A stretch of DNA of 64,000 bases from Octopus vulgaris. Its lineage: Eukaryota. How positions within the stretch are numbered: position 1 is the stretch's first letter; the number at the start of each line of letters is the position of its first letter. A model generated the notes under the pieces. It was not told the origin of the DNA, made no database searches, and saw only the letters and a list, made by a program, of their open reading frames with translations. Shown one piece after another: positions 1 to 64,000 of this stretch. The translations under genes and the position numbers were made by a program. Location: assembly GCA_951406725.2 (NCBI GenBank), contig OX597822.1:105524001-105588000 (forward strand), written 5' to 3'.

Positions 1-331
1 GTTAGTTCCGTCATTTCAAATCACTTCAAAGTTGCTATGAAAACTTTTAGTCAAATAATATTATGAAAGCTTTTAATAACTTTCGGTTTTGCTGTCCAAC
101 TGTTATAGCAACCGTCTTTATTAGTTAAGCAGCTTTTCCAATTTATTTGTTGATTTATCACGCAATAAAATTTCTGCGAAACTCGACCTAAATCTGCTAA
201 AAACATTTTTTAATCTCATTTACATTAATGGAAAAATGTCTTTTAGCTTTTTTTTGATGGTTTCAAACATCTATTTATAGAAAAACTTTTGAAAATTTTA
301 AAGAGGATATAAAAGTAAATTATTTAAGTAT

Positions 332-379
<48 letters not shown>

Positions 380-2500
380 GATTAGGTTTCAGAGACCTGC
401 ATGTATAATAATATATCGTACGATATATATTTCTATGAATAAGGCTTAAATTCCAATTGAATTGATGAATCATCGTAAACTTTCAAACCATGATATTTCT
501 TTTTTTTTCCTATTTATGATTATTTGTCAACTAACTTCTACGTCAATCACCTCACTGAATCCTGAAGTACCCTTTAAGTATAAAACTTTATACAATGGCC
601 ATGTATGCTGCACTTGATTGGAACTCGTATTTATTGAATACCATACGTTATCCTAAGATCAGCCTTATAAATAATGCAGTTCTTTGGAAATCGTAAGAAC
701 AATGTTACATATCTCTCGTTCCTTTTCATCTTCAACTTCCGGTTCATGAGACTCTTAAATGATCTGCACCTACCTCATCTGCACGCTCCATATTTTTAAC
801 ATTTTAAAACCTTCTTCAAACTCGTTTTTTAAAGCCAAAGAAATGTTATCCCAATCGGCTCCGGATTAAGCGATCCAAAATTGTAGCAAACAGTTTATTA
901 TGTTTGTAACAGAAATGATGCTAAACTTTGTAGCAAGTATTCATATCTGCCATATAGTAAATATGTAGTCCACAGCCAAATGTTGTACCATACTCTTATT
1001 CTTTCCTATCCTACAATAGTTATCTGCTCTTAAGAAATTTCTGTGGTTCTTAGATTCGTTTAAAGGTGATAATTACTATTTTGTTTTTGTGTTTTACTTC
1101 CACTCACGTCTCTATACAGCATTAAAGTATACGGATTACTGCCGTTGAATCATTATGAATAAATTAACTATTAGGGGTGTATGAGGAGCAGACTTCAAAA
1201 CTATAACCTCTCTAAGGGTAATGCTCAACAACATATAAGACAAAGTTCAGAAAAGGAATGAGAATAAAAGTTAAACAAGAGAAATTCGTTATCTAACTTA
1301 CACTAACCTATTCACGGTGCATTTTAACTTTCAAAACCATTCAGCCAATCATCTCACTATTTTAAGATAGAATGTACTGATGAAGTATGAATCGAATATT
1401 TTCTAGACATAATACATAGTATATACATAATTCTTTATCTACTTTAACCAAGACGAATTTTACAATAGGTGGATACATGAATATTCTCACTTTTTCACTA
1501 ATAGAATTATGTATCTAAAACATTTCTTTCGCGGAAACAAAGTTATGAAGCAGTCAACTAGAAATCACTGTTTTTTTTTTCATTTGGTTAAAAAAAGAAC
1601 ATCTATGGCCCAGAAAAAATATAAATCTTGATTCATTATCGCAATTCTTTATTACATTGACTATTGGTTCACGGAACCCTTTTCCATTTCCAGTCAACAA
1701 TATACTAATCACATTTAACACATCTATAATCACATTTAAATATAAAAAGCAAATAAAAAACAAATGTATATTAAATTCTGAAGTCAGAATAATATCTAAG
1801 TCTATTTAAAATAAGAACAAGAATGGTCGAACGTTTCGTCAGCAACAAAAAAAAAATCGAAAGAGAGAAAAAAAATTGTATACAAAGAGTGATTCATCTA
1901 CAAATTAATTTTCTCCAAGATTTGATATTGTAATTCTTCCTTCTATGATTCGATGAATGATATCGACCTTGTTGCTAAAGAATTCAATCAACACAGTATT
2001 CAGACATCGATTAAGCAAGCAAAACTTTTATCCACTGACCGTTGTCGTAGTGTAAAGCAAAAATATGATTAAAACCTTGCCAATTCCTCTCTTGGGGCCT
2101 TTATAGAAAATAAATCCGGTGCACAAGACAACGTGATTGGTTTTCGACTAATCACCGGACATATATTTTCGAAGAGAGGAAACGCTACTCTAATTAATCA
2201 AATACAGGCTTCAAGGCAGCAGAGATGGTGAAAAATATGGAATACAGGACGGGAAATGTGTGAGCTGAAGAGACAATATTAATTTCTTTCTCAAAGTTAT
2301 TGAAACCTTTCAGGCTACATTGTATAATAAAGGAGAAAATGTTTTTTTTTTTAATGCAATAATCAATAATGTCTTGGAATATTTCAAAGAAATCTTGGTC
2401 TCATACATGTACAAGAGCAGATACATATACATAACACGCAAACATAAAAATAACGTATGCATGTATGTATGTATATATACATACATACGTAGATATAAAT

Positions 2501-2551
<51 letters not shown>

Positions 2552-2587
2552 ATAAATATACAGATAGATAGATAGACAGATAGATAC

Positions 2588-2656
<69 letters not shown>

Positions 2657-2660
2657 TATA

Positions 2661-2708
<48 letters not shown>

Positions 2709-3541
2709 CATATATGTATACATATGTTTATCTGTATACATATACATACATGCGTGTGTGTGTGTGGTCAGAAATAAAAGCAAGATAGAAGTAGATGTGA
2801 TCAGATATATAATAATATTTATGATATTGTTTGCAATCCTTGTTGAGTGGTGATGCAAGATGCATTTTGCTTTGATGTGATGAAAACATGTTCTGTACCT
2901 GATAACCTGAATTTCAAATTTCCTTACATATATACGTATGTACAAGGTATGAATATACATGGATTGTTACAACAGAATATACTAAAGTATAATGAAACAT
3001 TTAATGATCTATAGCCGTTTACATCGACCTGCACCGGAAGTACATATCCATCGATATCAACTTGAAAATCGTTAATATCTGACGTTCGTTGTTACGGGCA
3101 TTGTGTAACACATACAGGTAGATATAACAATAAAATATAGAGAGCAAATTAGCATAGTATGGACATACTCAACTTTGCTTTCTATGTTAGTGTACTCAGT
3201 GAGAGACCCTACCATTAATGTTGAAATCTGATTTACCTTTTAATACTAATTCAGCGGTCACCGTTATGTCAGGGGGAGGTATGTGCGTTCTACAATATAT
3301 GGATTTGTGTCAAAATCCAGAAACACAACTATGTCGAAAATATGGGTATCGAACAGGTGTATGCAATTAATGATTAGGTTTTGCTACAATTGGGTCTAAA
3401 ATAATCATATCAACAGTCATGAAAATTTCACAAATTCAACCAACAAATTTGCTTACGAATAGTGAATTCCCTATCATAGTTTACTTTTAAGACACATGCG
3501 CAAAGCCACGCACATGCACACACATATATACATACATATAC

Positions 3542-3642
<101 letters not shown>

Positions 3643-3651
3643 TATATATAC

Positions 3652-3683
<32 letters not shown>

Positions 3684-3702
3684 GTACATATATATAAATA
3701 TA

Positions 3703-4250
3703 TACTTTGATACTTTGATACTTTGATAGGTTTCGGCCATTATTGGCCCAGGCCATGTCTAACTTAATAGCACCACCTGGTGAAGTCTTTCAAGTCAGAA
3801 TTTGGGCACTATGGCCCACTCAAGTAGAGAGTTATTGTTTACAGAGACATATCCGGGTGTAGGGGGTTTATCCGGGATTTCTTGAAGGAATCTGTCCAAA
3901 GACTTCTTGAACCCTATAGGGTCAGTTTCTGTTTTAATGTGTTTTGGTGTAATGTTAAAGAGAGCGGGGCCAATTGAGGTGAAATAATTGTGCCGTATTG
4001 TTGTTATGAGATGAGAGTGCGATTTTTGTTTTGGGCGGATGGCACGGGGCCCAAGCCTTGTACCCTGGAGGTGATGCCAACATCATTTGGGCAATGCTGA
4101 TGGAATATTTTCCACATCATGCAGATGATGTAGCGCTCACGACGACGTTGGGCAGAATAAAGTTTTAGCTTTTCTAGTCGACCCCAATAGTCGAGGCCTG
4201 TCATGCCATCTATCTTTTTTGTGATTGCCCTTTGAGGTGCTTCAACATGT
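3703..4250 (-). mobile_element. CR1/L2-group LINE, 5'-truncated 3' fragment (ORF2 C-terminus, 3'UTR, tandem tail)
   Basis: Minus translation [47 protein letters not shown] and, after frameshifts, LDRFLQEIPDKPPTPGYVSVNNNSLLEW fit the post-RT region of CR1-group ORF2. Ends in GGCC...GGCCGAAACC then (TATCAAAG)3; flanked by (TA)n on both sides. Confidence 0.85.
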
Positions 4251-4285
4251 ACATATATAATATATATATATATATATATACATAC

Positions 4286-4326
<41 letters not shown>

Positions 4327-4410
4327 TGTACATATATAATATATATATACATATATATATGTACATATATAATATATATATATATATATATGTATACATA
4401 CATATATATA

Positions 4411-4484
<74 letters not shown>

Positions 4485-4485
<1 letters not shown>

Positions 4486-4645
4486 GGCTGGGTAGACATA
4501 CAAAATAATGGGACACTCAACACGTTTCGTAGGAGTAATACATATTATTACATAAAAAGTCTGATTCGGCCCTACGCAACTTACGTCTCTGTAGGAAGCC
4601 TACGATATTTTAAGCCGCTTGGATCCGAATCAGACTGTTTTAAAC
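4485..4645 (-). mobile_element. Short non-coding insert between (TA)n and (CAA)n; degenerate homolog of the hammerhead-bearing element at 51838-52012
   Basis: Perfect 12-bp inverted repeat AGTCTGATTCGG/CCGAATCAGACT; minus 3' end TGTTGAGTGTCCCATTATTTTGTATG aligns by eye with TGTTGAGTACCCTTTCTTTCGTTTG of the 51.9-kb element. Confidence 0.55.
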
Positions 4646-4751
4646 AACAACAACAACAGCAGCAGCAGCAACAACAACAAAAATAACAATGACAACATTA
4701 ACAACAGCAACAACGACAACAATAATAATAATGATAATATTGATAATCATG

Positions 4752-4805
<54 letters not shown>

Positions 4806-5068
4806 GTCTATAAGTCAGGACAAATGGTCTCCTACATGTCAGTAGCGTGGTTGAATTAGTCGAAGTGTACAGCCGAGACCGATGGGTTAGATATGTTTTT
4901 TTTGTGTATAATTCATTGTTATTTTGGATTTACAATTTTATATATATAATATTATTATCAAGATTAAAATAAAAATTATCCTCTCAAAAAAAATCATCTC
5001 TACTCATTCTTTCAAATATATTTAATACTGTACCAAGAACTTTCTCTTTATTATTCTACTATACATAC

Positions 5069-5231
<163 letters not shown>

Positions 5232-6109
5232 TACGTGTGTATGCTTGTGTGTGCTAGTGTGTGTTCGTGTGTGCGTGTATTTGTACATACACACTGTTCT
5301 TATAGTTTCGCACTTGTCCTATGATTTATAATTTGTTTCACTTGAAAACTAATACCTTGAGGAGAGAACACAGTCGTTTGGAAACTATATTCAGACGTTG
5401 AAAAAGAGCTGATGCACCCGGGGAGAGTTTTAAAAGAAATAATGACAGCATTACGTCCGATGACTCATTCTGCTGTTCACTGGTTGTCATGAGTGATATC
5501 GGCAAAGAATTAAAACGAATTTAATTTGTGTGCTAAAATTTAGTGAAGCTTCAGCAACATTTCTTTGAGCAGTTGCAGAAATGTCTAACTTTTGATTTCT
5601 TGGAAGAATCACATTAGTCGCTACCCAACTCCGTGACATTTTAGTCGACAGAAAATACACGCAGATACACAAGCGCTCGCGTATACACAAGCGCACACGG
5701 GCGCTCAACGCACGTATACAGACTTATATTCATGCAAACTCACTCAACTACGTACACAAAAGACTTTTAAGACTTTTTAAGTTCACTGTGCAACTCACAT
5801 GAGAACCACAAGTTTCCATAATTCACTCTGTAAAGCCAACATCAAAAATATAGAAACTCGTGATAGTTGACGACGAATCTCTTAGCTTGCTTTCGTTCTA
5901 CATCTGAGAATCTTTATGGGTTTGTTGAAGCATTTTAATCGACTTCTTTAACGATCTCTCGTAAAAGTTTTGGATGTGTGTTGAAGAAGTTCGATTCACA
6001 ACTGGATCACTTCAGTTGGCTATTATTACCTGGCTGAACAAAAGATTTTCGAAAAACTCCCTCCTGTATCCGTCTTCTTTTCTATGTATGAAGGCGCACG
6101 ATTGTTTAT

Positions 6110-6343
6110 AGAAAACCAGCAGTCGCCCATATATACCAGCCACATCCTCTCCACGCCACTGATGTTATCCAAGGGATAGACAAAGGCCGATACAGCTTGA
6201 CACCAGTGACGTTGCAACACATTTCTACTGATGAGGGAAAAGAAGCAACATGAATTAAAGTGTCTTCTCAAGAACACCATACACAGCCCTGTCCGAAAAT
6301 CGAACTCATTATTGTGAGCTCGACGCTTTAACCACAGTGCCTT
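6110..6343 (-). mobile_element. tRNA-derived CORE-type SINE (group C), degenerate
   Basis: Minus strand: TGTGGTTAAAGCGTCG (A box-like), GAGTTCGATT (B box-like), GTGTTCTTGAGAAGACACTTTAATTCATGTTGCT (CORE-like); head shared with 54505-54757. Confidence 0.7.
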
Positions 6344-6565
6344 TGGCAGACTCATTAGCGCGCAAGGGCGAAATGCTTAGCGGTATTTCGTTTGTCGTTA
6401 TGTTCTGAGTTCAAATTCCGCCGAGGTCGACTTTGCCTTTCATCCTTTCGGGGTCGATAAATTAAGTACCAGTTACGCCCTGGGGTTAATGTAATCGACT
6501 TAATCCCTTTGTGTGTCCTTGTTTCTCCCCTCTATGTTTAGTCCCTTGTGGGCAATAAAGAAATA
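6344..6565 (+). mobile_element. tRNA-derived SINE group A (Meta/MESC-like central domain)
   Basis: B box GAGTTCAAATTCC followed by CCGAGGTCGACTTTGCCTTTCATCCTTTCGGGGTCGATAAATTAAGTACCAG; more than 10 copies or fragments in the window. Confidence 0.9.
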
Positions 6566-7946
6566 TATTTGTGTTGTGTGTATGTGTGTGTTTGTGTATT
6601 TTTGCAAGACCGTTTTTGCATATATATGTCAATGTCATTGTCTGTACATGCATGTGCATGCATATGTATTATTATCTAGGGACACCCGAGAAACCATTAC
6701 TAAGCAGAATTACCTCTGGCTAGTTATTCCGTTCGCGAAGCCGATAGTTATATAAAGTTTATTATATTTCTATACATGTCTAATATTACTTGGAATAAAC
6801 AAAAGTTCTTTTCAGATTTTACGTTATACCAACTATTGTACAAACAGTGATAAATATTACGACTGATAGAATCTAAAATACTTTAGATCATTGAAGCTGT
6901 TAACATATCAATGAAATACAATACTAGTAAATGCGATGTCCCATCGATCTTTTTTCTCAATGCTCGACAAGTTTAACTTTTAACCTGATATTTCTTCTTG
7001 AATTTCAACAAGAAATGCCAGTTGCAGCAAAAACAACTCAATTGCACAATATTCCGGCATCAAATGTTTGGTGGGAAAATTTGGCGAAGTGTAAAGGATT
7101 AACAATTCTCCAATAAGTAGCATAAAGATCTTTCTTTTCTTTTTTTTTGGTTTTTTTTTTGTTTGGCTTCTTTTTTTCCTATTTTACTTTTTATTTACAT
7201 TTTCTTTGTTATAATCTTATTCGAGTGAAACGGACCGAAAATAGCCAATTACTTAAAATGTCAAATACATGTTTCAAAGAATAGAAAATCTACATGAGCA
7301 GCGATGCAATGAAAGAACAAACCAATACAAATAAAAACATTATATCTTGTGGATAATATTTTCTAGTAGGATCGGTGAGCTTTCACAGATTGGTGAACAC
7401 GCCTTTAGTATACGTAAACAAATTCATTTTGAATGGCTGGGATGAGAGAACACTAAGTAAATTAGAACGCATAACAAGTGAAGCTAAGATATATTTTTCA
7501 TGTTCAACAAATAATCTCAACTTGATTGAAATAGGAATTCATTTCTGATGAATGGTTAAGAGATTTGCTTACATCTCGGAGAATTATACATAAAAATAGC
7601 GTGAAATTCTTTCGTTTTTAGTTGCTAAATTTGTCATGGAGTATGGAGTAATTCTGTTCTGTATGAAATAAAATATCTAATTTTCAATGGATGTTAAATA
7701 TAATCATTCAGTGACTCGAATTTTAGTTTAATAGGAATAATATTTCAAGACAAAGAAACACATATTCTGTGATAGCCGAATAAACAAATGGTCCGAGGGA
7801 TATCAGTCTCACTCTCTCTCACCCCTTCTCTCTCTCTTGCGCGCGCGCCCCCCTCTCGATCTCCTTCTCTCGCCTCTCTCTCTCTCTCTATCTAACTATC
7901 TATCTATCATATCTCATAAACTATACACACACACACATATATATGC

Positions 7947-8006
<60 letters not shown>

Positions 8007-8049
8007 GCATACATACATATATACAAACGTACATTCATGCATATATATA

Positions 8050-8610
8050 ATCAGTCAGTTGTTCATTGGCCCCCAAAGAGCACATTCTAAGAAATTCTTT
8101 TGAGCAACGATACTAAATGCAGTCGTTAATAACGGCCGGGCAGAAAGTTACTATTTGTTTCACGTCTATTGTGCGTTTAGCAACAGAGGCGACTCCTCAG
8201 ACATGCTGGACAGAGGCACATAACAACTTTACCAAAAGAAGTTTGAATACAGTATTGCTCAGCTGGAATGTGAAAAAAGAACCTGGAACGAATTATTCGA
8301 AATGAAGTCACTTCCTGGAGGAAATGGAGTTAGCTTCCTTTGACCAGTTTTGGTGTTTCAACAGTCTTCGTTCACTAGTCAGAAAGTGGGGAATTTCCTT
8401 GTCCACATCATGATATTTTTTCTCATAAAGGCACCAACTAAACACTTTATAACTGGAATTTCAGAAGGCCCCGGGGTCAAGCGAAATTTTCAGCATCTCT
8501 TTCTTCTATCTCGGACAAGCAAATTCTGCATCGTCAGCTTCATTTGGTGTATAGTCCAGGTTCTTATAGGATCTTCTGTTCTTTTAAGCTCCATGTGTAG
8601 TTGGCAGACG
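8050..8610 (-). mobile_element. Penelope-like element 3' fragment (degenerate GIY-YIG C-terminus, possibly Naiad-type, plus 3'UTR with hammerhead-like motif)
   Basis: Minus translation WSL...RCRICLSE / KKEMLKISLDPGAF*NSSYKVFSWCLYEKKY resembles the CxxCLxEK..IL...LLN.R.E...C.H..KY endonuclease tail; 3' end abuts a TA-rich microsatellite. Confidence 0.6.
8141..8208 (-). ncRNA. Hammerhead ribozyme-like motif (type I, degenerate, extended stem II)
   Basis: cagcatgt CTGAGGA gtc-gcc-tctgttg...caataga-c-gt GAAAC aaata GTA actttctg; stem I 6/8 paired; base of stem II irregular. Confidence 0.45.
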
Positions 8611-9014
8611 ACGTAACTTTACACCTCCGTCGGATCCTAAAAGAGGACCTTAGACCATCCATGCCGTCGCTGTTTTTGCTGCTGCCGCTACCACTGCCAT
8701 TGCTGTTGATACTGTCGTGCACGTTGCTGTTGTTATTGTTGTTATAGTGGATTTTGCTGCTGCTACGGGCGGACATCACGTCTGTTCGTACATTACCGTT
8801 TCAGAGTTGCATTGACCACACATGGGCATTTACTGTTAACTCTTCATGAGTATCTTGTCTCAGTACGAGCTTTTGGGGCATTTACAGAATTTTTTTACAC
8901 TGGCCGCACAGCAGAAAAATGGGGTGTGGAAATATATATGTCACAAAAAACGAGAAACGGACTGAATGTGTCTATAAGACTTGGGACGGCTCATATTTAT
9001 CTCTTTATATCTAC

Positions 9015-9131
<117 letters not shown>

Positions 9132-9374
9132 TGGTTGCTATTAAGTGAACAATGCGCAATGAACAGCGTCAAGATATTTTATTCCTGTTGGTTTAAGATA
9201 ACAGAGTTGTAAATAGGTATTATTCCTAGTTTGGGGATCTTAGCTTCTTTATGGAGTTATAAGGATGCTGTTTTTATTTACCGCGCCCCTTGGGCCTGTT
9301 TATACCTAGCGGAAACACCTGTCTTCAGATATGACCAGAGCCTGTATATTTTCCAAGAGAAAACTCATGAAGGA

Positions 9375-9550
9375 AAGATTAAAAGAAGAGTCGACTCCAT
9401 GCAGGACTGGTATATTAGTTTTCGTGCCTGAAAGAATAAAAAGTTTAGTTGATCTCGGCAGAATTTGAACTCTTAGCGCAGGGAACCGGAATAATTGCAG
9501 CAAAACAATGCATTCGACTGTCAAACAACTCACCCAATCTGACGCTTTAA
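9375..9550 (-). mobile_element. SINE group A, highly degenerate
   Basis: TTGATCTCGGCAGAATTTGAACTC is the reverse complement of the B box/core junction. Confidence 0.65.
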
Positions 9551-9772
9551 GGAGTTACGCTTTTCATCTAGTGAAGTAAACAATGAAATCTTTATTATGA
9601 TCATGCGATCTTACATAGATAGGGACATAACAAGACAGACAAATACAAAGAATGTTATATGAGTTCGAATGAGACTTAAAATTTTAGGTATAATATGACA
9701 TAAACGAAAACTTGGCTTAACGAATAATTGGCTTACTTTTGCCTTTACAGCGAGAACTTTTGTGTGTGTGTG

Positions 9773-10084
9773 TTTTTTTTTTTTTGATAAAAATAGAAAC
9801 CATAACATATGCTAAAACGAAAAAGGGGAGAAATGCAGGTTTAAAATTTGAACCCGCAGCCTATAGGGCCCAGCAACTAATTTTTCCTTTTTCGATGATT
9901 AAGCTGGGTTAGTAATACCCACCTTTCTTATCATTTCCTTCCATCGTTTTTCATGTTTCCTCGGTGGCAAAGTCTTCCTCTCCAACCCTACCTTGCTCTT
10001 CAAATGATATCTGAAGTAATATAGCAAACCGGGGCCGGAGACGAAGGACCCTGTCACAATACCTTCCATTCTCGTCCTGTTCAC
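9773..10084 (-). mobile_element. Tx1/L1-like LINE 3' fragment with poly(A) tail
   Basis: TRMEGIVTGSFVSGPGLLYYFRYHLKSKVGLERKTLPPRKHEKRWKEM* resembles a Tx1-clade ORF2 C-terminus (K...ER..L......RW); short UTR then A13 tail next to (CA)n. Confidence 0.7.
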
Positions 10085-11140
10085 TTAAATTCATCTGTAG
10101 TTAAAGTGCTGAATTAAAATCGTCCAGCGGACAGGGTTTATGACGATTACGTCACGTTATGACGTCATTTGCTAACTTTATCATCGAGATTTATCATTAT
10201 GATTCAATTGGAATTATACAGAATGAATTCAACAATTAAAAGTATGGAGCATCGTTCATAGCTGCTTTTGTAATATCGGCTTTGGACGAATTTATTTCAA
10301 ATGCAAAGAATATTAAAATGAAAAATCAATAATTAATCAAACAAAATATTTTTGAATGATAAAGATTTTCTATATAAAACTTTAAAATCTTTGGAAACGA
10401 AATAAAGGAAAGCGATCACATTAAAATCGATTAAAATAATAAAAAAGGACGAGTGATCAATCTGATATAAAGAAATTAACTAAATAATATTGAAATGAAG
10501 ACATTGTTATTCTTTAATTACCAGTTATTCGTCAAAGAATGAAGAAAGACTAGCTTGACTTAGAAAGTATTTACTTTTAATTGAAAAGACTTACTCTCTC
10601 ATAATATATAAATACGTATTGTAAGAAACTTTTAATTTGAAAAAATAAAATACAAATTTTCTATGAAACTTCTATGTGCGTTGAAGGATGCATTCCTTAA
10701 ATGATCTTTTGGATAATGTGAATCAATGCAAATATTTTCTTGGTAAATTTTTAAGAAGCTAATCAGAAATAAAAGAATAGTGGATAATTATTATTTTTTT
10801 CCCCAAACGCTAAGCAAAACATCCATTATTGATATAAATATATTATATTATAGAAGAAGACCGGTACTGATGTTTTTCAAATCAATACTATTTTACACTG
10901 TTGATGTTCAATCGTTTTCAGTTTGTGTGTGTGCATGTGTATACGAGTGTATTTGTGTGTTTTGTTTATTGTTGATTAGTATTTCGTTGATTTTCTTTTT
11001 CTTTTGTATGTCTTTCGATTTTCTTAGCTCTTATAGGAAACATGGCTGAGTTTCTTAGGCGTATTACGTAGCTAAAGATTTAATATATCACTGATTGAAA
11101 CTGACACTCATAAAAGCAAATGAAATTTGATAGAAGTTCA

Positions 11141-11196
<56 letters not shown>

Positions 11197-11473
11197 GATA
11201 GATACATGCATACGTATATAAATATATACACAGATATATATAAATGTATATATATATATATATATATATAAATGTATATATATAAATATATATATATATA
11301 AATGTATATATATAAATATATATATATATATAAATGTCTATATATAAATATATATATATATATATTCTTGAATAATTGCACATACACATATATGTATGCA
11401 TATTTATATATATGTTTATAAATAAATATATAATGTATATTGTTTATACACGTATATATGTATGTTTGTGCAA

Positions 11474-11505
<32 letters not shown>

Positions 11506-12120
11506 GTGCGTACGTGTATGTATATACATCAATATGTATGTACATATATATTTAAATGTAAGTATATATGTGTATGTATGTATGTATGTATGTATGTATG
11601 TATGTATGTATGTATGTATGTATGTATGTATGCGTGTATATTTGTGTATATGTATATTTATGTATACATGAGTTCCTTGAGTTGAGAGAAAATAAATATA
11701 AGAGACAAAATCAAAATTTCCAGTTGTGAAATAAGCCAATTAAAAGCGTTTTTGTTTTGTTTTTGTTTGTGTTTCTTACCTCTCCCAACCTTTCCAGTTT
11801 ATAAAAGAGAATCGATACTAAACAGTAACGATTCAAATGCAGACATTGATATTTGGCTTAGCTTGGTCAACAAGAAATCATTGTATCACGCATGAAATGA
11901 ATTACACTTTAATACAACCGTGAAATAGAGATAAATATCTTCGTAGATAAAGAGAGACATTGACGAGGAGAGAAAGAGAGAGAGAGAGAGAGGGGGAGAG
12001 AGAGAGAAAGAGAGCTGGAGGGGCGGTAGGAAATATATAATGGAGTTCAATTTATTTTATTTAAGCCATCTCGGTGAATGCTCTTGCGTAGGTAGAATTT
12101 GTTATTGGGATTGTGATTGT

Positions 12121-12165
<45 letters not shown>

Positions 12166-12171
12166 TATTAC

Positions 12172-12213
<42 letters not shown>

Positions 12214-12285
12214 CATAATGATGGTGATGATGACGATGATAGTGTTATCATCATCGTCACTATCACTACTACTCTTTGTAGTATT

Positions 12286-12573
12286 AAGGCGGCGAGCTGA
12301 CAGAACCGTTAGCACGACGGGCAAAATGTTTAGCGATATTTCATCCGAGTTGACGTTCTGAGTTCAAATTCCGCCGAAACCAACATCGTTCTTCGGAATC
12401 AATGAAATACGTACCAGCTGCACACTGGGATCGATTTAATCGACAAGTTCCCGCCCTAAAAGTTTCATGTCTTTTGCCTATAACAGAAAGAATCAGCATC
12501 ACCATGAACATCATCACTATCACCATTATTATCATTGCTCTTGTTGTCGTTGTTGTTGTTGTTGTTGTTGTTG

Positions 12574-12637
<64 letters not shown>

Positions 12638-13345
12638 AACGAGAAAATAGCAGAATCCTTAGCACTCCCAAGCAAATTGCTTAGCAGCATTTAGTTCGTC
12701 TGTACGGTCTGAGTTCAAATTCAGCTGAGGTCGTCCTCAACTTTCATCTTTTCTCAGCCGATAAAATGAGTAGGAGTACTACAGGGGAATCGATGAAATC
12801 GACGTGCCCTCTTCCCCGAAACTGTAGGCTTTGTGCCAAAATTTGAAATCATCGCTATTTCGTCTGCCGTTCCGTTCTGAGTTCAAATTCCGCCGAGGTC
12901 GACTTTGCCTTTCATCCTTTCGCGGTCGATTAAATAAGTACCAGTTACGCACTGGGGTCGATGTAATCAACATAATGTCCTTGTATGTCCTTGTATGTCC
13001 TTGTTTGTCCCCTCTATGTTTAGCCCCGTGTGGGCAATAAAGAAATAGATACTTGACATGTGGTACACTCTGCACCTCTTCATGGAGGAGTGAGCTAATG
13101 TATACCACATTTAATCACTGTAAACAAATCAGTTGTGCAGATCGATCATCAAAGGCTGAACACTCATATGTCATCTTCAACAAGAGAGTCCTTTGTCATA
13201 ATTATTTTTAAGCCGACAAGATGGCAGAATTATTGGAGCATCAGAGAAAATCCTTTGTGGTATTTCTTCCGATTCATTCCGTTCCATATTCCACCGAGGT
13301 AGAATTCGCCTTTCATCCTTTCCGACTTCATAGAATAAGAATCAG
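12286..13345 (+). mobile_element. Cluster of four same-orientation group A SINE copies (~12286-12493, ~12647-12850, ~12856-13047, ~13210-13345)
   Basis: Repeated head AAGGCGGCGAGCTGACAGAACCGTTAGCAC, B box GAGTTCAAATTC and core CCTTTCATCCTTT; two different 3' tails. Confidence 0.85.
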
Positions 13346-13700
13346 TCTAGTAGTCTAGTAGTCTAGTAATTTTAGACTAAATATTCTCTTCCTTGTTTTC
13401 TTTTTTTTCTTTCTATTTCTTTTCCCTTCTTATAAGTTATGGAAAAACGAGAACTGGCGACGTCATTTTCTTTTTAAAATGAACGCACGATATTCCCTTC
13501 TGTATTTTAAATTTCTGTATTTCTGCGTTCTTTTTATTTCTCATTTTGAACCCGAGAAAGATACACAATCTGTAGAAATATTGTTTACTTCAATAAACAG
13601 AGGAAAACACTATCTATAACGAATCGCATCTCGTTCTTGTTTTGCTTATTTATTTTCATGAAGAGTTACGTCCATCTTCATAAATTACTATCATGTTTTT

Positions 13701-14087
13701 TTTTATTCTTTTATTCTTTTATTTGTTTCGGTCATTTGACTGCGGCCATGCTAGATCACCGCCTTTAGTTGAACAAATCGACCACAGAACTTATTTTATT
13801 AAAGCCTAGTATTTATTCTATCAGTCTCTTTTTCCAAACCGCTGAGTTACGGAGACATTTTCACACCAACATCGGTTGTTAATCGATGGTGGCGGGACAA
13901 ACACAGACACACAAACACACACACACTCACACATATAGATATACGACGCGCTTTTTTCAGTGTCCATCTACCAAATCCACTCACATTGCTTTGGTCGGCC
14001 TGAGGCTATAGTAGGAGACACTTGTCCAAGGTGCCACGCAGTGGGACCGAACCCGGAACCATGTGGAAGGGAAGCAGGCTCCTTACT
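13701..14087 (-). mobile_element. tRNA-derived CORE-SINE group B with internal (TA)/(TG) microsatellite
   Basis: Minus: GGTTCCGGGTTCGGTCCCACTGCGTGGCACCTTGGACAAGTGTCTCCTACTATAGCCTC (tRNA B box + CORE), microsatellite, 3' CAGCATGGCCGCAGTCAAATGAC-like end and (AAAAGAAT)n tail. Confidence 0.9.
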
Positions 14088-14112
14088 GTGTTGTTGCTGT
14101 TGTTGTTGTTGA

Positions 14113-14191
<79 letters not shown>

Positions 14192-14281
14192 TATTATTAT
14201 TATTATATTAATATAATTCCATCTGACTGTCACTATATATGTCTGTGTGTGCGTGTGTGTATGTTGATCCATTGATTGGCT

Positions 14282-14318
<37 letters not shown>

Positions 14319-16747
14319 GTTTTTCTCTCTCTCCCTTTCTTTCTTTCTTTCTCTCTCTTTCTTTATCTTTCTTTCTCTCACTCTTTTTCTCTCTCTTTCC
14401 CTCCCCTTCTCTCTTCCTCATTCACTCTCTCAATATCTTTGCTCCTTTCTCACTCTGTCACTCCCTGAACTTTCTACCGAGTCTAAAATGACTTCTGCTC
14501 CTATAACTGTCTCGTCATGCATCACCAACCCTCACTCTCTTCTCTTCACCCATATTGTATCATTTCTCAATCCTTGTATTAATTCTCACACGTTCTTACC
14601 AGAAACATTGCCCCGTTTGAAGCTCTATTTTTCATTTTTTTTTTTGTCTCATAACCTTTGATTGCAACTATTCAAATCGAACGTTTAGCTTGTTGATTAC
14701 ACCTGCTTTCCAAAGCCTGCGAGGTTGAAGAACCGTCCAACAGACTGAACGATTTTAAAATGGCAATTAAATATATTTTCGACATATAATTAATGTATTC
14801 ACACTTGAGTTGGAATTTAAAACTTCTGTGAACTTATAGATTGGCAGTAACTTTGAAATACTAATGGCTAGTTAATTCCTATAATCGTAAATTATGTATT
14901 CAGCTAACATTTACTATTTAATATAATTACTACTCATTCTTGGCTAAGATCTTAAACGCAGGTGGCAAAGAAAGGTTGTAAATCTGAAATGATTTCATGC
15001 AAGTAAATGATAAAGAGTCAGAGAAAAACTCATTTGGGGTTTTCAAAAGCTTATTACTTCCGCCATTAAGATGCTAATTTTAACCCCTTAGTAAATTACC
15101 TTTTTTGCTCTTCAAATATCCAACTTTTCCCAATATTTCTATCATCAGTTTTATGGTATTTCATAGACAGCCACCGCAGCAAACCAAACTTCAATTACCT
15201 GCTATCAAAATGAGAATTTATCGTAAAGAATTGACCAACCGAATACACTGATTGATATAATAGCCTTTATGATAGAATGCACTCCGAACTTGCCAATATA
15301 TTTTTTTTCATTATTTATTAAAGTTCCTTTGAAATTAATCAATCAATTATTCTGCCTTACTCTATCAATATGGTAATAGGGAATCTTTATTTTCTAACTT
15401 TATTAAATCCCTTTAGCATTTTTAATTTAATTTTATTCAAGATGATTTTCATTGAAAGATGTATGGAAAATGTTGTTAATAATTATGCACTAATTATCTT
15501 CAATGGTAAAATATTGTTTAATTGAATGTTAAAGCTTAAAATGTTGTTGAGGGCGATAGTAATATGCATGCAACTTGGTTTTCTTTCCAAGATCTATTTA
15601 AGACAGATTTTACAACTGCGAAAAGGATCGTAAGTGGTTTAATAAACTTAAAATTCTACATAACTTTGTTATCATTTTATATCATCGCCACATTTCAGCA
15701 AAGAATTAAATATCAATATTTTAGATGATTTATATCAACATAGTCTATTTTCTGCTGCCGATATATGGCTTGAAACTAAAAATCTGTCCAGTAAAGATGA
15801 AATTATCAGCATTGAAAAAAAGATCTTTAATATGAACGTCTAACGCATAAATTAGAATCATGTTCGCGTGTCTATATTAAACCTCTAAAATATATTTTTT
15901 TCTAAAACGTTCTAAATTCTGAAAGGAATACTACACCACCAAAATCTCCACAAAAAACACAAACAAATATTAGATGCTATTTTTTGTATCTGGTATATCG
16001 ACTGACTCCAAAATATGCTAAAATAATCTTCACGTAATTAATTAATCGAATTAAATTTTATGTTCCAATAATGTCCAATCAATTAAAATTATTGGATTTT
16101 ATTAGTTGATATTAATAACAAGGGAAAATATTGTTCTGTCTAATTTGTAAGTCGAGTGAAGGCGATATCTTCGAATATAAATTCAAAATAGTAGTGAAAA
16201 ATCAGCATCAATTTATTGGAAATGATTCAACATCACGCCATTCTGACAAGAATGGATTCCTATAAACACGATCAACAGACAGAAATAGAAAGTTCTATTT
16301 TATTACTATTTTTTAACTTTTTTTCTGAAACATATCAGCCATTATTCTACTTAAAGTGATTCGCTTTCGAAATAGAAATTACCGACAGTAATTAACATGA
16401 TTATGTTTCAAAGTGCAAATATAAGTTATTAAAAGTTGAATGGAATCTCTTAGAATACGAAAATAATAAAAAAATTCTAATCTAGGCAAGAGGCCAAGAA
16501 TTGAGTTGACAGTTTCTTAATTTATCAACTCCGCGTTGAAGGATCAAAAGTAAATCAGTCCTCAGGGAAAACTCAATATAAATCACACAGGGACGTAACT
16601 AAATAACAACAAGGCTTCTATTTCGTTGCACTATCTTTTCTAACACCGAGACGTTTTACAAAGAGAATACAAAATAGAGCTGTGTGTGTGTGTGTGTGAG
16701 TGTTCATAAAAATATATACATACATGTAAATGAATGTATCATATATA

Positions 16748-17257
16748 TTCTTTTATGTGTTCCAGTCATTTGACTGCGGCCATACTGGAGCACTGCCTTT
16801 AGTCGAACAAATCGACCTCGGAGCTTAATTTTTGTAAGCCTAGTACTTATTTTATCCGTCTCTTTGGGCGAACCGTATATATATATATGTATATGTATAT
16901 GTACGACGAAATTCTTTCAGTTTCCGTCTAACAAGTCCACTCAGAAGGCTTTGGTTGGCCCGAGGCTTTAGTAGAAGTCACTTGCACAAGCTGCCACGCA
17001 GTGGGACTGGGCCCGCTGTACGACCCCAGTACATTTTTTAAAAGTCTGGTACTTATTGTGTCGGTTTTCTTTCAATTTCTGTCTACCAAATCTACTCACA
17101 AGTCTTTGGTCAGACCGAGAGTATGGTCAGCCCGAGAGTATGGTAAAGCCCGAGAGTATGGTAAAGTGGACAAGGTTTCACGCAGTAGCACTGAACCGCA
17201 AACCGTATGGCTGAGAAGCAAGCTTTTTACCACACAGCCACGCCTGCGCATATAGGC

Positions 17258-17318
<61 letters not shown>

Positions 17319-17586
17319 CGCAAATGTGTATATGTCTTTGTTCTTATGTTTGTCCCCATCACTGCTTAACAAATGGTGTTGGTTTGCACTAGTAACGTAG
17401 TGGTTCGGTAGATACGCGCGATATATGAATCACCAAGCCTTAAAAAGTACGCGCTAGACCATTTGGCCCCACATGGTTGCAGTTCAATTAAAATACAAAA
17501 AATATAAAATTTGTAAAAAATGTAAAATAATAAATGTAAAATATAAAAAAATATACGTATGTGTGTATTTCTGTATGCGTGTATGC

Positions 17587-17641
<55 letters not shown>

Positions 17642-18069
17642 AGAGAGAGAGAAAAGAGAGAGAGAGAGAGAGAAGGAGAGACAGATCACAGAGAAAGAAA
17701 GAGAAATGTGTCTGCATCTATAGATCTATACAAATTAATTTCTTTGGCGGTAAATTAAAGCTATAATTTTTATGGTGAATGGTTACTAGCTTTATATTTC
17801 AGCATTATGTAACTAGTGCTATTTTAGCGTATTTGCCAATACCTGACAATAATTTACATATTTATTTGTTTATTGGCTTCAGTCATCAGACTGCGGGCAG
17901 GCTGGGGCACCGCTTTGAAGGGTTTGGGTCAAATAAATCGACCTCAGTTCTTCATTTCTGAAAAGAGCTTGGTACTTATTCTATCGTTTCTTTTCTAGAG
18001 CCGCTAAGTTATGTGGATGTTACCAAATCAAAGCCGGTTGTCACGTGGTGGTGAAGAAAAAACAATCTC

Positions 18070-18070
<1 letters not shown>
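16748..18070. mobile_element. Cluster of group B SINE pieces (minus ~16748-17010, ~17068-17248, ~17865-18070; plus 3' half ~17340-17510)
   Basis: CAGTCATTTGACTGCGGCCATACTGGAGCAC, TTTCCGTCTAACAAGTCCACTCAGAAGGCT and other segments match the 13.7-kb copy. Confidence 0.8.
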
Positions 18071-18114
<44 letters not shown>

Positions 18115-18275
18115 GTGTGTGTGTGTGTGTGTAAACATACAAACTTACATACATACAGTCTGCAGAATCTTATGTTATATATTTATAAGATATATATGCA
18201 CATGCATATGTCTAATAACATAGACATATATATGCCATTCTGAATGGTGTATATATGCGAGTGCTTGTATATATG

Positions 18276-18309
<34 letters not shown>

Positions 18310-18897
18310 TGTATGTATGTATGTATGTATGTATGTATGTATGTATGTATGTATGTATGTATGAAGGAGATATATTTCGGAGTTTACAAAGAATTTGAGA
18401 TGAACTCACCTGTTTTACCATTTTTTTTGTTTCCTTCTGTGTATATATATATACCACCAAATATGACCTTTTTGAACTTATAATTTTCTGTGTATATATA
18501 TATACAGATACTTCCGAACAAACATGATTTTTAATGAAATCCTAATATTTTTAATGAACTTCTTAATATTTTCTCAAGATTTTTCCTTGTAAACTGTTTT
18601 AATATTTTTCTTATTATTATCAAAGAATGTATATATGTATTTTAATACTCTTGTGACAACCAGTACTTAACACAAAAAAGTTTATAACAGAGCTTTACAT
18701 TTTACTTTTGACAATCTTTTTCTAAAAAAATGAAACCGGTCAAGTGAATAAACATCTTTAAAATTGCATTTTCAAACCGTCTTTCATAGATATATATATA
18801 TGTGTGTGTGTGTGTGTGAGTGTGTGTGTGCGTGTATAAACATGGATATATGCATGGATGCACACTCACACATTCCTATCTCTGTATCTAGCTACAT

Positions 18898-21376
18898 TAG
18901 AATGTCCCTTATTTTTCAAATTTCTAAAAGTTTAGCTCCTACCCCACTGACTATTTCCAATTAGCAAACAAAAACAAAAAAAAAAAAACATTCTATGCGA
19001 AACTTTAGCTGAATCGAACAGTTAAAAGCGACCCTCATTGACCATGGAAAGTTCGAAGTTTTCGCCCGGAAAGTCATTTTTCAGTTAACAAGTTTTTATC
19101 TCTAATACAATTTTATCTTAAATTAAAAAACTTGTTCTGACTCATTCTTGATAACTGAGGGATAAGTGACAATAAATATAATGGGGAAAGCAACTTGCAA
19201 AACTGGGAACAGAGCGCGAATATAGGGTCAGACATCTATTTTTCACTGTCATCCAGTCGGCGGCCTGCCGTAAGCGAGTGAGTTTGGGAGTTGTGTTCAT
19301 CCGACGAATGAATTGTACTGCACCTAATGGTAGTGATAAACTGAACTAATATAACTCGTCCGCGTTTGTAAATATAAGTTAATTAATTTGTAATAACATA
19401 TAAGCACTCATTCATTTTGATGTGGCGCATTATGATATAGATCTTCCCCTGTTGTGTTGGTAGCCCTGACAATGTTGTAATACCATGTTTATATCCTCCT
19501 CGTTTTTATATTATGTGCTTTGTATACTTGTTTAGAGAAGCGAGACAGCACAAATTTAATCTAAACGACTGTCAAGATTTAGTGTTGAACTGGGATGGAG
19601 AGCTGCTCCCAGAAATCACAGGCTTTGAAAAGGTTTATAGACTGGCAATAATAGTAATTTTTCAAGGCAGGGAGCAATTATTGGGACTCCCTGAAATTCC
19701 AACATCTTCAGGAGAACAGCAAAGTATGGCTGTTTACCAAGCAGTGGAGAAGTAGGGTATAACTACTATATAGGGTATAACTACTATATCACTTAGCTGT
19801 GATACAAAAGAAAGCAACACAAGTCGAGTGAATGGTGACAGTACAAATACAGAAAAGCTGTACAATCGCGATCTGTTGTACTTCCCTTGCGGTCATCACA
19901 TTTTTAGTTAGTTTTTAGGAGCTGTTTTGACTCACGGCTTCTGGTCCACACATGGCGTTTTACAAAAGATTTAGAGAAACATGGACGAAACTCAACAAGA
20001 ATGTTTACATAACTAATAGCAATGAAGTGCCTGTTGATGTCAGCTCTACCATTATTGGATTTATTGAATACCACCTTTCTACACAGAAAGAACATCGATA
20101 TGATTACTGAGAATTGGCGAAAATCTTTCTTGGCGGCATTCCGAATTAACGAAAATCTTTCTTGGCGGCATTCCGAAGAACGGGATATCGTTTCGTAAAC
20201 TGTAAGTCATGCTAGATGAATGTCAAAAGCAATTTATGCATTCAAGATATACCTGTTTCAAGATCAGTTTCAGTTATCTCCTGGAGAGAACTCTTTAAGA
20301 AGAATATGTATTTTTCTTGCTCAATTGTATGTTCGAGCCTTATTTCTATTAAAGCACCTTTTGATTTTCTATTCATGCGTCAATTGATAAATTATGTGGA
20401 TATTGACCCATTAATCAGTAACGCTGCTGGTGCCAAAACATTTTCCATCCATCTCTGATAATTAGCTCCCGAAACTGTGACTCTATCCATATTTGATGAC
20501 AATGTTCCAACAGAGGTGAAGGCAAATATTGCTCAAGCAGTCAAGGTGCAGATAAGGAAGACAAAAAATCAACTGAAGAGATACATTCTGCACCAAAATG
20601 ACTTTCTTCTTTTACAATCCTCGAGTTTTCGTCTTTTATAATTCCTGATACAAAGACTTTCTTCACGAGATTTTCTATCAGCACCGATTTCCTCGCAAAA
20701 GACCCTTCAACATCGAAGGATGATCCTAGTTATAAAAGTGGACTTGAAAAACTTGAGATGACAGTTGTTGTGAAATGTGTTGGAGAAGAAGGTGTCAAAC
20801 TCATTCTGATTACAATACCATTCTCAGAAAAGATGAAACTGAGAAACAATTTGCTTCACAGATCGTTACCGAAAACCGTAAAACATACCCAACTGCCATT
20901 AATTCCTCTCTTATGCAAAAATAATGTTCAATATTCAGCGTTCAGTGTTCACATTATGTTTTCGGTTCTATAGAAATTATTGTTGTAAATAAGAATGGGT
21001 CTATCTTGTGGAAGCTGTGTGCGTTATTAAGAAAACCTGATATTCCTTAAGTTTTTCATCTTATTTCAGGATTCTTTTCAAATTAGTTATTGGTAAATTT
21101 AATTCTGTTGGGGTTGCCTGAATGTGTCCTCATGAATTTCTCTAAGAATAAAAAATGAAAAGGGTCGAGAAAGCGAACAGTATACCGCTTTTGAACATAA
21201 TTAATCGTTGCGTATACTATGTTCCAACTTCAGGGCGATGGAAGATCGCCTAGCAGTTGTCTGATTGAGCTGAAATTTGGCACACAACGTTGTTATGTTT
21301 ATTAAAACAGGATTAGAGGGTGGGTCCAGCAAAGTTGTAACTTTCGAAAAAACATCTATTGCTAATGGCCACTCTG
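18898..21376 (+). mobile_element. hAT-superfamily (hATm-like) DNA transposon with pseudogenised transposase (~19560-20900)
   Basis: 8-bp TSD AGCTACAT (18890-97)/AGCTATAT (21377-84); degenerate TIRs TAGAATGTCCCTT vs CAGAGTGGCCATT; inverted subterminal motifs; peptide LNWDGELLPEITGFEKVYRLAI...EQLLGLP...CDTKESNT...DLLYFPCGHHIF (HWDGK, DTTxxNT and CxxH motifs). Confidence 0.85.
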
Positions 21377-21393
21377 AGCTATATATGTATATA

Positions 21394-21485
<92 letters not shown>

Positions 21486-21554
21486 TATATGTGTGTATGT
21501 GTGTGTGTATACACGTTTTCAGAGTTTTGCATCTATCTTTAGCAGCTGAAAGAT

Positions 21555-21738
21555 AATCATTTCTACCGTACGCACAAGGCCTGAAATTTTGGGGGAGGGG
21601 GTTGGCCGATTTCATCGACCCTAGTACTCAGATGTTACTTATTTTACTGACCCCAAAAGGATGAAAGGCAAAGTCGACCTCGACGGAATTTGAACTCAGA
21701 ACGTAATGTGCTAAAGATTCTGCGAGCTCGCCGCCTTT
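21555..21738 (-). mobile_element. SINE group A with internal head deletion
   Basis: AAAGGATGAAAGGCAAAGTCGACCTCGACGGAATTTGAACTCAGAACG...GAGCTCGCCGCCTT. Confidence 0.85.
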
Positions 21739-22097
21739 AGCAAATGAAAGTCGATGAAAGCTAATTAAAAATGCAAGTTTGAAAACCTTTATGCAATTTT
21801 ATTCGTTATCATACAATATTTTCCCTTAGCATCAATAATGAGAAGAAAAATTAAATATAAAACTAACTCTGTAAAAAGAACTATCGTATGGCATGCGTAA
21901 TAACACAAAGGGTAAGCAATAACGTTCATACTTGCTGATAACTGCTGAATGCTAATAAATGCTGGAAAGGTGAATGACATAGTGATCGTCAACATATGGT
22001 GGTTATATGTATGTAATAAATAGAAGTACCAAAACGCACAAAATCAAGTTATACACACAACCACCCACATAGATCTATGATAATAATAATAATAATG

Positions 22098-22150
<53 letters not shown>

Positions 22151-22151
<1 letters not shown>

Positions 22152-22277
22152 TCCTACGCAGAACACTTTCCATACAATAACCATCAGAGCATCACAACAA
22201 ATCACAGCACATACCCAAGGCACACAGAGCAGCGCTCGGTAGTGAAGTGAAAGCACGCTATAAAAATAAAACTACTG
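22151..22277 (+). mobile_element. Dong/R4-like LINE extreme 3' end inserted in (AAT)n
   Basis: Begins ILRRTLSIQ* (restriction-like-endonuclease LINE C-terminus ILRxxL), then 3'UTR ending AAAACTACTG-(AAT)n; the same 3' tip recurs at 31915-31951. Confidence 0.7.
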
Positions 22278-22297
22278 AATAATAATACTACTACTAC

Positions 22298-22337
<40 letters not shown>

Positions 22338-22908
22338 CCTTTCTACAGGAGACACATGGCCGCAAATTTGGGGGAAGGGATTAAGTCTATTACATCGACC
22401 CCAGTGCGCAACTGGTATTTAATTTATCAACCCCGAAAGTGGGATGTTTATTCCTTATCTCCAGTAAGAAGGATGAGTGAGTCATTATTAATATTATTAT
22501 TATTATTATTATGTGTATGTGTGTGTGTGTTTGTGTGTATGTGTGTTTGTGTGTGTGTGTGTGTTTGTGTATTTAACTTTCTTGTTTGGTTCTTGTTTTA
22601 CACATATTTCTCTGATTATGTAACTTGAAAGGCATTATTATCATCATTGGTCCCACTCTCTGTGAAATTTCTGTTAATAAGAATCAAACTAGCTTTCACA
22701 TCACATATAGCCGGTGATCTTTTATACATCTTCCAAACCAAAATTACACAATGACGCATGCAACGACACGAACTTAACAAATTAGAAATCTCGAACACAG
22801 AATGTCAAATTTCAGCAAGACCCTTAGTATTTCTACTCCATGTCTTCATAATCATCATTCATTTTGGCACTAGTTTCTTCCTTTCTCCTCATATACGTAG
22901 AATACATA

Positions 22909-24037
22909 CGAAGTGCATTCCACAAGTTTTGAAATATTTTTAGGAGAGGCAATTATAAACTGTCCTAAATCATTGTAATTTTAGTATCTCATTACAATAC
23001 ATCTGATTAGCTAAAATGCTGATTCTTGTTACTCCAGATCGAAGTATACAACTGTAACAGATCTTTGCACACAGTCTTTCCTGTTACAGCTGACTAGTTT
23101 GAAGAATGCAGGAGGGACGAGACGACAATTTGACAACTTGCTAGGCAATAAAAGTTTATGTTAAACGGGGCAAAAACGTTAGAGAAACTGATGAAATGCC
23201 CTAGACTGCTTATGCATTTAATTTCTATGAGCAGAGCATGTTTCTCGCTAGCACAAATGGCCGGGCAAAGCAAGTGCACCGGGGAGCTCATGATGATCCT
23301 CTTTTTCCACAGCATCATCAACATCCACTGAGTTCCTTCTAAACAACAAAAAGTACTTTGTGGTGGTTTTGTAGAAGTTCTGGTACGGGTTTCGTAGTAA
23401 AATGACAGAGCACTTGGATTAGGGCAATCCACCATTCCGCAATTTCATCCTGGTTACCAACTACCCGACAGAGATAGGAGTCAACACTGTCACTCAGCCT
23501 CCCTACAGGCCAGACCTTGTTCCTTTGTGACTTTTGGTTATTAACCTCAAGCTGAAGGAGAAGTTGAAAGTGACCGTGACAAGGGACCTGAACACCTTTA
23601 TTTCCTTCTAAACAACAAAAAGTACTTTGTGGTGGTTTTGTAGAAGTTCTGGTACGGGTTTCGTAGTAAAATGACAGAGCACTTGGATTAGGGCAATCCA
23701 CCATTCCACAATTTCATCCTGGTTACCAACTACCTGACAGAGATAAGAGTCAACACTGTCACTCAGCCTCCCTACAGGCCAGACCTTGTTCCTTTGTGAC
23801 TTTTGGTTATTAACCTCAAGCTGAAGGAGAAGTTGAAAGTGGCCGTGACAAGGGACCTGAACACCTTTATTTTGGAGGACGTCGTTGGGGGTCTTCACGA
23901 AGTGACGCTGGACGCTATAACAGAGGCACTGAAGTCAGAGTATCCTAATTTGAAGTAGATTAAAATTTTGTATTTCTTTAAAAATTAATAAAAATCTCTT
24001 CTAAAAAAAATGCTCTAAAATTCTTGAATGCATCTTG
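22909..24037 (+). mobile_element. Degenerate, internally deleted mariner element with a 269-bp tandem duplication
   Basis: TA-CGAAGTGCATTCCACAAGTTTT / AAAATTCTTGAATGCATCTTG-CA TIRs; VTQPPYRPDL.P-CDFWL..KLKEKLK matches HPPYSPDLAPCDFWLFPKLK, present twice. Confidence 0.85.
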
Positions 24038-24454
24038 CATTGAAATAATCTCCATAAGTAACATCGAATCTTTCCCCTAAATATTTGGCCTGTTTCTTTT
24101 TCTTTCGAATATTGTATCTAACACAGATATTCGGTTTTGCTTTATAACCATCAAGATGATCAGACACGAAAACAAAATATCCTGCCAGGTATATGATTTG
24201 TAATTAAGAATAATTGGCTGTTATCGTTCGCCAATTCTATAACACCTCTTACAATTTGTTCTATGGTTCGTTTATAAATCATTCACAATCACCTACATAC
24301 ATCATTAAGTCCTTGAATTAAGTCGTTAGGAGGTCGCGTAAAATGCCCTGCAGTTGTTGAGGCGACTCTCTTTACTCTGAGTTCAAATTCTGCAGTACTC
24401 AGCATTATCTTTTATTATTCCGGAATTGATAAATAGAAAACTAGTCGATTAACT

Positions 24455-24472
24455 TCTTCCTCTTCCTCCTCT

Positions 24473-24564
<92 letters not shown>

Positions 24565-24925
24565 TCTTTCTTCTTCTTTTTCTTCTTCTTCTTCTTCTTC
24601 TACTTTTTCCTCTTCTTCTTCTTCTTCTTCTTCTTCTTCTTTATTCCCCTTCTACTTCTTCCTTTTTCTCTTTCTTCTTCTTCTTCACTGTCGTCTTCGT
24701 TGTCGTCTCTTTCTTCATTCCCCTTCGCCTCCTTCTTCCCCTTCTTCTGCATGTTATCTTATTCTGATCTTACTCTTTTTTTTTTCTTCATTACTTTCTT
24801 TCAATTCTTCTTTTACTTCTTCCAATTCTGTTTATTCTTAATTCTCTCGCCCCTCTTACTCACTCTTTCTCTCAATCTCTCTCTCTCTCTCTCTCTTTCA
24901 CTCCCTCTCTTTCTCTCTCACTCTC
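24455..24925. repeat. Compound pyrimidine-rich microsatellite (CTT)n/(TAT)n/(CT)n
   Basis: Directly visible. Confidence 0.95.
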
Positions 24926-25471
24926 TGATTAGTCCTAACGCGGATTTGGTCGTAGTAGGTTTAGACTCCTAATACACATTGCATTCCACAACGACAACAC
25001 TGTAAGAACCCCATCAGAAATTGTGGACTCATGGAAGATAGGACATATGTCAGTAGTATTCGATCTTCTCGTCTGGATAAAGCTTATCGCCACTACAAAA
25101 ATCAATAATAAAAATAACAATAAAACAATATTAACAACACAACACAGTAAAATCGATTACAAACTCTGTTAAAGTTGCATTTAGACTCCTAGTCATACTG
25201 CAAGAAATAATATCCAAAATGAATCTGTAATTACGAGACAGGGTGGCCATAGTTGGAACGAATTTGATCATAGGTCTTTCCGATCAAAGCTTGCTTGGTA
25301 GTAACAACAACCTCATGTATAACTACAAAAACAACCCAAAAATTATCAACAATAACTGTAATTGAGGTATATATACTTTTATTCATATTTACACAGGAGT
25401 TGATAAGGACAAGAAATTACCTATCGTAAACATTAATATCAATTTCCTTTCCTTGCTTAGGAGAAGTTGTA

Positions 25472-25540
<69 letters not shown>

Positions 25541-25864
25541 GTAAGTGCTTTAATAAGAATGCACAAAATATTATACACACAAATACAAGCAAGATATATG
25601 GTTGCGTATATGACTGTGTTTGTGTGAGCGCGTTTAAATGTGTTTCTGTGTGCAATGAGCAAAGCTTGTAATTCTTTCGTTTGTTAAAGGATGTTTCTCT
25701 AAATTGTTACCAGGAGGTCTTATCAATTTTAATTTTCCTAGTATATCAGAATTTCTATGAAAAAATAATTTCAAGAATTTTTAAGTTGCATTATATTTCT
25801 CAGGGGAAATTTAAGAGCTATAAGACACGATGACAATATTTATATATCTACATATTACTGTTTT

Positions 25865-25952
<88 letters not shown>

Positions 25953-26225
25953 TGGATATATGTATATATATCTAGATAAATATATACATATACATACATG
26001 CATGTGTATGTGTGTGCGTGTGTGTATATATTGTGTGCATTATTTTATGTGTGTATTTGTGTGTGTGTGTGTGGTCGTATTTAATATACATTGTAATGTA
26101 TCTCATAGAATTATTGGAATCTGAATAAAACTAATGATAGATCATATATTTTTTTGCCTATTAGAAGTTAGCAAATTGTTGATAGTAGAAATTAACTGAT
26201 GCTTCCGAGATTCTATGAAAACCAT

Positions 26226-26307
<82 letters not shown>

Positions 26308-26644
26308 CATGTACATATATATAGAGAGACACACATTGTTTTCCATTGAAAATATATTAGAGGCTGCGTGAGTTAAGTTTAAATTTATTTCTTCAGCTAT
26401 TTAAATAGCTTTTGGAATAGTACGAAAGATTTCGAAATGAAAAAGAGGTTTCTGAACAAATAAACTTCCTCTTCCACATACATGCCATCAGCTCTCATCC
26501 CCTCCATATACTTACACACATAAATATACATACGTGTGTCTATATGTAGGAGTTTGAGGTTCTCATTGTACACATGCCTCTGTCTGTTTCTATGGGTATT
26601 TGTGTGAATATACGGAGAGAAATATATATATGTACATATATAGC

Positions 26645-26966
<322 letters not shown>

Positions 26967-27194
26967 TTGGTATATAAATTTGAATATGTATATAAGCACA
27001 TTACATATGTCTATATCTAAGTACACAGCAGATATATTGAAAGATTACTAGAGAGATACACAAATATATTTCAGGTCCAATTTTTTCCAGTCATTAAATC
27101 ACAAAGGCATTAATTAGTAGCACCAGTTACCTGTTGATGTTATCTACCTGTCAGCGATAAAATATCTACTATGCGCACCTATCCCCGTCTCTCT

Positions 27195-27242
<48 letters not shown>

Positions 27243-27285
27243 TTACATTTACATAACTATATACATATATATGTATACAAGTACG

Positions 27286-27320
<35 letters not shown>

Positions 27321-27612
27321 TTTTTTTTTTATATGCATTTACATACATACAGCAGAAATGGAAATTTATTCAAGAGTAATTGATTTATCAGTGATTTGAA
27401 TACTGTAAAATGACACCAGATAATATATATTTATGTGATGATATCCAACGCTAATATCATGAAATCATTAATGTTGTTTTACACATTCATATATAATTAG
27501 TTTTGAAATTCTCAATATATATGTGCCTGATGAAGCAAATGTATGTTTAATAGTTAAAATTTCGTTTGGAACATCTTCAGGCGATAGTTAAGAAAGAACA
27601 ACAGCGTCTTAC

Positions 27613-27664
27613 TATAGTTGAAGACAGTGATATATCTTAAGAACGCTGAAATAGCCGTATTATA
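27613..27664 (+). ncRNA. Degenerate minimal hammerhead-like motif
   Basis: tatag TTGAAGA c agtg...cgct GAAAT AGCC GTA ttata; stems I and II pair; three substitutions from CTGAAGA...GAAACAGCTGTA. Confidence 0.45.
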
Positions 27665-27815
27665 CTTCTGGTGTGTCTTATATATTGTATTTTTATGAGT
27701 AAGTCAGAAAATTTATCCTTTTGTATGTATGTATGTATGTATGTATGTATGTATGTATGTATGTATGTATGTATGTATGCATGTTTGTATGTATGTATGC
27801 ACGCACATATGTGTA

Positions 27816-27852
<37 letters not shown>

Positions 27853-27948
27853 AATATTAATAATAATAATAATATAATAATATTAATAATAATAATAATG
27901 ATAATAATATTAATAATAATAATGATAATAATATTAATAATAATAATG

Positions 27949-28054
<106 letters not shown>

Positions 28055-28293
28055 CAATAATAATATTCAATCCAAGGAAAATACAACTTCCTTCAAAAGA
28101 ATGGAAAACATTAATTTTTCACTGGTTCTTCAGTAAAAAAACACAATGTAGTCGAGAATAAATCCGAACTTAAAATGGTATAATTACAATATATAAATAT
28201 TAAAGGAAATAGAGAAATAGAATTGATATATTATAATTTTATTAACATTATACTATATTATACTATAAAAAGATATAATACAATATAGTATAA

Positions 28294-29076
28294 CACTGGC
28301 CAAAAATTCTAACTTTTTTCTGCTGACCTGTTGTGGGGTAATTTGATGTCACTGAGTTTTAAAATAGCAATATGTTTTTTTCCCTATCACGTCTAGTTTT
28401 TTTCTATGGGCTGGCGTGTATTGGTCCCACCCTTAGCTCAACGTTTGAACTGTTTGAATTCCTCTGACTCTTTACAGTCCCAAATAAAAGAATGAACGTT
28501 AGTGACATTGTGAAAAGATTCTACTTAGCTTACTTTAAGATTAAGGTTGGTGATCAGTATAAATCGTGGGCCCGCACAATGTATGTCAACCGTATGTCGA
28601 GAATCTACGCCAATGGACAAAGGACACAAAGAAACAACTAACATTTGATATTCCTATATCATGTAAACGATTGCTACTTTTGTCTCACAATGTCTTCTGA
28701 CTATAGCAAGATAATCTGACAGAAAATAAGTTACGCAAATCTGGATTCAGCAATTCATCCAGTGTTTCACTCAGATGAATTATCAGAACCCGTTTTCAAG
28801 GATCTACCTTCACTGCAAGATGAAAGTGATGATATATGGGAAGTAGATGTAAATGATGAACATGGCAGTGATACAGACATTGTAGAAACATCGACCAAAG
28901 AATGTGAAAACTTCAACCAGGCAGAATTTGAGGATTTAGTCAGAGACCTAAGACTGTCAAAAGAGTTATCTGAACTGTTAGTTTCTAGACTTAAAGAGAA
29001 AAACTCGTTGCAGAAAGAAACAATCGTTGCTATTTATCAGTTGGAAAAAAAAACTTTGAAAGCGACGAAAGTGTAA
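28294..29076 (+). mobile_element. Chapaev3-like (CMC) DNA transposon, left end plus degenerate N-terminal transposase
   Basis: TAA-CACTGGCCAAAAA terminus; YLAYFKIKVGDQYKSWA(P)HNVC...LRQW, DCYFCL, FNQAEFEDLVRDLRLSKELSELLVSRLKEKN. Confidence 0.8.
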
Positions 29077-29576
29077 ACATGTAAATCTAAGTGGATAAAA
29101 TATTTCAACATTCCGGCTTCTTATGGGTACTCTCTAGTATGTGTATATATACATATACTCTTTCAGAAATGGAGTGATATATTGTGCAATAGTCACCAAT
29201 AAAAACAACAAAGGTGACTTGGTTACGCGTGGGAATCATTTGCTTATAGCTGCGTTCATTCATGCAGAGAACTCAAGTAAAATGATCAATGAAGAAACAT
29301 AATTGCTTGAATCAATTGAGCGTATTTTTATTTGAGCAGCTGATTCATGTTTAGTTGTAAATTGGTGCATGTTACTGTACAACTTGTTATTATTGTCCTC
29401 TTCAAAGTTATTGCATATCTAAAGAGATGTTGCACGATAAAAGGGAAAATTTGTGTCAATGCAAAACCTAAGTATCATCTTGATCCGTTTCGATACAGAG
29501 TTAAAATATACCACAGTAAAAATGAAGATTGACTAATGTAATTGTATAAGAATTTCAATATTTGTTTCAGCCTATT

Positions 29577-29621
<45 letters not shown>

Positions 29622-29631
29622 CACAAAGATA

Positions 29632-29846
29632 CAAGGGGCTGAAGAATAGTTCCTGACCTTGGTAAAATAAAACACAGGAGGATCAGTTAATTATGATTTT
29701 ATTCAACATATTCCCCTCTCAGATTCTCACGCCTGTTGCAGTGGTCCTAAACATTTTCTAAAACCTGTAAAATAACTCGGACGTTAGGGCTTCCAGCCAG
29801 TCGTTTCGCGACACCCTTAAGCCAAGAACTTTTCAGCGCCCCCTGG
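29632..29846 (+). mobile_element. Mariner-derived MITE
   Basis: TA-flanked imperfect TIRs CAAGGGGCTGAAGAATAGTTCCTG / CAAGAACTTTTCAGCGCCCCCTGG; inverted homolog at 56362-56586. Confidence 0.75.
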
Positions 29847-30772
29847 TATTATTTATCATATATGTTTCTTTTCCCCAGAGTACTCCCACCTATTTTCTAT
29901 TTAATTAGATTTCAGCATCGATATTTCAAAGAATTATACAATATTGACTTTCGATATTTACATTAGGAAGAAAAATCATCATCCAATAAGCTTTCGTTTA
30001 AATATGGTGGATGATACCAGGTGTTTCTTAAGCCAATAAGAACTCATGAGGTTGATCGATTATATTCGTTGCGATGCAATTAATTCTTCAAATTAATGAA
30101 TGAAATAAATTGCATTACGAGATTACGCCTCAAATCGAATAGTGATTTTGAGAGTCCAGATGCAGTAGCTTAGGCCATTCATTATATCGGTTTATGGCTG
30201 TTGAATTAAGGTAATAAATTATAATTTATAGAAGATATCCAAATAAGTAAAAGAAAAAAAACACAAAAATAAGAATAGAGCAAAAGATAAAAGAATAATT
30301 TCAAAATTGAGAATAAATTCATGAAAACAGACATCAATGAAATCTCTTATTTTAAAATAGCGTTATTAAATATTTTTAAGTGCTGTTTCATTCTTTTTGT
30401 CATTCAAACTATGCTTGCACAAACCTAACAAGCTGTCATCAAAATTATATATTGTTTGCGAAAATTTTAACCAGCTTACTTCCAAAATGTGATCATACTT
30501 AAAATGAAAGGGATAAACTTTACGTTTTCTACAACGCTAATGGAGACGCACTGTCATCTTTCAAAATAAGAGATATGTTGTTGTTGATGTTGTTGGCATG
30601 AAATTCAAGATCGGACTTTATTTGATTTCAAGATCGGACTTATTCTGTGTATCATAAAATCAATCATCTCAATCGATTTGATTTTGATATTTTAAAAAGG
30701 ATTGACGTAACTCTTAATGAATGTAAACAGTCAAGACAAAGTGTGCGATTCGATTGTAAGATATTTTATTGG

Positions 30773-30815
30773 TTGAGCGATATTTCAACAGTAAGTCTGT
30801 CTTTGTCAAGTTCAA
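30773..30815 (-). ncRNA. Minimal hammerhead variant in pLTR (U3:A8 core); decayed mirror copy at 31731-31769 (+)
   Basis: TTGAAC TTGACAA a GACAG actta CTGTT GAAA TATC GCTCAA; mirror has perfect stem I TTGAAC/GTTCAA; AATAAA follows. Confidence 0.55.
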
Positions 30816-31023
30816 AATAAGAAGTGATAAAAATTCAAAATTATAGAAATTTAAACGTAAAGTATGAACGAGAGTGACCAGCGACCAGCGTCCACACGTT
30901 GATGGAATGACATCATCAGTTTATAAGTTACAATTTTATGACAGGCGAAAAGAAGACAGAAAAAAAACAGAGAAAAGAAAACGACAGAAAAAAAGGAAAG
31001 AAAAAGAGAGAAAGAAGAATATT

Positions 31024-31376
31024 TAATCAAACAGTTTTGTATAAATTTGATGATATTCTCCTGTCATTTTATTCATTCCTCCAGGGTGTGATGTTAATAA
31101 CCCGCAAACCTATTTCTCCTCATGCATTCTGAGAAGTGAAAGAGAAGCAGATTCAGAATATTTTCTGAGAACATGCACTTTCAAGTCTTCTTCAAAATTG
31201 CAGCCGCTTGAAACGAAATGTTCAGCAAGTTCTGTCGAACTACTGTTATTGTGCCTGACGTCGAATCTGTGCCCATTAAACCTTTAGTTTAATTGTTCTG
31301 TTGTACAACCAACATAAATCAAGTTGCGTTTCGTGCATTCTGTAGCGTACACCAAATGAGAATCTTTACATGTTCC
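31024..31376 (-). pseudogene. GIY-YIG endonuclease domain of a Penelope-like element (two in-frame stops)
   Basis: GTCKDSHLVYATECTKRNLIYVGCTTEQLN*RFNGHRFDVRHNNSSSTELAEHFVSSGCNFEEDLKVHVL...LRMHEEK*VCGLLTSHPGGMNK: LVY/YVG, RF..HR, HF, E..W, P.GMN motifs. Confidence 0.9.
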
Positions 31377-31871
31377 ACTTTCTGTTATAAATCATAACAT
31401 TTCTGTTATGATTTCTGATGGAATTCACTCAGAATGTATGAGGAGAAATATGTTTGCGGGTTATTAACATGAATCTCTGGAGGAATGAATAAGATGAGAG
31501 GAGAATAACATGAAATTTACACAAAACTGTTTGATTAAATATTCTTCTTTCTTTCCTTTTTTTCTGTCGTCTTCTTTTTCTGTTTTTTTCTGTCTTTTTA
31601 TTTTCGCCTGTCATAAAATTGTAATTTAAAAACTGATGATGTCATTCCATCAACGTGTGGAAGATGGTTGCTCTCGTTCATACTTTATGCTTAAATTTCT
31701 ATAATATTTGAATTTATATCACTTCTTATTTTGAACTTCACAAAGATTTACTGTTGAAACATCGTTCAACCAATAAAATATCGCGCTCTTCGTCTCAACT
31801 GTTTAATAATAATAATAATGATAATAACAACTAGAACAACAACAACAACAACAATAATAATAATAATAATA

Positions 31872-31915
<44 letters not shown>

Positions 31916-31970
31916 TGAAAGCACGCTATAAAAATAAAAATAAAACTACTGAATAATAATAATAATAATA

Positions 31971-32079
31971 ATGCATGTGCCTGGTGTACCCTTATCAGAC
32001 GGGTAGTCATGATGGGTATATTGGGCTTCGTATATTTTACCCCAGTGTCACTTTGATGGCATGCACTGCTCTCTCACTC

Positions 32080-32171
<92 letters not shown>

Positions 32172-32766
32172 GAAGAAGAAGAAGAAGAAGAAGAAGAAGA
32201 ATAGTAAATGCCCTGATGCAGTACCAGGCAGTGGCTCTCCTGACTCTCATGATCTTAACTGATTGGAAGTGTTATCATGTACATTGTTTTGTCTTGGTAT
32301 AAAAGATGGGCTACATAAATATTCTGCTCAATGTCACAGATTTGCTTATCAGTTGCTTGACCATCACCGGTTGAGAATTTCCCTCAGTGGCCGACGATAT
32401 GTGCATCTCTGATCATGAGCAGAAGTAGTGGGGGTGCATCATAGCCATATGTTGAAAGGAATTCTTTGGTTTGTGGATAATTCACCTCTGGAAACATGGG
32501 TGTTTTGTTCATCATCCTTAAACATGCTTAAACCTTATTTAGGGACCTTTTGACCGAGATGGGCTACTCAACCTGAAAAAAATCTAACAGGGCCCCACCT
32601 GCAAAGCCATGTGCTCTATATCTTAATATGAGATTACTATGTCGCACGCATATAGTTGTGATGCATGTACCTCATGTACCCTTATCAGATAGGTAGTCCC
32701 GATGGGTATACTGGGCTTCGTATATTTGACCCTTAGTGTCACTTTGGTGGCATGCGCTGCTCACTC
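31971..32766 (+). mobile_element. Two copies (31971-32079 truncated; 32201-32766 long) of an unclassified (AAT)n-embedded retroposon-like repeat
   Basis: Shared ~110-bp 3' end GTACCCTTATCAGA...CACTC followed directly by (AAT)n in both; variable 5' truncation. Confidence 0.7.
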
Positions 32767-32783
32767 AATAATGATAATAATAA

Positions 32784-33340
32784 GAGCAAAAATGATTTTA
32801 CTTTTTGCCAATGCCGGGGTGGTGAGGGCAGTTGAGAACCCATCACTTATAAAATGCTCCAATGGCCCGCGCAAGTCAAGCCTGACCCCTTCGCCAAACC
32901 AAAAGAAGAGTGTGAAAAGGCGTCTTCAAATAATCAGTGCTCCCTGAAGACTGTATACGTCAGCCTTGGATAGCAAACAGCTTGGACGAAGGAACACTCT
33001 GAGATGAAAATCAGGGGACCAATGACCCTGACCCCTTGGTGAACTACCTTGGTAGGGATGGTGTCTCTGGTTGGCAGTAACCTAAAAATAAACCTCATTT
33101 TTGAGTGAAAATGGCAAGCATAATAGATAACGATAACAGTGTGAACAGGGCAGGAATCAATGGTGATGGTGCAGCACCCGGCAGCTGCTCCACTATGTAG
33201 CAGTGTGGGCACGGTCGTAATCTAGCAACTGCTAGCCATGCTACAAGCCATAAGTGGAGTGCTTGGCCCTGCTAGAATTCTTTGCAGGGCTCTTGAAGCA
33301 TGACCAGTAAACAAGTGCCACCAGTAAACAAGTGCCAACA
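32784..33340 (+). mobile_element. Probable internally deleted Dong/R4-like LINE (5'UTR and ORF start fused to ORF end)
   Basis: ATG at 33111 (MASIIDNDNSVNRAG...GRNLATA) followed closely by LGPARILCRALEA* (33262-33303), matching the LGTARILRRVL C-terminus; starts at an (AAT)n tract. Confidence 0.55.
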
Positions 33341-34948
33341 ACAATTATAAATATAATTGAATTTATTCTTCTAACAATATGATTTTTAAAAAGAGAAACC
33401 TATTTTAGTGAATTATTGAATGGTAGGCATTGTGCGTACGTCGTTAGGAAATATTAAAAGCTGATGAGAAGACTTGATGAGAAAATATTTAAAGGTTATA
33501 AAATACTTAAGAATTTTAATCGTTGTCTTCATTTTCGCAAGAAAACAATGTTGAATATTGAACGAGAAATCTTTTTAACACCGATGAATATATTCATCTA
33601 ATGGCCGTTCGTTGTTTAACTCTTTCGGAAATTAAGATCAGTTCAAGCGTTTTCTTGACTGACCAAAGAAGTAATGTCATATTACTTAGTTTAATTCCTT
33701 TACCGTAATTACTAAAGAAACTCCGAAATATGTCATAAATCTTAATTCTTTCCAAGTATCATAATGGATACTGTTGTAATGACGAACTTTGATCTTGGCA
33801 GAATATCTTTCTGGTATTAAAATTTCCGACCAGAGCTACTTAAGCACTCTAAATTGATGTTATCATTTCAGAAACGCTGGTCTGGCGAAATATTTTATTC
33901 TTCCGGTTTATTGTTTTAATTGAGCTTCAAATACAGCATGATATATGATTTTAAGATAAATATCAATATAAACAAACATGTCATGAGACTCACGAAGCTG
34001 GCCATAAACTTTCAATGATTAACTTAATTTAAAATACTTTTTTTCTTCTTTATCTGTTGCTATAGATTTGATTAACTAAAGTTACGAAAGCCATAAAGAA
34101 AATACTGTAACACCGAGATCAGTGCTTAAACACATTTAGAATTATATAGTATAAACAGTTAAGAGAAATTACCATGATCTCATCTCTACGTGCGTTGTTT
34201 TTGCTGAAATTAATAGAAGAAAAGAAAGGATATTGTAGTATGAAAACAATATATGATAACTGCTGTGAATATATAAACGAAGAGAAAATTACGTTGACGA
34301 CATTATATGATATAATGTATATATAACATCAGATAAGCCACCATCAGAACTATTTCAAAGGCATAAAAATATATGGAAGTAAGAATATTCACGATTATTT
34401 AATTTTGTAAAGCAGTGAAGAAATACTTGATCGTACATCACAGCTTCTTCTTTCTGATTTGTAATATTGGGGTCAAGATAAAGCAACCCAGTGGTGTAAG
34501 GGCAAGGGTTACTAGCTCAGAGTCTACCGTTAGTCCAGTAACTACTTATAACTAAACAAAGAGTATGTGGTTAGAGATAACAGGCGGATGATAGCTTACG
34601 AAATAGCTATGTTCCTAACATGTCCAGAACATTGAAGTGAGTACAATAACAAGAATTTTTAGAGTAAAATATAGATTTATATAAAGAATGATTTCGATTG
34701 TTAAAGGGTGTACAACTCCTAGATACTGAATTATTCTCAGATCCTGAATATTTCACCGAGTATTTGAAATGGAATATTCAATACATTTTATGTTTTCACT
34801 GCGTGTTTAATCTTAATATTCTAGGCATTTTAATATTTTAGCAATAATCTGTTTGAACGTATAGAACTGATATGTTCTCGTAAAGGTGTTTCTTTGAAAT
34901 GTGTAGAAATTTCAGAGATAGCCCCGCTCACTATACATACGCATATAT

Positions 34949-34994
<46 letters not shown>

Positions 34995-35055
34995 TTATAT
35001 ATGTATGTATATACATATATATATATATATATATGCATGTATGTATGTACATATA

Positions 35056-35122
<67 letters not shown>

Positions 35123-35215
35123 ATATATATATATGTTTGTATGTATATGTGTATGTATATATATATATATATATATAAGTATGTATATATACATATATAC
35201 ATATATATATGTATG

Positions 35216-35266
<51 letters not shown>

Positions 35267-35275
35267 ATATATGTG

Positions 35276-35306
<31 letters not shown>

Positions 35307-35335
35307 ATATATGTATATATATGTATGTATATATG

Positions 35336-35388
<53 letters not shown>

Positions 35389-35959
35389 AATATATATATA
35401 TATATATATGAAATACAATTAAATGACCTGCTTAGAAGCCGTTGATCTGAGGTTAAAAAGTATTACCTTTTGAAAATATATCGATACACTCCCCTTCGGG
35501 ATTTCATCTCGGAATATTAAAGCATTTCAAATTACTGCTCACATCAGAAATTATGAAATAAATCGTATGATGATATGAAGGCTAATGGTGACACTCGCTC
35601 GTGTTTGTGCCATTCACAAAATATTTATTAACGAAAGCTGCTGTCACAATAAATCTATTTCCAGTTTGCTAATGCTGTATTTTCATCAATTGAATATTAC
35701 TGCCGATTATCAGTTGATGTTGTTTATTGCTAATAAATAAAATGTTTATATATTCAGTTTTAGTAGAAACTTGCGATATGGTTCGACTATTACCCCTACG
35801 GAGAATCCTTTCACTCCATTAATCATTAATCTTCGGTTGTCGTGTACAGAATGTTCATCATAATACCCAAGATCATAGATACATACATATATACACACAC
35901 GCATATGTAATGAAACGTAAACTGAGATATTGATAATTAAAGAATGAGATAGATAGAGA

Positions 35960-36002
35960 TAGATAGATAGATAGATAGCAAGATAGATAATTAGATAGAT
36001 TG

Positions 36003-36038
<36 letters not shown>

Positions 36039-36072
36039 ATAGATAGATAGCAAGATAAAAAATTAGATAGAT

Positions 36073-36136
<64 letters not shown>

Positions 36137-36170
36137 ATAGATAGATAGCAAGATAAATAATTAGATAGAT

Positions 36171-36215
<45 letters not shown>

Positions 36216-36247
36216 AGATAGATAGCAAGATAAATAATTAGATAGAT

Positions 36248-36283
<36 letters not shown>
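35960..36283. repeat. Higher-order minisatellite: four units of GATAGATAGATAGCAAGATARATAATTAGATAGATTG + (AT)n
   Basis: Directly visible. Confidence 0.9.
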
Positions 36284-36322
<39 letters not shown>

Positions 36323-36764
36323 TAAATAATGATAGACAGATAGATAGATTAGATTAGATTGGATAGTTAGATAAATAGATATATTGATAGATAAATAGCT
36401 AAATATAGTGAAAGAGAGAAAGACATAAAACTAGTGATTAAAGGAAATTGATTTTTGAATATATATGTATATATAAGGTTCATGTATATGTACATGTATA
36501 TATGTGTATGCATGGATATAGATATATGTGAGTATGTGAGTCTATGTATGTGTATATATATGTACCTCTATGCTCTTGCATATCAGTATTCCCAAATAAT
36601 CACCATCCCTCACCTAAACGATTTGAGGATTTTTCAAAGAGCTAATCTAATGCAGTTATTCCCAAGGTACCGATGGAATGGATTTCAGAGATTCAATGCT
36701 CCATCTTTTCCCTCTAATATTGTGGTGAGTCGAAAGCTCTGTGAAATTTTGGAAACTCATTTTT

Positions 36765-37215
36765 TTATTCTCTTTTACTCTTTTAATTGTTTCAGTCATT
36801 TGACTGTGGCCATGCTGGGACATATTCTTTGTAAGCCTAGTACTTATTCTATCGGTTTCTTTTGCCGATCCGCAAAAAGGGACGTAAACACACCAGCATC
36901 TGTTGTCAAGCGAAATAAAGCGATGTTAGGGGGACAAACACAGACACACAAACATATATATACAAACACACACACACACACACACACATACACACATACA
37001 CACACACACACACACACAAACACACACATATATATATATGTATACTTATATACGACGTGCTTCTTTCAGTTTCCGTCTACCAAATCCACTCACAAGGCTT
37101 TGGTCGGCCCGAGGCTGCAGTAGAAGACACTTCCCCAAGCTGCCAGGCAGTGGGACTGAACTCGGAACTATGTGGTTGGTAAGCAATCTACTTACCACAG
37201 AGCCCCTCCTACGCT
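36765..37215 (-). mobile_element. CORE-SINE group B, near full length
   Basis: Homologous along its length to 13701-14087 and 40712-41113. Confidence 0.9.
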
Positions 37216-37379
37216 TCCCATCAAATTATTTGAAAAGCAGTCTAGCATTCAAAGTAGAAACCATCATGTTGCACTGTCTGAAGCCACTTTTCTGCCAGTT
37301 CTTTGGTCCCACACTGATACCCGTTATTGTCCTGTGAGACGAAGAACTCCGTACCTGAAGCTTCATATGTTCTTGGCTG

Positions 37380-37960
37380 GTGAAGGGTTGCGAACAAAGG
37401 CAAGCCATGAATCGGAACAAATAATAATCCGACGGAGATATTTTTCCGCAATGATGGTGTGCATAAAGAGTGGTTATGCATGGGCCCGCTTTTGGAACGT
37501 GTCACCAAACATGGAGACGGTCAAATTATTGATGACAACCTCTACTTCGAACAGCTGGAGTGGATGTATGCTACTGTGCGACAAAAATACTCGGCTATAG
37601 TTTAAAGAAAACCCATCTCCAGCAAGAGAACGCAAGGCCTTATATCACTCGAATGACTCGGAATAAACTCCGGGAACTTGAAAGAATCGAACTGATGCTA
37701 AACTCAGCATCTAATCCGGGGTCATTTCCTGCGCTCACGACACTTCATAATTCAAGAGGAATTGGAAGTGTCAGTGAAGGAGCTCATCGCCTCGAAGGAC
37801 AAGAACTGGTATCAGCCCGTGATCAAAGAACTGTCAGATCGTAGGCTTCAAATGTGGTAACACGATGCCCACTATTTTCAATGCTAGGCTGATTTTATGG
37901 TAAATTGACGAATAAAGAAAATAAATCTCCAAAATATTGAAAGACTATACTCAACACAAA
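37380..37960 (+). mobile_element. Mariner transposase remnant (second lineage)
   Basis: DGQIIDDNLYFEQLEWMY... and LQQENARPYITRMTRNKLRELERIELM resemble LQQDNARPH...IELLPHPAYSPDL. Confidence 0.75.
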
Positions 37961-38059
37961 TTTCTGATGCATATCTTTGCTTTAAATACATTATTTAGAA
38001 CGAACATTGAAGATACGCTTTTCTTTCTCCGTTGTACTCACGAGTAAACGAATTGCCAA

Positions 38060-38490
38060 CGTCAGACGTTCGACTCTGTGCACGGAGATGTGGTTTGTAA
38101 GGTTCTGGAACTGTGATGTATACCTCCTCAACTGATTACGCCGATGATGGCCTAGTATACTGGATTACTCAATGCAGTTCGGATTGGGGTTCATCATCTG
38201 ACTTTTCCAATTAAATCTAGGGTCGTCAGAGTTGTGTTTTGGCTCCATTTCTGTACGATGCCTGCATAAATTTGATACTTGGTAGAATGGAACCTCGTAT
38301 GAGTTGTGGTGCACTCGTTATTTAAACGAGGACTTCAGACCCAGATTTAACTGATAACACAGTTATTCTTGCTTAGTCTCTGGATATCCTAAGGAGTGCT
38401 CCCCTTTCACTGAGCAAGAAAGTGAAACTACTTGGCCTTAGAGTCTCTTGGGTCAAGACAAAGATTCAGTCCTTCGTTGGCGTTTTTTGG
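38060..38490 (+). mobile_element. RTE-clade LINE reverse-transcriptase fragment, degenerate
   Basis: RQSCVLAPFLYDACINLILG...DLTDNTVILA*SLDIL...LLGLRVSWVKTKIQ matches QGCVLAP, FADD and GL.VS..KTK RT motifs. Confidence 0.8.
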
Positions 38491-39360
38491 AGGGCACCAC
38501 TACGTCTGACTCTGATGCAGTTGGGAATATATTGAGATACATAGCGTCATTAGCAGACGAAATACCGCTAAGCCTTGAGCCCGGCGTACTAACGATTCTG
38601 CCAGCTCGCCGGCAGAATCGTTAAGGAAAATAAGGAATAACGCAAAGTCTTCGCTAATTCATCGCATTGGAAAGTGTTATGTCACGAGCTATACAAACAC
38701 AAGATGTATATTTCAAATAGCTATTGAAATCTGGATATCTATAAATTATGTACCAGTTTTATACTGGAATACAAAAGACTCTTGACAAAGGTGTGAGTGT
38801 TATAATGAACAACTAAGGAAGGCTTTTCTGAAATATAACCTACACCTTGACTTAATTTCTTCATTTTCACACAAATTTTTTTACGAAAATATTTCATTTA
38901 TCTAAATTGCAGTGATTGTAATGTGATTGTGAAAGTGAAAAATATTCGAAAAAGCGTACAATAATGGAAGTAAATAGCTTAAGGATATTGAATAATATTA
39001 TTGATGGAACTTTGATATTTGGTAAAGAACCTTGCAGCACACAAACAGATAAATTACAGGGCTGTAAACTAATTAAGAAGAGAAAAATGTTCATAATTAT
39101 AGAGGATGAGCTATGTTTTATCCCATAATTTTGAATGAATAAATTTATTAATTTCGCTTCCAGAATATTTATTAAAATTGCACATATATTACAACAGTAA
39201 TTATAAAACTTTGCCAGATACTGTAATTTTAATTTTCCAATACGCATAATTATTAAGTTGTACACTGTACAGTTAAAAAGAATATCTTTGACAGCTCAAA
39301 AACCTAAATACTGCAGCAGGGGGGTGATATTTTAGAGAATATTGCAAGTAATTACAATAT

Positions 39361-39748
39361 GTGGAAGCACTCCGTCGGTTACGACGACGAGGGTTCCGGT
39401 TGATCCGAATCAACGGAACAGCCTGCTCGTGAAATTAACGTGTAAGTGGCTGAGCACTCCACAGACACGTGTACCCTTAACCTAGTTCTCGGGGATATTC
39501 AGCGTGACACAGACAGTGACAAGGCCGGCCCCTTTGAAATACAGGTACAACAGAAACAGTAAGTAAGAGTGAGAGAAAGTTGTGGTGAAAGAGTACAGCA
39601 GAGATCACCACCATCCCCTGCCGGAGCCTCGTGGAGCTTTTAGGTGTTTTCGCTCAATAAACACTCACGACGCCCGGTCTGGGAATCGAAACCGCGATCC
39701 TATGACCGCGAGTCCGCTGCCCTAACCACTGGGCCATTGCGCCTCCAC
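39361..39748 (-). mobile_element. Young tRNA-derived SINE (octopus OR1/OR2-like), flanked by a ~110-bp direct duplication
   Basis: Head GGAGGCGCAATGGCCCAGTGGTTAGGGCAGCGGACTCGCGG...GGTTTCGATTCCC (A and B boxes, TCG anticodon-like); about 6 differences from 60371-60754. Confidence 0.92.
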
Positions 39749-40711
39749 TATTAAGGTGTACACTGTACAGTTAAAAAGAATATCTTTGACAGCTCAAAAA
39801 TCTAAATACTGCAGCAGGGGGTGATATTTTAGAGAATATTGCTAGTAATTACAACATACAGAGAGTAACGAGGAAAAATGTAGTGAAATGAGATCTAAAC
39901 TTAGAAAGTTGACCGGCGCTATTGACTACTGCAAAGCAATGCTAAATAACCAAATTAGCTTTTCACTCTATGAACTAATTAAACATGAATCCCAGTAATA
40001 AGAAAGAATTATTGATGTCTCAAATTGGCACGGGGCCACAAATTTCTAAAGGGGAAGAGGAATCCATTGAATCGATCCAAGTACAGGCTGAATGAGTAAT
40101 AATTAGAACATACCTATTTATATATTTGCACTCATATAGATGAGAGAGAACTCGCAGTCTTACTACTAAAGTCATCAATATCTTTGGAGTATCGTTATTG
40201 ATTCTTCGATGGATATGCGAAATATTCGGCAATAGAATGTCTGAAAACGATTCTTTAACGCTGAGTTTTACCATCATTGTGCTGTGGCATCCGTGGAGTA
40301 TGAGTATGGCACCTATATTTACCACGACTTTCTAAGACAGGTTCAAAATTGATAGGAACATTTATATTTTTTATCGTAATAACACTTGTGAAAATGACAC
40401 TTTCTGAAAAATTACAGTGCATGTATCTTTTGGTATATACTATAAACACACACTCACACATTCATGCCTTCATACATTGTGATTGTGTGTGTGTGTATGT
40501 GTGTGTGTGTGTGTGTGTGTATGTGTGGTGTGTGTGTGTGTGAAAACATAAAAGCATTTGAGTGCAACACGAAGTCTCGAGATTTGCACAGGTAAGGAAA
40601 AATAATAATTTGCTGGATATGATGACTTCACTGTCACTCAGGGAGTCATGGAATCGATCATGAGACAGCCATGCGCATTAAAAGCATTATATGAATGTAT
40701 GTTTTTATGTA

Positions 40712-41113
40712 TCTCTTTTACTCTTTTACTTGTTTCAGTCATTTGACTGCGGCCATGCTGGAGCACTGCCGTTAGTCGAGGAATTCGACCGCAGGACTTA
40801 TTCTTTGTAAGCCTGTTACATATTCTATCGGTCTCTTTTGCTGAATCGCTAAGTTACGGGGATGTAAACACACCAGCATCGGTTGTTAAGCGATGTTGGG
40901 CGGACAAACACAGAAACACAAACACACACACAACATATATATATATATATATATATACATATATACAACGGGCTTCTTTCAGTTCCCGTCTACCAAATCC
41001 ACTCACAAGGCTTTGGTCGGCCCGAAGTTATAGTAGAAGATACTTGCCCAAGATGCCACGCAGTGGGACTGAACCCGGAACCATGTAGTTGGTAAGCAAG
41101 CTACTTACCACAC
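40712..41113 (-). mobile_element. CORE-SINE group B, full length
   Basis: Head GTGGTAAGTAGCTTGCTTACCAAC, CORE GGCATCTTGGGCAAGTATCTTCTAC, tail AAAAGAGTAAAGAG. Confidence 0.92.
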
Positions 41114-41400
41114 TATAATATATAAATACATATAAATATATATTAGAACTACTACACTAGAGTGGACGCAAGCGCTGATATATGATTTATAAAAGCATGT
41201 GACATATTAATAAATATCTGTAAATATAAAACCATCCAGATTTCGGAGTGCCTCATTTCTTCTAATATATAATACCTGTACATCATCTCAAGTAGTTGAC
41301 TTGAGTACTTGACTATTCACGGCAGCATTTGAACTCAGGAAGCGCAGGAAACCAGAGAGTGTTTTGTGCCCACCGTCTCACTGAATTCGCTGCTTTCAGT

Positions 41401-41454
<54 letters not shown>

Positions 41455-42057
41455 CACTACTGCTGCTGCTACTGTTGCTGTTGTTGTTGTTGTTGTTGCT
41501 ACTGATGATGATGATAATGATGATATCAAAAAGCGAAAACACTGCAATACAAACATCTTTTGTAAACCAATGTCACAGTCGAGGATGTTTGATCAACAAA
41601 TGTGACGCAGAAATACATACAAAAACAAAAACAAAAATACACCTTTACATTCAACTTTTCAGTGAGATTCTATGTTGTATGTAGTTTACTTGACAGCCTG
41701 GAACGTTTCAAAACAAGATTAACTGAATTGAGATTTCAAATTGAAAACCGTACACTCTTTGGAACCATATTTAAATTGTCAAGATTAAATTATGAGGATT
41801 AACGTAACCAAACTATAAACCAACTAGATCTTATTAGCGGTTGAATCTAATTAATATTTGTCGATATAAACCTTGGATGGCTGGTTCGTTCGCTGGTTCG
41901 TTCGTTCCTTGCTTAGTCGGGTTCTCCAGTCACGTTTTATTTTACCACTAGCAGTATCGCCCGGCAAGACAAGTAGTAACAAGGGGGTCGTAAATTTTAT
42001 GTCTCGTCGTCTCTTTTGTGAAGCTTATGTGTTATATATAACCTGCCTTATATTTTA

Positions 42058-42455
42058 CTAGCAGTATCGCCCGGCGTTGCTCGAGTTTTTAAGGGAAATA
42101 ACTATATAAGCATTTTTAGAGAGTTATAGCCAAAAAATAGCAAAAAAATGCATTAAAAATGGAAAAAAAATGATGGTAAATTTTTTTTTAAATCGTTAAC
42201 TCATCATAGACATTTTTAGAGAGTTACTTCCCTTATATAATAGCGAAAAAAATGCATTAAAATGGAAAAAAATGATGGTAATTTTTTTTTAAATCGTAGA
42301 CTCATCGTAGATGCGCGCTAATACCCAGAAGGGCTCGATATGAATCACGACTATAAGATACCCGGTTTGGGTTAAACTGCACAGCAAAATGTGGGAGTAG
42401 TTAGGAATCTAAATCGTAGGAGACAGACACACAACTTCACTTTTATACATAAAGA
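42058..42455 (-). mobile_element. Non-autonomous Helitron
   Basis: Minus: a|TCTTTATGTATAAAAG ... CTCGAGCAACGCCGGGCGATACTGCTAG|t; 5' TC, subterminal hairpin, 3' CTAG, AT target; internal tandem repeat. Confidence 0.88.
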
Positions 42456-43115
42456 TGACAAATAATTTTTGTTTTGAAAACTAGTATTTAATTGACTTTC
42501 TATAAACGCCAAGAAATTTGATAAAAGTTGAATTTTATTTATTGTATATAAGCCATATGCCGTGGGAATGTATACTTCTAAAGTTACCCACCGTTTGACT
42601 GGTAAACCTCTAGTCTATAGATAATGCTCGCAAACATGAAGTTTTCCTCAAGCTTTTTAATATTTACTGATGTTGAAAATCTATGTGCTTAACCGAATGG
42701 GGTTCACACACGTACGCACACATACACACATACACAAAACCCCTCCCCACACGCACACATGCGCACACACACATACGCGCGCGCACAATGTACGTCTGAG
42801 TGAATGTGTGCGCTTATATTATATTATAATATATAATAAAAAATTCATGCAGCGTATTTTCTTCTATATATATATGTCTTTACTTCTCACCTGTTTGACA
42901 TCTTATGTGTTTAAACATTTACCTGAAGCTGTAATTACCTGAAGATGTAATTTCCGAATACGTCAAAAGAATTCTACCCACACGGCTGTCATAAATCTTA
43001 ACCGCATTTCTTTTATTTTTCTCTCTATCAGACTCTCTGTCTTTGCTTTCTCTCCCTCTCTCTCCCACTATTTCGCTCTCTTTTTTCTTTCTCTCGCATT
43101 CTCTTTTATTATATA

Positions 43116-43170
<55 letters not shown>

Positions 43171-43270
43171 GTATATATATATATACATATACATATATAT
43201 ATATATATTAATATATATATGTATATATATATCTATATTCCTATGCATATGGACATGTATATATGTGTGT

Positions 43271-43329
<59 letters not shown>

Positions 43330-44383
43330 TATATACATATGTATATATATATAAATCAGATCTAAGGGTCGAGTTGTAGGGAGAAAGTTAGCTTCAAGCA
43401 ATCCATAATACATATGAAAAACAACTTTCAGGAACAACAGTGGTTTAATGAGACGGAAGGTTGTAGATCTTTTTGTATCGAAGTACGATAAGCTAAAAAA
43501 ATTCTTTTGATGCTTCTCAGGCAACCAGGTTTGCCACGTATACAAGAGATAAGGGATGGGGTAGATAAGACCTGAGCTAGATATGCTTCATAGCGAGCGG
43601 AGCTCGGAAATGGTAAATAAGTACCTTATCTACTTCTTGTTCGATTTGCGGACTCGGTGAGTGATCTTCTTTGTGATCACGCACCTTGCTGAAAATAGCA
43701 ACCAAATCACACGCAAGCACATCTCTAGTGTCTTTAAAAAATAGAAAGCATATATTTACTAGTAAAACACAAGGTATATTCTGCCGGTAAAAATGGCCAT
43801 CTTGTCATGGCTGAAATTCATTTTCTGAACGGCTGAGTGGCCGAGGTCTGAACAACAACATCGTCATCATCAACAACAACTGCAGCAAGCATAACAGCAG
43901 CAGCAGCAGCTATATATGTTCACTTTTTCGTCTACGTGTATTTCTATAGCTTGTACGAGCATCAAACATTTAGACATGAAAAAATATATATATTATTATA
44001 CTCATCATTTGGTTGAAGGTTCTCCTTCCCAATAACGCTACGTTTTATTTGATTCCCTAAGAGAGCACCAGCATAGAAAGAAAGCATAGCTAAACCACTA
44101 AACCAACACCAAAACAAAAATGGTAACAAAATCGTTAGAGATTCTTCAAACAGATATATCTGATATAGATTCTTTTCATCTTCCAAATCATATAATTTTT
44201 ATGTTTAAAAACTTTTTGCGAAGTTAAATTGCAAATGTATACTGATGTCCTGTCATAACAACATTTCGAGCAAGTGAATATTATGCGTTGATAACAGGTT
44301 GTGATTGGTGTTGTTAATTGCTGAATTTTCCTCATAAACTATTCTACAAATAATTAAATAAATATGGTCCTGCAGCTGCAGTA

Positions 44384-44767
44384 AGTGGATGCACAATGGC
44401 CCAGTGGTTAGGGCAGTGGACTCGCGGTCGGGGGATCACGGTTTCGATTCCCAGACCGGGCGTTGTGTGTGTTTATTGAGTGAAAACACCTAAAGCTCCA
44501 CGAGGCTCCGGCAGGGGGTGGTTTCGACCGCTGTTGTACTCTTTCGCCCCAACTTTCTCTCACTCTTTCTTCCTGTTTCTTGTCCCCGACTTCCTACGCA
44601 ACCGCTGAGCCTGGATGCGCATTCATCCATCCGTCGATGCTCTCGGTGTCGGGGGTTGACCTGCTTTCTCTTCTGCGGGTCTTACGAATAGCAAAGGACC
44701 ACGTTTCGGACTTCTCCCACTGCGAGCTCTGGGACGAAGACCGCTTCGCTCAACAGTAACAGCAACA
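44384..44767 (+). mobile_element. tRNA-derived SINE with the OR1/OR2-like head but a different 3' half; 12-bp TSD
   Basis: First ~195 nt match 60371 onward; tail (CAACAG)-like; TSD GCAGCTGCAGTA at 44372-83 and 44768-79. Confidence 0.9.
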
Positions 44768-45183
44768 GCAGCTGCAGTATGCTGGCACGTCATCAGATGA
44801 GTAACTTTGCTAGCACTATTACAACCACTCACTCGATGTTGTGCCGGTACACAGCTACAGCTGGTTCATGTATAATTATGCAGTTATTTGTAAAATAGTT
44901 TATGTAATAATGTAATATTGAAAACTCAGCAACAAACTGCTGTTGCTATTGCAGAGAAACTATTGTTATTTTTTGGAATTAAAGTTTGTTCATAACTAAA
45001 CCATTAAACCGACAGTGAAAAGAGGAAACAAAATTGGTATGGATTCTTCAAAGAGATATTTCTGATATAGATTATTTTCATCTTTCAAATCATAATTTTT
45101 TCTTATGTTTAAAAACTTCTGTGAAGTTAACTTGAGAGAGTATACTGATATCCTTTAATAATAATATTTCACGATAGTGGATA

Positions 45184-45305
45184 TCAAACGTTGGTAACAG
45201 GTAGCGAGAGGGAAATCACGTGATCATCCACTGGCGATGTTGCAACTGAATCGGTTAAAACCATGGAATCTCCGGTATTATCACCTTCTAATATTGAAAT
45301 TGCAT
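45184..45305 (-). CDS. Candidate terminal coding exon, unknown product
   Basis: Acceptor ttgtctttaag|; open phase-1 frame AISILEGDNTGDSMVLTDSVATSPVDDHVISLSLPVTNV*; no homology recognised. Confidence 0.2.
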
Positions 45306-45566
45306 CTTAAAGACAATTATTATTTAATGGGCTTCCTTTCAGTTTCTGTATTTCTAATCCGTTTACACGTCTTTGGATGACAGATGATAGGTACCCAAGG
45401 TTCCATGTATGTAGGTTTCGAATTAAAATTTCATACCACCCAGTGACGCCTTCGCCTATAGACATATATGTAGAAATATGCATAAAATTAAAGAAAATGT
45501 CCACGTAGTGAAATATAAGGGCGTTTAATATTTTAGCTTAGAAACCTCAGTGCCTTTCCTTAATTT

Positions 45567-45647
<81 letters not shown>

Positions 45648-46375
45648 TACATCCAATGTATACATACATACACACACACACACACACGCGCGCGCGCACA
45701 CACACGCGCGCGCACACACACACACGCACACACATTCACACACACATATGTTTAAAGAGAGAGAGAGAGATCCAAAGTTAGGCAATGGAGTAGATGAAAC
45801 CCAGGCTACATGTGTAGAAGAAGTGGTGGAAAAGCGCCATAAGAGAGTAACTTCAACCTTCACACAGGATTCCGAAGGCCTCTGTGGAGGTCATAACGTT
45901 GCCCGTGACGTATAGGCTGTAGGGTTTCAATGAGGATTATCACTTCTGGCCGGGCGACACCGGCTCGTATCCCGCCTTGGTTCTGAATGAAGCGTGGGTG
46001 ATCGCGGAGTGTACGGGCACAAGCGATGTTGGGGAGGAATAGTGACAAGAGGTTGAAAAGCCTCAGTGTTATAATGTTTATTGCATGTTATTGTGTTTAA
46101 GCGGGTTAACGCCCCAATTCTTAAATGGACTATTCGTCCCAAAATTGTAAGACTGAAGTAAGAGTTTCATTACTTCGTTTTGTCTTTTTCTGTGAAAAAA
46201 CGAAAAGAATAATGCTGTAGAGAAGAAAAAAATCGGCGGGCATTTTTTTTTTTTTGTTTTTTGTCTTCTCCCATTAATATCATCTTTCTCATCATTCACC
46301 TCATCAATGTCTTTGTCCATCTCGCAAGCTACTCTGTATCGTGCCTTTATGGCAACATTTTTGAAATAAATTAGC

Positions 46376-46504
46376 CTACTTACAACCACATGGTTCCGTG
46401 TTCATTCCCATTGTGCGGCAACTTGGGTATCTTCTACTATAGCTTTGGCCAAGGCAAATCCTTGTGAATGGATTTGGTAGACGGAAACTGAAAGAAGCCC
46501 GTCG

Positions 46505-46591
<87 letters not shown>

Positions 46592-46812
46592 TTTGTGCGT
46601 GTGTGTATGTTTGTCTCTCCACATAGCTTGGCAACGGATGCTGGGTGTGTTTACCTCCCCGTAACTTAGCTGTTCGGAAAAGGTTGCCGATAAAGTAAGT
46701 ACTAGACTTACAAAGAACAAGTCCTGGGGTCGATTTGCTCGACTAAAGGCGGTACTCCAGCATGGCCGCAGTCAGATGACTGAAACGAATAAAAGAGCAA
46801 AAGAGTAAAAGA
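46376..46812 (+). mobile_element. CORE-SINE group B
   Basis: GGATTTGGTAGACGGAAACTGAAAGAAGCCCGTCG-(TA)n(TG)n-...CCAGCATGGCCGCAGTCAGATGACTGAAAC-(AAAAGAGY)n. Confidence 0.92.
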
Positions 46813-48730
46813 CTATGAAAGATGAAACAAACTCGGTGAGAATCGATTTGATTATATCTTGACTCAAAGACATGTCACCCTGGGCTAAACAACTTCAACA
46901 ATAAAAACAGCAACAACAGCAACAACAACAACAACTATACATTGAATTATTTTTGCAGTGCTTGATGCCAAATTTATTTCAATAAATATTCTTTCTTTTT
47001 CTCATTGAAATTAACTTTCAATAAATTTCGCATACCTCTCATGTTTGATGACGACGGTTCGATTTCAACCCTGTGTTTGTAGAGGAAATCTATGAATACC
47101 AACTTTATAAGGTAAAATATAGTCGACTTTCTGCAGAAAATTAAAAACGGAAATACAGTCGGTGAGAAATTATTGAAAAATATTTCAAGGAAAACATCAA
47201 TTATATGAAGTATGAAGTGCCGAGTGAAAAAAAATCAAAGAAATTTGTAATTTCAATGACTATATTTCTGTGTTGCAACGAAATAATTGTTTGGTGTTTT
47301 GAAACCTAAAAATTACATGCTAATTCACATTTGATGCCCATAAACATGTCTCAGAATCACTATCAAACGTGATTGGTGAATAAGAAGATTTAATAGGAAT
47401 TCAAGAGACGCCTTTCGCTTTGGCAATTGGTATTATGTTATAATGAAAATATTATGTCCATCACGTGATAATATTGCAAGTTAATTCAGTTTATACCAAC
47501 ATTGCTATGAATGAGATGGAATTTATTATTTTGAAATGTTGCTATGATTTCCATACATTTCAATTCAAAGAGGAATCTTCAGCCTTGTACACCATTCAGA
47601 AGTTGATTTCTTTATTTAGCAATTTGCATACATATATGTGACTTTAACATTTAAATTTTGTAATAAACAGGGGGAAAAAGGCAAGTTAGGGCGTCAACAG
47701 TCTTTCTATTGATTAACATTTTTAGTTTAATTTTAATATTTATCTTTAATTTTCTTTTTAGATAAAATTATAAGAATTGTAGCAAATTAAATATTTGTCT
47801 CTTAGTTGTTTATTTATAGAAACAAATTCATAACAAAAAATAAATTTCACGAACAACAAAACGATGCGATAAAATTTTAATTGACAAACATAACATTTCA
47901 TATAATCTGGCTGCACACATTTTTAATAAAAGAACTTTATTTATATACACAATAATCACGAATAAATTTATCAATAAATCAAATAGAAAAAAAAATCAAC
48001 ACCGACGTATACAAAGCTAATAATAATCCATTATCACAGTATAAATATTATACAGTACACGATAATCATTCATCAAGAAAAACTATCGTCTGCTTTCAGA
48101 GCAGTCATTTTATAGTTTTATATTCACCGTAACGAACATATAACTTGATAAAATAGATATATATTTTATAATTTTTAGCAATCGTAACTAGACCATATAT
48201 AAGTACATTTCATTGGACTTTTATTTTGCATTCGAGAAATAAATTTATTGCATGCTCCTAGGAAATAGATTTTATTTACGTCTATCCTAGCAGCAATGTA
48301 TTGTGTTCAGAATTTATAGTGGATATCTACCGTATTATAATTAAATACTTCGCGATAAGAATTTTACACATTGTATAAAATAACTGCAGTTTATTCAAGA
48401 AGAATGAATGTGTTTATATTCTGACAGAATTACTTTATTCTATTATATCGTAGAATTGAATATACAATACATTGAAATTAGCTACAATATGTGACACATT
48501 TTAGTACCTCTCCGTTAACGAAATTCAAATTTGTCACGGATCACGTTATGTCAACACATTCAAGCGATTTATTCATGAGCCACAGTAAAAGTGTTTGATA
48601 ACTGGCTACCCTTTTCATCTGTACACGGCTAACTTTGGTTATCGATTGACTTTGCGGTATATATTACTGTTACGTATATTAACCATGTAGCCTCAGGTCC
48701 GCCCTGATTGACGGGCAAGTAGTTGACCTC

Positions 48731-49152
48731 TGTCTACGTCGCATCCTTCCTGTCCGATGGCATCACTTTGTCTCCAACAATTCGGTGTGACACCAGTGCA
48801 GAATCACCTCCCTCCGACAAGTCATCCTGACGAGTCGTCTGCGTTGGCTGGGTCATGCCCTCCGTCGTCAACCAGAATTCATCTACGAAGCAATTACTCC
48901 AGCTCCCCTTTAGGGTTGGCGAAAGCGATGTAGTGGACAACGAAAAACCTGGCTGATGACTGCCAAGGCTGATCTGGAACCCAATCTAGGCCCTCATATC
49001 TACGGCGTTCGTCATTGGAATAAGGAGTGGTTGGAGATAACGCGGTCGTTAACCTCAAATCGCCAGGCCTGGTCGGCATTTGTGAGAGATGCAGCATTGA
49101 GGATGAATGAAGCCAGCTCAACCCACCCCGGGTGAATGCTGTCAAGTCAAGT
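48731..49152 (+). mobile_element. RTE-clade LINE 3' end with (TCAAG)n tail
   Basis: CLRRILPVRWHHFVSN...RLRWLGHALRRQPE...GWRKRCSGQRKTW...NRQAWSAFVRDA; ends GTCAAGTCAAGT. Confidence 0.9.
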
Positions 49153-49410
49153 AGTCGGCCGAACCACTAGATGACCAGTTAGCGCATGGCTTCATCGACC
49201 ACAGTGCTTCCAAATGAGGGCAGTACCGCTTTCTTGGGAGGGTGGTGACAGATTGTATATGTTGATTAGTGAGGAGTAACAGACACATCTGATCAGCTTT
49301 TAGTTTTTAGATTTATAACTCATATTTAAACATTAACCGTAAAAAAAATATAAACCTACTATTAACATAAACAGCCTACCAGTTTCAGTTACAACATATT
49401 CTTATATTGT

Positions 49411-49792
49411 GGGATGTTGTCACTCGCTTTAAAATAGTACCTCTAAATCCCTCTGGCCTCATGTTATGCAAATGTACATTAAAAATGAGTGGATATGTTC
49501 AAACATAACAGGGAGTCATTATGGTGGATAATAAAAGAGAAATAGTTAGAACTGTCTGAGAAATACTGGTCTGAATGAGAATCACAGAACACGGACTGGG
49601 GATGTTGTCACTCACTTCGAACTAGTACCTGTAAATTTCTCTGGCCTCATGCTACGCAAATGTACATTAAAAATGAGTGGATATGTTCAAACCTGACAGA
49701 GAGGCGTTATGGTGGATAATAAAAGAGAACTGTTGATAGTTAGAAATGTCTGAGAAATACTGGTCTGAATGAGAATCACAGAACACAGACTG
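49411..49792. repeat. Diverged tandem duplication, ~190-bp unit x2
   Basis: Units start GGGATGTTGTCACTC at ~49411 and ~49599 and end GAGAATCACAGAACAC. Confidence 0.92.
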
Positions 49793-49994
49793 ACAAACAG
49801 TGATGAATTCTACAGAATTCATTGTGACAATCTTGACATATTGTACTCTGTTCATAGTCAGGCGTGTCTCTATAAAATCGTAAATTCAAGAGTTATCCAC
49901 GGTCGAAAAACTTAGATCTAAATATCTCTTGCTTCTCTGCACTTTTAGAGACACGCTTCCCAAAACAGTGTCTTGGGTTAGTGCAGGTGTGTAA

Positions 49995-50061
<67 letters not shown>

Positions 50062-51168
50062 CATATATATATGTATGTCATGTATGTATATATACTATTG
50101 TGTCTGGGGAGAACCATTTTCTTTTTGTGCCTTATTATGTAACACACTCACCGGTAAAATTTCCACGTTTTTCTTATTTTTATTGTCCTAAAATTTTCTT
50201 TGCGTCTTGCAATCATTTCAATAGATTTGACTCTCTATGTATATCTATATACACACATACACACACACACACACATATATATATACTACCAACGGCCTAC
50301 TTACCTGAACTACAAGATTGCCAGCGCCAGCTACTGCACTCCACTCTCACAAGCACCCTCATTCAAGTGACACGGAAAGAACACACGACGTTTGGCTTTT
50401 AAAGCTTTAAATTTCTCTCGGTTCATTGGGTCGGTGACTGACGGTTGTAAGATAATCTAAATAATATTGGTAAAGTTCAACTTTATAGCGTTTTCAATAG
50501 TTTTTGTTTCTTAGCTCATCATTATAGTCTTTTTAATGGCGTTTGTTGCTGATTTCAGAATTATATTCATTTCAAACGTTTTTGTTGCATTTCATTCAAT
50601 TTATAAGTAAACGAAGGTACCGTCTTTTCACTAAAACATAAATTCAATCACAATTACCATTTATTACCTTTAGTGTTTTTTTTCTTTTTTGTTATCGACT
50701 TCGTTAATGTATAAAATGTGTAGGAGAAACTCTACGTCTCTCCTATAGTCTCCATAAAATGCAAAGAAGAATGTCAAGTCGCAATATTCCAGCCATATTG
50801 CTGAAACGGCGAGAAATAACTTCATTAATTATCAGGAAAAAATCACCAAGGGATATTTTTGTTTCCAAATCTACTACCAGACATGTCGCTAGAATTATTA
50901 AAAGTATAGTACGTTTGACCATAATTCGACGAATTACACGTAGAGCATAGTATTTGAATATCGATAAAGGATTAAAGCTTATATGGGTGCGTGAATGTTT
51001 GTGTGTGTATGTGTGTGTGTGTTCATATATATATACATACGTACACACATATATATATATATATATATATGTGTATATATATATATAATATATGTCCAGT
51101 AACACTATACTTGCTCCACGTCCTCGCGTTGTGGTGTTTTCAATTTCGGTTTTCATGTTTGGATTAAC

Positions 51169-51320
<152 letters not shown>

Positions 51321-51406
51321 CACACATACATTTTTATATACATATATATATATTTATATATACATACATATATATATATATACATACATACATATATATA
51401 TATATA

Positions 51407-51785
51407 TCTCTATATATAAACGGCAGTTTGTCTGTGCGTGTTTCTGTGTGTCTGTTTGCTTGTACCCTCACCCTGACCACGGCTTTCAACCGATTCTGAT
51501 GAAACTTGACACACACATAGCCCAATGTCATAATTCAAAACTAACGTAGCGAAAATTTTGAAAAGTTCCCCCAGTTCTGAAAAAAATCGATAAATTCGAC
51601 ATGGGGTCGAGAATCAGAAACACAAACCGCAAACTGTCTAGGGGACGCAACTCCACCTTTTTTAACTAAAAAAAAATTTACCATCATTTTTTTCCATTTT
51701 GTTGCTATTTTTTGGCTATAACTCTCTAAAAATGCTTTATAGTTATTTCCCTTACAAACCTGAGCAACGCCGGGCGATACTGCTA

Positions 51786-51786
<1 letters not shown>
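51407..51786 (+). mobile_element. Non-autonomous Helitron inserted in (TA)n
   Basis: a|TCTCTATATATAAACGG ... CCTGAGCAACGCCGGGCGATACTGCTAG|t; 3' ~130 bp shared with 42058-42455. Confidence 0.9.
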
Positions 51787-51840
<54 letters not shown>

Positions 51841-51921
51841 TGAGTGTACAAACGAAAGAAAGGGTACTCAACATATTCATTAGTAGTCACATGCTGTATT
51901 CAAAACAGTTTGATTCGCACT

Positions 51922-51975
51922 CTATGCTACCTCAAGTTTCGAAGGCCCCAAAGGATCCTTTCTCATCAGGCTGGT
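51922..51975 (-). ncRNA. Type I hammerhead ribozyme candidate with intact core, in a ~175-bp microsatellite-embedded element (51838-52012)
   Basis: gc CTGATGA gaaagg-atcc-ttt-gggg-ccttc GAAAC ttgag GTA gc; stem I only 2 bp but enclosed by 13-bp ACAGTTTGATCCG/CGAATCAAACTGT. Confidence 0.6.
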
Positions 51976-52382
51976 AATAATCCGAATTATTGTCAGATTC
52001 GGATCAAACTGTGTGTGCGCGTGTGTATATATGTGTATGTGTGTCTGTGTGTGTCTGTATGTGTGATCTGAAGCTACTAAGCTGAAGTGAAGACAGCATT
52101 TTCTTTGTCTATCTCCTTACCTTCTTTGAGGTTTTAGGTAAAATTATACTAATGTGTCCATCTGTTTTTATTGCTCTGCATTTAAATTGATGTAATGGTT
52201 GCATTGTTCAATTGAATAGAATCGCTTGAAACTATCGTACTGCATTATCTCTGGATATCCTGTTGCTTATTTTGATTTTAATCACCTTACTTTGAAATTG
52301 TATGGAAAATACCCTACTAAATTCTGGAGCCTGAACTTAAGCACCTAATTCATCTGAATCTAAATTTTTGCCTATATATATA

Positions 52383-52454
<72 letters not shown>

Positions 52455-52480
52455 AAAATAGAATATTATCTAATCTCAAT

Positions 52481-52540
<60 letters not shown>

Positions 52541-53974
52541 CAAAGTTGACCCTGACGGCATTTGAACACAGCACTTAAAATCGGTAGAAATATCAGTAAA
52601 CATATTGTCCGAAGCGGTAAAGATTCTCCCAGTTTGTGGTGATTGTGGTGCATTTACCTGATTACAAGATCATTACCAACAAAGAGACCTGCCTCAAACT
52701 ATAATAATATTTTTTGTCATAATTACATTCATAAGCTATGAAAATAGAAGAATAAGTATAATTACTTATCGCAACCATTTGTTCATGAATTATTCCAATT
52801 CTGTTTAGAATAAATGAAAATTGATGAAAATTAACACCAATAATAAAATACAAAATCTATGCCAGAAGAAAGTATAATCACGAAGATATAGTGTATTGTA
52901 TGTACCAGTTGTGTATTTTCGGTGTTCATTGTAAGTTGAAATTTATGATGTCAATATAATTTCTACAAATATGTAAACCGTTGATTTGAGGATGTTTGAA
53001 TTGACAGAATGAAAAATGAAAAACAGTTAAAGTTTGAAATTTTACTGAAAAAAAAATGAAAAACCGAAAGTCATTTATACATCAAATATGGCAGTAATAT
53101 TGTTGTTATTACTACTGATGTTTCTGACAGTATATTAAATTTAATTTCATGTTGATAATTTACTTTATTCCATATATAATTTTCTTTCCATCGCGATTAG
53201 AGGATATCTTCAATTAAGTCATTATTCAAACTTAGACATGAAAAGCAATTATATATTTTTTTTCGACTAAATATGATTTCAACTATTAAATTTAATTATT
53301 TTGTAATTAGAGAGAAAAAAAAACGATGTTTTACTGCATTGCATATTTCCTTTGCAACATTAAAAAAATTATGTGAAAAGAACTAATTTGAAAGACGTTT
53401 TTAAGAAGCTAAATTTTATCAGAATGATAAAAACATTTTTAATTAAAAGCAGAATATTTACTGAAAAATTTGCTTTAGTAACAACATAAAGCAAGAATGG
53501 TAATAATGTTATATTTATTTGTCAGTTACTAAAGATTTAAATAATGTGAAGAATTCTTATGGTAATTGCAATTATATGAAGTTGTATTCACAGAAAGTTG
53601 GTAGAAAAAAGATAAAAATATATAAATTATTACATAAATTAATACTAATTCACTGCGTACGAAAAGTTACTACTTACATCTTTATAAAACTTCTGAATAA
53701 TTATTACATAAAAATGCAATATGAAAGCAAGGTGGATATGATAGGAAATTAGTTGTAATCTAAAGGTAATATTAATATTGTCGTTACCATATTTAGCTTT
53801 TGTGGACTTACTGCAGGCTGTCCTATCGCACATTGGAGACTTATTTATCTCGCGAGAGACTCGGTACTATTTTGGTCGTTTCGGAGATTTCCACGCTCAA
53901 GATGATCGTCAAAATGTTTGACCCATTCTGTGTCAAAATGTTTGACCCATTCCGAACACATCATAAATTATCAT

Positions 53975-54490
53975 TTCCCGTCCCGTGTTTATTATGATCC
54001 AACAATTCTCTCCTCCTAAATATTGCTTCTCGACATTTCCAACTTTCTTTTAAGTACACTTCTCCTCATCGTTCCTTTCTTCAGCGGGGAATAAAAGGGT
54101 TTTTTTTTGTGCATGGGATGGCCAGGCACTTGTATGACAAGTCTAGTCCATCTCTGCCAATGTCTTGTAAACATAGTTTCAATTGATTGAGTAATCTGAC
54201 ATTATACTGTTAGTTCTACGCATGGATTTGCTTGCTTTCATTCACAATCTCCGAACATATATTTCCAGCATATTGGATTCACCCTTATAACTACTGCAAA
54301 TACAAGAGCAGTAAAGGAGAAAGAGTACACCAACTTGCATTGGCGTCACGAGTTTATTTGCTTGACACTGGTCATGCTCTTTTGGTTCTAGCCTTTTCAG
54401 CCAGCAAATTGTTGCGTTGTCATATTTTATTCGCCATAGAAAATTTTCCTTGATACCGGTGATGGGTGACTACCCTGTTTTGGAAACGGC
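53975..54490 (-). mobile_element. Possible highly degenerate RTE-like LINE 3' fragment
   Basis: Fragmentary peptide resemblance only (RWTRLVIQVPG, REAIF...KHG). Confidence 0.3.
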
Positions 54491-54504
54491 ATTCATTTTA
54501 CATT

Positions 54505-54757
54505 AATAAAATAAATAAATGCGCCCTTTTATAAAGCCTAGCCTGGTTTCCCGGTTTCTATGGCGTATGTGTTCCCCAGCTGGACGGGACGCCAGTCCAT
54601 CGCAGCGTTATTCATTTTTGCCGGCTGAGTGGACTGGGGCCACGTGAAATAAATGTTTTGCTCAAGAACACAACGTGTCGCCCGGTCCAGGAATCGAAGC
54701 CACAATCTTATGATCATGATGCTGACACCGTAACCACCAAATCAGGCGCCTCCTCCA
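54505..54757 (-). mobile_element. tRNA-derived CORE-type SINE (group C) with V-domain-like motif
   Basis: Minus: GCTTCGATTCCTGGACCGGG, GTGTTCTTGAGCAAAACATTTATTTCAC, CTGCGATGGACTGGCGTCCCGTCCAG, (ATTT)n tail. Confidence 0.85.
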
Positions 54758-55051
54758 CATTTTACATTACTGCCCAAAAATTCGAATGGTCAGGCCATAT
54801 TTGTACTTCTGTGGGTAGCGGTAAAATTCTATCTGAATACGATTCAACCATATTCTTCTGAGTCGAATTATGAACAGAACATTCAGACACCATCCCCCAC
54901 CAGGAGCACCTAACCGGCACCTCAGATAAATTCTCTTGTTTCTCATGGCAGGAGAAAATTGAATGTACACACGCATACACACACACAGGCTCACACACAC
55001 ACACACACTCACACACACACACACACACAAACGAATACACACACACACACA

Positions 55052-55087
<36 letters not shown>

Positions 55088-55314
55088 AATACACACACAC
55101 AAACATACATACACACGTGCCTGTGTGAATATAATACATACATATATGTATGTATATGTATTTATATATATAGATATATATACACATATATACATATATA
55201 TACATATGTGTGTGAATTTGTTTGTGTGCGCGTATTTCTGTATATATATATATAAATATATATGTGTGTGTGTATATATGTATGTATGTATGTATGTATA
55301 TATATGTCTATATA

Positions 55315-55370
<56 letters not shown>

Positions 55371-55842
55371 CTCACATATATGTATATGTCCACGTATGTA
55401 TGCATATGTCCACGCGCGCGCACACACACACACATGTCTGAGACAACTATTTCTTCGCTTTTCATCTATATGTTCGCATCCTAGGTGTGAATATTATTAC
55501 TAGCATAACTATTTATAAGGAATTGATTTCAGATGGAAATTTCCACGGCGCTACTCGTGTACTTGACCGATGAACTTACCAAACATCAATACCTGGAATT
55601 TTATTCCATTCCAGTCAAAGAATTTTTTAGCTATACTACACTTCAATCGAATCGAAAACATCTTCAACACAACCAATATATCCAACACCCACGTATATAT
55701 GTACACCTATATACAAGTATGTACATAGATAGATGTAAACACACACACACACACACACACATACATACATGCATATATATATATATATATATAAATATAT
55801 ATATTTATATATGTATGTATGTATACATATATATATATATGC

Positions 55843-55967
<125 letters not shown>

Positions 55968-56361
55968 TATGTACGTGGCTATCACTAGCGGCTGAATACG
56001 GCTGAATATAATCTGAAATATTGTATCCCACTTTCTGTGTTTGGTTTATTTGCTTATGTTGCCACAAACAAAAAACCTGCGCAATAGCTTGACCCTTCAA
56101 CGCTTCAAACAGTAAGATACGTAGACTGCGAACGCCTGAGTTGTGAAGGATGCACGAGTATTTTATGAGATGTGCCAATCGCAAGTACACGACAGCTCTA
56201 TCGCTTCCATAGAAATCTTCGACTTTACGTCTGTATCAGCCATATCCAAACCAAAGGACAACGCGTCATCACTGCATACGGTGTAGGATAAAGTCTAGCG
56301 TCATATTTCAAAGGCTTTCAAAGAAAATCGAACATAGATAAGCACGCATGTACTTGTACAT

Positions 56362-56586
56362 TCGAAGGGGTAGTGAAAAGTTTCTGGCTTTAAAATTATC
56401 GCAAAAGGCCTGATTGTAAGTTCAAAATTCTGAGTTCTTTTATTTTACAAGGATTAAAGAAAAACGAAGGGCAGCTGCCTGCTTTGTGTGAATCTGAGAG
56501 GGAAATACGTTGTATTAAATCGTAATTAACTGCTCCGCCTATATAATGTTTTAGCTAAAGCCATGAAATTTACCGCACCCACTTGC
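56362..56586 (-). mobile_element. Mariner-derived MITE, same family as 29632-29846
   Basis: CGAAGGGGTAGTGAAAAGTTTCTGGC terminus; CTGAGAGGGAAATACGTTG...TAATTAACTG is the reverse complement of the 29.7-kb interior. Confidence 0.7.
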
Positions 56587-56663
56587 ACAAATATATATAT
56601 ATATATATATACAAATATATTACATGTATGTAATATATATATATTCCATCGTTTCAACTCACT

Positions 56664-56720
<57 letters not shown>

Positions 56721-56725
<5 letters not shown>

Positions 56726-57085
56726 ATATAATTCGAGACAAAACCACTATTTTGCAAAACAAACAAGGAAAGACTTAATCAATACATAAAAATTTTTAAT
56801 ATAAAGAAATAAACCGCCACTACAATCGTTTCATGTCTTCAATGGCATTCGTCAGGTGGATTTTCGATCTCCTAATCTGTTTTAATTTATGAAGACATGA
56901 AACGATTGTAGTGGCGGTTTATTTCTTTATATTAAAAATTTTTATGTATTGATTAAGTCTTTCCTTGTTTGTTTTGCAAAATAGTGGTTTTGTCTCGAAT
57001 TATATTATATAATATTTTACTATAAAATTGGATTTAATCCTAAATCTGATTTTCCCCTGTAAATTTGGATTTCTTCCCTAATATT

Positions 57086-57090
<5 letters not shown>
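56721..57090. mobile_element. Non-coding Penelope-like pLTR insertion in (TA)n with perfect 121-bp inverted repeat
   Basis: Arms 56721-56841 / 56890-57010, 48-nt spacer; plus copy continues to ~57090; contains a hammerhead. Confidence 0.8.
56817..56859 (-). ncRNA. Minimal type I hammerhead ribozyme
   Basis: CCAC CTGACGA ATGCC attgaa GACAT GAAAC gatt GTA GTGG: full core, 4-bp stem I, stem II 4/5, self-complementary stem III ACGAUUGU, GUA triplet. Confidence 0.85.
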
Positions 57091-57124
<34 letters not shown>

Positions 57125-57217
57125 GAGATAATGGTGTCATTGAAACCCAAAGGTGTCAGGTATTGCTGAATAAGTGCTATAGACAGACCATAGTTAAGTT
57201 CCAGATTCGGTAATATT

Positions 57218-57374
57218 GCGAATAAAGGGTTCAACGTTGGTTCTATATCAGTGTGTGTATATAAGAATTTTTCCGTAATAAGATAAAAAACCAGCCTTGG
57301 TTTTTTATCTTATTACGCAAAAATTTATTATATATACACGCTGACATAGAACCAACTTTGAACCCTTTATTCGC
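57218..57374. repeat. ~76-bp-arm imperfect hairpin with 4-nt loop within a (TA)n-flanked insert (57121-57374)
   Basis: GCGAATAAAGGGTTCAA...AAAAAACCA gcct TGGTTTTTT...TTGAACCCTTTATTCGC. Confidence 0.92.
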
Positions 57375-59432
57375 TATATATATATATATATATACATTCA
57401 TTATATAAATCTACACACGCAAACACACACACACATATATATATATATATATCGATAGATTTTGTTATTCATTCTTCTTTGCTCTTTAGTAAACACTCTT
57501 TGTCAACCTTTGTTTCAGTGCATGAACTTAGTGGGTTGATAAAAACGAAAATGCTGGAGTAAGATGCGTGCTTGCGTCGATGTGGTTGACTAAACCCTTA
57601 AAATACTCTGCCTCGACAAAGTTGCATCCCAATGACTGGCGTCAATAAAATACTAAATGAGTGAGCGTTTGTATGTGCTATTGTGAACGAGTTTATGCCT
57701 ATATGTATACGTATATTCAGAAATACACAAATACATTATCCATATATATATATATATATATAACATGCATCCTAATCTTATTTTCCACTTCGGAAGGCTA
57801 TGTCTTGTGTTTAAAGAGTTTTGTCTTTATGTCCATTCAGAACTACTTTTTTTTTCTCTTTTGCAATGTTCCATTTTGTTAATGATTAAAAAACAAAGCA
57901 GATGGCAGGTTTCAAATTTTCGCACTTTATTTAATATTGTTTTGATGGTCTTAACATGGATGACTTAGCAAAAACGCCAGAAATTCGTGTTATTATCAAT
58001 AAAATTGGGTAAGTGACAGTTGCAAGTAATAAAATAACTAATATGGTAAACTTTTGTATGAAAATGTCTCTTGAAAAATTTTCAAGTGTTTTTAAATTCT
58101 TGGTGGATGTCATACTCTTTCGTTTTAAAAGCAAAACGATATTGGAAAAATGTCTTACCTAAGCAAAAAATATATTTGTTTCCCTTTTAGAAAGAAGATT
58201 TTCATTGGACAGATTCTAATTCGAGAATATTTATGCTTTTACTCGCTCTCGTTCGTTTAGAGGTATTTAAAGAATGCATTTAAAAATACGACTTAATTCT
58301 GTCAGTTTAGAGTTTTATGTAATAGTTCATAGCATGGGGTAGGGAATGCTAAGACCCTACCTATAATAACGAGATTGTAGCTATTACACTTCCTCCTTGT
58401 GTCGCAAATGTTTCTCGAAAGCCGGCAGTCGCCTGCATTCTTGTTTCACTTTCCAAATGAATCTTAGAAATTGAGAATATAAAATAAATCGATATTTATG
58501 CTGGTTATTTAAAATCACCATTATCCTATCATTTAAAGTACATTATAATGAGTGCTGTAGCTAAAGTATCTTTTATTACATTTTTAAATATATCACTGTC
58601 AAGATAAATCTTTTCTCTGTAAAGTGTGTCTATTATCAGGAGACGCATTAACAATGGCGTTCTTCATTTTGAAGTGCTGCTATCCATAGTCTTAATATCA
58701 CCCTGTATTTTGTATCAAGTTCTAACCTGTCTTGATTAATCATATACACTAATTCTTTAATTCTTGAACCATCGTGCCGCAATTAAATAAACCTATCTTT
58801 TATAACTTGTATTAGTTAGCGAAAATTTAATAGTGTAGAATATCTTTCCTCTTTGTTTCTTCTATAGAGATTATCATTAAGACCATGTATGTTATTTCTT
58901 TATTACCCACTAGGGGCGAATTAAGACCATGTATGTATTAGTGTCTGTATATACACACATACATACATATATATATATATAATCTCATTCTCACACATAT
59001 ATGCTTATGTTACATTCGCATGCCCATTCATACGTATAGGCATGTATATGTATCACTTATAATCATTGCAGATAGCCGTTCTTTCTTGCGTCCACAGTGT
59101 TTTCCAATGTTATATTCTCTTAGTAATCATCTAATCCTGTTATCAGATTTCTTTTTGGCAATTTAGTGTTGTGGAAAATTCTTCTTCTTGACATCCCGTT
59201 GGGCAATCAAGCAGATCTTAATTCAATATGAGTCCATTATTGCCGAAAGTGAAACTTAGAAAATACTATTATTAAATTCGGCATAGCGTGTAGCTGTTGT
59301 ATAGCAACCTAAGGCAGCCTGAATTATTGAAAAGGTCAGCCAGATCGGAAATCAGAGCACGTAGTGTTATCAACCTAAAGGTTTCCATAGACTCTAGTTG
59401 ATGTCTTTAAGTAACTAATAATCTAATTGTAA

Positions 59433-59480
<48 letters not shown>

Positions 59481-59891
59481 AGAGAGAGAGAGAGAGAAAG
59501 ACATGCATTTATGTATCCACAACATAGGTACTACACACATATATACATACATACATACATGTACATGTGCATACATATATAAATGAATGTGTGCGTTTGT
59601 ATGCGTACAATGCTTTGAAAAAGAAGCAAAGAAACATGATTTTTATATGGAACCTTTCATCCGTTATTGCAGGCCAAGAACAAAGAGAGATCGCAGGTTT
59701 TATTTAGCACCCAGGTTGCTTTGTGATACAAACGATCAACTTTCAAATAATTCTTCTCTATCAATTTCAATAATGAATGCTGCTTTAAATAGCTTTGACG
59801 AAAACAAAGATACAGAGGATTTTCGTTGATCATTAGTTAATCACGTTGCTCCTAGTCTATAGCTAGATGGCCGTTTTTCTATGTATAGCTA

Positions 59892-59941
<50 letters not shown>

Positions 59942-60046
59942 TTTCCCCACCTATCTATCTTTTCATATGTATGTATATGCGTATATAAAACGACCTATCT
60001 ATCGCTCCTCCTGTCAGTCTCGCTCTGTACACACACACACATACAC

Positions 60047-60124
<78 letters not shown>

Positions 60125-60370
60125 GACAGGATTTCAGCAAATTTAACGGGGAGGGGACTAGTTGATATTTTCGACCCTGTTTGCTTGACAAATACTTTAT
60201 TTTCCTGGAACCCGTCGAGAAAAATTTTACCTCGGCGGGATTGGGAAATGGAAAATCTATACTGAACTTGTTCACATTATGCCGCAATGGTGATAACAGT
60301 CCAGAGTCTTTTGTATTTGCAAGCGTCTCTGAATGTCAAACTTGTATTGCTCTAACCCTTATATAATTGC

Positions 60371-60754
60371 TGGAGGCGCAATGGCCCAGTGGTTAGGGCA
60401 GCGGACTCGCGGCCATAGGATCGCGGTTTCGATTCCCAGACCGGGCGTTGTGAGTGTTTATTGAGCGAAAACACCTAAAGCTCCACGAGGCTCCGGCAGG
60501 GGATGGTGGTGATCCCTGCTGTACTCTTTCACCACAACTTTCTCTCACTCTTACTTCCTGTTTCTGTTGTACCTGTATTTCAAAGGGGCCGGCCTTGTCA
60601 CTCTCTGTGTCACGCTGAATATCCCCGAGAACTAGGTTAAGGGTACACGTGTCTGTGGAGTGCTCAGCCACTTACACGTTAATTTCACGAGCAGGCTGTT
60701 CCGTTGATTCGGATCAACCGGAACCCTCGTCGTCGTAACCGACGGAGTGCTTCC
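60371..60754 (+). mobile_element. Young OR1/OR2-like SINE, full length, 10-bp TSD
   Basis: Intact A/B boxes; TSD ATATAATTGC / ATATAGTTGC; near-identical to 39361-39748. Confidence 0.92.
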
Positions 60755-60836
60755 ATATAGTTGCATAGAAGTGTTTGTGTTTCTTCATCTCTGCTTGTTG
60801 CTCTCCCTGCTTCGATTCTAAATTATAAACACATAC

Positions 60837-60992
60837 TTCCGTAGAATTTTTCTAGGTCCATGTGTAGCACACTGATATTCACATTGGCCAAGACGTATTT
60901 CGTTTCTTCATTTGCGGCAGAGAGAAAGACACCCACAGCCGCAATTTGAGAAACAGGGGTTTGCAAACTTCTTGATCGATCGTAGACAATTT
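60837..60992 (-). CDS. Candidate symmetric phase-1 exon (156 nt), unknown product
   Basis: ttgcatgtag| ... |gtatgt; single open frame IVYDRSRSLQTPVSQIAAVGVFLSAANEETKYVLANVNISVLHMDLEKFYG. Confidence 0.25.
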
Positions 60993-61204
60993 CTACATGC
61001 AAGGATATTAAATTTTCATAGACATAGCACGGCTACTGTATTTATTAAAAGAACATAGCAAGATGTTACAAAATGTAATGAAATAAACAAGATAAAATCT
61101 TTATGTATCGACGTGGTGGGTGCCGAGACATTACACAATGCATTAAAATACGTTTACAATTTATAAATAAAAATAACTATTTATATAGTATAAGCGCAGA
61201 GAAA

Positions 61205-61378
61205 ATTGGTTTCAAAGGAAGCCAGAAACCAGCAATGTCGGGGATGGGGGTAAGTTGATTTCATCGACCCCAGTGTACAACTGGTACTTATTTACTCCGA
61301 AATATTGAAAGGCAGAATTAGTCTCCGTTATTAAGCATTTTCCACGGTGTACTAACGATTCTGCCAGGTCGCAGCTTT
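61205..61378 (-). mobile_element. SINE group A, degenerate
   Basis: ATCGACCCCAGTGTACAACTGGTACTTATTT...ACTAACGATTCTGCCAGGTCGC. Confidence 0.75.
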
Positions 61379-61727
61379 GAGCGCAGAGGACATTTAATAA
61401 AGAAAGTTGTAAGTTCTGGTGAGACAAAAAAAAAAAAAAAAAAAAAAAAAGTGACCCAGTCCCAGACGGGTAGAAACCCCACCTATTTGGGATCTAAATA
61501 AACCAAAACACTACTCACCTACCATTAGTCGTATTGGAGCGTATTTGTCTTTGTTTTTCTAGCGCTGGAAAACTATTTAACACCCTTCTGAAACACATGT
61601 CGTATGTTAGGATATATTATTTAAAGTGGCATTCACTGTCACCTATTGTTTTAATAACGTATAAATTCACTTATTATGTCCCTCGTTACAAACGGCATGT
61701 TGTTCTCATTATTACATTCCAAAATTG

Positions 61728-61945
61728 AAGGCGGTAAGCTAGCAGAAACGTTAGCACGCCGGGAAAAATGCTTAGCGGCATTCTGTCCGTCTTTACGTTC
61801 TGAGTTCAAATTCCGCTGGGGTTGACTTTGCCTTTCATCCTCTCTGGGTTGATAAATTAAGTACAAGTGAAATACTGGGGTTGATGTAAACGAGTAGTCC
61901 CATCCCATCAAATTTCAGTTCTTGTGCCTTCAATAGAAAGGATTA
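61728..61945 (+). mobile_element. SINE group A, full length
   Basis: AAGGCGGTAAGCTAGCAGAAACGTTAGCACGCCGGG...GAGTTCAAATTCC...GACTTTGCCTTTCATCC. Confidence 0.9.
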
Positions 61946-62314
61946 TTACACTTCAAAACGAAAAATCTTCCTGACAGAGCTACGACACATCGGACCGGGC
62001 AATTAGACAAAAATTATAAACTTATACCATATGTAAGGATGTTTGTTCCCAAACAACACTTATTTTAGAGCTGTTGACATCACTGGATTAAATGATAATG
62101 CCTAGGTGTCAAAACCGTAGTGATGTCCGTGTGGCAGCTGATGATAGAAGTGTGTTGGATTGTTGGTATGGCTGTTATTGTATGTGCAAAATAGTTTTAT
62201 AAGACATCCTTTTGATATGACTACATCTAATATTACAACATATACCTACACAGTTCTACACCGTTTCACATGACTTTATTCATTAACACTTATTAAATCT
62301 TCAGATGTTCTTAC

Positions 62315-62495
62315 AACTTTGGTCTTCGTCGTAAAACCTTGCTTTCGTTTGTTCAATAAAACTTCCTCCTCGAAATGATTTTGCTTTCATTTTGTGATAG
62401 CTCTCATGCAGGAAATGCCAGATTTGAAGTCCTGTTTTCTGATTAGGTAAAATTTGTTCAAACTTAAACATGCTTGACATTTTTCTGCAAATTTT
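62315..62495 (-). CDS. Candidate coding exon (181 nt), unknown product
   Basis: Strong acceptor ttttcttatttatttgttccag|, donor |gtaaga; open frame KICRKMSSMFKFEQILPNQKTGLQIWHFLHESYHKMKAKSFRGGSFIEQTKARFYDEDQS. Confidence 0.3.
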
Positions 62496-63089
62496 CTGGA
62501 ACAAATAAATAAGAAAATCGGATTTAACGTGGAAAAGTATTTCAATATACCAAATTTGAAAATTTTGATGTAATTTTAAAATCTCACAATATGTGATAGC
62601 AACAAGGAAGACCCTACAAAAGTAAACACACAGACAGTTGTAGGCGTGACACATGCACACAGACGCACATTTACAAACGTACAAAGAGATAATCAAGAAT
62701 TCAAAATGATGTATAATAGGCATATGTATGTATGTCCGAATATATGTATTTATATGTATGTGTGTAGAAAAGCCACCTACCCCTTCTCTGCTTAAAGCTA
62801 CGTATGCTTCACACCCACCATTCTCTCCCTTCGTCGGCCTTTAAAAAGTTAGTTGTGTGTATGTGTGTGTGTGTGTGTGCATGTATCTATGCATTTACGG
62901 AAGTATGTATGCAGCGTCGCGTGCATATAACAGCTGTATTTACGTTACAATCCCATTGCCACCCAATATTTGTCGATTACACAATGTTGTACTCCCCTTC
63001 CTTGATATCAGTCACACCTACTCTGCTACTACGTTTCCCTCACACTAATACTTTTTGCACCCTTCTCATTTTATAACATCATTCGCCTA

Positions 63090-63241
63090 ACCCCACTAGG
63101 GGGCACATTATAGATTTTTTATCGAAATCCAATTAACCTATTATTGAACTGAATGTCAGTGTAACAAGTATGCAAAATTTGGTGAATATTGGTTCGCTGC
63201 TTTACGAAGTAAGATTGTAACAGACCAGACAAAAATTGCCA

Positions 63242-63250
<9 letters not shown>
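63090..63250 (-). mobile_element. Helitron-like 5' fragment
   Basis: Minus TATATATGAATGGCAATTTTTGTCTGG...CCAATATTCACCAAATTTTGCATAC resembles the 5' part of 51407-51786. Confidence 0.5.
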
Positions 63251-63301
<51 letters not shown>

Positions 63302-63313
63302 CATGTATGTATG

Positions 63314-63358
<45 letters not shown>

Positions 63359-63504
63359 ACGTATGTATACACACTAGCACACATACATACGAGTACATAT
63401 ATACACAGAGGCACATATACTTATATCTCTGCTTCAGTAAACGGGTTGTGCATGTATAAGTCATTATGCATCTGTATTAGAATTTACATGTAACCTGCAA
63501 AAGA

Positions 63505-63563
63505 GACTGACGAATAGTCTGCACTTGCTGTGTCGGTTATGAAAAGGTTATGAAAAGGTCATC
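63505..63563 (+). ncRNA. Degenerate hammerhead-like motif
   Basis: CTGACGA ATAGTC-tgcac-ttgct-gtgtc-GGTTAT GAAAA G GT(T/C); an 11-bp duplication GGTTATGAAAA disrupts it; stem I poor. Confidence 0.35.
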
Positions 63564-64000
63564 AGAAGTGGTTAGATCATCCGATTTCTATAGACGAGGA
63601 AACAGAAAGAGAGTAGTAGAGAGACAGAGAGAAAGTACTTTAAAACTTGCTAGAAACAAAGGACAGGGTTTGCAACTATTGCATATTAATACATGCGTAC
63701 AAAGTTGTGTGCGTTCCTGTGCGTGTATCTTTCTTTCTCACCATCTATTCATCTCTGTGTATGAGTTCGTGTGTGTGATTGTGTGTATATATGTGTGTGT
63801 GTGTGTAATGTTTGTTTATTTTTTATACAGAAATTTTACATACGCTTATGCTACAAACTTATAAAGTTTTGCAAATGTATAGAGCTAAATAGTATTGAAT
63901 TTTTTCATGCTCAAATTTTGCATGTGATCGATCGTCTCTGCGGTACTCCGTAGATATTGGTATATTTCACATCACAAAATAGCAATTAGATATGTCGGTA

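Follow-up and report, generated by a model that had tools for sequence, protein, structure and literature searches.

The 370-base insertion at 56721-57090 of the window, the stretch of 64,000 nucleotides of Octopus vulgaris DNA analysed here, is likely to consist of two head-to-head copies, both lacking the intron, of the leader (pLTR) at the 5′ end of a Penelope-like element (PLE), made through two target-primed reactions on a capped and spliced mRNA. The parts of this explanation that are read from sequence are the parent element, its intron, the exact loss of this intron, the clustered 5′ ends, the rule that a pair has one short and one tailed arm, and the microhomology at the junction. Spliced copies are notable since PLEs are known for keeping their introns. 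The value of the locus lies in family-wide evidence on template and priming; the hammerhead itself is ordinary.

The insertion and its hammerhead

The source genome is large (2.8 Gb) and rich in microsatellites. An earlier, sequence-only reading had described a perfect 121-bp inverted repeat in (TA)n with no coding remnant. The limits of the insertion match those it had given, no coding sequence is present within them, and the repeat is perfect and lies in (TA)n, its arms being 122 nt long (56720-56841 and 56890-57011, 100 % complementary, spacing 48 nt). The TA run makes up about 10 nt of each arm. The features of the locus are:

56667-56726, no strand: left target tract, (CA)n then (TA)n
56721-56894, minus: arm 1, the "short" arm; spliced leader, beginning 1-6 nt past the inferred start site and ending at the short 3′ end (family positions 69-244)
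56869-56894, minus: leader exon 1 (27 nt in copies starting at +1); in long copies the donor GTATGT follows
56868-56869, minus: exact splice junction GGAG/ATCG, without the 1.0-1.2 kb GT-AG intron
56817-56859, minus: minimal type I hammerhead, with its cut predicted between 56821 and 56820, behind GUA
56845, minus: rare U-to-C variant giving a C-A mismatch in stem II (2 exact genome matches)
56890-56894, no strand: microhomology TGAAG at the head-to-head junction, 5 nt, common to both arms (gap -5)
56890-57090, plus: arm 2, the "tailed" arm; hammerhead loop II to the long 3′ end (family positions 122-323)
57002-57015, no strand: AT palindrome ATATTATATAATAT at the short 3′ end, the inferred first RT start site, from its sequence and the ends that cluster here
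57012-57090, plus: tail on one side only, about 79 nt long; full elements extend it into the 5′ UTR, and their ATG lies about 57 nt beyond
57081-57123, no strand: right target tract, (TA)n

Two-copy tandem repeats are also present in the window, at 23333-23872 (269 nt, 98 %) and 49411-49792 (188 nt, 88 %). A second, older repeat family, with 1998 first-look candidates about 95 % identical, is represented at 57124-57379. It has the same layout in (TA)n, an inverted pair with a tail of about 90 nt on one side, and its longer members (L222, L235) contain a hammerhead-like core with a palindromic stem III (ACAGCTGT); it is likely to be another PLE family.

A scan of both strands of the window for type I hammerheads gave one match, at 56817-56859 of the minus strand (CCAC CUGACGA AUGCC AUUGAA GACAU GAAA CGAUUG UA GUGG). 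The core CUGANGA/GAAA/UH and stems I-III are present, and the complete core, the C-A mismatch in stem II and the self-complementarity of stem III (ACGAUUGU, duplex -5.8 kcal/mol) had all been correctly recognised from the letters alone. It had been called the best ribozyme in the window, but on folding predictions it is among the poorest of its family: the pairing value of stem II is 0.84-0.87 for majority copies but 0.01 for this one, and the probability that stems I and II fold is 0.01-0.26 against 0.69-0.97. Stem II is unformed in the prediction even without the antisense arm, and the window hammerhead is probably inactive. An exact search places the stem II C variant at two places genome-wide; among the 148 hammerheads collected, 91 have an intact stem II and two the C variant, and contigs of all four sequencing runs have the majority base. 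A source lineage carrying the variant was rejected, there being only two copies.

The hammerhead motif is not there by chance, because it is part of a repeat family: a 161-nt query gave 1103 first-look candidates in the genome, of which 40 were scored, the best being 98-100 % identical. Lack of the core in other copies had been named as evidence against a ribozyme, and these copies retain it. Across subfamilies the 4-bp stem II and stem I are fixed, loop II is variable, and stem III is mostly palindromic (ACGAUUGU in 109, ACAAUUGU in 38, ACAUUUGU, with a central mismatch, in 17, ACGAUCGU in 3 and others in 4). Covariation was no better than in shuffles (328/500), the stems being invariant and the rows having been chosen by core. 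In a more distant family (L160, L003:163-208) the core is CUGAUGA and stem III the perfect palindrome ACGAUCGU; the same place upstream of its hammerhead has no splice acceptor. Taken by itself, the 43-nt motif has no more stable a fold than its shuffled versions (z 0.21). Rfam at gathering thresholds gave no match in the insertion and below threshold only generic hairpin and miRNA models, the miRNA matches being rejected as generic hairpins.

The inverted copy does begin within loop II, and the sequestration of the ribozyme proposed on that ground agrees with prediction: minus-strand read-through RNA is predicted to form a single long hairpin, with a 122-bp duplex (z -27.8), abolishing stems I and II. 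The dimeric cleavage suggested by stem III does not suit this locus, as head-to-head arms are unable to form a tandem dimer in cis.

The parent element and its intron

The parent was found by walking upstream from family copies. From its start site it runs through an exon of 27 nt, the intron and the hammerhead to the short end and then the tail end; the ATG lies about 57 nt downstream of this, and the ORF is followed by a GT-rich 3′ UTR of 1.7 kb and a second pLTR. The full layout from intron to second pLTR was seen in two loci (L071 and L207), with a unit length of about 6.8 kb (L207). Uninterrupted ORFs of 837-851 aa were present in six of the 12 fetched regions, all of the sister subfamily; in the youngest subfamily none was seen intact. 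The single ORF has an RT followed by a C-terminal GIY-YIG, with the motifs YRDD and VVYK...YIG...R...H. DKG is changed to DKT, in SDKTRNLY, and the RWK counterpart is SRIKWKA, with K for R; the linker CxCX5C is CTCRDKSKC or CTCRDKSNC, CYLC (CxxC) and CRH (CxH) lie near the end, and CCHH is absent. The RT/GIY-YIG assignment is made from these motifs and from Atlas neighbours of the protein (at 0.95-0.98), some of which have RVT_1 and GIY-YIG in 21-49 % of members; Pfam gave no RT or GIY-YIG match to the parent ORF, and a PDB sequence search with it gave no match. The best protein homologs are 26-43 % identical and mostly unnamed, two being from Argonauta.

Insertion into (TA)n and a hammerhead in the pLTR are as expected of the Hydra clade, whose motif definition the protein fits, and the insertion is almost certainly derived from a PLE. 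The unit of about 6.8 kb departs from a description of the clade as "generally shorter than 3 kb", which in the available text of Craig et al. (2021; PMC8557442) is a tendency and not diagnostic. Between RT and endonuclease there is an Asn-rich low-complexity insert (L202:2910-5432 and sister copies); similar inserts are known in rotifer Penelopes, from the available text of Arkhipova (2013; PMC3846280). GT-rich internal repeats, about 350-650 nt long and 77-91 % identical, are common to the intron and the 3′ UTR in three loci (L033, L043, L061), and differences in intron length there arise from duplications of these repeats. The family was found in contigs of all four sequencing runs; no contig extends across the window locus.

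Long copies read GAG/GTATGT...TTTTAG/ATCG, and the window copy, with GAG/ATCG at 56869/56868, is exactly the spliced form. The pLTR intron is of the GT-AG type, 1.0-1.2 kb long, and ends just before the hammerhead. The donor GT is present in 24 of 26 intron-type loci, and the acceptor AG was located in 18 of the 26, 1.0-1.2 kb downstream (1.46 kb in one). Exact patterns of the youngest subfamily gave 214 spliced and 57 unspliced arms, and older subfamilies a further 653 spliced arms; at least 867 spliced junctions thus compare with 576 unspliced acceptors in all subfamilies, a rough ratio, as arms are counted and the patterns differ between counts. The spliced junctions recur across subfamilies. 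In those in which the exon ends TTGAAA (TTGAAA/AT) no bases are common across the junction, so a slip at microhomology does not explain them.

In a tree of exon 2 (168 rows) the spliced label requires 19 changes, of which starred branches force at least 10, and in none of the 200 bootstrap trees does a single change suffice. Six sets of identical rows contain both forms. The tree has only 135 columns, a small number of loci may be in it twice, and the labels could have been mixed by gene conversion. A one-time loss of the intron is rejected by the forced changes, and the loss is therefore recurrent. Of 30 loci with an ORF start, 10 are truncated and one belongs to another family; the remaining 19 extend as far as the hammerhead, and the acceptor is present in every one of them. 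Loci were chosen by searches requiring exon 1. This precise loss of a GT-AG intron is that of a processed retrocopy, and as judged from the copies the leaders were very probably made from spliced sense RNA. Of the two origins first offered for the locus, a truncated Penelope-like insertion or a non-autonomous element, the Penelope-like part stands; what is present is a spliced 5′ leader, not a random 5′ truncation, and self-propagation is unsupported.

Pairing of the arms and rival explanations

The 62 distinct short insertions comprise 47 two-arm head-to-head pairs, 11 solos and four complex cases. In 44 of the 47 pairs there is one short and one tailed arm, the other three being unclassifiable, and in older subfamilies (24 insertions) the same holds for 14 of 14 pairs. 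All 58 classifiable pairs thus follow one rule, with no short-short or tail-tail pair among them. A linked RT and tandem pLTRs had been suggested as objects of a genome search: the RT/GIY-YIG ORF is indeed linked, but no head-to-tail array occurs in the 62 and 24 insertions, which are head-to-head pairs or solos. A tandem non-LTR retrozyme is rejected on this account.

Arms overlap at the junction by 1-11 nt in most pairs, and by 5 nt in the window; in one locus (L018) they abut without overlap, the classic twin-priming pattern. Inserts between the arms are found in L002 (L002:1376-1494, in the window's contig near 583450-583570; 119 nt, no Rfam family), L006 (148 nt) and L106 (142 nt), and are possibly template switches. 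Divergence between arms is 1.27 % within loci (76/6000) and 1.81 % between loci (10207/564181), and the subfamily as a whole is young by the latter figure. The identity of the two arms at the window locus had been read as a sign of recent insertion; it carries little information on age, as 11 of the 47 pairs are identical and the probability for arms of this length is about 0.24.

The inferred start site is the A of TTCA+1CTTC. Among the first 30 spliced arms there was no exact extension past the A of TTCACTTC. Where the +1 A is intact, the element is broken off no more than 6 nt upstream in 44 of 49 spliced and 0 of 12 unspliced arms (Fisher 3.6e-9), a count that scores loss of the upstream hexamer, with a pattern that leaves out arms with C at -6, and in which arms of one locus are not independent. 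Of the 44 broken-off spliced arms, 24 have G at -1, where the element itself has C, and in five fetched cases (L117, L122, L134, L137, L212) the extra G directly follows non-element DNA. In twelve of these cases the junction is the same and the opposite arm could equally have templated the G; this agrees with, but does not prove, a base from the cap having served as microhomology, and without the twelve the count is 11/31 (p 0.010). Five of the 49 spliced arms (three loci) extend upstream of the inferred start, and in older subfamilies three of seven arms with an intact +1 run 2-7 nt upstream, so the start is not unique. With start site, cap and splicing all read from DNA copies, a cap-derived G and the start site as placed here are reasonably probable. 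The start A is called initiator-like after the general initiator consensus, and hammerhead numbering is likewise conventional. The same initiator-like TCACT is noted in a rotifer pLTR in the available text of Arkhipova (2013).

In the proposed mechanism, transcription would begin at this A and the intron would then be spliced out. The RT/GIY-YIG protein would nick both strands of a (TA)n tract, and reverse transcription would initiate from two internal sites of the RNA, which lie past the hammerhead and about 79 nt from each other. As these start sites also lie in the 5′ leader, cDNA from there would be just 180-255 nt of spliced leader. The cap may sometimes be read as an additional G at the cDNA end, and the two cDNA ends would join through microhomology. 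The source of ORF-bearing copies would be read-through RNA on which priming takes place in the 3′ pLTR, with the intron kept; such RNA may, at a guess, escape splicing through nuclear or co-transcriptional capture. The hammerhead would be carried along as a passenger without being cleaved in the RNA that is copied, and in the window copy a point change would impair it. Leader copies would be dead on arrival, and the window locus is probably inert. Whether the two primers acted on one RNA is evenly poised: 23 arm variants are shared within loci and 76 are unshared, and since the unshared outnumber the shared a single template for both arms is not proven. More tentatively still, and with the balance slightly against it, these stubs may record the PLE mechanism itself, a dimeric RT/endonuclease using two fixed internal sites, one per strand, on one capped, spliced sense mRNA.

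The best-surviving alternative, though unlikely, starts from the same spliced RNA and has the cDNA fold back and prime itself, the second arm being trimmed at the AT palindrome by endonuclease or target annealing. The junction microhomologies and near-palindromic centres are in accord with this, as are the closer similarity of arms within loci, the 23 shared variants and the target-like palindrome at the short end. The tailed arm also reaches further 5′ in 25 of the 44 pairs (short arm 16, tie 3). However, in 11 of the 44, the window locus included, the short arm extends 20 nt or more beyond the 5′ limit of the tailed arm, over sequence that the latter lacks, which excludes fold-back of one tailed cDNA for those pairs, and a cDNA begun at the short end is unable to provide the tail. 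The antisense-template form of fold-back is the self-priming idea in the available text of Arkhipova (2013); such a template would stay unspliced, yet the spliced junction is often in both arms.

It is quite improbable that the short copies form a non-autonomous, retrozyme- or SINE-like element, which lost the intron once and spreads from its own short masters. Near-identical short copies do exist by the hundreds, the stem II variant common to two loci could mean a secondary source, and retrozymes derived from pLTRs have been proposed in the available text of a preprint (bioRxiv 2026.07.22.740005). Spliced and unspliced forms nevertheless alternate in at least six sequence types, junctions vary by locus save for one recurrent type, and the head-to-tail arrays are absent. 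Far less probable is a functional, regulated ribozyme or hairpin RNA at the window locus with the antisense arm as its switch; the core is complete and the long duplex could enter small-RNA or editing pathways, but stem II is predicted to be unformed with or without that arm, and the same layout recurs at unrelated loci by the dozen. That the insertion is a MITE or an assembly artefact is scarcely credible: it is short and non-coding with long inverted termini in TA, but the family is continuous with an RT/GIY-YIG element, its ends are asymmetric, its centre and junctions variable and its intron loss exact, so that fixed symmetric termini, a constant centre and a DNA-transposase parent are all lacking, and against an artefact stand the contigs of four out of four runs, none of which spans the window locus.

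Significance and comparison with known systems

Three puzzles of PLEs appear in the available literature, namely why introns stay, how head-to-head pLTRs arise and where the tail comes from. PLEs are described as intron-retaining, with an antisense template proposed as the reason, and the choice between sense and antisense template is left undecided in the available text of Arkhipova (2013). The present family shows spliced sense RNA to be an efficient template and inverted pairs to obey a strict one-short-one-tailed rule, and it supplies intact ORFs, a candidate transcription start site and two candidate RT start sites. Leader pairing by one site per strand, if true, would explain inverted pLTRs, the one-sided tail and intron retention together and would overturn the antisense-template explanation; spliced mRNA would give dead leader copies only, and unspliced read-through RNA the ORF-bearing copies. 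Many genomic "solo" minimal hammerheads may be leader retrocopies rather than working ribozymes.

Precedents exist for pLTRs in inverted orientation, for tails on one side only, for hammerhead pairs on opposite strands and for an intron adjoining the hammerhead. A literature search, mostly outside subscription papers and without the two founding PLE papers, found no report of abundant spliced-leader copies or of the pair rule. The comparisons that follow draw on the available text of each source.

Penelope of Drosophila virilis (Schostak, 2008, PMC2377424; Cervera, 2014, PMC4209133) likewise has a start site, a short first exon and an intron in the pLTR, with the intron end adjoining helix I of the hammerhead. 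Its intron is 75 bp and described as kept on transposition, whereas here the long copies keep the intron and spliced leader copies are at least equally numerous. The head-to-head layout is also that of minimal hammerheads paired on opposite strands at distances of 100-700 bp (Cervera, 2014) and of inverted pLTRs (Arkhipova, 2013), seen there, in contrast, as truncated PLEs or antisense self-priming products; no mention of the splicing state of such pairs was found in what is available of the two papers. Processed L1 retrocopies and twin priming (PMC11702581) share the extra 5′ G ascribed to the cap and inversion with microhomology. In L1, however, priming is at the poly(A) end and there is hardly any overlap between the two cDNAs, whereas here the starts are fixed and internal and the overlap reaches 175 nt.

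For Poseidon of Anolis, PAc, of a related clade, Frangieh (2024; PMC11167929) reports internal initiation at two sites bounding the tail, with both strands cleaved and extended, a predicted dimer, and insertion that needs no ribozyme cleavage. Two fixed 3′ ends bounding a tail, an AT-rich target and a hammerhead uncut in inserted copies are thus common to both. The start sites lie in the ORF in PAc and upstream of the ATG here, and the one-site-per-arm rule and spliced products were not found in the available text of that paper.

The closest comparison is with the Hydra-clade PLEs of Craig et al. (2021), such as Penelope-x_HM and Hydra-1_Obim. The present family is like these in its C-terminal GIY-YIG, DKT, CxCX5C and CxxC/CxH without CCHH, and in its (TA)n targets, 4-bp stem II, palindromic stem III, inverted 5′ copy and one-sided tail. 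Its hammerhead differs from every one listed there, that of the Octopus bimaculoides Hydra family in the supplement included, which makes it a different family. It is also unlike them in its unit of about 6.8 kb (under about 3 kb there), its tail of about 79 nt (30-40 there), its 1.7-kb 3′ UTR, 1.1-kb pLTR intron and Asn-rich insert, and its spliced leader copies by the hundreds.
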